Positions 1-64,000 of a stretch of DNA of 64,000 nt are shown piece after piece. Where the stretch lies: assembly GCA_965644295.1 (NCBI GenBank), contig CBFFRP010000395.1, forward strand, positions 214,825 through 278,824, in the 5' to 3' direction. Within the stretch, counting starts at the first letter, position 1; each line of letters opens with the position of its first letter. Origin of the DNA: Paraphysomonas bandaiensis. Its lineage: Eukaryota > Protista > Chrysophyceae. A program made the translations under genes and the position numbers. The notes under the pieces are model-generated. The model ran no database searches, was not told the origin of the DNA, and saw only the letters and a list, made by a program, of their open reading frames with translations.

Positions 1-1818
1 GTTGTGGGATGGCATGCTCCAGAAGATGTTGATATACCTGCTATTGATATACCTAGACGGGATGAAAGTTGTGAAGAATGTGAAGAGTACATTCTAGTCA
101 TGCCGAAAGGGCACACTTCGCTGTGGCAGTCGCTTGGTAGCCAGCGCATTGCGCGCTATGACGTTCAACAATCACTGAGCCTTGTCCACCAAATAGTTGT
201 ATTAGTTCAGCACTTACACGATGCGGGGTTAGTGCACTGTGATCTCAAACCTCGCAATATTCTAATTTCAGACACCCGTCAACTAATTTTATGCGATTTG
301 GATGCAGCTGTTCCTATTGGTGAGCTACGGCCGCAAAATCTGAAGAGCAGTACTGCATATAGTCCGCCTGAGCTAATTCGTCATTATAATAACTCTAATT
401 ATCAGCCAACTGATACAGGTTTGCTTCGCATAGAAGCAAGTTTTGATGTTTGGTCCATTGGAGTTATTTTGTTTGAAGTGTTGACAGGACGACATCTTTT
501 CCCACAGGATATAAGCGACGACAATATGGTGGATGAAGCCTCAGCAATGCAACTCAGTTTGTGGCTATGTATTAACGACGCATTACTTGATATTGTATTG
601 AAAGAATGCGACAGTGTTGAGTTAAGATTGAATGCTCATTACCTGATCCGGTGGTGTCTACAAGGGGACCCTACCCTGCGTCCTAGCATTTCTGATATTC
701 TTACTCATTCGCTCTTTAGTGGTGGAAAATATAGCCCCCCTGATACCTTGCTGTCATATCCTTCGTATAAAGGCAACAAATTATTCAAATCAATAATTTC
801 TCAAAATGGTACTCGCATGAAATATCACGTTTTTATATCACATTTTCAAATGGAGGCATCCGGTGACGTCGGTACATTATATCATATGCTCGAGAATCTC
901 GGTGTGCATGTATGGCGAGATATGAACACGAGGAATTTAACAGAGACAGCCATGCGTCAGGGCGTGTTTGATAGTGATGTATTTGTTCTTTTCCTTACAA
1001 ACTCAGCGCTAAGTCGTTCTTTCTGTCTCAAAGAGGTCGGATGGGCACTTGAATTCGGGAAACCGGTAACAATCATTGTGGAAAGGGAGGAGAGATTTTG
1101 GGCATGGGACTGGACGCGTTGGACACATGACAAATGTTCACGTGTACCGGGAGTATTGAACACCTGGAGAAAAGGTCGACTACAGAATTATTTTGACGAC
1201 GTATATTCACAGCATCATAACGTGTACACTATGATCAAGAAACATCATGAAGAAAAGTCGATGCTTCCCTTTCGACGACGAAAATTTGAAGTGAATGCAT
1301 TGGTACAGGAGTTGTTGCGGAGGGCGGAAGAGCAAGGAGTGACCTGGAAACTACCTCTGACAATTACTGATAGAAAAAATGTGGATTTATTGCGACGCTC
1401 TGAGATATGCATTGTCTCACCTCCAAATGCTACTTCCATTGCTAATGCGATGCGCAACTCTCTTACATTAACATTTCCTTCTATTCAATGGGTGGATGTT
1501 ATTGGAAGTGATACTAATGTTATTGTCATATTAACTTCGCAAACACTCCCTAGCTGCGAGAAGTACATGTCAGACATTGTGGAGAGGAACTCAACCGTAA
1601 CAAACAATGATGATATACATGCCGCCGCAGTGTTATTTATATATTCGGTTGAGCTTGGCTGGGATTTCGCCGACTTCTACGAAAGGCCAGACGACGACAT
1701 TAAAGATTACATTTCCGCCAATGAAGCACTGACACACAGGACACTGCCTTATGAGCATCACGCTCTGTGTTCTGAAATTTTGCGTCGCATATATTTTACT
1801 TCTAATGCGATCAGCTAA
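1..1818 (+). CDS. Ser/Thr protein kinase - TIR domain fusion protein (5'-truncated by window edge)
   Basis: Kinase motifs VHCDLKPRNIL, CDLD in place of DFG, AYSPPE and DVWSIGVILFE. A TIR domain starts at 817: YHVFISH...VHVWRD...GVFDSDVFVLFLTNSALSRSFCLKEVGWALEFGKP. The frame is open from position 1 and the kinase N-lobe is missing. Confidence 0.88.
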   Translation, partial: VVGWHAPEDVDIPAIDIPRRDESCEECEEYILVMPKGHTSLWQSLGSQRIARYDVQQSLSLVHQIVVLVQHLHDAGLVHCDLKPRNILISDTRQLILCDLDAAVPIGELRPQNLKSSTAYSPPELIRHYNNSNYQPTDTGLLRIEASFDVWSIGVILFEVLTGRHLFPQDISDDNMVDEASAMQLSLWLCINDALLDIVLKECDSVELRLNAHYLIRWCLQGDPTLRPSISDILTHSLFSGGKYSPPDTLLSYPSYKGNKLFKSIISQNGTRMKYHVFISHFQMEASGDVGTLYHMLENLGVHVWRDMNTRNLTETAMRQGVFDSDVFVLFLTNSALSRSFCLKEVGWALEFGKPVTIIVEREERFWAWDWTRWTHDKCSRVPGVLNTWRKGRLQNYFDDVYSQHHNVYTMIKKHHEEKSMLPFRRRKFEVNALVQELLRRAEEQGVTWKLPLTITDRKNVDLLRRSEICIVSPPNATSIANAMRNSLTLTFPSIQWVDVIGSDTNVIVILTSQTLPSCEKYMSDIVERNSTVTNNDDIHAAAVLFIYSVELGWDFADFYERPDDDIKDYISANEALTHRTLPYEHHALCSEILRRIYFTSNAIS

Positions 1819-2182
1819 TATATTTACTTATGTTCGATTCATCAACATCTGCTCCGATTTCCCACTTATTGGTGCGCCTTATATATAGTGATTGATTACT
1901 TTCGCCGCGTGATGTAGAATATTGTTAATTTGTTGTGTTTATATAGGCCTGACTTGTATGGTCGCCATGTGTACATGTGTACCATGTTGAGTTCTGCTAT
2001 ATGAGAGCAATTGAAAGCCGGAAGTTGTAAGGTATTAAATTACAGTAGTATACAGTTGTACTTTTATTAATCGTACTGTGAGAATGAATGACGATAAGTA
2101 TAGTAGTAAAACGGTGTAGTGGTGATGCAAGTTGTAGTGACGAAGTAAGATCGTACGAGAAATGAGTGGTAGTAGAGACCAG

Positions 2183-2920
2183 CAGGGCCAGGTAAAAATA
2201 TATTGGATTGCAATATATTGCAATTATTTACTTTTGCTTGCTACAATATATTGATTATTATTTAATCAAAATTTGGCCTCGCAATATATTGATATATATT
2301 GCTCGTTCTTGCGTATCTTAGAAATATATTTGATTAACCACAAATTGCTTTTCATATTCACATATAACTCATCTATTATTATAACATCGAACAATTTTGA
2401 TACATACCTGCAACGAATTTGTTGCAATATTAGAATTCGTACTGTTTCTGTCAAGCTATTCACCAAATAGTAAACTCCAAACTACTTAAATTGATGCTGT
2501 AATCCTCATACAAATCTGTTTTTCTTGTGATCTGTAATAGAATGCCAGTCTAAACAGTCAATAAGCAAGATGCCAGTAAAATGATTGCCATATCCGCCCA
2601 AACTATAACACTAAACTAAACTATCACTGTACAGTATACAGTCCAAACTATTCGGCCATCATCACTTTCATATTTTACACCCAGTATTGACCGACCAAGC
2701 ACATATTCAGTACAACTAACGTTGTGGAGCGTTTGTTCAGCGTATGTCATCCTGACATACTTGCAACAAGGAATGACCCCACGACACTTCGAAATGGTGC
2801 TGTTCCTTCGCTTCAACAAGCACTTGTGGACCGCAGAGACATCATAGATGATGGACTGTCCGACTATAAGAATGAGAACCACAGTGACGACGAGTTGGAA
2901 CACTTAGGCCATTTTTAATA
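2183..2920 (+). mobile_element. Degenerate hAT-family DNA transposon remnant
   Basis: CAGGG terminus at 2183 followed by TTGCAATATATTG subterminal motifs shared with 50938-51627. Peptide remnant TTNVVERLFS near 2713-2745 resembles the hAT C-terminal dimerisation motif. Right end not identified. Confidence 0.55.
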
Positions 2921-3269
2921 CCCTAAATCCCCAGATTTAAGGCTTTCGGGATTCAGGAGTAAAATAGGGTAATAAGTATTTGTTGTTGCTGTTAGTATAC
3001 CCCTAAAACCCAAAATCCCTAAATCCTTTGGCTTATTACAGCAATCGTCACACACATATATATATATATATGCATATAGCTATAATTAATGTTCCATACA
3101 TTATAAAGTATACGACCTCAGCACCATAATATACTCTAGTAGAGGGTTATGAAACGTCGACCTCACTGAGATTGTTATGGAGGCTTTTCTTAAGTTCATA
3201 CAAGAAGATGTGGAATATCAACAGTCATTTAAGCAGCAGAGGATGGAGTTGTAGACATTTGGGAAACGG

Positions 3270-4207
3270 TACATACATACATACATACATACATACATAC
3301 ATACATACATACATACATACATACATACATACATACATACATACATACATACATACATACATACATACCTACATACATACATACATACCTACATACATAC
3401 ATACATACATACATACATACATACATACCTACATACATACATACATACCTACATACATACATACATACATACATACATACATACATACATACATACATAC
3501 ATACCTACATACCTACATACCTACATACCTACATACATACATACATACATACCTACATACCTACATACATACATACATACATACATACATACATACATAC
3601 ATACATACATACATACATACATACATACATACATACATACATACATACATACATACATACATACCTACATACCTACATACATACATACATACATACATAC
3701 ATACATACATACCTACATACCTACATACCTACATACCTACATACCTACATACCTACATACCTACATACATACATACATACATACATACATACATACATAC
3801 ATACATACATACATACATACATACATACATAGATACATACATACATACATACATACATACATAGATACATAGATACATAGATACATAGATACATAGATAC
3901 ATAGATACATAGATACATAGATACATAGATACATAGATACATAGATACATTGATACATAGATACATAGATACATAGATACATAGATACATAGATACATAG
4001 ATACATAGATACATAGATACATAGATACATAGATACATATAGATACATAGATACATACATACATACATACATACATACATACATACATACATACATACAT
4101 ACATACATACATACATACATACATACATACATACATACATACATACATACATACATACATACATACATACATACATACATACATACATACATACATACAT
4201 ACATACA

Positions 4208-4241
<34 letters not shown>

Positions 4242-5091
4242 CATACATACATACATACATACATACATACATACATACATACATACATACATACATACAT
4301 ACATACATACATACATACATACATACATACATACATACATACATACATACATACATACATACATACATACATACATACATACATACATACATACATACAT
4401 ACATACATACATACATACATACATACATACATACATACATACATACATACATACATACATACATACATACATACATACATACATACATACATACATACAT
4501 ACATACATACATACATACATACATACATACATACATACATACATACATACATACATACATACATACATACATACATACATACATACATACATACATACAT
4601 ACATACATACATACATACATACATACATACATACATACATACATACATACATACATACATACATACATACATACATACATACATACATACATACATACAT
4701 ACATACATACATACATACATACATACATACATACATACATACATACATACATACATACATACATACATACATACATACATACATACATACATACATACAT
4801 ACATACATACATACATACATACATACATACATACATACATACATACATACATACATACATACATACATACATACATACATACATACATACATACATACAT
4901 ACATACATACATACATACATACATACATACATACATACATACATACATACATACATACATACATACATACATACATACATACATACATACATACATACAT
5001 ACATACATACATACATACATACATACATACATACATACATACATACATACCTACATACATACATACATACATACATACATACATACATACA

Positions 5092-5120
<29 letters not shown>
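3270..5120. repeat. Giant (TACA)n microsatellite, about 1.85 kb, with TACC variants and a (TAGATACA)n block at about 3862-4052
   Basis: Directly visible in the sequence. Confidence 0.99.
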
Positions 5121-5124
<4 letters not shown>

Positions 5125-5331
5125 TGCCACACAGATACTGATCAGAACAGAGTATACATATAGACCCTCGACTATGTCCATAGCTTATAATGAAGTCCAT
5201 TAAACTCTAGGTATAGATGCAGAGGACATCACATAACAAAGAGAGGTAAGAGTGGTACCTTACATATATACACTATCCAACACAACTAACACACCTACCC
5301 ACTCACACTCTCTCTACATATATATATATAC

Positions 5332-7635
5332 ATGTACAGTACCGTCTCATCAATCCTTAAAGAACTATGGTCATCTGAACTATACAATATCTTATCTTCT
5401 CATTCATTACATCATCAAACTACATCATCATATGATCATCTTATATCTAAAAGGGGTATACCTGTATGGTTATCTGAATGGTTTCAATGCACCCCACATA
5501 TGACATCAACTCATAAACATACTACTAAAAATCCCCTTAAAAAAACACGAACTTCATCAAGAATACATAAAAAACCTACAAATTTGAATCAAATTAATTT
5601 GGAAAATGATATATTATCAACATGGGAAGATCCTCATATCTTAATTCCTGCTCAACAGTATGGTGAAGTTGATGCATGTATATCTGAGATTGCATCAGTT
5701 CCACAACCATTTACTGTATATGTTCATCCACAAGTTAGTTTATTATGTGATATACATAGTCATTTAAGTGATGCTGAAGTAATTGGTCTATTAGCTGGTC
5801 GATGGGATCCAATTGAGCGTTGCATATATATACAAACGGCTTGTCCATGTGATTCAACGGAACGAATAGATGATGATGGTTCGACTGATGTAGAAATGGA
5901 TCCTACTGCTGAATTAGTAGCACGTGAGGCAATACATAGCATGGGACTTATGGTTGTTGGATGGTATCACTCTCACCCTAGTTTCAGGCCCGATCCCTCT
6001 ACCACAGACGTGATTAATCAGCGACAGTATCAGCAGCTAATGCGTGATGAAACCTCAGGTATGGAGCCTTTTGTAGGTCTGATTGTCTCTACTTATGACC
6101 CCTCTCGGCCTGGATTGGAATCTCTGCACCAATGGTTTCATGCAGTGCCCTTCTCCTGCGCGAGTCGAGCTGCAGCATGCCAGTGGCTTCCGATGACGGT
6201 ACGTGTTTGTACGGCCAGTGTCTGTAAAAGTCTGTGTCCTATATCCGGCCAGGTATCACCCGACATCGCATCCACGCTATCAAACCGCCTTTTGTCATTG
6301 AATAATAAATCCTCGGATGGTACATCACTTCAAGGTGAGCCACCACAACCGAATGGTGAAATATCCAAGTCCGTGGAAAAGGAAGATAGTTCCAAAAATG
6401 AACTTCCTAACGAAGAAATGATGTTAAAAGAGGCTGACGTGTCTGTTGGTCTCGATAGAATTAGCGGCAAGTCTAGTCGGGATGAGACCGAGATGAGCCC
6501 GAGCTGTGACCAAACAGAAATAAAGTCCGTGGAAAAGGAAGAAAGTTCCAGAAATGAACTTCCTAACGAGGAAATGAAGTTAAAAGAGGCTGACGTGTCT
6601 GTTGGTCTCGATAGAATTAGCGGCAAGTCTAGTCGGGATGAGACCGAAATGAGTCCGAGCTGTGACCAAACAGAAATAAAGTCCGTGGAAAAGGAAGAAA
6701 GTTCCAGAAATGAACTTCCTAACGAGGAAATGAAGTTAAAAGAGGCTCACGTGTCTGTTGGTCTCGATAGAATTAGCGGCAAGTTCAGTCGGGATGAGAC
6801 CGAGATGAGTCCGAGCTGTGATCAAACAGAAACAAATAGAGCACCAGATAGTGATGATTCTGTCCATCCTTGTAGTAGCCTCGAGAAGGGCAAAAAGGAA
6901 ACAAGTATAGTGAAGATAGAAAATACATCTACTAGAGAGATAGAACAAACTGACTGTACCGATAAAAGCACTGACGCTACTGATGGTGAGAAAGAACAAA
7001 CTGACTGTACCAATGAAAGCGCTGAAGCTACTGATGCTTTGAAAGTCTCATCATCGCCTGAAGGACAGAAAATGCCACTACGTCGATCCCGCATAAGGCG
7101 TGCTCCACGTACTTTCTATGACGATGAAGTGTACGATAATTCCATAAGAGTGGAAAGAACGAATGGACCGACTGATGCCACCTTAACTATATGTCACAAA
7201 GTAAAGGATAATGGGAAGGACAAGAATGTGGCACCTGTTAACGGTGAGGGCGGAAGGAGCAAAAGAGGTGTTAAGCGCCGTCGCAACGGGCTTGGAGTGG
7301 TTTCAACTTCTGGGGGTCGTGGAAGGTGCATGGCCTCCCTGATTCAGTGTCTACAGCAGGAGACATCGGCTGCAGTTAAAGGGCGAACGCTTGTGTGTTC
7401 GGCAGCTCCTATTCTACAATGCTCTTGCATTGGAATTGTCGCCTTGGGCTATCACTATAGCCAATCCAAACGTAAAACCAATATCTTGAAGAAGTGGAAG
7501 AATGTCTTCAAATATAGTAAAATTAAAGCCAGCATTTGTGTTTGGTTGAAGTATATGGGACTAAGTGAAAGTGATCAGGAGTTATTTGCGGATAGCATTG
7601 TTGATTTTTTAAATTCCTGCTGGCGAAATGAATAA
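5332..7635 (+). CDS. MPN+/JAMM metalloprotease (MYSM1/MPND-like deubiquitinase domain) with a long low-complexity C-terminal half
   Basis: HSHLSDAEVIGLLAGRWD...VGWYHSHPSFRPDPSTTD gives an intact E...HxHx7Sx2D JAMM motif, followed by PFVGLIVS. 767-aa ORF. Confidence 0.88.
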   Translation: MYSTVSSILKELWSSELYNILSSHSLHHQTTSSYDHLISKRGIPVWLSEWFQCTPHMTSTHKHTTKNPLKKTRTSSRIHKKPTNLNQINLENDILSTWEDPHILIPAQQYGEVDACISEIASVPQPFTVYVHPQVSLLCDIHSHLSDAEVIGLLAGRWDPIERCIYIQTACPCDSTERIDDDGSTDVEMDPTAELVAREAIHSMGLMVVGWYHSHPSFRPDPSTTDVINQRQYQQLMRDETSGMEPFVGLIVSTYDPSRPGLESLHQWFHAVPFSCASRAAACQWLPMTVRVCTASVCKSLCPISGQVSPDIASTLSNRLLSLNNKSSDGTSLQGEPPQPNGEISKSVEKEDSSKNELPNEEMMLKEADVSVGLDRISGKSSRDETEMSPSCDQTEIKSVEKEESSRNELPNEEMKLKEADVSVGLDRISGKSSRDETEMSPSCDQTEIKSVEKEESSRNELPNEEMKLKEAHVSVGLDRISGKFSRDETEMSPSCDQTETNRAPDSDDSVHPCSSLEKGKKETSIVKIENTSTREIEQTDCTDKSTDATDGEKEQTDCTNESAEATDALKVSSSPEGQKMPLRRSRIRRAPRTFYDDEVYDNSIRVERTNGPTDATLTICHKVKDNGKDKNVAPVNGEGGRSKRGVKRRRNGLGVVSTSGGRGRCMASLIQCLQQETSAAVKGRTLVCSAAPILQCSCIGIVALGYHYSQSKRKTNILKKWKNVFKYSKIKASICVWLKYMGLSESDQELFADSIVDFLNSCWRNE
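6367..6832 (+). repeat. Three near-identical in-frame 156-bp (52-aa) tandem repeats
   Basis: AAGTCCGTGGAAAAGGAA recurs at 6367, 6523 and 6679. The peptide KSVEKE...SPSCDQTE occurs three times. Confidence 0.97.
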
Positions 7636-8591
7636 GTAGTAATTTGCATGTTTTTAGTTGTACTATCATATGTGATGTGAATAGTGGAAGTGGCATAACT
7701 AACTTTTGGTATACAAAGTTATTGCTTGTCAGTATTTATGATTGATGATTGAGTAAGTTCCATACTACAAGTTGTGGAAGTTTCACTTTACATACAACGA
7801 ATCAACAGGTTGCAGATGTTTTGAAAAGGACCTGTGCGTTTCAACACTAATGGGTACATAATTACTAAAAAGTAATCAAAATATTTCAGCTTGAAGTGTT
7901 GAAATGTTTCTACGCTCTACGTACATAAATGTCATGATGAATATGGGAAGAATTGTGGACACACGAGGCTTTTGTAGTCTTTCTTAGCATTATCATATCA
8001 TTTATGGACTATTCGAGCGCAGCTGACTTGAATGCTTTTGTATATATATTATGACTCACACAATCTAGCTAACCACGACCATAGAGAACTAGGTGCCTTT
8101 TCCTCGAATCACCATTAGCATCAGATGTGGCATTTGAACTCTCCAGTAATATTCTTGAAGTTGAAGATAGATCGTATGCTCGAATATCATTATGATCTAC
8201 TAAACATCAGACGAAGAATGGAAGATAACTTGGAGTGTTAAATGATCTGATTTTGAAAGTGGAGTCGTTATTGTGGTTTCACTGTCATTGTGTAATATAT
8301 TGAAATCACATGCAAGTGTCTGTCGATATTATAATTAAAATAGAAGAGATTTTATGCTCACACCGAATATTGAAGTTGAATGTCTATATATACCTGGTGC
8401 TAATATGAGCGTTCTGTTGAACCCAAGAAATTGCTTTCTTTTAGACAAAAAGAAAATAACACATATATTATCAAAACACTGAGCTAATTAGTGATAAGAT
8501 CACCTTGTAGCTAACATGAACCGGAACTGCATTATTTAGTAATCATAAAATTGCAGTTTAGACTTCTTTTTTTAAATTCAAAAGTAACCTA

Positions 8592-8850
8592 GCAGTGAAT
8601 GTCTGATTATTAGCAATAGGCGTGTTAGTGTCAGAACTAGTGTAGCAAAACAGTTTAATAAACTAGTGCTTAACTCTGATATCCTACTCTTTTACTCTAC
8701 GAAAGATGCTTGTGCTTAACCGCAAGCACCAAGGTGCAACCACTTTTGCTCTCTGTCCTTAAGGTGGTCAGCCCGGATGCTTGACTTCAGCAGGAAGCTC
8801 AATACCCCGGATGTCTTGAGGTGGGCCCATTCCCGGATGTCTGTTTATTC
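8592..8850 (-). mobile_element. Dispersed repeat family R1, copy A (partial, inverted relative to the other copies)
   Basis: The reverse complement matches segments of 16302-16683, 44058-44497, 49792-50017 and 58891-59533, e.g. CTGCTGAAGTCAAGCATCCGGGCT and GTGGTTGCACCTTGGTGCTTGCGGT. Confidence 0.9.
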
Positions 8851-9319
8851 CCACTAGCATCGTTAGAGTTGTGACGTTGTTGATTGATAATTTTATGAGT
8901 GTTTTGTCTGTGTTAGATCTCAAGTTATAACTTGTGTAATTTAAGACAACCTTTTCTAGTTTACAAGTGTTGGAGTCAAAGTAACAAGTGCACACGTCTC
9001 ATTATTTTAAAGAGGTAAACCTAGGGTAGATAGCTGTGTCATACTCGTAATGAATATAAAATAACTCATACACGCCGACTTTTACGTGTGTAAGCACGAC
9101 AAAGTAATCATTTTTACGTAGTTGACGGTCTAACAAACCAATCATTACCCCCTTTTTTCAGAACATTTTAAAAAAGAAAAAGGATCTATGGGAAAGCATT
9201 AAAAACTATTTTTACATTATGAAGTGTAAAATAAATACTTAACTGAGAACTCATAGTCGTAATATTGAGATCATTTACGATGTTTTAGTAAAAACAAAAA
9301 ATATCAATTATATATAATA

Positions 9320-12300
9320 TTAAAAATGAGTGCTTTTAAATTTCGATGTCATCCACTCTATCTTATTGGAAGCATACGGTACTTCATCAATATCGTTATC
9401 TAGATGAAACTTACCTCCATATGTAACATTATCTACAAACCTTATCTTCAACATTTTATGCACCATATCAACGTCAACAACAGCTGCAACATCACTGGTG
9501 CCGGAATCATCACTGTCGTCAGAACTACCATTACCAATTTTGACAAAGTACCCTTTCGCAACGTCAATGTTGGGTCGAGGACAAGGTAATAGTAACTCCG
9601 ACGGACAATGTGGTATCACTCGACTTCTTTGCAATCTGTAGACAACAAATAAAATATAGAAAGACATGTACCTTAATTCATTCTACCTGCCCCGAGCTAG
9701 TGCTTGTACTCGAGTAACTGCCTTTTCCAGTGCCTCCTTATCAGACAGGGCCACAGGAACACCAGATAGTCCAGTTATGGATGACTGGGATGTCTCCATT
9801 GGAGAAGTCTCCTCCAGCCAAATTAAACCAGGCGTGTCGTAACGAATACGTTCTTCACGAACACCACCACCTTCAATATTGAACAGAACAACCAAAACTC
9901 CAGCATCGACATCGACATCATCTACCCGACCTTCGTTTTCCGAATCTTCAATTGTTGCTACCCAGTACCCAACAGCGTTGCCAATCGTCGGAGGACTATC
10001 TATCTCTATGAGATTTACATCGTCGTCGTCATTCGCAACTCCGGCCTGTGTAGCAGCTTGCTCCCTCACATGTCTGCAGTAGTGGTTATAATATCAATTT
10101 GGCTACATGATCGACATAGAGTGGAATTTTAACTTACGTTCCCCGATTAGTGGCTTGTATTCGTGTTGCAGCCCAGTCGGCAGGGTTGTTATAAATCTCT
10201 GCAACTGGAGTATCATCTATAGTATTTGAGAAAAGATATGGATATATGCAAATAATTACCACCGCATTGTTGGGATCGAAGTCGTAAATTGCGTCGGTCA
10301 CGCCTACCACGAAGTAAAGCTTGGATTTTGGTCACAGCCCATTCATCACGTTGTTGCTCTTTAGCGTTGTGCATTCTGAACCAATTCAAAATATCTGGGC
10401 TGTCGTAGGCTATCTCATACTCATCAGGATTTTCATCGTCACCAAAATTAACAACCATCAATCCCGTGGAAATATCAACACTTTCAACAAGACCTTCGCC
10501 CCCATCGTACTCACTGACCTCGACCCAATATCCAGTGGCTTCGCCAATCGGAGGCCTTGGTACTATATTGAGAACCATAATGTCGTTCTCTTTATCGTCA
10601 TCAACTGTTCCAAGAGCAGCATTAACGACATCACTTATCAAATACCTGCACTTCATTAAAACAAACATCAATAAATCGACTATACGACACCCACTTTCGC
10701 CGATAAAGTGACTGTATTTTCAATGCCGCTTTGTTCTCAATCTGCTCCCTCTTTAGTTTCCTATATATACGCCTCCCACGCATTCCTCTTATACGCGCCT
10801 GAAGAATGCATGCACACTTCTGCATGTTTTGCATCTTATTCATCTTCTCTGAAAGGATGTTTCTGCGATGAGCAACAACGAAACTTCTTTGAATAAGGAG
10901 CGCACTAGCCCTTATTCTTTGGGCCTTATGGTATGCGTGTCGCATACGACACACTGATTGTAGCGTCAACACTGCATCACTCTCCGTTATTTTCTTCTTT
11001 GCCTTGCGCCGCATTAATATCAATTTCCATAACGCTCTCTTGAGTCTGCGTGTTTTGGATATCTTGACAAAAAAACGTAGCAAAACACATAATGCCCGCC
11101 CACGCCGGCGTCTCCTCGAGTGAGCACGAAGTATTTCTTCGTGAAGTGGCAAGATGGCATTGTGGGAGCATTTCGCATACCACTCCTTGTAAGCTCCGCG
11201 TTCGTTCCGGTGTTGAGTAATAGTCGAGCTGAAGAGCTTCATGTCGGCGATAGCTTCATCGATCTGACGCCTACGCTCCTTCTCAGCAGTCTTCAGTTCG
11301 TTTATTGCAGCGCTGGTGCTGCTGATGGCAAAGGAATCCTCTTTACTGAAACACACATTTGGGGTATCTATGTCAAATAACCGAGAAAACTTCAAGGAAT
11401 TCGATAAGTCTTCACTGAACCTTTGCCAGTCAAATTCATACTGCGAATAGGTCTGCTTCAAGTTTTCGGCTCTTAAGATGCCGTCCTCTAGGACCTTCTG
11501 TCGCTGCGTGTGGTGGGATTCTGTTTCAGGTATTGATATCAAATCGGCGTCTTCCGACGGATAAATGCGTCGAATCATGTCCTCTGGTACACCAGCCTCT
11601 CGTGATCCATCAAAGTATTCCACACTGTATGTTCCCCCCTTCCAGGATCTGGATACTACACCTTGACACCATTCCTTTCCCTCTTGTCGTACCTCCACAA
11701 AGTCCCCTCGGGTGAATGTACCTGGGGCCTCTTCCCATCCAACTTTAGCAGCAGAAATCAGTCGCAATCGATTAGCAGTCACACCAGACTCAGTGCCCCC
11801 CCCATTGAATTGCACAGTGTACGTTGCATCCGAACTCCAGCTACACACTATTCCTGAGCACCACGCGAGTCCACCATTCGGCACGCACTCCACCATATCC
11901 CCCACATGAAACACCAAGTCACTTGCTGTAGAATCATGTGATCTCTCTCGGCAAATACGATCCAGAGTTTTAGATGCTGCATTGTCATTATACATATCAT
12001 CACTACTATGATGTGATGATGAAAATTTTCGATAGCGCGAATGCATACTTCCATGACTACTTCTCCGTTTATCAGATCCAATAAGTGATTCATTCCAATT
12101 TGAAAAGAAAAACGTACGAAATTCTTTTGCAGATATTACACCATCATTATTAGAATCTAAATAGTTTACTAATCTATCGATACAATCATCTGGTAATTTA
12201 GATAATGTACCTTTTGTTAATCTTTTTAATGCTTTTTTTAATGCATAAACTTCAATTAAATTTCCTCTTAATAAATGAACATTAGCTGCTTTAGCAAATG

Positions 12301-12448
12301 TATTAATGAGTATCATATCATGAGCATCAGTATGGTTATGTACGGCTTTATATACCGTCTGTTTACCTAATTTATTTAATAAGACATGGTGGATGATATG
12401 TAGTGATGTATGAAGATCAGTAGGAGAGGGTTGTTTGGTTGTATTCAT
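9320..12448 (-). CDS. Multi-exon EF-hand + tandem Tudor/Agenet-like + multiple IQ-motif protein
   Basis: EF-hand DSNNDGVISAKEF. Two Tudor-like units (FHVGDMVEC...YTVQFNGG.TESGV and FTRGDFVEV...YSVEYFDGSREAGV). IQ motifs LQARIRG, IQALLRG and VQALARG. ORFs 10631-12448, 10213-10671, 9683-10069 and 9320-9667 can be joined by short GT-AG introns. Confidence 0.75.
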
Positions 12449-13099
12449 TGTGTATAGCAGTGTGTGTGTGTATAGTATGAGTGTGTATGTGTGTGTATAG
12501 ATAGAGTTAGTTAGACATGTATATGTATGTATAGAGAGATTGAATGATAGATAGATTGAGGTGTGATTGTATAGATGATAAGGGAGAGAATCAGTGTGTG
12601 TGTATGAGGGTGATAATGATGATGGAGTGTGTTATGGTATGATACTTAAGGTGTTTAAGTAACAGTTATATATATATATACGTATCGGCATTCAGCATCT
12701 TATTTTTCGGAAATAAATTGAATCATAAATTATCTATATTTCTGCAATACAACTACGGCTGGAATACAGATAATTATTGCCTCAATATTAGAGGCATCTA
12801 TATATAGCAGTAGTGGATGTACAGTAGTGTACAGCAGTATCTATAGGTCTTTTATGTAATATTTCTTTGGTTTTTACAAAGGTTCCCATAGAAAACCTGA
12901 GATTCTAGGTTAAAATATACTGCTGTACATGTATTTTCACTATATATCGAAGGATTGTAGAGTACGGTTATGTATTCCATGGTATTTATCCTTGCTGTAT
13001 GGAACATACATACATATAAATATACACAACATACACGTACGCCATACGGCATGGTACTGTTGCTAGACACACTCTACCATACCATACTACGACGTACAC

Positions 13100-13272
13100 C
13101 ACACCCACCCATACATACATACAACCCACACATACATACACTCACTCATACACACACTCATACATACACTCACACATACATACACTCATACACCCACCCA
13201 CATATACATACATACATACATACATACATACATACATACATACATACATACATACATACATACATACATACA
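13100..13272. repeat. (CA)/(TACA)n microsatellite upstream of the beta-lactamase-family gene
   Basis: Directly visible. It produces the spurious HTYI N-terminus of ORF 12970-14403. Confidence 0.95.
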
Positions 13273-13389
13273 CTCAGCCATCTATCGAACTCAACTCATC
13301 CACAAGTTATTCATTCCATTACAATCTACCATCAACCTCTCCTTACATATCAAACCACATACTATCATCCTTCTATTCATATCCATCAA

Positions 13390-14989
13390 ATGGCACATTG
13401 GAAAGTTAATTATAAACCATATTATAAAGCAGCTGGAATGTTTGCTGGTGCATTATCATTCAGTGTATTATTTACATCAACTATATCTAATAAATCATAT
13501 CCATGTAAACCAGGAACATACACAGCAACTGTTCCTGCATTAGTTATATGGGGACCACATGGTAGAGGAGGTACAACATATGGATATGTTAAACCAGAAT
13601 TTGAAGAAGTACGAAGTGCATTTCATGAGAATTTTTCAAGAAATTTAGAAATGGGAAGTCAACTTGTAATTTATTATAAGGGTGAATTAGTAGTGGATTT
13701 ATATGGATTTTCTAGTCGTCAAGATTATTATGATATGAATACATTACAATCCATTGATGGATGTGGTATGAATATGGAATCATTATGTATTGCTGTATTA
13801 GCTGATCGTGGATTATTATCATATGATGATCCGGTTAGTAAATACTGGCCAGAGTTTGGTCAACACAGTAAAGATAAGGTTACTATTGCTGATGTACTCC
13901 GACATGAGGCTGGTGTTCCATTCTTTACTGATCCTAATGCTATGGATGATGCAACGAAAGATAAGCATTTAACTGAAAAGGATGTAAGGGATGTTGTCCC
14001 TCTTGAAAATGCCATAGCGGATTCTGGGAAATATGATCTTGATGGCACTCGCTTTTATCATGGCGTAACTAGGGGTTGGATCCTTTCAGCTATCGTCCGT
14101 AGAGTGGACCCTAAACACCGCAGTCTGACGGAATTCATGCGGGAGGAGATCTGTGAGCCTCTGGAGTTGAATATCCACTGCGGCATCTCGGCTGACAAAC
14201 AAAAAGATTTGACTTTCGCCAACTTGAGTAGCGTATCAGAAGTCTTTAAATGTCTATTTATGGTGTTACCCATGGCTGTGGGGTTCGGTGACGTTGGTGT
14301 CAATGGCGTGCTCAAAAACTACGGGACAAACCCCACTTTCCTACAGCGCACAGGTAGGCACATTAGTCGTGCAGAGTGTTATTCTAACTATTGTAGTACA
14401 TAATACGATACTGTATTGTACTATGTATGATGTGTAATGTGTGTGTACGTGTTTTTTGTGATTGCTTGTTTGTACAGTTGCGGCAGTGGATTTCCTATCT
14501 CAAGGCCTCACGTGGTACAATTCCCCACGGGCAAGAGAGGTTGAATTTCCATCAGGTAATATGCAAGCTAATGCCCGGTCGATAGCTCGGGCAAATACCG
14601 TTTTTACGAACGACGGTGTTGTGGATGGTAAACGTGTTCTCTCAAGTGACACCGTGAAGAAAGCACTTTCTGACCCGACAACAGTCTACGACGGGTTTCT
14701 GAAACTCAACACAGCATTAACGAAAGGTGGTTTCTGTGTGATGAAGGATACACGGGGAAGCACTGTGTCAAAAGATTTTGCCGAAACGTTTGACGGGTAT
14801 GTTGGGTGGGGTGGTCATGGTGGTTCTTTGTCTCTATTCAATCCTGAGAAGCAGATAAGTTTCGCGTACACGATGAATGCGAAGTCTGTTAACTGGATAG
14901 GAGGCGAGCGTGGGGAGAGAATAATGAAAGCATTAAATCTCTGCATTGAAGACATAGAAGAAGATGATGATTTGGAGGATGTTTACTGA
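13390..14989 (+). CDS. Beta-lactamase/serine-hydrolase family protein (class C-like esterase fold), probably catalytically inactive; intron 14354-14477
   Basis: Family motifs GYVKPEFEEVRSAF, GELVVDLYG, LSYDDPVSKYWPEF, VTIADVLRHEAG, FYHGVTRGWIL and GWGGHGGS. Removing the GTAGG...TGTACAG intron joins the two ORFs in frame. The SxxK position reads GCGM. Confidence 0.88.
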
Positions 14990-16301
14990 TAAGTTTGTTG
15001 CCATTAATGCGTACGACTCAATCGGAACGTAGTCATTTTGATTGTTTCTGGTAATGTAACAATGTCACTTTTTCCCGGCATTAATACGCGCTATGCTTTA
15101 AGCACGAAGTGAGTATATGAACTGATAAGTCTCGCTGCCTTGACTGAAAGAAATACACTATCTAAATATAGGATATAAACCTCATTACAAAAGCATCGGA
15201 ACAAAGAAATTTGCATGAACATTACAAGCAAATTTAAGAACGCAATCCGCTGTCTGCTTCTTATTCTACAATTAATTATAGTATTTCAACACTGGTTTCT
15301 AAATAAACTGAATTTTCCAAATATGTTACAAAGTTATCCTTCTTTCGCATCTTGCATATCTTCAGGTGATTTAAAATTAGATAACAAATTAAGAGCATGT
15401 AAGTATTAGGAATCCTTTTTAGCTTCTTATATTTTACCTATTCATTTTTAGTATTTGAATTATTTCTTGACATGTTGAAACTGAAGTCTATACTTATACA
15501 TAGTCCATAGTCCAATACATCAGCTAAATAAAGCAGTGTATGACATGAAGAGAAATTATTGACAACCTAGTGGTCTACATCAACATGCACCCCATCGATT
15601 AATATAAACTAGACCGAAGTACTAAATAAGTCATGCCAGTGTGTGCTCATATGGTATCATTTCTGATCATCATGGACTTTGTCCCTACAGAGATCATACT
15701 CTTTACTCAGCATTTTAGTTGATTTATGGGATCTATTATTGGACGTAGTCAATTAAGTGCAATTTCCTACTGACACCAGAAATAATGTAAAAACTTTGTC
15801 AAGGGGTTGAAAATATACAATAAATGATTCTTATTTTCCGTTTACAATGCCTAGGTTTTAAGTGTTAACGATATTTACCTAGCCATCAATTATTGGATGC
15901 CGATTCTGAAATATTGCTTTGACTAGACACCAAAATTAGTGTGTCTAAGTAATTCAACCAATTTGACTAGGTTGAATAATATTTTCCTACAATACTACAC
16001 ACATATTTCGCTCTGCATAATATATCATGATCTCAAAATGTTGTGTTCAATTTGGCTAATTACTGAGCAATTAAAAACTTAATCTTAAGCTTTTTGAATT
16101 GTAACCGTTGAATGAAGGGTACAGAAGATAATGGCAGTATTATATGAAGTTTAGTAAAACGGTATGAACTATATATGTTAGAAAACTGTAGAATACTGCC
16201 TGGTCGTGTATTGTTGTAAACACAATCATTGTATTACATGACAATGAATGCCGATACTGAGAATTAGTTGTGTTTAAGTTAAGTTCGTTACTTCTACTCT
16301 A

Positions 16302-16683
16302 TTCGTGGTGTTCTGGGGGATAAGTACCGGAGATATTTCTCCGGAAAACTTACGTGAGCCACATACATAGTTAACAGATACTGTTTTCCCACTCATAGCC
16401 AAATGTTTGTGTGGTACAAGGGTTACTAAAAAATGTCACTAGTGTAGACGTCTTTGGGCCTTGACGAATAAACAGGCATCCGGGAATGGGCCCACCCCAA
16501 GGGCATCCAGGGTATTGGGCTGCCTGCTGAAGTCAAGCATCCGGGCTAGTTCGCCTTATTGACAGAGAGCGAAAGTGGTTTCCCATGGTGACACACAAGC
16601 AGCATTCGTAGCGCCAAATAGTAGGACATCAGAGCTAAGCATTAGTTAAACTGTTTTGCAACAACGTTAGTTCTGACTCTTAC
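16302..16683 (+). mobile_element. Dispersed repeat family R1, copy B
   Basis: Colinear similarity with copies C and E. Contains the hairpin CCGGAGA-TATT-TCTCCGG at 16327-16344. Confidence 0.9.
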
Positions 16684-17214
16684 TTTTCCTTACTCTTTGG
16701 TCTGAAGTCAGAATTGTAGCCCAACAAAAAGTTACATCTTTTTTATTGTTCATATTTCTGCTCTTACGTACAACGTCCTGTATCAGGTATTGTCTTCTTA
16801 GTTCCTATTTCTTCTGTTCATAATACCCCAAATGGTATCAGAATGATTTCCCTGTTATCCTCTAATATCATCCTAATCTCGTCTCACACGTCCTAGAACT
16901 ACAGTAATTGTTCTATTTCAAGCAGAAATTCTATACAGACATAAGCATATACAAGGGATTATATGTTACATGTTAGAACAACCAAGTAGCTGGATGTTCC
17001 TACTTCAGTAAATCCACAACACTTTTCAAAATTTTAATACTTGTCCAGCATGATAATAACACTAGTTTTAATTATGCGACCTTGAAATAGCCTAGGTAGC
17101 AAAAAAGGAAAATTTTCACAAGTAACATATATTAGTTAAATTGTGACAAAAATCCAATAATTTAGATCCGTCATTCGGAAATCAGTTTCTACATCTGTGC
17201 TATCTTTAAATGCT

Positions 17215-20200
17215 TCAGGTGAGTGTCGATGCTAATTCCTTTTCAGATTGCTCCAACTTGAGTCTAAACTCCTCCGGGTCCATGCTCAGATCATCGCTCT
17301 CTAAGTTACTTACAAATTCCATGGCTGACCTGTAAGCGTATTCAATCACATAACATGGCACTGCTGTCAAATGCGATCTCCTACCGCATATTTATGAAAC
17401 AGTATCCAGCTCTCCCTCGTAGATGAACAGGGTTATGAAAACTCTGAATGTACTCGCAATTCGAGTACAATTGAGGGACATGACAGTGCATGACAACCCA
17501 TATCAGCAACGGTAGGAAGTCATCGGCCCCAGGGGCAGACTCACTTAAGTTTTCGTCTGTTTTCGCTCTCGCAAGATTTAGCGAGCGGAATATAACAGAC
17601 GCACAACGAGTCTATTAAAAAATCAGTCCAATCACCCAGGAAAGAAAATAGTCCTTACCACACAGGCGATCTTATCTGCTGGGGTGTGATATGAATTAAT
17701 TTTCTTCAACTCATCTCGTGCAAGTGTCCACACGAGGTCGTTTCGAAGCTCAGGCTTGATATCCAGAGCCTGTTCAGCAGTTAAGTACTTCTGAATGGCA
17801 GCTACAGTATCCTTACCTCAGCCTCTACAAAAGCAAGCAGTTTCATACGACGCAGGAGCTGCTCATCTTCTTCTGGACACTCAACACTCATAAAAGCATA
17901 CTTCCCGAGTTTAGTCATGATGTATTTTTCCAGACAGTCCCTAGCAGACACGTATCTTTCGTCTGACTGACCTCCCCAGACTGGATCTTGTCTCATATGT
18001 TCCACAATGGCCTCCATAAAATCATTACAACGGTCTGCAAGCCGATGCATCCCGTGGAATTCATAATCAAGCTGAGAAGTAGAGTCAGTATAAAAACCCA
18101 CGAACCATACAACCATAAGCATACCTTGTCACCTTGTTCAGGAGGTGTACAGTCACGTTTAGGCCCCAGCACACTCTCAATGAATTTTCTACATAGAGAT
18201 AGGAAACGTCAAGGTCAATTAGAAAGAGAAACATATGCATTACCTTATAGCGTTGACGATATTCTTGCTCTCTGGGTGCATGAGTTTGTTAATAAACTCC
18301 TGATAGTAGTAGACCTTCACGCAAAAAAGAATTAGAAAAATTTTTATACGTCAATTGTGTACATTCTGATTAGGATTGGGTTTCTTTTGTGACTCTCGAG
18401 CCCGTGTAGCTGTTGCGTTGTCATCATTGAAGAGTGCCTTAATCGATGTGGTATCTTGCTTTTGGGTGTCTCCATCTACACTAAACTGTCCTTCGAACAG
18501 CCCATGGGCATCCATCTTCTCCTGTGCTAATCCTGCTTCAGATCCAGAACGCTCTTTTGTTTCCTGTTCCTGGAACATGAATCCGGCGTACTCCGAAGTC
18601 GAAGAAAGGAACGTTGCATAGCTATCCAAGGATGAATTCTTAAAGCTGTCTCTGCGTTCACCAGAGTTCCTCCCACTATCTGAAAATAGTAGCGTGTCAA
18701 GATTCAGCCGATCTTCCGCTGAAAGGTCAGGGAATGGAGCAGAAGCAACAGTACTGTCATCTACCATTTCCTCCATCATACTCTCCACCTACACACCATA
18801 CGATATACAATCACAAACAGGGAGAAGACTGGGCAATGAACTCACTCTGCCAGCATCGAAACCCATGTCATCGAGGTTGTGTTTGAGCGTTGAAAGCTTA
18901 CGATCGTGATTATTAGACCAGATAGAGTTGCTCTTACTTCTAGAGTGAGATACAGAAGCTACTTCCGCCATCAACTCTGCAATGACCGCCTCTTTCGCCT
19001 TTACCTCACTCTGAAGGAAGGCCATCTGTCCACAAGAAAGCACGTCAGTATGAACAAGGAGCTTTACCAGATCGCACCTGAGCGCGGAGCTGCTCATTCT
19101 GCTCAGACAGCCCACTGAGTCCCATTTCTACCATATCTTCCTTCTGTGCTCCCCTTGCGTTATCACGGTTGTCGGGTATATCTGAGTCTTCACCGAAAAG
19201 TGCAGAAGCTGCACCTCGGGTCACTCGCTTGCTGGCCCGAGTGCTGAGCGGTGATGACACTGCCCCACTTGTTCCATCTCCCAGCTCTCTCAATACGGCA
19301 TACACATCCTCTTCTTCTCGCTCACCACTGCGATACCGACTCTCCGAAGGTGTACCCCGCCCAGGAGAAGATTGGCCACGATATACAGATAATTCCTTTT
19401 GCAGCGCTGCAATGCGGACCTCTCTCTCCCGCAACTGGTGAGTCAAGCTCGTAGCCTAAAAATCAGAGTCAATAACGCCATCGAAAACTTAATTGGATGT
19501 ACCTGAGCTCGCAGGTCGCTGTTCTCCTTAGCAACTTCTCGAAGCGTCGGTCCTCCTGTTGTATTTAACGAGAACATTTCGTCGGAACCCATCACCACGG
19601 GTAGGGAATCAGAGGCGTCACCGAAGAGGCTATCATTCCGTCCAATACCGGCAGTGCGATCCCGGGAATAGGTGCGAGTAGAATTCTGAGGAGATGCCGA
19701 AGGCAGACCCAGATCCAAGTCAAGTCCCTGCATGTACGGGTCGTCGTTCATCTTTCCGAAGAAGTCTTCCAGTTCCGCTAGCTCATCCTTCCCGCCCTTA
19801 GGGGGCTCCGCTGCTGAAGCAGGTGCATCAAAATTATCTTCTTTAGTTGGTTGAGGATTGAACTCTGCGCTCCCTGATAATGGTTCGTCTTCTAATTCTT
19901 CAGTAAGTCTGGTAGTGTCGGCAACTGGTGATATCTCTGAAGGAGGCCCTTCTCCTGGAGGCATCTCTGCATCAGTAGGTGCCTCAGATCCACTGGGCTG
20001 TGACTCAATGGACGAGGAAACTACGACAGCTACTTCGTCCAATTCAACTTCTATCTTAGCAGAGTGATCTTCAATAGGAACTACACAGGAAATTTCAACA
20101 TCATTCGTAACCTCTTGTTGTACTTCCACTGGTTCATCTGGAAGAGTATTCACTACTTTCTGAACAATATCATCCTCGTTGTTGGTAACTATATCTTTAC

Positions 20201-20726
20201 AACTACTCAGAGACGATGGCTCATCATTCGATAACGTGTTCCCAACAACTGTTTCCTCAGATATGCTGAGAGTTTCTATATTGGGTGTTGTTTCTGTATT
20301 CGTTTCACTTGAAGCCTCTGCAACAGTGACATCACAAACATTCTCTGCCTTCATCTCCTCCTCTTCAGATAAATAAACGGATCCATTTACATGTTCTTTC
20401 AATCCATTTTCTTGATTATCTTGTATTGATGTTGTTATAATAGTATCTGCTGCTGCTGAGGATGATGTAGTATGATTAGTAACCGCTATAGACTGTGTTA
20501 CTACTGTATGATCATGTGTATATATACGTGTATTATCTATACCGATCTTATTATTCATACAATGAACTTCAGCTGATACTTTTTCATATGAGAGTGTCCT
20601 CTTTTGATGTTGTGTATGCCTTTCAGGGGAGTGAACTACATGCGATGTTTCCTGTGGTGTTATATCACTATCTACTTCACCATTTAATGCTCTTCGTCTT
20701 GCTAATTTGGCTGCTAATTCTGCCAT
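17215..20726 (-). CDS. VPS9-domain Rab5 GEF with a long acidic/coiled-coil N-terminus (multi-exon)
   Basis: Spliced C-terminal exons give DCLEKYIMTKL, LKKINSYHTPADKIAC, APGADDFLPLLIWVV...LYSNCEYI...GRAGYCF and SAMEFVSNL. Stop codon at 17215-17217. Confidence 0.88.
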
Positions 20727-22156
20727 TAAAATCTATTAGATTAAGTGGGTATATAGTAGCATTTGATAGTATGGTATGAGAGTGTACATAACACAGTTAT
20801 AATATGAGCGAGTTATATGCCTATGTATACACAGCAGTGTACAGTAGCAGTCGTACGACACATACATAGAGTACATACATACACAATATCCTAGTGCTTG
20901 TATATGCATATATACTGTGTATACTAGTGCTTGTATGTTGTATATGCATACATACAGTACATACTGTACACATATACACAGTATACTACGTAGTGCTTGT
21001 AAACATATGTCGTAGTATACCTCCGTATAAGGTACTGTATACACAGTATTGAAATTACAGTTTTTTAGCGAATGTGTTTATACAGAGCAGTATACCATTG
21101 TATACCGTACTATCGCTCAACCAATCAGATCTGCCTATAACATAACATACACACATACACACACAATGTATACGATCGTCGTGTTTTCCCCAATTCAGCT
21201 TCCTAATAATGCAACACACCATGCACCACATATATAGACATGTATAGGAGAATAAGAAATATTGCATTCCTTTTGTTACTGCAGTAAGTAATGATGAGAC
21301 CAAATATATGATGATCGCAATAACCCCGCAGAAGTATATAACCAAAGCACATGTAGTGTTGCTAGAGGGCATACAGAAAATGCTATTAATATCGTTTAGA
21401 GGCAAGCATTTAGATCTAAATTAGTATACTCCCCGTCGATTCTTCATCACTGGTTAAAGGGTATTCACTGAAAGGATCATCCTTCTTGATCTGAATGCAT
21501 CTATAGTGAGGCTACTAGAGGTTTCGAAATGTTCAGCTGTATGTGTATATATCCTCATAGTCAAAAAACTAGTACAAGTTTCGTTGAATTCATGAACGAT
21601 GTTCGTAGCGTCATCCTCAAGAAGGGTTACTGTATAATGGAGCCTTTTCGCCCAATGAGGACTAAACATTCCCCACGACAGGTATTTGTCTACTTTGCTT
21701 GTTCTCAACATTATAGATAATAACTTGCATAGAGAGATATAAACCATTTACTCATAGGTTTTACTTCTAATCTGATTGCGGTCTCAATATAGGACTTCTG
21801 AGTATTGCGCAGGACAATTAAGTGAGGTGCTGCCCAGTCTAACTAGAAATATGTAATTTAAAAGCTACCATATTGGCAATCAGACTCTGAGCAGTTTGTC
21901 ACTGACGTATCAGTTTCTTGAGGTCAATAAGAGGTCAATAAGGGCATCACAGAAAGACTGAAACAATTATATTTAGATCTCTTGAGGTCCTTCCTTAGCA
22001 ATACGTAATCAAGTGAGGTTGTTGTGCGACTAATATCCGAATAATATTTGCATCCAGAGTTATTAAATTACAGAGAATAACGATGCACCTTGTGTAATCA
22101 AAATATTGACGAAAGCATTTTAAACGAAATGATTGAAGTAACAACTTAAAGTAGTA

Positions 22157-23760
22157 CTATACAGAAGACGACACTGTTTTACTTTTCTTCTCTATTTTAT
22201 CCAATGACTGAGCAATTGCCATCACTCTCGCTTCTTCTTTAGTGAAAATTCTATTTATCTGCATACGTACAATTACATAAAGAAACATCATATACTCAAC
22301 AATCTAACCATAGAAAATCTCTGGAAAAGTTCTGGTATATTCTTGATCTTTTCTTCGTCTGAAGGGGGTCTCCCGTATCGCTTCTCGAACTGGTGCTTCC
22401 ATGATGATATCTTCCTTTTTATATCGTTCTTCTCCGCTTCCATATCTTTCATTGAATCCAAACTGCCTTTAACATAATGGATAACTTCTGATCGATAGGG
22501 ACGGCTAGTAGGGCTCCGTAAAACGGCAGTCGTCTTTTCACTCTCAGTTGTTTTCACGATCTGTTAGAAAACATAAGAAATTGAGAATAATGAAAGCAGT
22601 AGCCACCTCGCCATTGTTCGAGGAATGCGGTTTGTCCTCAGAAAGAGAGGAGAGGACTTCAACAGCTGATGTGTCCAAAACTATCTCAGCGGGCGTTTTA
22701 TCAGGAGCTGCTTTGGTCTCGGAAGAATTTGAGCGCGGAACCTTTTTCTTTTTCTCTTTGGACTCTGCCCTCTCCACTGACATCCCAAGAGTAAATACAT
22801 GACATATCGTGTACTCCATATATTGTGTTTTACCTGTCGTTTGTAATAAAGTAGTCGGTGCGTAGTCAGATGCAACGTAGTGTTGGTCCTGAACATCATC
22901 ACAGTGCAGGACATCCCGCCAGAGCTTGCACACACAAGCCACAGTTTCGCGATCTAAATAGGACAGTACCACTCTTAACTCGTAGTTATTAAGAGTCCTA
23001 TCAAAAGTAAATTATCACAGCATTCAGTAGAGATAACGAATTACCTGATATATAGTCCACGTCTGTTTGTCTCGCATGTTTGAATCGAAGCAACAAGCTC
23101 TCTCTTTTCAGCAATGGATGCCTTAAGAATTCGTTTCTTCTGAGTCAGCTGATTTCGTAGCTTCAATATCATATTCTCCAGTTCCGTAATTTCTGTGACG
23201 CTAATACTACTAATCACAGAACTCACACCAGATAAACGCTTTTGAAGCTTTGTGAGTTGGCGGCGGTTATCCTCAAGCTGCTGTTTACTCTCGATTATAC
23301 GAGGGTTGAGTTCGTCCGGAACCGGGTCCTACAGAGTTATTGAGGCAAACATATAACATATCGAAAACGTACTTGTTCAATATTTACAATGTAGGTAAGA
23401 AGTTTATTCGTAAACCACGAATATGAATTATCCCACATGAAAACAAGAGTTCCAGCACAATTAAGTTGACAAGACCCACTGATGGTTTCGATATCGCTGC
23501 ATACTCGCTCAGGATAGACGACAATCTCCTCATCTCCATCGATAGAAATAAACGCAATACTAAAATTAATGTCACCATTCTCTGTGCAAAATTCATATGA
23601 GACTGTTGAATAAGGAGCTGCAATGGGAAGTGGAAGTAGCCATTCTTTATTAACATTGATATGTGATCCATTACACTTAAAAGAAAATGGACTTGTTTCC
23701 TGTAATGTCTGGTTATATAACATCATATTTCATTATATTTCATACTTCCGTTATATCCAT
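22157..23760 (-). CDS. Multi-exon protein with a GOLD domain, coiled coil, F-box-like motif and FAM13-like C-terminal helical motif
   Basis: GOLD: VSYEFCTENGDINFSI...GTLVFMWDNSYSWFTNKLLTY. F-box-like: VLSYLDRETVACVCKLWRDV. C-terminal: EKNDIKRKISSWKHQFEKRYGRPPSDEEK. Exon joins inferred from GT-AG pairs. Confidence 0.7.
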
Positions 23761-24402
23761 CTTGAATGAAGCTAATCTGGTTATTTACTATCAAACTCAA
23801 GTAGTTTATATCCAACTTACTAGATAAGACAATAAGGGCTCATATACTTATTGAATGTACAGTCTATGGTGATGTATAGGAGTGAGGGAGAGTTTGAGAG
23901 ATGAAAGATTGTTGTCTGGAAAGAATATAATGAATAATAATTCTTTTTATCTAATAATTGGCAAACTCTAGAACTATTTTGCATAAGGGTGTAAGACACA
24001 GCAGCTGTGTGTGTATATGTGTGTATATATATACAGTGTATGTACATGGATATATATATATAGCAATAGAGTGTGCAAAGTGAACCATATGTACAGAGAA
24101 TGTACATACCCATTCCAAAATATCGGGAATTTTATATAAAATTCTACCAAATTCAGTTCCATACTGGAAAATCTTACCGTTTTTTTATCTTTTCTACAAA
24201 AATCTGGAGATAAAGTGTACAATTAATGTTAAAAATACATACTTTCTAACTTCCACTTCTTACATTCATATGAGGACGAAGAGCGAAGTGATCAAAGCAT
24301 CTTCATCTATGCATGGTAAGTCCCTATAATATTAATTACTACAAATACTTCATATATAAACTATCGTAAAACTTGTACATATATATAAGCATATACAAGA
24401 AT

Positions 24403-26421
24403 ATGTGCCTTAATCCTGCATATACTACTATGCTACACAACTCCTCTATTATAATATTATCTAATATAGAAGAAACTAATGAAATATTTAAGAACTTAAT
24501 ATATAAAACAGAAGATGTATTAGATAACATCATATGTGTTGGATTTGATATGGAATGGCGTCCTATGGGGTTCATGAGTCATACTATAGAGTATACAGAG
24601 GGATATGGCAATACATCATCATCCAATCCATCTCATTCATCAAGTAACCCTGTAGCGATCATTCAATTGACTATAAGAGGAGATAGAGTCACTTCATATC
24701 TTATACGAATTGGTGCTATGCTTAGTCAAGAAAATTCACTAACTACTGATAGAGTTAACAAGCTCAGTGGTCTGATAAGATTTCTACAGCATCCTGGTAT
24801 ACTTAAACTAGGGGTTGGGATATCATATGATGCAAAGAAACTTCTCACGGATTATGGTATTCAATTGCAAGGAGCTGTTGAGTTGGGGAAAGTTGTTGAA
24901 CGAATGCGTGCTGTTGATATCGATGTTGCAAGTTCATGCGCTATTTCAGCAGGCTCATCTCTTCAGGCAATCATTCAAAGTGTTTGTGGGGTGGTGATAC
25001 CGAAGGATCGAAAAGTTCAATGCAGTGATTGGGAGGCGGAAATACTAAGTGAAGAGCAGGTTCTTTATGCTGCCTCAGACTCATACTATGCACTCATTGT
25101 CTGGGAGCGGCTGCTGCAATTGTATGCTGACTGTAATGGTGGGAGTTGTGCTCGACGTGTAGTGGAAGAACTAGTTTCAGGCCTGATAGATACAGGGCCC
25201 GCTCGCGCACCTGGTGGGGGAGGCAGTTCAACTACTAGTAACTTAGGGTCACCAAAAAAGGAGGGTCGAAGTGCCAAGGATGCCCTTACCGCTTCGAAAT
25301 CGCCTATATATGAGTGTTGCGCACTGGTTAGTCGGGAAGGACAATTTTTGAGCTACTGCGACCTGAAGCGTCTCACCTGGTATCTGCGTAAGGGTCTAGC
25401 GGAGGAGCTGGGGGAACAGGATGTGACAGAGTACATACGTCGAGGGGAGGTGGATCCCTCGTTGGGAAATGGTCGGGGACGGGTGATTCGACTTAAATTT
25501 GAGGCGGCAGGAGATGGAAATGCGAGCGATGCGTATAAGAGACAGAAGCTGCAGAATAAGTGCGTGGTGTGTGGTATCGAGCAGAAGTTGAGCTCTCATG
25601 AGGACGAGAAAACTGAAGCCAATAACGATAGATTATTGTTACACCATCACGTTGTACCTAAAGCTTACAGAAGAGTGTTTCCCGACTGTATGGTGTCACG
25701 GAACAATCACGACATCTTGCCCATGTGCAAGGACTGCAAGTCCGTGGCTTCCTCATTATATTCTGCAAAGATGCACGCATTGGAGCTCCACCACATCGGG
25801 CCTCAACATCGTGCTGAAGTTGTTTATTCTCAATGTCACTCGAAGGGGACCACTACACTGCGACAGAACTTTGGCAAGGTGCGTGGCCTATGTAGATCAC
25901 TTCTTGACTCCTCTACTATGACGAAAAAGGTAAAGGTGTCAGCACCAGATGGGAGTCAGGTTGTCAAAGCAGTGCCAGTGGACGTCGATAAAGCTAATCA
26001 GATTAGATATAGTATATTTCAGTCGTTGAAAACGTTCTGCTGTGAAAAGATTGACGCCAGCCTCTACAGTAGTGTCAATCTATCCAACGATGAAATAGAT
26101 ATATGTGCCGCTGTCTGTAGACTTGAACCTAGTGATTCTCACGGGATAGAGACTTTTTTGGACAGTTTTAAAACCCTGACAGATAAAGCGTTAGATAGCC
26201 TGGCCAATACTGGCGGAAAAGAGGAGACCGAGCCTCGAACCCTTGAGGCCCTTGTCGTTGAGAAAATAATTCAGCCCCACTCTTTGAAGGACGACCAGAC
26301 GTTGTACATTCCCGCGCTTCAGCAATTTGAGTCAATGTGGCGAAGGTTCTTCTTGGAAAGTATGAAGCCGCAGCATATGCCGCCCCATTGGAGCGTCGAG
26401 TACAAGCACAGCGCCTCATAG
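24403..26421 (+). CDS. EXD2: EXD2-like DEDDy 3'-5' exonuclease with a C-terminal HNH-like zinc-binding domain
   Basis: ExoI VGFDMEWRP, ExoII YDAKKL, ExoIII QVLYAASD. EXD2-type C-terminal signature CDLKRLTWYLRKGLA...IRLKFE...NKCVVCG...HHVVPKAYRRVFP...HDILPMC. Start codon uncertain. Confidence 0.88.
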   Translation: MCLNPAYTTMLHNSSIIILSNIEETNEIFKNLIYKTEDVLDNIICVGFDMEWRPMGFMSHTIEYTEGYGNTSSSNPSHSSSNPVAIIQLTIRGDRVTSYLIRIGAMLSQENSLTTDRVNKLSGLIRFLQHPGILKLGVGISYDAKKLLTDYGIQLQGAVELGKVVERMRAVDIDVASSCAISAGSSLQAIIQSVCGVVIPKDRKVQCSDWEAEILSEEQVLYAASDSYYALIVWERLLQLYADCNGGSCARRVVEELVSGLIDTGPARAPGGGGSSTTSNLGSPKKEGRSAKDALTASKSPIYECCALVSREGQFLSYCDLKRLTWYLRKGLAEELGEQDVTEYIRRGEVDPSLGNGRGRVIRLKFEAAGDGNASDAYKRQKLQNKCVVCGIEQKLSSHEDEKTEANNDRLLLHHHVVPKAYRRVFPDCMVSRNNHDILPMCKDCKSVASSLYSAKMHALELHHIGPQHRAEVVYSQCHSKGTTTLRQNFGKVRGLCRSLLDSSTMTKKVKVSAPDGSQVVKAVPVDVDKANQIRYSIFQSLKTFCCEKIDASLYSSVNLSNDEIDICAAVCRLEPSDSHGIETFLDSFKTLTDKALDSLANTGGKEETEPRTLEALVVEKIIQPHSLKDDQTLYIPALQQFESMWRRFFLESMKPQHMPPHWSVEYKHSAS

Positions 26422-26791
26422 ACCCCGCGGTTGATGTATGATGTCACTCTGAATGCCGGAGGCAATCGATCTGTGCGAATCAGTTTTATGTCTATAATGT
26501 ACTTTTATATATATTTCGTTTTTGATTGGATTATAGTTACTAGACTGCTACTATATACAGTATTCCGCGACATTTTTGTGTATTGCATGTAGCAATTATT
26601 ATTTTACATTCATTGGATTCGTATTCATCCAATGAGTAGTGTTTATTCTAACGAGTAGTCCATATCTGTAAATTTAGTACTAACATTGGGTCAGATTTGA
26701 AGACATTCTTCATTCCTACCCTACCTTTTAAGAATACAGTTAATGTTGTGCATTGTGGATCAGGTTTAAAACAGGAGAGTAGCTATATGTT

Positions 26792-27372
26792 TGTAGCAAA
26801 ATTGGGTATGTCAAGTATGGGTGATTTAGGAGGTTGTTATGGCTGAAGAATAAGATGAAGTGATGTAGGTTGTAGTATGAAATGAGATGTAGATGGTAGT
26901 TATGATTAGATCAGAAGATACGAGTATTAAGGCCAGATATAAGGTTGGAGTGTACCGGAACTACCCGTACATACGGATGTAACGGACGGTCATGGTAACC
27001 CGTACAGTATTATGATGGTATACGTAGGTATTCTGTAGGATGATATAGGAGTAGATAGCAGGATGTTAAGGGATTTCTATATGATTATTTCTGGAAGTAG
27101 AAAACTAGCTATTTATGGCTGGGAAACCACTTCTAGAATTAACTATGGGGATATAGGTAGAAGGATATGGAGTTTTAGATATAATAGTGAAAGTTGATAT
27201 TGTAGTTGTTGAAAGTTAAGAAGTAGCGAAGTAAAGAGTAAGAAGAGGAAGTTAATTGAAGAGTGTTGTGAGAAGACTATCCTACCCCACATCACCTGTG
27301 CACATGGACAGGGATGATAAGACCAGCAATGTTAGTCATGATAGCGAGGCTCAATCACCCGTAGTCGTTACA
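26792..27372 (+). repeat. 5' LTR (581 bp)
   Basis: TGTAGCAAAATTGGG...GTAGTCGTTACA. Only two substitutions against the 3' LTR were found by eye. Confidence 0.97.
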
Positions 27373-30300
27373 CTTGGTGGACAACGTGGGCTGGGTACAG
27401 TGGTTGAGAGTGATCAACTCAGCCATGCGTCACCCAGCGCACTATCGGCACGATCTCGGAGAGAGCCTTTGCCAGAAGAGGGAAACATTGAGAGTATCAG
27501 CCTAGACCATGAGGGAGAGGAGAGACAGGAGACTAAGGAGGAACTGCGGTCCCATGCACAGAAGGACCTATTGGAGCACGGGCTGAGGATGCAGAGTATG
27601 GATGATAAGAAAGGTGGAACCCAACCCAATTGGTCTGGAAGGTCTACAGAGCAGATAGAATGGATGCGTGATCCTATTCTTGGAGGCAGAGACCTGGAGA
27701 TGGGGGATAGGAGTAGTAGAGATGATATGAAGAGCTCGTGGAGGAGCACAGGAAGAGAAGAGAAGATTAAAAGAAGAGATGTTTACGCAAGAGCAGATGA
27801 TGTAAGGGGCCCATTAGGAGGTCCTGGAGATAATTATATGAAAGATGAAGATTTAAGGGGCCCGTTAGGAGGTCCTGGATATGCCAGAAGAGATGATTAT
27901 ATGAAAGATGAAGATTTGAAGGGCCCATCAGGAGGTCCTAGATATAGTAGAAGAGAGGATTATGCAACTGAAGAAGATATGAGGGGCCCATCAGGAGGTC
28001 CTAGATATAGTAGAAGAGATGAGTATGCAAGTGCAGAAGATGTGAGGGGCCCATCAGGAGGTCCTGGATATAGTAAAAGAGAGGATTATGTGAGAGAAGT
28101 GAATTTTAGGGACCTATCCAGAGGTCTTGGTGAAGAGATAGAAAAGCAGATGAGAGTACCTGAATGGCTGGTGGAGCCTAGTAGAGAACGGAGTGTAAAA
28201 GGACAGATTGGGAGATTAAGTAGAAGTGTACAGAGTGAAAGAGAGTTGCACCGACTGTTGATGAGAGAATTAGAGATAGGAGTAGGGAATGAAGGGTTGA
28301 CTGCAGCGCACCGTCAGGCGTGTGAATATTGGCTCCGGAATCGAAGTAGACTATTGAGTGGTAGTATGAAGACGGGTATAAAGATGCTCAGCCAGCTGAC
28401 TGAACTAAACCGAATAGGGGAGAGGATACAGTATGTGGAGGCTCAGCAAGAGGCGCTGTTAGCTGCTAGGAAGGAGTTATCAGAGAAGGCAAGGATGTTG
28501 TGGATACAAAAAGGAGAGAGCATGTGTGATAGTAATAGAAGGATCTTAGACAGGATGCGTGTAATGGAGGAAGTTGATGAAACAGATAGTGATGACTGGG
28601 AGAACGACGCAGGAGTATATATTAAGGGAGTTATGAGAGGGCCTTTATCAGGAATACAGACTATGACACGGGAAGAAGCAGAGACATGTGGATATAAGAC
28701 ATTCTGCCGCTGGTGCAATATGGTGGGAAAGGAGTACAAGAGTAGTCTGGATAGGCAGTTAGAGGAAAAGTGTCAGAGTTTTCTGAGGACTCGGAATGTT
28801 GCGCAGCATGTGTTTGACTTGTTAGGGAAGATACCCATACCTCGATGGATGAGGATGGAGACCGCAGGAAAGCTGAGATTCCAACCTATAGACTTTGATG
28901 CTTTAGGACGCTCAACAGGAATGGTGAAGAGAGTGGATTGTGTCCAGTTCTTTGATAGTCTTTATGCAGCAGCGCATACTGCGAATATGTCACCCATGAG
29001 AATATTAGCGGAGATAAGAGGAGGAACAGTATTCAAAGGAGAGTTAGCTGAAGAGGTGAGATGGAGAATGGCATCAGGTGACTTCGAGATGGACATAGAT
29101 AGGAACAGACGAGCAGAGGAGACCCCTGAGACGGATGTTGTGGCATGGGGATATGCACTGTATCAGTTCTCCATATTGTTTACAGAAGCCTTCGGGGTAA
29201 AGATGGATCCTGCAGTATTAATGATGGAGATCGATAGGTTCGAGTTATCCGACGAATCACCACAGGCGTTTGAGAAGTCTCTGATGGAGTTAAGATATTT
29301 AATTACGCAAGCGGGAGTAACTGAGCCAGAGAGAGAGTTATATCACAAGTTCAAGGTGAAGACTATAGATATGCCACGAGTAGGTAAAAGAGTAGCAGAT
29401 GAAGTGGAGAGCATTATCCAAATAAAGCAGTGTATGGGAGTGAGGAACGTGCAATATGATCGGAACTTTTTAGTGTCTACTGTTGCACAGATTGTACCTC
29501 GGATAGTGGATCAAGACAGTCTTAACAGTAAGAATGAGAAGGTGATAAGGTCGCATGGAGTGTATGCGGGAAGAGCAGTTCCAGAAAAGTGTGAACGTAG
29601 GATAGATGGACTAGAAAGAAGTACTCGACCATGGAAGTTCCTTAAGTGTGAGACATGTGGGTTTAAACACTATATGAACCGTTTTTGTCCATTTAGAGAT
29701 GATAGGAAGAAAGATGATGGGACATATATGAAATGTGCGGAGTTTAACGGATATAAGCCATGGAGATTTGCTAAGTTTGAGGCGAAGACTTTAGAGAAGA
29801 TATTTGAGGTCATGAAGCAAAATAGCAAGGCGTGGCAAGAACTTGGAGATGTGTTGAAAAGAAAATTCGTACAAATGGTAGCCGATGCAAAAGAAGAGCA
29901 GGTGAAGAGTATGAGGAATGTCTTACATCATGTGCGGACCGTAGGAGAGCCGACCAAGGAAAGGGTAGAGGAAACCAGAGGATTAGAGACGGTGAAGTCA
30001 GAAGATGGAAACCAGCAAGTGTCTAATAGAAAAGTCAGTGTGGCACATACGATGACGTCACCGGCACAACATGATGATAAGAAGATAAGGATGGATACTT
30101 TAACTTGGTGGTGTGGAGAAGCGATTGTAAGAGGAGAGACAATACCGATGGCAATTCATGTGGATGGTGGATCAGAAGGAGCATTCATGCATGAAGGGCT
30201 AGCAGAGGAAATGGGTTTAGAAGTTCATGAGTATCCAAGGGATCAACAATACCTGGTGATGGGAGCTACAGGACAAGGAAGATGTCCGGAACGAGTGACA

Positions 30301-30681
30301 AAGTATGTATATCTATGTATGCGGATAGACGGAGTGGAGTATTATGGTGAAATGTTGGGAGAATTGAAGACTGGACATCCGATACAGAGCATATGGAAGT
30401 GTAAGTTTGATCTGATACCTAATATGACGGCTTCATGCTTATGGGGAGGAGCGGAAGTGAAGGAGTTGAAAGAGCATCGTGCCTTTGTGGTGAGAACACC
30501 AGAGGGTATACCTGTTGTCATGAAAGGAAAGTCATACGCAGAAACAATGAAATGGATGGCTAAGACGAGACATCGGGTAGCAGAACATCCAGTGTATCAA
30601 GGTAATATCACGGAAGGACGGAGGGTCAATACTGTGTGGAAGATAAGCCAATACCCTAACCAGTACTGTGTAAGACAATGA
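27304..30681 (+). CDS. Gag-protease polyprotein of the LTR element (first ATG lies inside the 5' LTR)
   Basis: Uninterrupted ORF of about 1125 aa. Atypical knuckle CETCGFKHYMNRFC at 29647-29688. Retropepsin-like IHVDGGSEGAFMHEGLAEEMGL with the Asp at 30163. N-terminal 21-aa RGPxGGP repeats. Confidence 0.85.
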   Translation: MDRDDKTSNVSHDSEAQSPVVVTLGGQRGLGTVVESDQLSHASPSALSARSRREPLPEEGNIESISLDHEGEERQETKEELRSHAQKDLLEHGLRMQSMDDKKGGTQPNWSGRSTEQIEWMRDPILGGRDLEMGDRSSRDDMKSSWRSTGREEKIKRRDVYARADDVRGPLGGPGDNYMKDEDLRGPLGGPGYARRDDYMKDEDLKGPSGGPRYSRREDYATEEDMRGPSGGPRYSRRDEYASAEDVRGPSGGPGYSKREDYVREVNFRDLSRGLGEEIEKQMRVPEWLVEPSRERSVKGQIGRLSRSVQSERELHRLLMRELEIGVGNEGLTAAHRQACEYWLRNRSRLLSGSMKTGIKMLSQLTELNRIGERIQYVEAQQEALLAARKELSEKARMLWIQKGESMCDSNRRILDRMRVMEEVDETDSDDWENDAGVYIKGVMRGPLSGIQTMTREEAETCGYKTFCRWCNMVGKEYKSSLDRQLEEKCQSFLRTRNVAQHVFDLLGKIPIPRWMRMETAGKLRFQPIDFDALGRSTGMVKRVDCVQFFDSLYAAAHTANMSPMRILAEIRGGTVFKGELAEEVRWRMASGDFEMDIDRNRRAEETPETDVVAWGYALYQFSILFTEAFGVKMDPAVLMMEIDRFELSDESPQAFEKSLMELRYLITQAGVTEPERELYHKFKVKTIDMPRVGKRVADEVESIIQIKQCMGVRNVQYDRNFLVSTVAQIVPRIVDQDSLNSKNEKVIRSHGVYAGRAVPEKCERRIDGLERSTRPWKFLKCETCGFKHYMNRFCPFRDDRKKDDGTYMKCAEFNGYKPWRFAKFEAKTLEKIFEVMKQNSKAWQELGDVLKRKFVQMVADAKEEQVKSMRNVLHHVRTVGEPTKERVEETRGLETVKSEDGNQQVSNRKVSVAHTMTSPAQHDDKKIRMDTLTWWCGEAIVRGETIPMAIHVDGGSEGAFMHEGLAEEMGLEVHEYPRDQQYLVMGATGQGRCPERVTKYVYLCMRIDGVEYYGEMLGELKTGHPIQSIWKCKFDLIPNMTASCLWGGAEVKELKEHRAFVVRTPEGIPVVMKGKSYAETMKWMAKTRHRVAEHPVYQGNITEGRRVNTVWKISQYPNQYCVRQ
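27375..27390 (+). promoter_or_regulatory. Primer-binding site TGGTGGACAACGTGGG, probably for tRNA-Ala
   Basis: Starts 2 nt after the LTR end with TGG. Its complement ...GUUGUCC-A-CCA fits an Ala acceptor stem (U70 of G3:U70, discriminator A73). Confidence 0.8.
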
Positions 30682-30762
30682 TACAGGATGAATCTGTAAG
30701 AGTTCAAGTGGTCAATATGAAGCCAGATCGTTATGTTGTTGGACCTATTCAGGTCTTGGATT

Positions 30763-30771
30763 AGGGGGAAG
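30763..30771 (+). promoter_or_regulatory. Polypurine tract AGGGGGAAG
   Basis: Immediately upstream of the TG that starts the 3' LTR. Confidence 0.85.
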
Positions 30772-31352
30772 TGTAGCAAAATTGGGTATGTCAAGTATGG
30801 GTGATTTAGGAGGTTGTTATGGCTGAAGAATAAGATGAAGTGATGTAGGTTGTAGTATGAAATGAGATGTAGATGGTAGTTATGATTAGATCAGAAGATA
30901 CGAGTATTAAGGCCAGATATAGGGTTGGAGTGTACCGGAACTACCCGTACATACGGATGTAACGGACGGTCATGGTAACCCGTACAGTATTATGATGGTA
31001 TACGTAGGTATTCTGTAGGATGATATAGGAGTAGATAGCAGGATGTTAAGGGATTTCTATATGATTATTTCTGGAAGTAGAAAACTAGCTATTTATGGCT
31101 GGGAAACCACTTCTAGAATTAACTATGGGGATATAGGTAGAAGGATATGGAGTTTTAGATATAATAGTGAAAGTTGATATTGTAGTTGTTGAAAGTTAAG
31201 AAGTAGCGAAGTAAAGAGTAAGAAGAGGAAGTTAAGTGAAGAGTGTTGTGAGAAGACTATCCTACCCCACATCACCTGTGCACATGGACAGGGATGATAA
31301 GACCAGCAATGTTAGTCATGATAGCGAGGCTCAATCACCCGTAGTCGTTACA
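30772..31352 (+). repeat. 3' LTR (581 bp)
   Basis: Direct repeat of 26792-27372. Confidence 0.97.
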
Positions 31353-32391
31353 TGTTGTTGAAGAAATACAGAACCAGGGAAACGTTAATTGAGTGCATAA
31401 ATTATATACTGTTAATCTGAGCAATTCATAGAGTTCTCCAATCACTTTCCTTCTATGTTCTAGATAGTTGCTTACCTATCTTCCGTTGGATGCATCTTTT
31501 ACACATGCATATATAGTTTTCTGTTCTCTGATACATAGTTGTTGGACGATATAATGTCCAATCACATGACTGTATCGTATAATGATTGGTGAAATTGTCA
31601 TAAACACACTGTATTGTGGTATTAGGCTGTGTTTTATATGTAAACGATATTTTTGTGTATTGCATGTAGCAATTATTATTTTACATTCATTGGATTCGTA
31701 TTCATCCAATGAGTAGTGTTTATTCTAACGAGTAGTCCATATCTGTAAATTTAATACTAACATTGGGTCCGATTTGAAGACATTCTTCATTCCTACCCTA
31801 CCTTTTAAGAATACAGTTAATGTTGTGCATTGTGGATCAGGTTTAAAACAGGAGAGTAGCTATATGTTGCTGAAGAAATACAGAACCAGGGAAACGTTAA
31901 TTGAGTGCATAAATTATATACTGTTAATCTGAGCAATTCATAGAGTTCTCCAATCACTTTCCTTCTATGTTCTAGATAGTTGCTTACCTATCTTCCGTTG
32001 GATGCATCTTTTACACATGCATATATAGTTTTCTGTTCTCTGATACATAGTTGTTGGACGATATAATGTCCAATCATATGACTGTATCGTATAATGATTG
32101 GTGAAATTGTCATAGACACACTGTATTGTGGCTGTATAAGTAAACTCTGGATGGTGGTACACACATACACAGCAGTCAGTAGACAATAGCCATTCTGTAT
32201 ACCGGTATACGGTATACCACTATTGGCTGACGTACTGATATACTGCTGTATATACGTACACTGTACAGTGATAGAGCGCCTGCTGTGTATGTGTTAAAGT
32301 ACTCTACTCTACTCTATCCTCTGCTGACTATCATACATCACCATGAGATGTTCCTGTGTAGGTTGATAGTCTCTTACACTCTTCGTCTCTC

Positions 32392-34419
32392 ATGGATACT
32401 AATATTGGCCTATTCAGAACATGGTGAGTGACTTGCCTTAACACACACACACACATATATATACATACATACATACATATATATATACCGACATAAATGC
32501 AGATAGAGAGGTAGATATATATATATATATACATACACACATGTATATATACTGAGAGAGGTAGATATATATATATGTACACATCCACATATATATGTAT
32601 CTACATATACATTCACATACATATATATACGTATATAACATACATACACATATCTTGATTTGGATTATAATTATGAACTAAACATTGTTGTTTTCAAGGT
32701 TTGATGAGAGAGATGTGGGGACAATAAACTCATCATGTCCTCTACAAACAGCTTTAGTATGTAATGCGATATATATGGACACTAAATATCAAGATGTGAT
32801 TGATAATGAGGTCCTTTCAATCGCATCACAACCTATAAAAATTAAACCAGATCCATCTTCTACTGATATACGGATTGATTCAGATGCTGTTGTAGCATCA
32901 GTATTACAAGATATATCCGTTGACTGTCACATGCTTGATGAACAACATTACCCCTCATCGATCTCTGAACTCTTCCAGTTTTCTGCAGACTTGGAAATAA
33001 TGCTAGATAAAAACTCTGCAGAACAACGTAATAGTGTCAAGCAGACTGTCGATACTGTACACACTACCGCGAATCCTTCACCTGCAGCTCCGTTAAATAA
33101 AGTCACTTCAAAACCTTCCAATTCACAGCCTCCAAGTCGCCCTAATCCATTCAAATCAGCTAAGGAACAATTTAGAGAAGAGGTGGGGCAGTATTATATA
33201 TTATTTATTTATAGCGATGAATTCTGCACAGGGCGGAGTTCTAAAACCTACGAATAATTCTGGATTGGCTACCAACAAGAGTTCCCAGGCAATGGTAAGA
33301 TACTATTACTGAACGTTGTCCATTCTGACTCGTGGTTTTATAGAAGAGACCTCGAGGTGGAACAGATAATGGATCCGGTGATGTGATTTTATCGGAAGGT
33401 CTACAGCATTTTGAAAAGCATCTAATTGATCGTCTCGAGGCGGAGATCCTACAGGAGAATCGGCCTGGTTCGCAGGTTACTTTTAAAGACATAGCCGGCC
33501 TTGACTTTGCGAAAAAATGTGTTCAAGAATTAATTTGCTGGTAGATGATATTTTCATACATTTATTGTTGGTATATGCACATATGTTGCTTTTCAATATG
33601 TGCGTTTAATTCCGCCGATTTAGGCCAATGTTACGCCCAGATATATTCACTGGTTTGCGCTCTCTCCCGAAGGGTCTTCTGCTCTTTGGCCCACCTGGCA
33701 CTGGCAAGACACTAATCGGAAAAGCCATTGCTCACCAGGCGGGTGCCACTTTCTTCAGCATCAGTGCCTCCTCACTGACAAGCAAGTGGGTGGGTGAGAG
33801 TGAATCCGCTGTACGCGCTCTCTTCGCTCTTGCAGTTGTGCACCAGCCCTCGGTGGTATTCATTGACGAAGTAGACTCTTTACTCACTCAGCGCTCTTCA
33901 GATGAGAGTGAAGCTAGTCGTAGAATAAAGACCGAATTTTTAGTTCAGCTGGATGGGGCGGGAACTAGCACTGATGCTCGCGTGGTGGTTATTGGTGCTA
34001 CCAACAGGCCAGACGAACTGGATGATGCTGCCCGACGTAGGTTCGTAAAACGTCTTTATATTCCACTTCCCGACGAAGAAGGTAGACGGCAGCTGCTGCA
34101 TCGCCTGCTTCTGGAGGATGGTTCACGTGTGCATACGAATATGGGTCCGGTAGATATCGACTTGATAGTTGGGCGGACAAAGGGTTTTTCGGGGGCGGAT
34201 GTGCGCTCTCTCTGCACAGAGGCTGCAATGGGCCCAGTGAGAGAAATTGCGTCGTCGAACGTCGAGCTGCATCGCATCGTAGCCGCTGATGTGCCGCCTG
34301 TTTCTGCGAGACACTTCGAGGAGGCACTGGATGTAGTATCTCCTTCAGTTTCCGTTAAGGATTTGGAGAAGTACATAAGGTGGAATACTGAATTCGGCAC
34401 GTATAGACGAATGGAATAG
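32392..34419 (+). CDS. FIGNL1: Fidgetin-like AAA+ ATPase (multi-exon)
   Basis: [41 protein letters not shown], Walker A GPPGTGKT, Walker [33 protein letters not shown] and C-terminal WNTEFG. Confidence 0.88.
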
Positions 34420-34841
34420 TGAACTTTACATTTTTTATGGAGTAGTAAGTACTTTTTACGTCGTTGCGTAGTGACATTGTAATTGCTTGTTTTGTGCAGC
34501 AGTATAGCTAGTGTTGTAGATAATATATTTATATTTGTGCTGCCATCAATTTGGTGCTTGAAGCTGTATACCAGGAAGCAACAGATACTATGCTCGAATA
34601 TTTCAAAGTATCCCTCTATACTCTATACTGAATGCTTATCATGTTGTATGTGCGATACAGCTACCGACTAGCATTTACAATAAAGCAATGACAATACGCA
34701 ATTTGTCCTCCATTCAATACTTTATTACTGCCCAGTATTCGGTACCAGGTCACTACTGTAGAACATTTCCTCGCAATACATAGTATAGGTGACCTCAACT
34801 CACCAACTGTCCAAAGTTAATATATATCAGAGTACCAAAGT

Positions 34842-36318
34842 TCAAGAACAACTCTCGGTGGCCTCTACATCCCTTGTAATGTGTGAATAATCATTATTCA
34901 AACATTGAGCATTGACGTTCGAAAATGATTTCTTCCGCATACGAATTTCCTGAATCGTAAAGTTGTTACCTATAAAGCGCATTTTCCACGATGAGAATAT
35001 AAATAAAATGATAACAACTGCATCGTCACCTACCTTCCTCCCAATACCATGAGTGAATGCCTTCACAACACCGATGACAGTACAGCGATGGTGAGCAGAC
35101 ATCTATATCAAAATGACTGTCTGTGTCTTGTCCTGAAAATTTCAAGCAGTGACAGGATACATGCATAAAATCTGCTGAGCTAAACTTCGTACGTTTCCGT
35201 TGTGCCAAGACATCCAATCTTTCTTCTCGAGTTAACCCACGAATATCGAGCATGTCTTGTTCCCATAGTCTCGTTTCAGTCCAGCTGTTCACTGCAAATA
35301 GATTGTAGCCACATATGTTAATATGGATGGGCACGCAGAACCACCAGAAATTCACTGATGCTTTAAAAATATTTAAAAGAAATGGGAACATGATCCCATT
35401 CCATAGAAAAAGAGCTAGGGAAGAAAGGTCGTCCCCTTCATCCTTTCGATTGCCAAGGACCATAGCAGTGATAACAAGGCAGATGATCAAGAAAGCCAAT
35501 AGAGGAAACGCTAAAAACCCACCTAGAACTCGTAAAAAGGCACGACAACCTTTTTTCGTAACGTTGCCTTTTGTTGTTTTCATAGAGTCCGAAGTTTGCG
35601 AGTCATTGTATTCATTCTCAAGATTCGACTCCTCTGAGTCCAAGCAAGGGCATAAAAGCATATTCTGCAACCAATATTCAATCACCAAGATTACAGGACT
35701 CATCAAAATCCCAAAAATTTGGCGAACTGTATAGTCTTCAATCAACAGAAACAACATCAAAGTAAACGCCTGAGCAGTGCAATACACAACAAATCGAGCA
35801 GATAGAGTCTCTGGGTGGTCCTTGTCACCAAACACAAATGGGAGAGGGTTCACGTTATTAAAGATATAAAATAAGAAATCTTCAAATAGCCCTGCAGGCA
35901 TCGTAAAGCAACGTGACTTTCCACTTGGTAAAATAATATCTTCAATGCCCCAAAATACATGTAAATTTTGTAATGCATGACGAAAATAAGAATTAATAGT
36001 TTCATCAGAATTTAATGATATTGTATCATATATGAATTTGTTCTCTATAACACCAGTATTCGTTGCAGCCTCAGTTAACATGCGTATAGATTTAGCTTTA
36101 ATACTATGTCTGGAATCCTCAATATAACATGCAACAATGTGTTCTCTTCCTGCTGTGATAAACTTTTTAGCACTAGATGCTAATTGTACTTCAATTCGAT
36201 GTTGTTGAGATATAGTGTGTCTCCTCCAATAGCCAAGCAGAAGAGATATGGTTGGTACACCACATATGAGGACAATCAATGCAATGAATAATCCAAATAC
36301 TGTTCCTCCATCTGCCAT
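34842..36318 (-). CDS. Uncharacterised multi-pass membrane protein (probable short 3' intron around 34971-35033)
   Basis: 430-aa ORF with an N-terminal TM segment and about 4 further hydrophobic segments. A GTAGGT donor at the ORF end plausibly splices to ORF 34842-35102. Confidence 0.65.
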
Positions 36319-36635
36319 ATTGATATGAATTGTATGTATTATATATGAAGAGCTATATGTTTGTATATAATTATGTTAAGATGGAAGATTATGTATGCTG
36401 AGATGTGTACTGCACTATGTCCCATTTTGACCAAGAAGAGGCCTGATACATACGCACATTGGACACTGATACAGGACATTTCATACATAATTTTTATGTA
36501 GTGCTGGACATGTACACAGCACAGGATTGGCAAATTTTGGACTTTTTCTCATAAAATGTACAATATTAGTATTTTCATGATGAAAAAATGCTATTTTTAA
36601 TTGTCTTTCATTGATCCAAAATAAAGCCAGTGGCT

Positions 36636-37061
36636 GGCCCCTACAAGGTGCATGTCGGCCCCTACAAGGTCCTTGCTGGCCCCTACAAGGTCCTTGCTGG
36701 CCCCTACAAGGTGCATGTCGGCCCCTACAAGGTCCTTGCTGGCCCCTACAAGGTGCTTGCTGGCCCCTACAAGGTGCATGTCGGCCCCTACAAGGTCCTT
36801 GCTGGCCCCTACAAGGTCCTTGCTGGCCCCTACAAGGTGCTTGCTGGCCCCTACAAGGTCCTTGCTGGCCCCTACAAGGTGCTTGTTGGCCCCTACAAGG
36901 TGCATGTCGGCCCCTACAAGGTCCTTGCTGGCCCCTACAAGGTGCTTGCTGGCCCCTACAAGGTGCTTGCTGGCCCCTACAAGGTGCATGTCGGCCCCTA
37001 CAAGGTACCTGCTGGTCCCTACAAGGTGCGTCCGTTTGAAATCTAGATCCTTGTAGGGGCC
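36636..37061. repeat. 19 x 21-bp minisatellite (GGCCCCTACAAGGT + variable 7 nt) plus one inverted core copy at 37049-37061
   Basis: Core starts at 36636, 36657 ... 37014. CCTTGTAGGGGCC at 37049. Confidence 0.97.
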
Positions 37062-38171
37062 ACCACCCACTGCACATTCCACTATGTACAATGCATACAC
37101 CGCATATATACTTAGCTTTGTCCTGATGTCCTAAAAACTGAGGTTCCATCATAAGATACTTGTCCTAACTTCATCAATCAATGAAAAAGCGGTAAGTAAT
37201 TGGCAAAGTTGGATCTGTGGTATCGAGCGCTGTATTTCAGTACAAGTTCAGGAAGGCAACACCTTGGTACCTTCAGTTGCCCATCGAAATTGATTAGGTT
37301 GAGTCTATAAGTGTCTATTATATATATAGTTCTCTTGACATATTCTTGTACCCATCGTCTTTGTGCTGGAGTATATGCACAATGATAGATTCATAGTTCT
37401 GAAGCGGTGGCGACTGTTACGTAATACTTCTGTAGAAGTTGTATACCCGAGTGTAGTGCAGTCTACTTTAACGAAGCAAGAAGATGACTGTGTGCCCAGA
37501 GGAATATCACAATTTTTACGACAGCGTGTGGTAGGAGGTAGGATGGAGAAAAGAGATAAAACTCACTGATTCCCAATAAAGGCAATCATTGCCAACGAAT
37601 CTTTCTAATAATGTAGACTGTAATCGATTTACTTTAGGCAAAATTACTGTCCATGAATAATTTTACTGGCTATGATATAGTCGACTCTACTGCACCCGAA
37701 TTATTCTTTATGATATGTGTAGTACAAACATATATGCTGCCTATATTCCCTTCCATTTGCTAGTCTTATGGCGCTAACCTTCTTTGGATATTGAATATTC
37801 GCAAGTAGAATGCATGTTCATGAACTGGCGAGAGTGTTGATAAGAAGTAGGGTATTAAACAAGGCGAAAGCCGTTGATAAACCGATAATTTGAAGCTTTG
37901 TAACCATGTTCGGTTCCAAACACAGCTATTTGAAGAAAACATAATACCAACACATTTAAACAATATACTGCGACGATCATGACCACAATGTTAGTTATGA
38001 GTATCATGCATTCACTACTATTTTGATAAATACTGGTATTAAATCGTATAGATACTTTCTGAACGACTCAAAAAATCAAAGCAACGAAATCGGAGTTGCA
38101 AAATGAATTATTTACATGGCTTCCATCACTAACAATATATGTCTAAATTCGAATAAACAACAATCAAACGT

Positions 38172-39150
38172 TCATGTGGACATTTGCATTTTATATATTT
38201 CAGTTTTCCGTCTCCTTGACATTACTTCAGGCGCAGCATCACCTGTCATTCTTGCATATTTCGCAGACATCAAACCAACTTTGTCTTTTTCAGACTGAGC
38301 AACTACAAACTGCCCAGACTCATTCCACCTTCCATCGGCTGAATACACGGTATTATCAATTTTCTTCCACGTCCCAGCTCGAGAAGGTGTTTTACTAATT
38401 CCAAACGCATCCCAGCTCGATGGTGCACTCTGAATGCCACTTCGCTCCATCATTCGTTGGGCAGAACGACGCAATGCTATAGCAGCAAACTTTTTCTCTG
38501 TTATTTCACAATCTTTGTGTACTAAATCGGTGAGCTTGTTTTGCTCAGATTTCAGCGTATTTAACGTCTTCAAAAGTTTTAAATGCTCCATGGCGAGTAG
38601 CTGCTCTGTTGTTAGAGATTTCTTGAGGCGGTCAGTGTAGAAATCCATATTAGGTTCACCAGTCATCTTCCTCACAGTTTCCTTCCGGTCTTTGAAATAC
38701 TTCTGACGCTTCGCTCTCTCACGCCCTCGTTGAAGAGCTAGAACATCAACTTCATTCTGATCAAGCCTATATGGTGAATTCTTGGTCTTTTTCACCCACT
38801 GTGTTATTTGTCTCTGTCTTTCGGCTTCATTTTCCTGTAGTTTGCAATTAAGATTGACACTGACTGAAGACATGAGCTACACACCTTCACCGAATTGTTG
38901 TAGCTCTCGCAAATTTGTTTCTTTAATGTTTGGCTTGCATTCTTAGTTTTGGACATAATGGATTCGGTTTCCTTCATTGCTATAGTAACGACAACGTCAG
39001 TCATGTGAGACATATATATATATATACAGTCCCACCTTTCAACTTAATATCAGGACGAACACCCATTTTCACACCAATATTTCTTTCTTTCAACAATCTA
39101 CTATCTGGTGAGATAGGTGGTACTGGTTTTATATCATGCATTCCTGCCAT
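38172..39150 (-). CDS. Uncharacterised basic coiled-coil protein (multi-exon)
   Basis: 233-aa terminal ORF plus upstream exons from the ATG at 39150. No recognisable domain. Confidence 0.6.
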
Positions 39151-39588
39151 ATCTATTGATAACTATTGAGATCGATGTAACTATAGCTTCTAATGAGACT
39201 ACACTATAACACTGTGATCGAGGCTTGTATTTCTTATATCCGCCTTATATATATGGTACTTATCAATACATCAACAGCATTAAATAGAGATTTTCTATGT
39301 TATTGTTTGTTTAACTCTCTTAAGGTATAATTCTAGATGTGTATGTATAAGTGTGTGTTGTAACTATAGAGATGTACAGTAGACAGGTATGTATGTATGT
39401 ATGTATGTATGTATATGTCATACTGTGTATTGTCCACTGACGAAAGTGAAACCGGCGATATGAATTTTTTTTTGTATATGTGTATATGTATATGTGTATG
39501 AGATGTACCGCATGTGTGCTAGGTATGAATATTGCTGTAAGGTAAGTGTGGATGAAGTCGAAGTTTATTAATATGAAGTGTACAGATC

Positions 39589-39619
<31 letters not shown>

Positions 39620-39835
39620 ATGTATGGACTATAAGGGTTATGTATGATCATATAGTATATATATAAGCTTACAGGCTATATTCATAACTATATCGTACTA
39701 CCCTGTAAAAGCAATTGAAATCATCTCACAGAGGTGTTACTCATTCCATCCTTTCATGTTTCTAGTCTTTCATAATGTCATTTTATAATATATATCTCTT
39801 GTTTTAATAAGTTAACTCAAAGTATAACAAACACT

Positions 39836-42800
39836 ATGTTATCTAAGACAACAGGAAGTAATAGACATGAATATGATCGTCATGAAATCCTTCGTCATAA
39901 TCGGATTACTGCACCTAATCCATTAACAATATTTCCATCAAAACGAGATACACTTACAAGAGCTTTCTTTCAAACAGATGTACCCAAACATATTAGAAAG
40001 AAAGAAGAGAAAGAAAGATGGTTAGATCCAGAGAAGATTACACCTGACTTTGGAGTTAAGGTTAGTGTTGTATTGTGTTTAGGTTGCTGTGGTAAGATGT
40101 ATTTTTTTTTCAGGGAAATAGTGAGGAGGTTATGATTCGTAGATCATATCGACGTGTGGGGTCGAGTCAAGTGTTTGCGCCTGTAAGCAGAGACAACATG
40201 CCTTTGAGTGAGCTTTACCGTAAGAAGCGTGGGACTGACAAGAAATTTGTTCTCGTGGAAGAGGAAAGGCTTTCTGAGCTAACTAAATTCGAGAATATAC
40301 TTCGCGAAGAAAAAGAACGTTTAGGCGAACAATGTGCTTGGGTACTGTCGGATATTCAGACTACAGCTCGCATTCCTGTCCCTGCCATAAGGCTTGCAAT
40401 GCACAACCTTTGCGAGGCAGAGCAGCGTAAGGCTGCGTCTGCTGCGACCAAACTGATTGCAACCTGGAATGAGTATAAAAGGAAGAACGGGTACAATAAG
40501 TCGATGCTGTATATGAGTGAGTCGGTGTTGAAGAGTGCGCCTGTTGGTGAGCGCGCGGCTAAGATGAAGCAGATGAAGATAGCAAACAGCGAATGGCTTT
40601 TAAGGAAAAACCAGGATACAATGTCTTTTGAAGATGATCTCTCACGCCTGAACGAGAAGTATCTCAATGCACAAACAAGACGAAGGGACTACGATAGGTA
40701 CTTTGTGTTAGCCACCCGATATGGAGTGTACACAGAGGAGGAATTTTTTAAAGATAGCAACCCGGGAGACCGGTACTACAAGGCAGTTGTGCGGGCCGCC
40801 GTAATGCTGCAGAAGCTTTGGGCCGTGTACTGGCCTGTCAAGAATATGCGGATGCATCGAGCAGCTCGTTTGTTTCAGACTTTATTCCGTGCCCATGTTG
40901 CGTATAGAATGTGGCACCCTATTATACGCATACGTATTAAAATAGGGAAGCGTGCGCTTTTCAAGCACATGTGGAAGCGCTGGTCGGAATATAATCACTT
41001 GTGCCGCGAAATAAAGGCCGCCATTAGATTTTACCAGGCTAACTGGAGACAGCCATGCTTCTTAGCTTGGAAGGAGTACACACGGATGCGTAAGAATAGA
41101 ACCTCAGACCTGCTCAACAGATTTATACGCCGCATGAAAAATGTCCAGGTAGCAACTGTATACATGCGATGGGTCAATTTTACCAAGCGGTCTCTGAAGA
41201 CGAAGCTCTTCTGCCGACGCCTCCTGTCGAACCCTCACTTCTTCTTCTGGGTAGAATACACCAAAGTTAGAAGACATATAAAGTACCTTGGGAAAAATGC
41301 AACTGTTGTTCAGTCATTGATAAGGCGAGCGTTAGCTAAAAAGCATTACCACCTTGCATCAGAAGGGGTACTTACACTTCAAGGCTTTGCAAGAATTATT
41401 TTTGCGAAAAATGAGAAACGTAGGCGACGAGACATCGTTGTAAAGGCAGAGTTCGATAAATGGTTGCCAGAGGAAATGGAGACCAGAGAGAAGAGAGCGA
41501 ATGAGAAAGAGCGTCGCCGTTTGGTTTGGGAGCAGCAACTAATGCAGGAGAAAGAGTCAATGCTGGTGTTAGACCTCAAGAGACATTTGCGTTCTAAGAA
41601 TGGTAAGTACCAACTTAATCTGGAGGCGGATAAGATTAGGGCTGCTGGTATCCTTGACGAACAGGGTAACAAAATATCTTCGGTTAGTCGCAAGGAAGCT
41701 TTGAAAATGGCTAAGAGTTCTCTCCTCAGTAAGTGTGCAGAGATCGGTCGGTGCATGGGCAAGCATGATTTTAACGCAAAGAGTCCGCCTAATTACCGAT
41801 GTGCCGACAACAGTTGTCGTGCAACATTTGTGACTCCGGAGCAGTACCACAGCCACATGATTCAGAGCACATGCCACGCTGGGAAGGATCCACAGTATTC
41901 CAAGTTCCATGTATCCCTCAAAGTATCCAAGTTTCAGGAGACCGTTGGGGAATATTTTACTAATAAAGAGGGGTTCAGTAATATAGCAAATTGTCTTGAT
42001 CTATGGGTGTCAATACAGGATTGGAAGAAGACCCCGATATCTACCGAGGTATTTGTGCACAAGGCAGTCACAATATACGAGACCTATTTACGAGAGGGCT
42101 GCACGCGACCCACTGGATTGGACCTGTCTTCCCAAAAGGAGACACTGGAGCGCCTCGAGAAGGTGAAATTTCGTGAATTCGAGGGAATGTACAAACTAGA
42201 TAATGGCAAGGTATCATTCTGGCGGTGGCTCTTACGCATGGAAGGGCGACAGTATGAAGCGTGGACCACGGATAACATTGTTCTCTCGGATTGTTATGAT
42301 GAAGTGGAGTGGCTTGCTTTCCGAGCAGTGTTCGACCATGTTCAGAAAACAAATTTCTACTCATCTCCTGCAGGGCTACAGCATCTCAAGGAGGAAGAGG
42401 AAGCCGCTGAACAAAACCACCTCGTATTACTGGACTTATACAAAGATTTTAGATATAGAAATATCATCCACTGGACGAAGGACTTCATACGAATTGAAGC
42501 CAAGATTTCTGAGCGTGCTCTTGAATTTGCCAACTTCTTCTTGGAACAGGAGTGTGAATTACTGGCCCAAGATGGGGCTGACAAAGAGGTCGACCATGCC
42601 ACCTTCCTTGTCATGCATGAGGAACAGAAAGTTCACGAGAATGCAGAACTTATGGCGGACGATATGACCTACTGGACGATGGAAAATATATTAGATGATG
42701 TATACGATCATTTTGCACGGACTGTGGTTGATAAAATGTGGGAAGACTCAGAAAGTAGGAAGACACTTCTCGAGTTCGCGGGATATTTGCACAAGAAACC

Positions 42801-43167
42801 GAAGTCGAGACTTCTGATAAATATGAAAGCCAAAAATCACAGCCACGACTGGTTTAACGAGTTCGTCAACAATGCAATAGCGGATGAAAAAATGGGGTTA
42901 GCTTTAGATTCCGATTCTGCCGCCTTAATTATTCAAAGGCATTGGCGGGGAGTGTTAGGTAGAAACAAGGCTAGAAAAGTGTTTGTTAAAGTATTTGCCA
43001 AAACGTAAGTGCCACGTTTGATTCTCTCTTTTGTTGTTACTAATTCTTTCTGACACAGGTATGATCCATCATCGGGGGCATATTACTACTCGAATTTGAA
43101 TGCCGGTACATCTTCCTGGGAAAGACCTGCTTTTATGGTACACTTGTTTCCGAAAACTTCGTGGTGA
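39836..43167 (+). CDS. Large protein with IQ motifs, Sfi1-like Trp repeats, a C2H2-type finger, an RGS domain and a C-terminal IQ + WW (3 exons)
   Basis: FQTLFRA, VQSLIRR and IQRHWRG IQ motifs. Periodic W..W..Y repeats. YRCADNSCRATF...HSHM. RGS-like NCLDLWVSIQDWK...AVTIYETYL. WW: YDPSSGAYYYSNLNAGTSSWERP. Stop codon at 43165-43167. Confidence 0.78.
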
Positions 43168-43298
43168 TTCTGTCTAGTTGTGATTTTTAAATATCAATGT
43201 GTTTCTACTTTTATTATTATTTTAATAATTTACCGTTGTTGCATTTATTTACAGCTCATAGTTTTATTAGCCCTGACCTCTAGTCATGTGCCGCAAAC

Positions 43299-43720
43299 CA
43301 GGGCTGCATATCAATTAATTGTCAATTAGTTGACACAGGTTGTGGTCAATTATAATTGCAATTATTACTTGCTGTCTCAATTTCAATCATTGCAATTAAT
43401 TGCAATTATTTAGTACTAAAATACACTAGCTGCCAATATAGCTACCTCAACTGTCATTTCATTCCAGAGGCGACGATTCATGCGTAAAAACATAATTAGC
43501 TCTTATAAGTTGAGGAGTCAAGCTCTTGAGCAAGCCCGTCATTACAATCGTAGCTCTACTGAACAACCTTTCAACCTTATTGGTTGTGGCATGCAAGTGT
43601 TTTTTTAAGTCTTGCTCGCGCAAACGTGATAACACTCTACTATTTAACCCCATAATAGTTCAGCATGTTACTAAAACTAGAATTACTATGAAATAGCAAA
43701 CAATACCTTGTTGTCAATTA
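43299..43720 (-). mobile_element. Degenerate hAT remnant
   Basis: CAGGGCTG terminus with TTGCAATTA subterminal motifs. Minus-strand peptide ATTNKVERLFSRATIVMT...KSLTP resembles hATC. The end is homologous to the right end of 58294-58826. Confidence 0.7.
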
Positions 43721-44057
43721 AATAGTGTTAAGCGTTATTTCTTGTATGTGTGATACATTTATTTATAAGAATCAAATAGCAATGTAGTAGAATGGGGATG
43801 GACGTTAGGTTACATATTATATATGTAAATAGATATTACTTAAGAAACTTTTGGTTTGAGCAGTAGTAGTGTAGTAGTTACCATATACTATTATATATTG
43901 CAAGTTAACATCACAACAAAAGAATATTTTGTTAATTTGTTGACTAAACTACTTTTTTTGCCAATACTTGATACTGTTTACATGGCAGATGATTATTCAG
44001 TTTTATATAACTTAGACTGCAATAACAGTCTTCTTGAGGGTGAATATGAGGTTAACA

Positions 44058-44497
44058 CCCTTAACGAAGTCGGACTCGCCCCTTTTCGTGGTGTTCTGGG
44101 GATAAGTACCGGAGATATTTCTTGTATATAGTCAGCAGATATTGTTCTGCCCACTCATAGCCGAATGCTGGAGTGGTACAAGGGACACTTATATAAATGT
44201 CACTTGTATAGACGTCTTTGGGTCTTGACAAATAAACAGGCTTCCGGGGTATTGGGCAGCCAGCTGAAGTCAAGCATCCGGGCTGTTCACCTTAAGGACT
44301 CAAGAATCCTGAAGTCAGCAGATTAGGGTTAGGTGTAACAAAACACTGCTTGCTCACATCGCTTGCTTTGAGTGGTTGCACCTTGGTGCTTGTGGTGACG
44401 CACAAGCAGCTTTCGTAGCGCTAAATAGTAGAATATCAAAGCTAAGAATTGGCTCTTTAACGCCTGTTGCTTGTTGCTTATAATAAGACATTTACTA
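44058..44497 (+). mobile_element. Dispersed repeat family R1, copy C
   Basis: Begins CCCTTAACGAAGTCGGACTC (as in copy E) and ends ...AATAAGACATTTACTA (as in copies A, D and E). Carries internal deletions and an insertion shared with copy D. Confidence 0.9.
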
Positions 44498-45022
44498 AAT
44501 AAAGTTAGAATATCCTTCAATACAGATGTCACGCGCTATTTTTGCAACAATACGATAATCATGCTGTATATGTTGGAAAGGTTGGAGCTTGGATGATTTA
44601 TCCTGCTCCCTATTCCAGGTATTAATAATTGAGATGAAGAACTATACATGAAATATTTACTCCAATGACCGCAGGCGATAGTAGTCACTATCAGATCAAG
44701 CTACATCACTCTATCATAATGCAATTGACACGTATCCTGTAAATGTATCCAAAAGTTAATGTACTGAACTATCTCGTATCACCACAAGCGACCAGTACCA
44801 CTATGCGGTTATATCCTCATGTTATACACACACAGACTGAGAGTGTAATTCAGATAACCCATCCATGACCTTTCGATGAAATATCACTGGGTTGATGGTA
44901 CCAAAGAGACTTGTCCAACCTGTTCCTGCCCCATTTTCAACATTTACCGAAGCAAATAACAAAAGTAATGACTGTGATGCATGTTCATTGCAACTAGACC
45001 ATCCAAAGAATACCGAGTGTAT

Positions 45023-45028
45023 AGGTAC

Positions 45029-45059
<31 letters not shown>

Positions 45060-45152
45060 TGTATGTATGTATGTATGTATGTATGTATGTATGTATGTAT
45101 GTATGTATGTATGTATGTATGTATGTATGTATGTATGTATGTATGTATGTAC

Positions 45153-45183
<31 letters not shown>

Positions 45184-45310
45184 TGTATGTATGTATGTAT
45201 GTATGTATGTATGTATGTATGTATGTATGTATGTATGTATGTATGTATGTATGTATGTATGTATGTATGTATGTATGTATGTATGTATGTATGTGTATGT
45301 ATGTAGGTAC

Positions 45311-45341
<31 letters not shown>

Positions 45342-45476
45342 TGTATGTATGTATGTATGTATGTATGTATGTATGTATGTATGTATGTATGTATGTATGT
45401 ATGTATGTATGTATGTATGTATGTATGTATGTATATATGTATGTATGTATGTATGTATGTGTATGTATGTAGGTAC

Positions 45477-45507
<31 letters not shown>

Positions 45508-45651
45508 TGTATGTATGTATGTATGTATGTATGTATGTATGTATGTATGTATGTATGTATGTATGTATGTATGTATGTATGTATGTATGTATGTATGTAT
45601 GTATGTATGTATGTATGTATGTATGTATGTATGTATGTATGTATGTGTATG
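45023..45651. repeat. (TATG)n microsatellite, about 630 bp, with the marker AGGTACATAT at 45023, 45305 and 45471
   Basis: Directly visible in the sequence. Confidence 0.98.
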
Positions 45652-45773
45652 TTAGTTCTTATGAGTGGGTAAGTGGTCATATAGAAGGTGACCTGCTGCA
45701 TCGATACTCTTCTATATAGCATTATAATGGTTTAACTCTACTTATACAAATCACTTACTATCAAACAATTTCA

Positions 45774-48700
45774 ATGGACCAACTTAGTTGTTCCTTAGAT
45801 GATATTCATATAGATATTAATAAAGATGATGCATATGATTTAAAGAATCAATTATATCATCTGAATGAATCTATAGATAAAGTACATTCTACATGGGCAT
45901 CATTACCACGTTATCCAAATAAAGAAAAATGTGGTAAATATATGCGTACAGGTATATGCCCATATGGTACAAAGTGTAAATATGATCATCCAATCAGAGA
46001 AGCCATCACATATGAAGTTGAAAACAATAATATCTTATATCTTATATATACAACACAACGTTTAATGAGAATATTAAATACATTCTCATATGAAGCTGCT
46101 ATGGATATATTAAGTGGCTTATGTATATTAGTTCAAATACTTGAAGATTATTATCATAGAATTCATTTACATACAAGTTATGGACAGATATGTTGTTTAT
46201 ATGGTGATGTTGTCTTACGTTTATCGCTTGATATTGAAAATTTTTGTTCACCAAAATTAAAACAAAAATCTAGTAGTCCACGTATGAAACGTAAATCAGC
46301 TTTATCAAATAAAGGACATCATCATGTTGATGAGAATATTGATATATTTGTTCAATGTTCACAACGTCTTCAATATTTGAATAAAAAATGGCTGAATTGG
46401 GAAGAAAAATTTCGTTCAGAGACACTTAATTTACTAGAAACTGATACATATTCATCTAATCTTGATAGTGAGACTATAAGTGTTGCTGAGATGGTATTAG
46501 AAGGTTTAACTCAGAGTATTGAAGAGCATGCAACAGAGGCTAAGATATGCAATGATGAGGCTGAAATGGTACGGGAAAAAGTCATACAGAAACTACTGGA
46601 ACTGTTACGAAAAGTGTGGCCAACGGTTGATGATCTAGATCTTGTGCCTTTCGGGTCATGTGCGAACCTGTTAAGCACTTCTGTGAGCGACATGGACTTG
46701 TCCCTTCGCATGCCTACCAGTGTAGACCCCGTGTCAGTGCTGGATCAGGCCGCACAGGTGCTCAGTGGCGCTGGTATAGAAGTTCGAGAGCTTGTAAAGG
46801 AGACACGTGTACCAGTACTCAAGATTCTGGATCCTGACTCTAACATTGAGGTGACTATTTCTTCTAAACTAATCTGCCGCTCTAACTTGTCGATAGGTGG
46901 ACATGGTGGTGAACAATACCCTAGCCATACAGAACACGGCCCTTCTGCGGAGTTATGTTCTTGCTGATAGCTGCGTTCGTCCTCTTGTGCTTGCTGTGAA
47001 GCGGTGGGCTCGTCGAAGGGGTTGTAATGATCCACGGAATGCGACTCTCTCTTCCTACGCTTGGACTCTTATGGTGCTCCATTTTCTCCGCAACCATCCG
47101 TCCCCGGAGTACCGTGTGCCCAGCATCACAGAGGTGATGGACAAACCCTTTACTAATAAGTCGGTATCTCCCTCCCATGAATCGCGTGATTTGGGTCGGC
47201 TGTTGTTACAATTCTTTGCGTACTATGGAACAAGTAGCCCTAATGGTTTCCAACCATTCCACACGATTGTCAGTCTCCGTAACGACAAGCCGGTCTTCAA
47301 GCAGTCATCTCACTTGTACAGTAACGACCGAGACTTGAAATCTGTGGCAGATGTTCTTCCTGAGGGTCCACAATCTGAAGAAAGTTCAGACTCTCGTGGC
47401 CTTCACTCCAACATGGTAGTTCTCTCTAACCCGCCACTGTGGAGGTTCTGCATCGAAGACCCTTTCGAAGAGCATGATCTCGGGAAGGTGATATATTGCG
47501 TGACTGGTCAAGTACACATTATGGATGAAATGAAACGAGCTCTGAATCTCTTCCGACAAGTTATTGAAAAATCGAAGCTTTTGAAGAATGTGAGCATTGC
47601 CGTTGGGGATGACAGTGCCTGCGACTCTTTTACTGCCAACTATTGGAATGAATTATGCCAAGAAAATATGAGCGTGCCTACAGCTGAAAAGACTTGTAGT
47701 CTGTGCGGGCAACAGGGACATTTCATGAGAGATTGCGACCTGATGCGTTGTAATCTGTGTGGCGAGAAAGGACACTTTATGCGGGACTGTATTCGTCTGT
47801 TTTGTAGTAATTGTAGAGAGCAAGGTCACTTTGCACGTGATTGTAAAAAAGAGAAATTATGTAGATTTTGCAAGCAACCGGGACATGTATTTAAAGATTG
47901 TCCCCATCGCATATGTGCAAGGTGTGGGTCGAAATCTCACAACACTGCAAAGTGCAAGATCAAAGCTGAAAATTCCGATGGCATGAAACCCGTTAACTCT
48001 GAGGGGGCAATTACTTCTGGCAAAGTTAGGGTTCCATCTTTGCGAGTTTCGGCAGCGAAAGAGCACAAAGTGCAGCCCCCTCCCTCGGATCTAGTGGATT
48101 CTCCTGTAATAGATAACCAACAAACTGAATCGAAATCTGCAGCTTCCATGATTCTCAACCGAAAAGCTCAGAAGTCCCAATCGAAAAAGAAAAAGAAAAA
48201 ACAAAATTTAGAAGACAAACGGAGAGGAACGAACCCGAATGCCCCACAGATTACCTTGCTTAACCGCGATCGCGGACTCTCGGTATCATCCACCAATTCG
48301 AGCCCTTGCGAAATGCGCCACTCAAAAAACTCTAAACGACTTAGTGAGCGCTTAGCTAATGCGATAACTAATCCTGAAAACAGTGCGAAGTTAGACAAGA
48401 AAGCCCCTGGATCCATACGGCCTGGTGTAACTGAAGTATCAGGGAGCGAGAAATTATGCTTTGATGAAGCCGCATCTACCAAAAGCTCGCTGTCGGAGTT
48501 GAATGTTGCGGCATCTAAAACTGAAATAGGAGGAAATAGGGCATGTCGAAATGATAAGCAGATTTATTTAGGGAAGAAAACAGAACAAATGGTGTCATCA
48601 CAGGCCGCAGTTGAGTTCGATTACTCCCCTGGAGTCGCTGTGTACGAAGATGACAGGAAGGATGCGAGTTTGTCATTGGTAAAAGAACAAAAACCCATTC

Positions 48701-49200
48701 CAGCTGCAGTGAAAAGCGAAAGAAATTTGCAAAAGAAAGGCGAAAAGAAGGTCTCGAAGCGACATCGAAAATCGAAAAACTTGCTAATGGATAATTGTAA
48801 GAAGGTTGAAGTGGACGTAGGATCACCAGGGGCTAGTTCATTTGCCAGCGGGGAGTTTTCTGATGGTACTTATATTGAAATGGATTCCCCATGTGGTGAT
48901 TCTGCCCAAAATGCGGAAATCAGTAAAAAAGTACGCGGAGATGAAAACAAGCTGCTGTCAGTGGAGTTGAGTGAAGCAAACCGTAAGAAACGTACTTATG
49001 AACACTCTTTGAAAACTACTTCCGGTAAAGAAGCTCAGGAAGCCATGTGTAAGCAAAGTAAAGTGGGAGTTGGGAAACAAGGATTTTGGCAAAAGAAATC
49101 ATATATCATGAAGAAGCGTAATAATGATAGCGAGCACGAAATGAAACTACAAGGAAGAGTAATAGAATCCCATTCTAGTTCCAGCACGTTTTTGTTGTAG
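45774..49200 (+). CDS. Cid1/Trf4-family terminal nucleotidyltransferase with an N-terminal CCCH finger and five C-terminal CCHC zinc knuckles; intron 46851-46896
   Basis: CCCH: CGKYMRTGICPYGTKCKYDH. NTase: PFGSCANLLSTSVSDMDL, RVPVLK, then E|VDMVVNN across the intron. VKRWARRRG..LSSYAWTLMVLHFL. PAP-associated CIEDPFEEHDLG. Five CX2CX4HX4C motifs at 47695-47955. Confidence 0.9.
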
Positions 49201-49791
49201 TAATATTGTGTGCGTGAAAGTACTATCGTGTGGTTATGTATGTGCTTATATATTTGTGTTAAATAAGGTGCTTTGCAACCTTCGATTTTCTCACATCGCC
49301 TCCTGAACTTGGACACATGCATACACAAGCATTGTATATCTAATCTTGAGTTATAAATATAATTTTCGAAGTGGCACATACGTTAAGCGCTGTGAGCTTA
49401 GGGTCATGGCCAACATATTCACGACGAAAAAAATATATAATAATATTTCTTAAAAGACTTCATAAGCCGCTATTAAGTTTAGCGCTACGCGGTGTAGACG
49501 TTGCAATTCATACATGAGACTTAAAAAAGAATAAGCAAGTAAGCCTACTCATGAGAATTTGTGTACTATTATATATAAGTTATAAGATACTACGAAACTA
49601 AGTCAATTAAATTGATAGAATAAGTATATGTAAAATTAACCTTTAGTGATAATCATTATGCGCCACTTGGCAATTATATCTATCTAGAAAGTTTCATGTA
49701 TCAATATTCGACATTAGGATGATTGAAAACTAATATACTGAACGTCAAAAACTTAGTAGTCAATTTGCAAAATTATAATCAATATCTCTCA

Positions 49792-50017
49792 CCTGAAGTC
49801 AGCAGATTTCAGGTATATCATCATGCTGCTTGCTCACAGTTCTTGCTTTGAGTGCTAGAGAGAAAGTGGTTGCACCTTGGTGCTTGCGGTGAAGTACAAG
49901 CGGCTTTCGAAGCGTTAAAGCGTAGGATATCAGAGCTAAGCTATAGTTAGTTAAATTGTTTTGCTATATTAGTTCTGACTCGTACACGCTTATTGCTAAT
50001 AATCAGACATTCACTAC
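49792..50017 (+). mobile_element. Dispersed repeat family R1, copy D (3' part)
   Basis: CCTGAAGTCAGCAGATT...GTGGTTGCACCTTGGTGCTTGCGGTGA...ATAATCAGACATTCACTAC. Confidence 0.88.
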
Positions 50018-50151
50018 ATCTCTCATCAGTCACTGTAATCACTACGTACATACTCTCACAATCAATATTATCATATCTTATGTATTCACGGTTTTATACA
50101 CAGTCAAATATAATTCAGTTTAGCAAGTTACTTCAAATTAACTTTAAGTTA

Positions 50152-50372
50152 ATATAGTGAGATGGTATATAGTGATGTAGAGTGAGATGGTATAGTGGTA
50201 TATAGTGAGATGGTATAGTGGTGTATAGTGGGATGGTATATAGTGAGATGGTATAGTGGTATATGGTGAGATAGCGTAGTGGTATATAGTCGAATGGTAT
50301 CTGGGTGTATAGTGAGATAATCTGGGTGTATAGTGAGAGATGGTATAGTGGTGTATAGTGAGATGGTTATAG
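50152..50372. repeat. Degenerate minisatellite based on TATAGTGAGATGGTATAGTGG
   Basis: Repeated ATAGTGAGATGG and GTATAGTGG motifs. Confidence 0.85.
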
Positions 50373-50937
50373 TTCATACTTGTGAACTGTATGTAATATA
50401 TATGTGTAGTCGGTGACTTTTATAGCTGTATAACTGAAGTAGTATGGAAGAAATTAGTAAACATATTATAAATAATACTTTTCACACTATTAATATCTTC
50501 ATAGTTACTTATTGTGCATAGTTATACCCTTTTCCAACCATTATCAAAAAGTTCACCAGGTTTTGGTATTACCTCGACTTTTGTTGAGAATAAAAGTGAC
50601 TAAACAAAAAATGCATTTTTGCTTCAATTTTTATAAACAGAATATTAAAATGCTTTCCCTATTTTTGTGCTTCATACAAAATGGCAGTCTATATGTCTTT
50701 TAAAATAATTTTTGTTTTTTAATCCCTGTGTTTTTGGTTGCTCAGGATGCCAATACTTCTATTCTAGGGAATCAATTTCATACGGCTTAAATTTATAGTG
50801 TGTGTGAAATACAAGCATATACGATGTCAAGCCAAGAGTTCAATATATATATCTGTCTTTAACAAAACGACACCTTTAAGCATCTTAATAAAGCTAGCAC
50901 GTCGGATATTTTTACAGCCACGGGATAGAGCGGAAAT

Positions 50938-51627
50938 CAAGGTTCGGGAACAATATATTGCAATTCAATATATTGTACAATATATATATTGATTGGTGGA
51001 CCAGCCAAATACTCATCAATATTGTTTCTGTTAAAGTAGCTTACAACAATATATTTCAATCAATAATATGATTCTTAACTGTAGGGTGCAAAATATGTGC
51101 CCAGGTATACAAATATAAGTTCATGTTCTGACAGTGATTGCAACAATACAAAGGGTGATGAAGCTGATGTTGGCTCTCTGCGAAAACAAAATTTAGGTCA
51201 GTTCAAAAAATTAAATAACGAAAGTTGAAATATCTAAGTACAGGCGCATGAGTCATGTTGTATGTACTTCCAATGCATATGAACACCTGTTCAGTGTAAC
51301 GAAACTTATTTTATTAGAGTCGCGCAAAAGTATTCATTCTACTACACTTTTACTATCCATGATTTTGTTTAAGCATATTGACAGCTGTGGCCCGATGCAT
51401 GATGAGTATGATGATGCTGGCTCAGAGGATGAGGAAAAAAGTCGTGATTAGCTAAGCAGTAGCTAGCGAAATGGGCTTGGTTATCATGTGTGAAAATGGA
51501 ATATACTTATGTGTTTACTTGCCCTGAGCAATACTTTTAGTATTGTTCGGCCAGTTCAAAGCCTCCATCAGTAGTATAGATAGAACGCTGTCTATGAATA
51601 GTGTTGCAATATATTGTTCGAACCCTG
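50938..51627 (+). mobile_element. Non-autonomous hAT element (internally deleted) with TIRs and an 8-bp TSD
   Basis: Left TIR CAAGGTTCGGGAACAATATATTGCAA; right TIR TTGCAATATATTGTTCGAACCCTG. Flanks GCGGAAAT and GCGGAATT match at 7 of 8. Internal hATC remnant TSNAYEHLFSVTKLILLESRKSI. Confidence 0.87.
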
Positions 51628-52030
51628 GCGGAATTATTTCGTGATAAATGCTAGCACTTAAATTTAATACTACAGTATTGAACAAAATACAAATTTAATC
51701 CCTGAGAAAACTAAAATATTATAGCATATATATATGTCATGCAGGTATATAAGTATGAATTGACTACAGGCTGTGGACATCCGGCTGTGCCAAACGGAGA
51801 CAACGTTGTATACAGTTCTCCATAATATGTAAATGGTCCTGATGCAATTGTCTCAAAAGGACTTCAAATAAAACTCATCAACTGCATTTTTATGTGAAAA
51901 ACATCTTAAATAATATATGTAGGCTACATATCCCACACAGCAGAATACTTAAAATACATTTCATTCTATTCTGATTGCGTATATCACAGTCTACAGTTGA
52001 CAAGGGGTTCGATAACAACATTTAATTGCA

Positions 52031-55000
52031 TTACGCCGCTAACTTCCCTTTCACAGCACTGAGAAATTTCTGAAATGTTGCAGCATCTCGATCATGCGGC
52101 GTTTCAGCCAGGAAGCGAGAAATAGAGAACACTGACTGTCGCCGCACAAATTCCAAATGAGAACTGCTTAATATCCTATCCTCAAAGGTTTCTGAAACCA
52201 GCTGAAAATATGTCAACAAGAATTCTACTATACTGTACTGTCTGTTACCTTGGACACACTATCCCCACTTAATTCTGTCACCAGTTTCTCACGGTGCTCC
52301 ATTCCAACTGTCAACACACCTTCCAAACGCATGTAGGCAAGCGCGGCATTCTTGAAAAGATCTCTCAGGGGCGAAGATAGGGGTATGTGCAGATAGGGAC
52401 TTTTGTATAGCCCAACTTCTTGGGAGATGAATTCAATCGAGTCTATGGTGTCACTCAAAAGCATTGCAGCAATATCCAATCGGTCAATAACTAAACAGAG
52501 GTCTCCATAGCTTTTCACGCTCTGACAAATGGCAATGTTTATAAGTTATTAAATGTTGGACATTAAAGTACCTTCTGCATTTCAATTGCGAGTGATAAAA
52601 TATTCAACCCTGTTACATAAGCAAACAATTTACTTTACTTCTCTACATCGAGCCATGAAAAACAAATCATACCTAATTGGTTATGCGCATCGTGGTAGGT
52701 AGATACAACTGCATGTTCCCAGGTTCCGGGTGGAAACAACTCCATGAATGGCAACTCTTTTCCAGGTGTGGACAACTTCCTCCGCCAAACCGCACCATCT
52801 GCATCGCTACCGGGCTCTCTGTGTCGATTAAACATAGGAAAAGCCTCCTGCAGATATTTCAGCTGCTGCAAACTGTACCACGGGTTAGTATTACGAAATA
52901 TCAGGAAGCATGATTGCCAACCCTTTCTGATGCAAGTTTATTAAGTCATTCGTGTCACCTTTTCTCCTGACCTATGCACGTGGTATGATGAATTATACGA
53001 AGCGGTGTTAAATATATCACACACACCATATAAACAAGACCCCATGGTACAAGTGTATAATTACCCCAAACACCACCTGCCCCAATATCTATATCGTTAA
53101 CGGCCTACAACAACACAAAATCAATTCCTAAGAAGCCCAGCATAGAGAAATTATCATAGAAATCAACCTGCATGTCCAAAAATATTGGTCGTTCGTCCCC
53201 ATTATAAGGACTTCGATTCGTTTTGACAAAATTAGCATCTATCAGGCGGTGGACAAGGAGAGCGTTCTCTTTAGATGTCCTGGCCGTCGTAACCTATCAA
53301 TAAACCAAAATTTTACACGTACGGTACTGAAATAAATAGTAAGTTCCATACCCCCTTGAACATTGCGGGGAACACGACATCTTTATACAACGGACCCTGT
53401 TGAATTCAACCCATTGTAAGTCACAACAACCACATTGTGCATGCTAGCTACCTGCTGCTTTTGAAACCAGGGGTATGGCATTAGTTGAAAGTTTAAATGC
53501 GTGGTATGTGACCCGATGGAGTCAACTCCATCAGGAGAATAGTTCAATCCCTCGCAGACTTGCAGATAGCGCACAGTGTTCCAGTTCAAATCTAAAAGAA
53601 CAAGCATATAATTACACGTTGTAGTTTATGGAGTACGTTGTGGAGGATTACCAGTGTGCGATAGTAATAAAGACCCAGGTGCTGCCGTGGAGTTCAGAAT
53701 GTACTCTCCATACTTATGCATAATCCATCCGTGCGAACTCTTGTCCATAATATCGAACCTAATAATGGGCTAATACCGAAACCGATAAATTATAAAAAAT
53801 GAATTACCTATCGTGCAACAAAGCCATCCATCCCAGCCCTACACAAAGCAATTCCAGTCCTGACCCTAAGATAGAGCTGATGCTACTCTCAGCTTCACTT
53901 TGGGACGACGAATCTTCACATTGTGGTCGTTGTTCGGAATTTTCATTTTTATTCTCTACTGGCTTGCTATTAACAAGTGATACTTTCTCTGCTTTCTTCT
54001 CATCAGGAACGTCAATCGTTTTTGTTTTATTCAATTCCTTAATACTAACAGTTTTTGACGGGGTATACGTGGACGACAACATATAACTCACGAATGTCAT
54101 GACAGCAGACACTCCTGTCCCTGAACGTAACACAAGACACATCCATATTTCAGCAAACTTATAAAAGATGATAGGACAAAGTCTTCACCTGTGAAGATAC
54201 AAACGAATATATTCGGCTGCATCCAAAACCTAATCGAGTGTGAGTTACCAAGTCATTGGATTGACATAACTAAATATGTGAACCTTGCATGAACGCCATA
54301 TGGCATTGGAGAGGAGAGCGGTATATTAGAAAGTACGCAATGCCAAAGTACCACATACGTCACCCAGCTTATTGCTAGGCACATAACTTCCCAAGCTGGG
54401 CCGGATACTGGTACAGGAACAGAGGGCTGCGATACTAGAGAGCAGTACATCAAAACACCATTAATAGAGAGGGATAGAAAATAAAAAAGTACCGTTTTCT
54501 TGATCTTTTCCTTGCTTGATCCGATTCTTCTTTCCCCGCGTACCACTGTCGCCACCAGTACTCCCTTTGCATTGTTCAGAGGGCATCTTGCTACTAGTTA
54601 ATTTTTTGCCACTCTGACCGAATTTCGTAAGAATAATTTTCTGCTCAGTCATTTCCATACGCCGCAGCGAAAGCTGCCAAACATACATCAGTCCAATCAA
54701 TGCAAGTGGAAGACCGACATAGTAGCCCTCATTGAAAGTATGAATGATGTAGAGGCCAATGCGTTCAAGGGCTGACTCCGAACCCACCGTCATGCCTTCG
54801 TATAATACCAAATCAGAATTCGACATGCAATACATAACCACTAACCCAACTTAAATGTCCCATACTCTGCGCGTAGCATATGTCTAAGCAGTCCATATAT
54901 ATTCGAGGTGTCTCCCCATGAACCAGGTTTCGGCCGGAGGCTCGAGAAAAAGAGGTAGACATATGACCCGAATCCAACAGCGAAAGCACTTGCAATGAGC

Positions 55001-55677
55001 CCCAGATATAATAAAGACATATGGTACTTAGTAGTGCGCAATAGCACAGCGGGGACGACGACAATGAGCAAAAGGGTGGAGGCGTGTTGGTTAGCAAGCG
55101 ACACACCACACAAGAAAGCACCAAGGACAACATAGCAATGGATACGGGTGAGCCCCGAAGACGAACGGGCATTCACATCAGAATCAGAAGCATATTGGAA
55201 AACTACAACAGTCAAGGCAACTATAGCTGCACATAGCATATTATTCAGTGCAAATACTTCAGCCCCAATCGCATGTTCCCAAACAAGTGGACTGAATGCA
55301 AAAAGCATTCCAGCTATGCATGATGGTGCAAAAGCAACAACCTTATAACGAGATAAGAGCCTGTAGCAGGTATAAGATACAAGAGTAGCTGCAATAGCAC
55401 CAAATATACAGCATAAATGATTAACTCTCCATGCAACAGTAGTCTCTGTATCAATATGTATTTGTAGAGTATCTGTTAAGAATATTCTAGGAAAATTCAT
55501 CTTCCCAACAAGATGTGATATGAGTGTAAATAGAGGATACCCTGGCGGATGAACAGTACCTAAATGACATGATTCAGCTAGTAGTTCCCCACTATCACCT
55601 CCAGATACAGATGGGAACAGTGTGATGTGATAAGTTAGATATACAGATATAAAAACGAGAAGTAATAAGGATATCAT
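52031..55677 (-). CDS. TMEM260: TMEM260/DUF2723 protein O-mannosyltransferase-like membrane protein (many exons)
   Basis: PSVSGGDSGELLAESCHLGTVHPPGYPLF, AEVFALNN, SWGDT...HMLRAEYGTFKL, GVHARF and FPPGTWE. Confidence 0.88.
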
Positions 55678-55778
55678 GAGTTGAATGATAAGAGGAGTAT
55701 GAGGGGGGTTGATTAGAGGAGATGGAGTGAAGCTATGGAGATGTGGATATATTCTGAAACAAGTTCCATATCAAACAC

Positions 55779-56503
55779 GTATGTATGTATGTATGTATGT
55801 ATGTATGTATGTATGTATGTATGTATGTATGTATGTATGTATGTATGTATGTATGTATGTATGTATGTATGTATGTATGTATGTATGTATGTATGTATGT
55901 ATGTATGTATGTATGTATGTATGTATGTATGTATGTATGTATGTATGCATGTATGTATGTATGTATGTATGTATGTATGTATGTATGTATGTATGTATGT
56001 ATGTATGTATGTATGTATGTATGTATGTATGTATGTATGTATGTATGTATGCATGTATGTATGTATGTATGTATGTATGTATGTATGTATGTATGTATGT
56101 ATGTATGTATGTATGTATGTATGTATGTATGTATGTATGTATGTATGTATGTATGTATGTATGTATGTATGTATGTATGTATGTATGTATGCATGTATGT
56201 ATGTATGTATGTATGTATGTATGTATGTATGTATGTATGTATGTATGTATGTATGTATGTATGTATGTATGTATGTATGTATGCATGTATGTATGTATGT
56301 ATGTATGTATGTATGTATGTATGTATGTATGTATGTATGTATGTAGGTAGGTATGTATGTATGTATGTATGTATGTATGTATGTATGTATGTATGTATGT
56401 ATGTATGTATGTATGCATGTATGTATGTATGTATGTATGTATGTATGTATGTATGTATGTATGTATGTATGTATGTATGTATGTATGTATGTATGTATGT
56501 ATG
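55779..56503. repeat. (TATG)n microsatellite, about 720 bp, between two divergent genes
   Basis: Directly visible, with occasional CATG and TAGG variants. Confidence 0.99.
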
Positions 56504-56741
56504 TTGGTACAATGATAATAGTGTTGCAGTACAATCCGAGCCCAACTATTCTATTGGGATTGTGTGATGTGTCCATCTTCCAACATCCCTATCATACACC
56601 TCACCTATTCACACTTCACATAACTACATAACACCTGTTGAGAGATTGTATTGGGGTATCACAACACACTCCCTGACAGGTCAGAGGGGCCTACTAACAT
56701 CGTCTTATAGTGGCTTAGTGCCCATAGAGGCTTATACAGAG

Positions 56742-57824
56742 ATGTCAATATCAGATAGTGACTATCTGTGTTTTATATCAATAGCCAGTCTATTTGGTGG
56801 TATAGTTCTTCGTTCAATTGAGCACACATTGTTACATATGGCTGCAGAAGAAGATCAGCTTATCAGTATGTGTCAATCAGGTATAGAAATAGATTTACGA
56901 ACTGTACGTACCGTACCGACACAGCGGATTGCCTCAGATAATATTGTGTGTGTACGTGGGAAGATATATTCAGAAGATACTCCACTTCGTAGTTTTAATG
57001 ACAGAGAATGTGTAGTGATTGAGACTCTTACATGTGAAAGAGATGGTAATGCGTATCTTATCAACAATGCAGAGTTGTCTATGGTCCCATGGTGTCTGGC
57101 TAGCCATGACACTCGGGGAATGAAACCAGGATCTGCTGTGGCTATCGATATCGAGACTTGTAAGGAGTCACTTACTCAATCACATTATTGCACAGCTGCT
57201 GATACACGTCAATCACACCCAATTCACGCCTACTTTCGATATCCCACCAATGGAGGGTTTGTTAACGGCGGTGAGCAGAATATAGAGCGATCGTGGTGGG
57301 ATTTTTTCTTTGCTGGGCGTCAAAAAACTATCTTACAACGCATTCTTCCTTGCCTTTCTAGCTGTTCTGTCATAGGCCGATTAATTGTAGATTCCGATGG
57401 GAAGTACACTCTAACAGCACACCCTAGCGTAGGCATGGTAATGTTTGCGGATATATCCTTCAAAGCTGTTGCTTCAGCGCGAGAGCATATACCGAAGTCT
57501 CTTCGAATGGATGCGGACCTTGTTCACGCTGCAGCTAAGATATTCGTTACCGTGGGTCTTATAGGAGGTGCAGGTCAAATTATATTTCGTTGTCTACGAT
57601 CCGATTATTCCCCTTTTTTGTCGCCGTCAAGCTCAAGTAATGATGTCCCAGGCGTCGGGGATTCAGACCATGACAACTGCGTTGTATGTCTTGATGCTTC
57701 AAAGAAGGTGTTGCTGATGCCCTGTAGACACTTGTGTCTGTGTATTTCCTGTGCACCTCACGTTAGTAGTTGTCCAATCTGCAGAGCAGAAATCGTATCG
57801 AAGGAAAGAGTGTATACGGCATAG
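56742..57824 (+). CDS. MUL1/SP1-like membrane-anchored RING E3 ligase (TM - GIDE-like region - TM - C3HC4 RING)
   Basis: CVVCLDASKKVLLMPCRHLCLCISCAPHVSSCPICR at the C-terminus, with two hydrophobic segments flanking a beta-rich region. Confidence 0.75.
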   Translation: MSISDSDYLCFISIASLFGGIVLRSIEHTLLHMAAEEDQLISMCQSGIEIDLRTVRTVPTQRIASDNIVCVRGKIYSEDTPLRSFNDRECVVIETLTCERDGNAYLINNAELSMVPWCLASHDTRGMKPGSAVAIDIETCKESLTQSHYCTAADTRQSHPIHAYFRYPTNGGFVNGGEQNIERSWWDFFFAGRQKTILQRILPCLSSCSVIGRLIVDSDGKYTLTAHPSVGMVMFADISFKAVASAREHIPKSLRMDADLVHAAAKIFVTVGLIGGAGQIIFRCLRSDYSPFLSPSSSSNDVPGVGDSDHDNCVVCLDASKKVLLMPCRHLCLCISCAPHVSSCPICRAEIVSKERVYTA

Positions 57825-58293
57825 ATTTTGATCAATTGTTTACTCTCTTCTTGCAAAAATTAGTCAGTTTTTACTTTGAAAGTAAAAAGATTACTGTTTG
57901 TAGCAGGCGTTGTTCACCTATGTGGCTGTTATACATTTTGTTTTCTTTTGTGAATGTTAAATTAACCAGTATGATGTTGTCGTTTATATTAAGTCTTGCT
58001 TGCATGAAGTGATTTGTACTATTGAAGAGGTTTAATGCACAGCCTTCTATTCCAGCTGATGTATTGGAAACGCACTCATTACACATCGTGGAGGTTACTT
58101 TCATCATATATATGTATACGTGAGTATGGGTATTGTACCCTGCGATAGTAATTAGTAAGCATACTTCACTTCATTCTTTTTTATTTCTTGTTTATGATCG
58201 TTAGAGCATCACTGTGTGAGGTGTGAGAGACTGGAGCACTGCTATTTCATGAATTATAACCGGTAGCAGACTGAACAATAACTCAATAACTAG

Positions 58294-58826
58294 CAGGGCT
58301 GGAACACAATTATTTGTCAAGTATTGGCATTGCAATAATTAGAATAGCGACAACAAAATCATAAATGCAATTATAAATATATAAAAAATTCTTTAATTGG
58401 TTGTTAATTATTGCAATGAATTGGAATATTTTTAATACCATCAATTGGAGTGCATATATTAGTTACAATTAGGATCATAAGCGGTATAAACTACACGCAG
58501 CTCGTTAAATAATGTCAACTATGGAACCTATAGCTATAGGACCACTAAAATGAAAGATTATTCAGTAGAGCAAAGAGGTTGTTATGACTGTTTTACGCAA
58601 GAGTATAAATCATCCTCGGTATTTAGAGATATTTATGCACTTATGCATGAATTATTGACTTTGGAATGAAATGATATTTGAGCCAGCTATGTTGGCAGCT
58701 AATGTATAGCTATATACGTACTTAGTTTCGTATTAATTAGCAACAAGTAATAGTATTGCAATATTGCAATTATAAGTGACTACAACCTGCGGCAATTAAT
58801 TTACACTTAATTGTTACGCAGGCTTG
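58294..58826 (+). mobile_element. Degenerate non-autonomous hAT-like element
   Basis: CAGGGCTG left end. The right end (58740-58826) resembles the reverse complement of 43299-43375. Flanks ATAACTAG and TTGGCTAG match at 5 of 8. Confidence 0.6.
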
Positions 58827-58890
58827 TTGGCTAGAGACTATACATTATACAATATCATTAGTTGTACTTGTAATTGCATGCATATCCCTG

Positions 58891-59533
58891 CCCTCAACAA
58901 AGTCGGACTCACACCTTTGCGGAGATACTTCTCCGGGAAACTAACATGGGTCGCATATATAATCAGCAGATAACTTTCTGCCTACTCATAGCCAAATGCT
59001 TGTGTCGTACAAGGGACACAAATAAGTGTCAATTGTGTAGACATCTGTGGGCCTTGACGAATAGACAGGCATTCGGGAATGGACCCATCCCAAGGGCATC
59101 CAGGGTATTGGACTGCCTGCTGAAGTCAAGCATCCAAACTATTACCTTAAGGACAGAGAGCGAAAGTGGTTACAGCTTGGTGCTTGCGGTGACGCGGTGA
59201 CACACAAGCAGCTTTCGTAGCGTCAAATAGTTGGATATCAGAGTTAAGCACTAGTTAGTTAAATTATTTAGTACATTAGTTCTGAGTTCTGACTCTTGGA
59301 AGTGGTCGCACCTTGGTGCTTGCAGCGATGCACAAGCAGCTTCTGTAGCGCAAAATATTAGAATAATAGAGTTTGTACTGATTAGTTATGGGTAGAGGTC
59401 TAAGTAGTTTGTCTAGCATTCAACTAGCCACTACATTGGTGTAGATTTTTAACGCCTATTGCTAAATAATAAGACTTTCAATATATAGTTCTGACTCTAA
59501 CACGCCTGCTGCTAAAAATCAGGCATTTACTAC
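58891..59533 (+). mobile_element. Dispersed repeat family R1, copy E (longest; 3' part internally duplicated)
   Basis: CCCTCAACAAAGTCGGACTC ... AAATCAGGCATTTACTAC. The segment GTGGT..C.CCTTGGTGCTTGC occurs twice. Confidence 0.9.
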
Positions 59534-60045
59534 TGCATATTGATGCCATGATGAAATTGACGACCCATACTTTCATACTTTGTATAATATATATTAAAAT
59601 CCTTTCGTATATGTAGTTGATTACTGATTACTATAAATTATAAATGTTATTGTGCAATATATTGGGAGCTGGCTTAACAATATTGGTTGTATCACAATAT
59701 ACTGTACCTAACCCCTAACCTCGCATGGTATTTTAAGTTTATTAACAACTATTGACTATTGAAGCATTCCACTACAGCAGCACATAACGCCACTGGAGGT
59801 AATGATAATTCGCCGATAACTATAAGAATGTGACTTTGTTCGAATTATTAAGTAAACAATGCAATGGCAGAAATACAATACCTCCATCACATTTGTTTGA
59901 TATACTACTCTTGATATATTTGCAGAATCATATACATATATGTGAGACTCTTACATCAATGCGCGTCCCTGACGTCACACATCCACACCTTACAGAAATG
60001 GGATTGAGCCTAGCCAGATACTACTGTGACAATTTACCAGGAGAT

Positions 60046-61069
60046 TTAATTCATACCATCCAGATAAGGATGTTTGAGCGCGTCGTGTGCTGACAGACGA
60101 TGGCGAGGGTCCATCGCAAGCAATCTCTCAATCATGTCGATTCCTTCATAGGAGAATCCAGGAACAAACTTGTTGATATTAAGCGCCGGCCACACAGGGA
60201 AACTTTCATTCCAGTCCTGCAGGGACGTTACTCCAGGCCAGGATTGTTCATTGGGTGTTCCAAGCATACGGAATATCTTGTATAACTCGTCGATCTCCGA
60301 GTCCCCTGGGAATAGAGGGCGTTTCGTTACCATCTCAGCCATGATGCAACCAACAGCCCACATATCCATAGGCAGAGCATATGTCTTGCTCCCGAGAAGA
60401 ATTTCAGGGGGGCGGTACCACAAGGTGACCACCTCATGAGTAAAAGGGCGAATGGGAGGAACGAAAGCGCGAGCCAAACCGAAATCTGCTAGCTTCAGCC
60501 TTCCATCTCTGGACACAAGAATGTTTTGTGGCTTCAGATCACTAATATAAATGTTAATTCAAGCAACGTTGACCAACAATGGCGTACCGGTGCATAACTG
60601 CTCTTGTGTGGCAAAACTCAAGACCGCGCAAGAGTTGCATAGTATACGACTGCACGAACACAAGTCACAGAAAGATAATAAACGATACAATATTAAACCT
60701 TAATTAGCTCAGGGTCTAGAGGACCGCTCACAGCTTCCATATACTTTTTCAGATCCTTGTCAACGAATTCAAAGACAAGATATAATCTGCCGTCACTGTG
60801 GATGACATCATTGAGCCTGTGTATACCGTTAGTGCGATATAATCCATACATTATATAACTCACTCTACAATGTTGGGGTGACGCAGTTGCCGAAGAGTGG
60901 ATATCTCCCTCAGAGTTGTGCTTGGAATCCCATCATCCTCAGTTTCCAAACGAATTTTTTTCATTGCAACGAATTGGTCAGTCTGTCTGTCACGGGCTTT
61001 ATACACGACACCATAAGTTCCCTCTCCACAGTTGCTTCCATTCTTCTCAAGTTTGACGTAGCGATCCAT
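60046..61069 (-). CDS. Cyclin-dependent kinase of the CDK1/cdc2 family with a PSTTLRE cyclin-binding helix (4 exons)
   Basis: [30 protein letters not shown] across an intron, [19 protein letters not shown] and GDSEID. Confidence 0.93.
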
Positions 61070-61293
61070 TGTTGATGTTATTTACTTGAATGGTATAAGT
61101 TACTTGGATTGCTGATTGATGAATATGAATTATGCTCCATGCATGTGTATGTATATAGAGCATAAAATCAAACACACGTTGAAATTATTTCAACGGCTTC
61201 ACTAGAATTATATCTTCAAGAGCTGGTTTTTATCTATTGATATTTTCAGTTTTTTTGTTTGAATCTATTAATAGATGTGTGTGTGATATACAG

Positions 61294-61428
61294 CAGGGGT
61301 GGTTGTGCATACCGATTTTATTGATTTATTTCATTGAAAAGTCATCGTTTTTTAAGTGAAAAGTGAAAAAAAGTGACTTTTTAATGAAAAAACGATGACT
61401 TTTCAATGATATGCTCAACCACCCCCAG
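61294..61428. mobile_element. Fold-back MITE-like element of about 135 bp
   Basis: Outer inverted repeat GGGGTGGTTGTGCAT / ATGCTCAACCACCCC. Inner perfect 23-bp inverted repeat at 61331-61353 and 61387-61409. Confidence 0.7.
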
Positions 61429-61611
61429 CATAACAGCAGAGCAGCTGTATAGAGGAGTACACGACCGACCTCTGTACGTGGTATGTATATGTAACTGACT
61501 ATGCATATATACACATATATAGCTATATATTTAGTAACACTACATTGAGAGCTATACTCAAGAGATTGTGGAAGTATTACAACTGTTGGTTAACAACAGC
61601 ACAATTGAGTT

Positions 61612-63609
61612 GTGACTCATAGTCCTCATAATACTACATGGGATTACTTTCCTGTTAATGTTTTAGTTAGATGGTGTTGCCCTTCACATGACAGCTACTC
61701 ATTAAGGTCCTATTCATTAGTATTGAAAGTATCAGTTATTATTTCCAATGCCACAAATAGAAGAGGTTATACAAAGCTCAAACAATCTGACTCTGATTAC
61801 GGTGTGAATGATATTATAGTTGCTCGTTGTCATCTTATCTTTCATGTTTAACAGGCTAAAAAGACAGTACACTCATTGTCTGATTATTTACATATCAAGG
61901 GGCTATATTTGACTGCTAAATTGGATCCAGCGCATAACCCTTTGGGTATACAGGAGAATATTGACTTCATTATTCATTTCTTGGGCGTGGCTACAAATTT
62001 AAAGCATTGCAACTTTTGGAAGAGTTTGTCAATGTATACTGAATGACTTTTGTGTTTATCCTGTTTATTTTTACACTTCATGTCTAGGGACCAGAAGCAG
62101 GTGTTAGTTCGTTCAATGGCCCTTAGAGGTATGAGCTAATTATGCCCTAGATGTGTGCTGACCATAGAATAGATGAAAAATCCATGCAATTAGTCAGCAA
62201 GTCAACGTTGAAATATGCGGATGTTTACATACTGTTGAGCGGGAAGGGCTTGCTGGTATGCTGCAGGACTACTTGATTGACGTTCACTAATGTGTACCTT
62301 ATTAGGCCAATGTAAATAAAGATGCTCCCGGTAGAAAACCGATTAAGTTGAAAATGGGTGCTGTATTTGGCCCAATAGATACATTTGACTCTGAAACTGA
62401 CAATCCAGATCTCATTGTGACATATACGGCGACAATTACTGCTGGTACAGTTCTCCGTATCAAGTACTCAGATTTATTCAAAGCTAAATACGGCGATGCC
62501 CTTCGAGAACGCCAGGAAGAACAGACACTCACTCCAGATCTCAAAACTCTGCGAGATATTAATCACTACGGGAACAGCATATTGACTCCGGAAATGAATT
62601 TATTTCTGCGCAAGAATAACCTGTTGGCCACGAACCCAAGTGACATGGCTTTTAAGTATATATACCACGGCAGTATTGGGCGAAAAATTCCAGCTCAGAA
62701 AAAGGAACAGGACGTTCTCATAATTCTTGAGGGCAGTGTGCGCGTGGTTCTCGAGCGGAGTATTTACCACACTAGGGATGATGGGAATGAGGATGAGGAT
62801 GGGCACGATGGCGATCCAGGATCGATTACTTGTGTTAGAGAGGGAGAGCCTGCAGTCAATTTTAAGGTAGCTACGATATGTGCTTGCGTTAGCAACCCGA
62901 TAATGTATATATTTATAGACGCAGAATCTTCCTCTTGCTTTGTTAGAGGGTGGGTCTATGCTGCTACTAGATGAAGAAATGTTACGGGGGGAAGATGTCA
63001 AGCACACTGGAGATGTGGACGAGGAAGAAGTGGGACTGCCATCACTCCCTAACCCTCAGAAGCATGGTAGAGATAGGAGAGATGATTCGGACTCCTATAT
63101 ACAACATATGTCACTCCAGTTCGATAAGCCAACAACCTACCTTTGCATTCCATTGAGGCGTATACGAAATTGTCTTCAGAATGAGTCCTATCAAATGAAT
63201 TTAGGTATTTTACTTATTTACATCTGTTACATTTTCTCTTACAAAGTTGAGACAGATATTCGCGGACAGCTAAAAGTCGTTTGTAGCACATTGGCAGATC
63301 GCATCGAGAAAATAAAACCTTATCTAAGCGCTCCTCACGTTATCACCATCAAGAATCGCAAACCCAAAGTTGTACCAGTAGATCGCAAAGTTCTTACATG
63401 CAATGGAGATATTACGAGGTGCGTCCTGCATTGTTTTTGTATTTCTCTCACTCTTGCTGTACAGTGTAGCGTCGGATTTGATAGGAACATATAGTGACCA
63501 TGCTGCTATGCAAAAGAGTTTGCTACGATCTGCCTCAGAGCCTGCTTCATCGACAAACTCACCTAATACACCTGCTGCAGAATTGTGTCCCCAAGAAAGC
63601 AGTGCATAG
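61612..63609 (+). CDS. Uncharacterised multi-exon protein, possibly with degenerate cyclic-nucleotide-binding-like beta-barrels; start uncertain
   Basis: ORFs 62348-62974, 62940-63494 and 63403-63609 are separated by short GT-AG introns. Motifs VYILLSG...LKMGAVFG and VLIILEGSVRV...LLEGGSM. Confidence 0.55.
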
Positions 63610-63849
63610 TATGATTTGAATTTTTGTTGTGTTTGTTATATTTGTTTTCAATTTCTGAATGTAATATGTTAAAAGATGGCTCATACCGAAAGTTAGAACA
63701 GAACGCTTACAGCTAACTCTGTAAGAATCTCGTACGGAATTGAGATACACAATCCTGGCACATCTAGTCCGAAAAGCATGCATACAACCCTGACTTGATC
63801 GTCTTGAAGTGTATCACGAGAAGGAACATATATTTCCAACAGTAATTGT

Positions 63850-63981
63850 TAGATATAATGTATTATACTAAGTGTGAATAGAAGTAAGTGTTACTAAGTC
63901 TAAATAGAAGTAAGTGCTAGATATAATGTAGTATACTAAGTGTGTGAATAGAAGGAAGCACACTACTTACTTCTATTCACT
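63850..63981. repeat. Short direct and inverted repeat cluster (GTGAATAGAAGTAAGTG / CTTACTTCTATTCAC)
   Basis: TAGATATAATGTA.TATACTAAGTGTG occurs twice, and there is a hairpin at about 63944-63980. Confidence 0.65.
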
Positions 63982-64000
63982 ATTAGGATTCAGCTTAACA

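Follow-up and report, generated by a model that had tools for sequence, protein, structure and literature searches.

What kind of protein is encoded at the left edge of the window, where a protein kinase seemed to be fused to a TIR domain, and could that TIR act as an NAD+-cleaving enzyme? The window is a 64,000-nt stretch of the Paraphysomonas bandaiensis genome, and the sequence in question occupies its positions 1 to 1818. TIR enzymes are an immune currency common to bacteria, plants and animals. Diatoms and haptophytes account for a large share of ocean primary production, and viruses and other pathogens end their blooms; to our knowledge, almost nothing is known of cell-autonomous immunity in these two groups. 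For protists, TIR activity was not reported until 2026, and then in a few of them, when TIRs from several protists proved to work as NADases (bioRxiv 10.64898/2026.04.20.719644). An earlier note on this DNA had proposed a protein whose kinase would gate its TIR, whose TIR would cleave NAD+, and whose role would lie in immunity or cell death.

We found that positions 1 to 1818 are the 3′ part of an intact, transcribed and spliced gene, providing the last 605 of its 971 codons. Frame 1 of the plus strand contains no stop from the first base of the window until the TAA at 1816-1818. The whole gene has two exons and a single 55-nt GT..AG intron; its start codon lies 1,153 nt 5′ of the window, with an in-frame stop just before the start ATG. 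Three runs carrying the name of the source organism yielded transcript contigs from which the predicted 55-nt intron is precisely spliced out, and polyA marine metatranscriptome pieces show zero differences from the gene. The source genome holds two intact copies, this locus and a paralogue on contig C15. A further paralogue, on contig C386, is frameshifted and incomplete, which, together with the continuation of the gene beyond the window edge, might point to a pseudogene or to an artefact of assembly or annotation. However, the reading frame is intact, conservation is strong, a second copy is intact as well, and the gene model is matched by the spliced transcript contigs, which refute such an origin; we regard it as almost certainly wrong.

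We searched exons 1 and 2 separately for domains. From the N- to the C-terminus, the protein consists of about six RNI-type leucine-rich repeats (LRRs), a protein kinase, a first TIR domain (TIR1) and a second one (TIR2), the first three being matched in Pfam by LRR_6 (56 bits), Pkinase (104 bits) and TIR_2 (34 bits). The features within the window are as follows.

1 to 717, plus strand: protein kinase, C-terminal two thirds; the domain begins in the same exon, about 120 nt before the window
235 to 258, plus strand: HCDLKPRN catalytic loop, with the HRD-type Asp, the Lys and the Asn kept
295 to 303, plus strand: DLD at the DFG position, with the metal-binding Asp kept and Gly replaced by Asp
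817 to 1341, plus strand: TIR1, a putative enzyme-type TIR (window-protein aa 273-447)
1012 to 1035, plus strand: SRSFCLKE, which ends in the candidate catalytic Glu
1033 to 1035, plus strand: candidate catalytic Glu (Glu345 in the window frame), in the FCLKE motif of predicted helix alpha-C
1267 to 1281, plus strand: invariant PFRRR motif in strand beta-E of TIR1 (P168 and R170-172 invariant in alignment A1)
1402 to 1806, plus strand: TIR2, a predicted TIR fold that has lost the catalytic Glu (window-protein aa 468-602)
1405 to 1419, plus strand: ICIVS, quoted in the earlier note
1519 to 1536, plus strand: VIVILT, quoted there
1630 to 1647, plus strand: VLFIYS, quoted there
1657 to 1668, plus strand: GWDF, quoted there
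1816 to 1818, plus strand: TAA stop codon, past which the transcript contigs continue into the 3′ UTR

Pkinase and TIR_2 match one and the same chain in Pfam, in agreement with the fusion proposed in the earlier note, and every string quoted there is present in the window, at the coordinates listed above. These motifs are not chance resemblances, given that Pkinase scores 100 bits (cut-off 31.7) over window-protein aa 23-239, that TIR_2 (PF13676) scores 34.5 bits (cut-off 28) over aa 277-356, and that the TIR-plus-tail region shares 35-46% identity with more than 20 other proteins. The scores hold on the whole exon: Pkinase then covers profile positions 25-263 at 104 bits, and TIR_2 reaches 34.2 bits.

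The sensor part expected upstream of the window does exist, and consists only of about 250 aa of RNI-type LRRs. Thus, among the candidates named for it beforehand, LRRs were borne out, while ankyrin and ROC-COR had no match; NB-ARC is likewise absent from this upstream part. Neither exon has a Pfam or NCBIfam match to an NB-ARC or NACHT NTPase, so the protein is not a TNL or STAND NLR of the plant type. Nor does it have the ARM-SAM-SAM-TIR architecture of SARM1 orthologues, Pfam giving LRR_6, Pkinase and TIR_2 only. The PADLOC and NCBIfam libraries returned generic kinase matches, weak ThsB/TIR matches and nothing more. We detected no membrane segment, the highest Kyte-Doolittle mean over 19 residues being 1.49, and the gene product is probably a cytosolic multidomain signalling protein.

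The catalytic residues of the kinase are all there and are conserved in the family: the VALK Lys, the alpha-C Glu (FERE), the HCD Asp, the catalytic-loop Asn and the DLD Asp. The motif VH[CGSA]D[LIV]K.RN is kept across the family alignment, and the D-x-D motif reads DLD, DMD or DFD. The glycines of GxGxxG and DFG are missing: the G-loop reads HRSRTSEV, which is glycine-free and has the family consensus H/Y-x-S-x-T-S/C-x-V, and DFG reads DLD. Judged by these two motifs, ATP binding could be weak or atypical. As part of the overall reading favoured below, we assign this kinase to a distinct subfamily.

We then asked whether TIR1 resembles the TIRs that act as enzymes. The AlphaFold2 model of TIR1 had a pLDDT of 86.9, and the TIR1-TIR2 pair had a pTM of 0.83. 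The best VIA-align match of the TIR1 model was the SARM1 TIR (Z 15.5, rmsd 2.3 Å over 129 residues, 22% identity), followed by plant TIRs, SPARTA and AbTir, and all 50 matches listed are TIR domains, as expected from the earlier proposal that this segment folds as a TIR. The top matches (SARM1, C. elegans TIR-1, RUN1, RPP1, SPARTA and AbTir) are all NAD+-cleaving TIRs. At the sequence level, a profile search reached SARM1 chains at an E of about 0.5 over profile positions 8-92, and SARM1 was not among the matches listed in the single-sequence search.

The Glu at 1033-1035, noted earlier as a retained catalytic residue, proved to be invariant in 20 of 20 and in 23 of 23 aligned relatives. Its counterpart in MilB is the catalytic Glu, which reads Ala in entry 4ohb; in BtpA (entry 4lzp) and the TPR-TIR protein 9m0n, it lines up with the Glu of the W..xE motif (WxxxE). 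Judging by the range of the superposition and the SARM1 motif, this residue probably corresponds to SARM1 E642. The residue four positions before it is Phe, compared with Trp in WxxxE, which is a point against an enzymatic reading. Conservation along the protein peaks in TIR1, whose mean column identity is 52%, versus 29% in TIR2. Taken together, sequence and model suggest that TIR1 is probably an enzyme-type TIR with a candidate catalytic Glu.

Alternatively, TIR1 may be a protein-protein scaffold, with phosphorylation by the fused kinase as the output, in the manner of a short-circuited TLR/MyD88/IRAK-type pathway. The kinase has the full set of catalytic residues, a tandem TIR pair could be a mere interaction platform, and Richter et al. 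put forward the same logic for the Pkinase-TIR fusions of choanoflagellates (PMC6040629). However, a scaffold accounts poorly for an invariant Glu in the most conserved domain, and for nearest structural neighbours that are enzymes. Moreover, some relatives carry EF-hands or a hydrolase and apparently have no kinase, so the TIR pair seems to be an output module by itself. We therefore consider the scaffold unlikely, and favour an enzyme-type TIR1.

The C-terminal segment of 150 aa downstream of TIR1, which the earlier note had marked as a possible degenerate second TIR, turned out to be one. Modelled alone, it had a pLDDT of 89.0 and a pTM of 0.85. When 48,161 chains were searched exhaustively with VIA-align, its top 16 rows (Z 12.4-9.2) were TIR domains, led by the IL-18R-beta TIR (Z 12.4); the sole exception, at rank 11, was of the SEFIR type (IL-17R/ACT1). 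Foldseek likewise placed plant TIRs on top, at an E of about 1e-3 and a TM of about 0.55. These values are modest, no Pfam model matched TIR2 in any of 20 family members, and REC domains appeared in the structure search at Z 8-9, all of which would fit a generic flavodoxin-like or CheY-like receiver fold. Yet every REC domain is outranked by all of the top 16 rows, and hhalign independently pairs TIR2 with the TIR1 of the family, strand by strand (probability 84%, E 7.5e-6), matching PFRRR of TIR1 with a conserved EAL..R motif of TIR2. A receiver fold is thus improbable. In both the family alignment and hhalign, TIR2 has no conserved Glu at the catalytic position. By sequence and predicted structure, TIR2 is an ancient internal duplicate of TIR1 that has since lost the Glu.

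TIR2 accompanies every complete TIR1 among the relatives (40/40). It is known that SARM1, plant resistosomes and AbTir filaments build their active site from an asymmetric TIR dimer. We wondered whether TIR1-TIR2 might be such an asymmetric dimer within a single chain, with TIR2 as a permanent non-catalytic partner that completes or blocks the TIR1 pocket. This idea is speculative, and we would not bet on it. If true, switching of the NADase would fall to the kinase and the LRRs (or to Ca2+ in the EF-hand relatives) and not to oligomerisation, representing a new mode of TIR-enzyme control common to the source lineage, haptophytes and Rhizaria.

The relatives were found in Paulinella, haptophytes and marine metagenomes, and none of the family matches carrying a name was from a choanoflagellate. 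The whole two-domain module recurs in an ESM Atlas cluster with 187 proteins, mostly from haptophytes (TM 0.62 over 292 residues), and a scan of IMG/VR gave no viral relatives of the TIR pair. Upstream of the kinase, the relatives carry LRR_6, LRR_4/8 or ankyrin repeats; downstream of the TIR pair, some carry EF-hands or Abhydrolase_2. The family is unnamed and expressed, and joins a sensor repeat, a kinase and an enzyme-type TIR in one chain. On one metagenome contig, an LRR-kinase (P0063) and a TIR-TIR2 protein (P0009) looked like adjoining separate genes that might be functionally coupled. We rejected this, as a GT..AG intron fills the gap and the two are a single gene split by the gene caller. 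Accordingly, other seemingly stand-alone TIR1-TIR2 matches (400-490 aa) may be fragments too.

The downstream domains bear on what the TIR pair might signal. Pairs of EF-hands are fused to TIR1-TIR2 in P0007 (12 members) and P0011, as could be expected if the protein generated an NAD+-derived second messenger of the cADPR/ADPR type in ordinary Ca2+ or stress physiology, and were not an immune or death switch. It also fits that the transcripts came from cultures and from a field metatranscriptome, with no mention of infection, and that the genome has just two intact copies, with no sign of the lineage-specific expansion that immune receptors typically show. On the other hand, LRR or ankyrin sensors combined with a TIR are a hallmark of immune receptors, and haptophyte TIR genes have been tied to virus resistance (PMC12489294). 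We think a role confined to ordinary physiology rather unlikely.

The explanation that we prefer is an LRR-kinase-TIR1-TIR2 signalling protein with an enzyme-type TIR1 and a duplicate, Glu-less TIR2, to which we assign a probability of about 0.6. In such a protein, the LRRs (ankyrin in some relatives) would sense a cue or keep the protein off, and the kinase would pass on or control activation. Their fusion in one chain suggests that kinase and TIR may be coupled. TIR1 would then cleave NAD+, leading to its depletion or to an ADPR, cADPR or other nucleotide signal, while TIR2 would be a non-catalytic TIR partner built into the chain. Stress, infection or cell-death signalling would be the likely setting, with a possible tie to Ca2+. 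For marine algae, the gene offers a testable way to approach NAD+-based signalling or cell death.

Compared with known systems, the protein shares with SARM1 and C. elegans TIR-1 the TIR fold, the alpha-C Glu and a cytosolic multidomain layout where control of the TIR would lie with other domains. It differs from both in that LRRs and a kinase replace ARM/SAM and a Glu-less second TIR is added, and from SARM1 in its motif, FCLKE instead of W..KE. Like the plant TNLs RPP1, ROQ1 and RUN1, it combines LRRs with a putative enzyme-type TIR (fold match at Z 13-14). Unlike them, it has no NB-ARC/STAND ATPase, the kinase occupying the place of the switch domain, and its order is reversed, with LRRs N-terminal and the TIR C-terminal. 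Dictyostelium TirE also has tandem TIRs missed by Pfam models, whereas it carries RCC1 repeats and no kinase; the likeness is seen at the level of architecture (bioRxiv 10.64898/2026.04.30.722052). Virus-resistant strains of Gephyrocapsa huxleyi express SARM1-like TIR genes; compared by description, these too are marine-alga TIRs with a conserved Glu and a SARM1-like fold, though with no extra domains reported (PMC12489294). The choanoflagellate Kinase TIRs are likewise single-chain fusions of Pkinase and TIR that lack a transmembrane segment, some with LRRs, an architecture that Richter et al. (2018, PMC6040629) described as exclusive to choanoflagellates. The likeness is again seen at the level of architecture. 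The present family occurs in the source genome, Paulinella, haptophytes and marine metagenomes and has a tandem cryptic TIR2 not described for the choanoflagellate proteins (PMC6040629). What is new here is thus a kinase-TIR architecture beyond choanoflagellates, together with an obligate and previously unrecognised second copy of the TIR.

Translation of frame 1 of the + strand met no stop from the first base of the window (G000:C395:214825-278824 in the source genome) until a TAA at 1816-1818. Reading the DNA 5' of the window in three frames, we found the kinase N-lobe encoded in the upstream continuation of the same ORF. The resulting gene model has two exons, with a coding sequence of 742 + 2,171 nt (971 codons) and an in-frame TAG three codons upstream of the start ATG. 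Its features are as follows, L001 being the fetched stretch that includes the gene and the region upstream of the window.

L001:348, start ATG of exon 1, 1,153 nt before the window
L001:1090-1144, 55-nt GT..AG intron separating exon 1 from exon 2
window 235-258, + strand, HCDLKPRN of the kinase
window 295-303, + strand, DLD in the DFG position
window 1012-1035, + strand, SRSFCLKE of the first TIR domain (TIR1), with its Glu at 1033-1035
window 1405-1668, + strand, four strand-like segments of the C-terminal tail

Contigs from three runs under the same organism label lack exactly these 55 nt, and a polyA marine metatranscriptome contains three pieces of the gene with zero differences. From the intron-skipping contigs and the metatranscriptome pieces, we conclude that the gene is real, spliced as predicted and transcribed, also at sea. 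One transcript contig from the same organism reaches to 35 nt upstream of the ATG and ends there. At L001:3328 (window 1828, 3' UTR), all three transcript-type runs of the organism read T>C against the assembly, likely a strain or allele difference.

The two exons were searched and folded as separate sequences. Exon 1 encodes RNI-type leucine-rich repeats (Pfam LRR_6, 56 bits, three significant stretches), about six as counted by eye, and the start of exon 2 adds a last one. They are followed by the kinase (exon-2 aa 79-357), a TIR domain and the tail. The segments quoted in the earlier note were found in the sequence, and its kinase and TIR do share one frame: the window-encoded part scores 100 bits with Pkinase and 34.5 bits with the Pfam family TIR_2 (cut-off 28). 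Since the Pkinase match covers profile positions 66-263, the window edge cuts the N-lobe away. The last 190 residues of the protein have no Pfam match. For the upstream part the note had considered LRR, ankyrin or ROC-COR domains, and only the first was borne out; domain-library searches of either exon returned no NB-ARC, ROC-COR, ankyrin, SAM or death-fold domain. The protein lacks both a signal peptide and a transmembrane segment (maximal 19-residue Kyte-Doolittle mean, 1.49). The gene product is a cytosolic LRR-kinase-TIR1-TIR2 protein, TIR2 being the tail.

No part of the protein is better conserved than TIR1 (mean column identity 52%). A 344-residue query of TIR plus tail matched 33 proteins, at least 20 of them across 97% of its length at 35-46% identity. 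AlphaFold2 modelled window aa 256-605 with confidence (pLDDT 86.9, pTM 0.83), and in both Foldseek and VIA-align the SARM1 TIR was the top match (Z 15.5, rmsd 2.3 A, 129 residues, 22% identity). Next came C. elegans TIR-1, grapevine RUN1/RPV1, RPP1, SPARTA TIR-APAZ and AbTir, which, like SARM1, are all NAD+-cleaving TIRs. The proposed TIR fold was thus upheld, as was retention of the Glu, which is invariant in 20/20 and 23/23 aligned sequences. At the sequence level it pairs with the W..xE Glu of BtpA/TcpB (4lzp) and of a TPR-TIR protein (9m0n), and also with the glutamate of MilB, a CMP hydrolase; entry 4ohb has Ala at precisely that position, as a catalytic-residue mutant would show. Similarity to MilB reportedly led Essuman et al. 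2017 to identify SARM1 E642. The superposed range (model 19-192 onto SARM1 561-700) and a SARM1 segment before helix alpha-C that is about 10 residues longer are both consistent with the TIR1 Glu being equivalent to E642. As the aromatic residue, TIR1 has Phe instead of Trp four positions ahead of its Glu. In fold and in its invariant acid, TIR1 matches the NAD+-cleaving TIRs.

The earlier note had tentatively read the tail as a second, degenerate TIR-like domain, and this domain is real. The last 153 residues, modelled by themselves from an alignment of their own, gave pLDDT 89.0 and pTM 0.85. We aligned the model exhaustively, independently of Foldseek, against 48,161 PDB representatives. 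TIR domains fill ranks 1-16 (Z 12.4 to 9.2), except for one SEFIR-type entry (IL-17R/ACT1, rank 11); the top matches include IL-18R-beta, Cat1, TIR-1, SARM1, AtTIR, RPS4, RPP1, TIRAP and MyD88, and CheY-like receivers rank lower (Z < 9). Foldseek likewise placed plant TIRs first. Pfam models found no match in TIR2 in any of 20 family members. Profile-profile comparison joined TIR1 and TIR2 at 84% probability (E 7.5e-6), pairing strand beta-C, strand beta-D, the W..G/WDF turn, and LPFRRR..FE..A of TIR1 with EAL..R..YE..A of TIR2. Because of this match, we regard the tail as an ancient internal duplicate of TIR1. The catalytic-Glu position is not conserved in it. When all fetched proteins were searched with HMMs from the TIR1 and TIR2 alignments, every protein with a complete TIR1 also had TIR2 (40/40). 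The TIR1 match was partial in all 12 proteins without TIR2; most of these matches sit at the called protein's end or close to it, a hint that the gene calls are truncated. As a duplicate without the Glu, TIR2 is a constant companion of TIR1.

Alignment of the kinase with 16 relatives revealed family-wide conservation of the VALK lysine, the alpha-C glutamate (F-x-R-E), the catalytic loop VH[CGSA]D[LIV]K.RN, the first Asp of the DFG position, the S..Y.PPE segment and the subdomain XI arginine. Two oddities are also family-wide, a glycine-free G-loop (H/Y-x-S-x-T-S/C-x-V) and D-[LMF]-D in place of DFG. Judged by the usual Lys/Asp/Asp criterion, the domain is not a pseudokinase; its ATP handling may be atypical, and we lean somewhat towards catalytic competence. 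The subfamily is tied to TIR, with TIR_2 present in 24/39 matches at E < 1e-10.

In relatives, LRR_6, LRR_4/LRR_8 or ankyrin repeats precede the kinase, which some matches lack, and EF-hand pairs or an Abhydrolase_2 domain follow TIR2 in some. Among the few named sources is Paulinella micropora (EukProt), with several family proteins. The two-domain fold is also shared by 187 mostly haptophyte proteins that form one ESM Atlas cluster (TM 0.62 over 292 residues). Other relatives, from marine metagenomes and metatranscriptomes, carry automatic names only ('serine/threonine protein kinase', 'hypothetical protein'); the viral contigs searched held none. On a JGI metagenome contig (L008:7364-11473), proteins P0063 and P0009 looked like an LRR-kinase gene beside a separate TIR1-TIR2 gene. 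We rejected this, as a GT..AG intron holding a stop codon splits one LRR_4/8-kinase-TIR1-TIR2 gene. The gene caller had cut it at the intron, so short stand-alone matches in such data may be fragments.

The paralogue count proposed earlier gave two intact genes of this kind in the genome, on contigs C395 and C15, one LRR-kinase remnant on C386 and one broken TIR fragment on C164.

L006:643-2550 (G000:C15), second intact kinase-TIR1-TIR2 gene, 49% identical over the TIR pair, Glu kept
L004:6476-8158 (G000:C386:24475-26157), LRR-kinase paralogue, 76% DNA identity over window 4-750

The C15 paralogue has DMD in the DFG position and LRR sequence in the ORF just upstream. The C386 paralogue has a frame change within the kinase, stops where the kinase does, lacks the TIR domains and is probably in decay. 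The TIR_2 cut-off is exceeded at no fewer than 11 loci, so the host's TIR repertoire is larger than this family. Such loci lie on C280, C111, C25, C438, C299, C277, C407 and C97, some in open frames of 840-880 aa.

Silicon-transporter genes (PF03842) exceed the Pfam cut-off at 7 or more loci of the genome, in keeping with a diatom as the source. The window also holds, 1.4 kb downstream of the gene, a perfect-looking 1.85-kb microsatellite (TACATACA)n (3270-5121, about 232 copies, 98% matches), in which long spurious ORFs arise on both strands. Upstream of the gene and outside the window, L003:6960-8105 is repetitive, with a 381-aa minus-strand ORF and repeats of about 34 residues rich in S-H-G-Q-G-G-S.

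The earlier observation is confirmed and its structural reading supported and extended; the functional reading, with kinase gating, NAD+ cleavage and an immune or cell-death role, is a plausible hypothesis. In such a mechanism, the repeats would either detect a cue or hold the protein inhibited, the kinase would relay or control activation, TIR1 would cleave NAD+, and TIR2 would be its fixed non-catalytic partner. TIR NADases act as asymmetric pairs in which the pocket of only one subunit is engaged; the fused catalytic and non-catalytic TIRs could therefore plausibly be a single-chain form of such a pair. A connection with Ca2+ is hinted at by the relatives with EF-hands and would suit products of the cADPR/ADPR type.

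Our literature search found no LRR-kinase-TIR-TIR family described in diatoms, haptophytes or Rhizaria. Pkinase-TIR proteins were described as 'Kinase TIRs' by Richter et al. 2018, who reported that choanoflagellates alone have this architecture and suggested that it streamlines signalling (PMC6040629); we did not find the term elsewhere in the literature searched. A 2026 preprint shows that TIRs of a choanoflagellate, an amoebozoan, a cryptophyte and an oomycete make cADPR, and states that no enzymatic protist TIR had been demonstrated earlier (10.64898/2026.04.20.719644). Another 2026 preprint maps eukaryotic TIR clades and reports that Dictyostelium TirE has a tandem of two diverged TIRs that Pfam misses (10.64898/2026.04.30.722052). 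Virus-resistant strains of the haptophyte G. huxleyi express intracellular SARM1-like TIR genes with the Glu conserved, described as without extra domains (PMC12489294). The family offers a way into NAD+-based signalling or immunity of marine algae, and what is new here is the conserved architecture in which an enzyme-type TIR sits, with a cryptic second TIR as an obligate component.

What the first reader, a model, noticed from the sequence alone, without database searches (positions are those of the whole stretch)
26792..31352. Very young LTR retroelement that encodes only Gag + protease
Seen: all cis signals are intact (581-bp LTRs differing at about 2 positions, TGTA..TACA ends, PBS, PPT, 4-bp TSD). 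One unbroken ORF of about 1125 aa fills almost the entire interior and stops about 80 bp before the PPT. It has a knuckle and a retropepsin motif but no RT, RNase H or integrase. Known: a TSD plus matched LTRs result from reverse transcription and integrase action, and Gag(-PR)-only elements (TR-GAG type) are described mainly from plants. Inference: the element may have moved in this form using Pol in trans while supplying its own capsid. That would make it a satellite, or half of a bipartite Gag-only/Pol-donor system, in a protist.
Basis: partly seen in the sequence, partly recalled or inferred. Interest (0 to 1): 0.8.

Follow-up and report, generated by a model that had tools for sequence, protein, structure and literature searches.

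The report
Pol-less Gag-carrying LTR retrotransposon, stramenopile
This is a real, recently inserted LTR retrotransposon of a marine stramenopile that lost its reverse transcriptase and integrase genes by one internal deletion but kept a selected Gag-plus-protease-like gene, so it probably copies itself with enzymes borrowed from a relative, a lifestyle already known from plants and predicted in a brown alga.

Summary
There are two 581-bp LTRs with 2 differences, TGTA..TACA ends, a TGTT target duplication, a PBS-like site and a PPT. One intact 1125-aa ORF lies between them, and no RT, RNase H or integrase core.

New findings:
- A paralogous empty target site lies 500 bp downstream.
- The ORF starts inside the 5' LTR.
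- An out-of-frame remnant of the integrase C-terminus sits before the PPT. The element is therefore a deletion derivative of a Ty3/gypsy-type element. Its nearest pol-bearing relatives, from marine metagenomes, encode Gag, a PR-like domain, RT, RNase H, SET and IN in one ORF.
- Five contigs from four other datasets carry the same pol-less structure, three of them across the deletion junction. One dataset is a probable culture transcriptome of the same species.
- Copies differ by 0.1-1.8% internally and up to 4-5.6% in LTRs, far more than this copy's own LTR pair (0.34%).
- Substitutions among copies give dN/dS of about 0.33 (p = 4e-6).

So the pol-less form probably transposed as such and its ORF matters. 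No donor of Pol was found.

The "protease" motif is non-canonical (D-G-G-S) and the "knuckle" is CX2CX3HX5C. No Pfam, PDB or fold support was obtained. Gag-only and Gag/PR-only LTR elements are known in plants and were predicted in Ectocarpus, so this is a new member of a known kind.

The parts
26788..26791 (+). 5' copy of the 4-bp target-site duplication TGTT
   Evidence: Sequence read directly. It matches 31353-31356 and the single TGTT of the paralogous empty site.
26792..27372 (+). 5' LTR, 581 bp, with TGTA...TACA ends. It contains the ORF start codon at 27304.
   Evidence: 99.66% identical to the 3' LTR. About 75% identical to the LTR of the pol-bearing relative L001.
27375..27390 (+). 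PBS-like site TGGTGGACAACGTGGG. It lies within a 28-nt block (27370-27397) that is identical in the relative L001.
   Evidence: The 20-mer at 27374-27393 is present in 7 of the 8 element loci of both families, all except the unrelated-family locus L010. The cognate tRNA was not identified.
27304..30681 (+). Single intact ORF of 1125 aa: Gag-like region plus PR-like domain
   Evidence: It is 59% identical to aa 1-1195 of P0002 and P0017. dN/dS among pol-less copies is about 0.33.
27772..28135 (+). About six tandem 63-bp (21-aa) repeats inside the N-terminal, low-complexity part of the ORF. The copy number varies among copies.
   Evidence: families D1 and D4. L002 has 133 extra bp here.
28621..29646 (+). 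Conserved, predicted all-helical region (aa 440-781), taken as capsid-like from its position only
   Evidence: 67% identical to P0002. Helical in a low-confidence AF2 model. No Pfam or PDB match.
29647..29688 (+). CCHC-like motif CETCGFKHYMNRFC (CX2CX3HX5C), a non-canonical zinc-knuckle candidate
   Evidence: The cysteines and histidine are invariant in P0002. Not recognised by Pfam zf-CCHC.
30100..30600 (+). Retropepsin-like domain with D-G-G-S (30163-30174) in place of D-S/T-G-A, a G-rich flap-like motif (30259-30279) and an LWGG motif (30436-30459)
   Evidence: It aligns with a distant family that has canonical V-T-D-S-G-S. Relatives give weak sub-threshold Pfam hits to Asp_protease_2 (E 0.085) and Peptidase_A2B (E 0.16). 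The AF2 model was unusable.
30612..30660 (+). Interval containing the deletion junction that removed region X, RT, RNase H, SET and most of integrase
   Evidence: Homology to the PR-side of L001 ends, and homology to its integrase tail begins, within this interval. L002, L006 and L005 are colinear with the window across it.
30615..30761 (+). Out-of-frame remnant of the integrase C-terminus (…PVLCKTMIQDESVRVQVVNMKPDRYVVGPIQVLD*), interrupted by a stop
   Evidence: tblastn against the L001 integrase, aa 358-404: 53% identity, E 1.4e-7. Translation.
30758..30771 (+). Polypurine tract GGATTAGGGGGAAG abutting the 3' LTR
   Evidence: Nearly identical in L001.
30772..31352 (+). 3' LTR, 581 bp
31353..31356 (+). 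3' copy of the TSD TGTT
31645..32131 (+). Second unit of a host 512-bp tandem duplication. It carries the paralogous empty target site (TGTT at 31865-31868).
   Evidence: Families D3 and D5. Junction shown.

Best explanation
[quoted passage not shown] It derives from a Ty3/gypsy-type lineage whose intact members encode Gag, a PR-like domain, a 275-aa spacer, RT, RNase H, SET and integrase as one polyprotein.

One internal deletion joined the end of the PR-like domain to the last ~50 codons of integrase. That removed every enzyme needed for reverse transcription and integration. All cis signals remained (LTRs, PBS, PPT), as did the Gag/PR-like ORF, which is translated from an ATG inside the 5' LTR.

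The deleted form is transcribed. It has probably been reverse-transcribed and integrated at least once as such, using RT and IN supplied in trans by a related autonomous element not present in this window. The 4-bp TSD and the near-identical LTRs of this copy come from that event.

Purifying selection on its ORF suggests that its own Gag, and perhaps the PR-like domain, contributes to its propagation, for example by preferentially packaging the RNA that encoded it.

Shown: the structure, the deletion origin, shared structure across datasets, divergence among copies exceeding this copy's LTR divergence, and dN/dS below 1.

Inferred: trans-mobilisation, use of its own Gag, and protease activity.
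For: - Anatomy, TSD and empty site.
- Deletion origin: window 30615-30761 is homologous to the C-terminus of the L001 integrase (rve, Integrase_H2C2, SH3_Tf2-1). P0002 and P0017 continue past the window's stop into RT, RNase H, SET and IN.
- Same layout elsewhere: L002 and L006 (JGI 3300017004) and L005 (ERZ27288150) are colinear with the window across the junction. L008 (ERZ27287772) and L009 (ERZ17098584) hold the rest of the same pol-less layout, including 3' end, PPT and LTR. P0007 and P0011 end at the same stop.
- Timing: the window copy differs from the other copies by 1.35-1.81% internally and 0.7-4.3% in the LTR (1.7-4.3% against L008, L009 and the 3' part of L005). Its own LTRs differ by 0.34%, with one-sided Fisher p from 0.022 to 0.0001.
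- Two variants in one culture sample: L002 and L006 differ by 10 substitutions, a 32-bp indel and a stop.
- Selection: 34 synonymous against 43 non-synonymous changes plus 1 stop, over 613 synonymous and 2360 non-synonymous sites. Omega is about 0.33, binomial p = 4e-6, with 10/10 in both the CA-like and PR-like parts. For the window against L002 alone omega is 0.29.
- Expression: the same JGI sample contains an mRNA-like contig of the host JAB gene that is 98.5-99.1% identical to window 5195-7694.
- Cis-signal conservation: a 28-nt PBS block and the PPT/LTR start are conserved with a family whose Gag is only 59% identical.
Against: - No RT/IN donor was found in the 64-kb window or in the databases for this family. 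The nearest pol-bearing family is only about 71-75% identical in DNA, and its host is unknown.
- No second copy with its own flanks and TSD could be retrieved, so independent insertions are inferred from divergence statistics only.
- L008 and L009 have a gap in coverage (window 30172-30202) but do cover the junction (30203-31352); L002, L006 and L005 cross it in a single colinear match.
- LTR-LTR gene conversion could mimic a young insertion.
- Metagenome contigs may be chimeras of several copies. The two LTR parts of L005 differ by 5.6%.
- That JGI sample 3300017004 is a transcriptome is my inference from contig shapes.
- Gag and PR identities rest on position and motifs. Pfam, PDB and AF2 gave nothing usable.
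- D-G-G lacks the Ser/Thr of the retropepsin 'fireman's grip' (established knowledge), so catalytic competence is doubtful, even in the autonomous relatives.
Confidence: 0.75

Rival explanations
1. It is a dead relic. A full-length element inserted here and lost pol afterwards by a local deletion. The matching contigs in other datasets are the same orthologous locus in other strains.
For: Host divergence between the window and the JGI culture is about 0.9-1.5%. That is similar to the element's divergence from L002 and L006 (1.35-1.7%). No copy with different flanks was recovered.
Against: If the insertion pre-dated the strain split, this copy's LTRs should differ by at least as much as the orthologues do. 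About 8-10 differences are expected and 2 are observed (p = 0.002-0.02). LTR variants attached to the pol-less interior differ by up to 4-5.6%, far above host divergence. Two variants occur in one clonal culture. dN/dS of 0.33 is not expected for a relic.
Confidence: 0.1
2. It is a domesticated gag-like host gene (in the manner of Arc or PEG10) that still sits between old LTRs. Purifying selection would then reflect a host function, not transposition.
For: The ORF is intact, dN/dS is below 1 and the element is probably expressed.
Against: The LTRs are near-identical, and the TSD, PBS and PPT are intact. The insertion is absent from a 98-99% identical paralogous site. Several copies carry different disabling lesions: a 32-bp deletion plus a stop in L002, and a 211-bp deletion in L008 and L009. 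That pattern is typical of a transposon family.
Confidence: 0.05
3. It is an assembly artefact: a collapsed or chimeric join that deleted pol in silico.
For: Repeats are error-prone to assemble. Several related contigs are circularly permuted or end inside LTRs.
Against: Three contigs from two other datasets (L002, L006, L005), built by independent assemblies, cross the same junction at base level. Contig names show at least two different assemblers among the datasets. The ORF reads through to a stop, and the integrase remnant is in another frame, as a real deletion would leave it.
Confidence: 0.02

Closest known systems
[quoted passage not shown] 2015, PMC4350172)
   Same: LTRs, PBS, PPT and TSD are intact. 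A single ORF encodes the structural protein. There is no RT, RH or IN. The element is transcribed, looks young and is presumed to be mobilised in trans. In both cases the autonomous partner is often not identifiable. Four TR-GAG families were already predicted in the stramenopile Ectocarpus (PMC4350172, section 22).
   Different: This element is 4.56 kb, whereas TR-GAG was defined as under 4 kb. Its TSD is 4 bp rather than 5 bp. Its ORF also retains a PR-like domain. Its Gag matches none of the Gag HMMs (Retrotrans_gag, UBN2) used to define TR-GAG. The host is a unicellular or planktonic marine stramenopile.
GAG/PROT-only non-autonomous LTR families of sugar beet (PMC13570524)
   Same: The coding content is the same: Gag plus protease only. 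They derive from Ty3-gypsy or Ty1-copia ancestors, exceed the TR-GAG size limit, and many lack a recent autonomous partner.
   Different: Those are plant elements with recognisable GAG and PROT domains. Here both domains are orphan or non-canonical.
AT5TE33540 (ATCOPIA63 TR-GAG) of Arabidopsis (PMC8704663)
   Same: It is a Gag-only LTR element, and new insertions were observed directly. This shows that such elements can transpose with enzymes supplied in trans.
   Different: It belongs to the Copia lineage and its autonomous partner (AT3TE48480) is identified. Its transposition is demonstrated experimentally, not inferred.
BARE-2/BARE-1 of barley, ETn/MusD of mouse, and LARD/TRIM elements (from memory, and as cited in PMC4350172)
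   Same: They are non-autonomous LTR elements that keep cis signals and use a partner's proteins.
   Different: BARE-2 is the mirror image: it lacks Gag and keeps pol. ETn, LARD and TRIM encode nothing.
Ty3/gypsy (Metaviridae-type) retrotransposons
   Same: Relatives have the order PR-like, RT, RNase H, IN, with an H2C2 zinc-binding domain, an rve core and a Tf2-type SH3 tail. The window keeps the SH3-tail remnant.
   Different: The window element has no RT, so it cannot be placed by RT phylogeny. The lineage also has unusual features: a D-G-G-S protease motif, a SET domain between RNase H and IN, and gag starting inside the LTR.

Membership tests
LTR retrotransposon (structural definition) | Two direct long terminal repeats with short inverted termini (TG..CA) | tested here: met
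   The LTRs are 581 bp and 99.66% identical, with TGTA...TACA ends.
LTR retrotransposon (structural definition) | Target-site duplication of 4-6 bp flanking the element | tested here: met
   TGTT is present on both sides and occurs once in the paralogous empty site.
LTR retrotransposon (structural definition) | PBS complementary to a host tRNA 3' end next to the 5' LTR, and a PPT next to the 3' LTR | tested here: inconclusive
   The PPT is present. A TGG-initiated 16-nt site lies 2 nt after the LTR, within a 28-nt block that is invariant across families. There is no tRNA in the window, so complementarity could not be checked.
Ty3/gypsy lineage | Pol domain order PR-RT-RH-IN and RT phylogeny | tested here: inconclusive
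   The window has no RT. The relatives P0017 and L001 show RT, then RNase H, then (SET), then IN with H2C2, rve and SH3_Tf2-1. The window keeps the homologous IN tail. No RT tree was built.
TR-GAG / Gag(-PR)-only non-autonomous LTR elements | Single ORF for the structural protein, with RT, RNase H and integrase absent | tested here: met
   Only an out-of-frame remnant of about 49 codons of IN is left.
TR-GAG / Gag(-PR)-only non-autonomous LTR elements | The ORF is recognisably Gag (Retrotrans_gag/UBN2-type domain) | tested here: not met
   No Gag family is matched in Pfam even at E <= 10, and there is no PDB match. The Gag assignment rests on position upstream of PR in the relatives' polyprotein, helical prediction and a CCHC-like motif.
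TR-GAG / Gag(-PR)-only non-autonomous LTR elements | Length under 4 kb (original definition, PMC4350172) | tested here: not met
   The element is 4561 bp. PMC13570524 argues that this size limit is not biologically meaningful.
TR-GAG / Gag(-PR)-only non-autonomous LTR elements | Several copies with different TSDs (amplification as such) | tested here: inconclusive
   At least four sequence variants share the pol-less structure, and the divergence statistics favour separate insertions. No other copy's flanks could be fetched.
TR-GAG / Gag(-PR)-only non-autonomous LTR elements | Transcription | tested here: inconclusive
   L002 and L006 come from JGI sample 3300017004, which also holds an mRNA-like contig of a host gene. 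That the sample is RNA is inferred.
Retropepsin (peptidase A2) | Catalytic D-T/S-G-A motif | tested here: not met
   The motif is H-V-D-G-G-S in the window and in P0001, P0002 and P0009. The distant family has D-S-G-S.
Retropepsin (peptidase A2) | Retropepsin fold or profile match | tested here: inconclusive
   Only sub-threshold hits were found in relatives: Asp_protease_2 at E 0.085 and Peptidase_A2B at E 0.16. The AF2 model had pLDDT 34, and the PDB profile search found nothing.
CCHC zinc knuckle (PF00098) | C-X2-C-X4-H-X4-C spacing | tested here: not met
   The spacing is C-X2-C-X3-H-X5-C. There is no zf-CCHC hit. The motif is conserved in P0002.

The most novel reading that the evidence does not exclude
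The Gag/PR-like-only element is not a decaying by-product. It could be a stable, selected 'capsid-carrying satellite' strategy in a clade of marine stramenopile Ty3/gypsy elements. Under this reading it makes its own particles, with a non-canonical D-G-G protease-like domain, and takes RT and IN from a diverged helper. The strategy would have arisen at least twice, because a second family with only about 25% identity also fuses its PR-like domain to the integrase tail (L010, P0018).
Probability: 0.2. Interest if true: 0.6.

Novelty: new member of a known kind. Interest (0 to 1): 0.4.

Why it matters
The element extends Gag(-PR)-only non-autonomous LTR retrotransposons to a planktonic stramenopile. 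Until now these were documented in angiosperms and only predicted in Ectocarpus.

It also adds evidence that is rare for this class. The structural ORF has stayed under purifying selection after pol was lost. That bears on the open question raised in PMC4350172 and PMC8704663: do such elements need their own Gag, or do they merely tolerate it?

The family is an orphan in sequence space. Only two relatives turned up among 1.84 billion representative proteins. Current domain-based TE annotation would therefore miss it or label it an unknown gene.

For genome annotation, the 1125-aa ORF should be masked as transposon-derived rather than called a host gene.

Tried and rejected
- Structure prediction: the conserved 686-aa region gave pLDDT 31.7 and the PR-like core gave pLDDT 34.1. 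Both are unusable, so I ran no fold search.
- PDB profile searches with A1 and A2 found nothing at E <= 10.
- Pfam on the ORF and its pieces returned only noise.
- The word-index protein search with the ORF found only P0001 and P0002. I repeated it with the longer P0002 as query so that polyproteins up to 2812 aa could be candidates, and that returned only P0002 itself.
- The exhaustive representative search added only P0003.
- The metagenome protein-pattern scan found no relative.
- The metagenome PBS 20-mer scan gave one chance hit in a 60% GC contig, L003.
- The viral-contig scan and the phage collection found nothing.
- Exact-sequence look-ups of the window ORF, a host ORF and P0012 were not on record.
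- ARAGORN and Rfam found nothing in the window, so the PBS tRNA is unidentified.
- The bacterial promoter/terminator scan is irrelevant to a eukaryote.
- I considered inferring the U3/R/U5 borders from transcript contig ends. I dropped this because the ends are more likely assembler breakpoints.
- None of the contigs looked human.

Full report

Yes. A repeat search finds two 581-bp direct repeats at 26792-27372 and 30772-31352. They differ at only two positions, 151 and 465. The ends read TGTA...TACA.

The four bases TGTT flank both sides (26788-26791 and 31353-31356). A purine tract, GGATTAGGGGGAAG (30758-30771), abuts the 3' LTR. Two bases after the 5' LTR lies TGGTGGACAACGTGGG (27375-27390), which has the form of a tRNA primer-binding site.

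The host DNA around the element is a tandem duplication of a roughly 512-bp unit: 26568-26791 plus 31353-31644, then 31645-32131. The second unit is 98-99% identical to the first and uninterrupted. It reads ...CTATATGTT|GCTGAAG with a single TGTT. This is a built-in empty site. It confirms both the insertion and the 4-bp duplication.

One ORF runs from ATG 27304 to the stop at 30679-30681 (1125 aa), 76 bp before the PPT. The ATG lies inside the 5' LTR, so the PBS lies inside the ORF. The N-terminal third contains about six 63-bp (21-aa) tandem repeats at 27772-28135.

**2. What does the ORF encode?**

Pfam gives nothing for the whole protein or for its parts. Profile searches of the PDB give nothing. 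Two AlphaFold runs on shallow alignments were unusable, with pLDDT 32 and 34, so I made no fold comparison.

Its spacing is CX2CX3HX5C rather than the canonical CX2CX4HX4C, but it is conserved in the nearest relative.

The "retropepsin motif" is H-V-D-G-G-S, and there is no D-S/T-G anywhere in the ORF. The domain around it (aa ~933-1099) is nevertheless probably retropepsin-derived, for four reasons:
- It sits between the knuckle and RT in the relatives' polyprotein.
- It has the usual succession of a catalytic-loop motif, a glycine-rich flap-like motif (MGATGQG) and an LWGG motif where retropepsins have hhLG.D.
- The only distant homologue found in an exhaustive search of 1.84 billion representative proteins (P0003, E 3.6e-5) aligns over this domain and carries canonical V-T-D-S-G-S.
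- Relatives give weak hits to Asp_protease_2 (E 0.085) and the Ty3 peptidase family (E 0.16) at exactly this place.

Whether D-G-G is catalytically competent is unknown. The pol-bearing relatives carry the same D-G-G-S, so it is a lineage trait and not decay in this copy.

The "Gag" assignment rests on position, on a helical prediction and on the knuckle. It does not rest on homology to any known Gag.

**3. Where did the element come from?**

The word-index search found two relatives. P0002 is 1607 aa, comes from a Tara Oceans contig (L001) and is 59% identical over the whole ORF. It does not stop where the window ORF stops. It continues for about 400 aa into the start of RT (...FPLPRIDDLLDQ).

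Members of its 90% cluster include P0017 (2496 aa, locus L007). Pfam finds RVT_1, RNase H, a SET domain and the integrase zinc-binding domain in that single ORF. L001 begins with the end of an integrase (H2C2, rve, Tf2-type SH3), followed by a PPT, an LTR and gag. The lineage is therefore of Ty3/gypsy type.

In the window, the 150 bp before the PPT (30615-30761) translate, in a frame different from the ORF and with an internal stop, into a sequence homologous to the last ~49 residues of that integrase (53% identity, E 1.4e-7). Homology to the PR side ends, and homology to the integrase tail begins, within 30612-30660.

The element is therefore a derivative in which one internal deletion removed a 275-aa spacer, RT, RNase H, SET and nearly all of integrase. 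No RT or integrase core is encoded anywhere in the 64-kb window.

**4. Did it move in this form?**

Cluster look-ups and contig retrieval gave five further contigs of the window's own family:
- L002 and L006, from JGI sample 3300017004
- L005, from ERZ27288150
- L008, from ERZ27287772
- L009, from ERZ17098584

All five have the pol-less layout. L002, L006 and L005 run colinear with the window across the junction, and the L002 alignment shows it base by base. L008 and L009 leave a small gap at 30172-30202 but span the junction (30203-31352) along with the rest of the layout, including 3' end, PPT and LTR. The short proteins P0007 and P0011 end at the same stop. No member of this family with pol was found.

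Outside the 63-bp repeats, the copies differ by 0.1-1.8%. The window copy is 1.35-1.81% from every other. LTR pieces attached to pol-less interiors differ from the window's LTRs by 0.7-4.3%, and the two LTR parts of L005 differ by 5.6%.

By contrast, the window's own LTRs differ by 0.34%. LTRs are identical at integration. If all these contigs were one orthologous locus, or if the deletion had happened in place after insertion, this copy's LTRs should differ by at least as much as the copies do. That predicts about 8-10 differences, and 2 are observed. One-sided p runs from 0.02 to 0.0001, depending on the comparison.

One clonal culture sample also holds two variants. L002 and L006 differ by 10 substitutions, a 32-bp indel and a stop. 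The simplest reading is that the pol-less form was copied and integrated at least once.

Three caveats apply:
- Metagenome contigs can be chimeras.
- LTR gene conversion would mimic a young insertion.

**5. Is the ORF still used?**

Among the pol-less copies I counted 34 synonymous changes, 43 non-synonymous changes and 1 stop. The ORF has 613 synonymous and 2360 non-synonymous sites. This gives omega of about 0.33 (binomial p = 4e-6). The ratio is even (10/10) in both the capsid-like and PR-like parts. It is relaxed (7 non-synonymous to 1 synonymous) in the short tail next to the junction. For the window against L002 alone, omega is 0.29.

All these copies share the deletion, so this selection acted after pol was lost. 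The ORF is intact in the window (1125 aa) and in L005 (1104 aa). Other copies carry different lesions, as in any transposon family.

**6. Host and expression**

A neighbouring host gene, the JAB/MPN protein at 5332-7635, has its best named relatives in Ochromonadaceae sp. CCMP2298 and in oomycetes. The host is therefore a stramenopile. I could not determine the species.

The same JGI sample that yielded L002 and L006 contains a contig of this host gene (L011). It is 98.5-99.1% identical in DNA and consists of the ORF with short untranslated ends. That sample therefore comes from the same species or a near strain and looks like a transcriptome, which would mean the element is transcribed. I infer the RNA origin from contig shape; I did not read it from metadata.

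**7. Mechanism**

Shown:
- the intact cis signals
- the origin by deletion
- a family of pol-less copies
- a young insertion
- selection on the ORF

Inferred:
- Transcripts start in the 5' LTR and are translated from the LTR-internal ATG into a Gag/PR-like protein.
- RT and integrase come in trans from an autonomous relative.
- The element's own Gag contributes to its success, for instance by cis-preferential packaging.

The cis signals are strongly conserved across families. A 28-nt block around the PBS is identical, and the PPT and LTR start (TGTAGCAA) are nearly so, in a family whose Gag is only 59% identical. A fairly diverged helper could therefore recognise them. The helper itself remains unidentified. 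The cluster-2 family is the only candidate type seen, and its host is unknown.

**8. Comparison with known systems, and novelty**

Gag-only LTR elements (TR-GAG) were defined in plants. The same paper predicted them in the brown alga Ectocarpus, which is a stramenopile (PMC4350172). Transposition of one was observed directly in Arabidopsis ddm1 (PMC8704663). Twenty-eight GAG/PROT-only families are catalogued in sugar beet (PMC13570524).

The present element works like these. It fails two formal TR-GAG criteria: it is longer than 4 kb, and its Gag is not recognisable by HMM. It differs in host, in retaining a PR-like domain with D-G-G-S, and in being an orphan in sequence space.

I rate it a new member of a known kind and moderately interesting. 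The interest lies mainly in the post-deletion purifying selection. A second, distant family (P0022/L010 and P0018) likewise joins a PR-like domain to the integrase tail, which hints that the architecture recurs.

**9. Conduct**

The element belongs to a protist. 

Noticed in passing
L007 (protein P0017, aa 2095-2198); not in the window: The autonomous relatives carry a SET domain between RNase H and integrase, inside the single pol ORF (PF00856, E 7e-11, with a weak PRDM2_PR hit). This is a histone-lysine-methyltransferase-like module in a Ty3/gypsy polyprotein. One full-text search found no description of it.
   Followed up: partly
L010 599-2128 (P0022), and P0018 from JGI 3300045399: A distant family is about 25% identical in the PR-like domain and has canonical D-S-G-S. 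Its PR-like domain is fused in frame, through RVPVGK repeats, to the integrase C-terminal SH3 tail. A PPT-like GAGGGGG and a TGTAAC LTR start follow. This looks like an independent pol-less derivative.
   Followed up: partly
window 26568-26791 + 31353-31644 and 31645-32156: There is a host tandem duplication of a roughly 512-bp AT-rich intergenic unit, with units 98-99% identical. The retrotransposon sits in the first unit only.
   Followed up: yes
window 27772-28135: The Gag N-terminal region contains 63-bp (21-aa, RRDDY..ED.RGPSGGPRYS-like) tandem repeats. Their number differs among copies, and L002 has 133 bp more here. The relative P0002 has a Cys-rich zinc-ribbon-like segment in this part instead.
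   Followed up: partly
window 6367-6836 compared with L011: The host JAB/MPN gene contains an internal tandem repeat of about 159 bp. Its copy number differs between the window and the culture transcript.
   Followed up: no
window 4-1818: An ORF that runs off the window start combines a protein kinase domain with a TIR_2 domain. This is an unusual pairing for a protist signalling or immune-like protein.
   Followed up: no
window 3745-5181 (-), 44822-45722 and 55709-56576 (both strands): Several long ORFs overlap in different frames and on both strands, which indicates low-complexity or repetitive DNA. The region 2001-6000 also shows a strong GC-skew excursion.
   Followed up: no
L008 and L009: Two independently assembled contigs are circular permutations of the element: 3' interior, one LTR, then 5' interior. 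Both carry a 211-bp internal deletion (window 29322-29532). This fits RNA-derived assembly through R, one-LTR circles or tandem copies, and I did not resolve which.
   Followed up: partly
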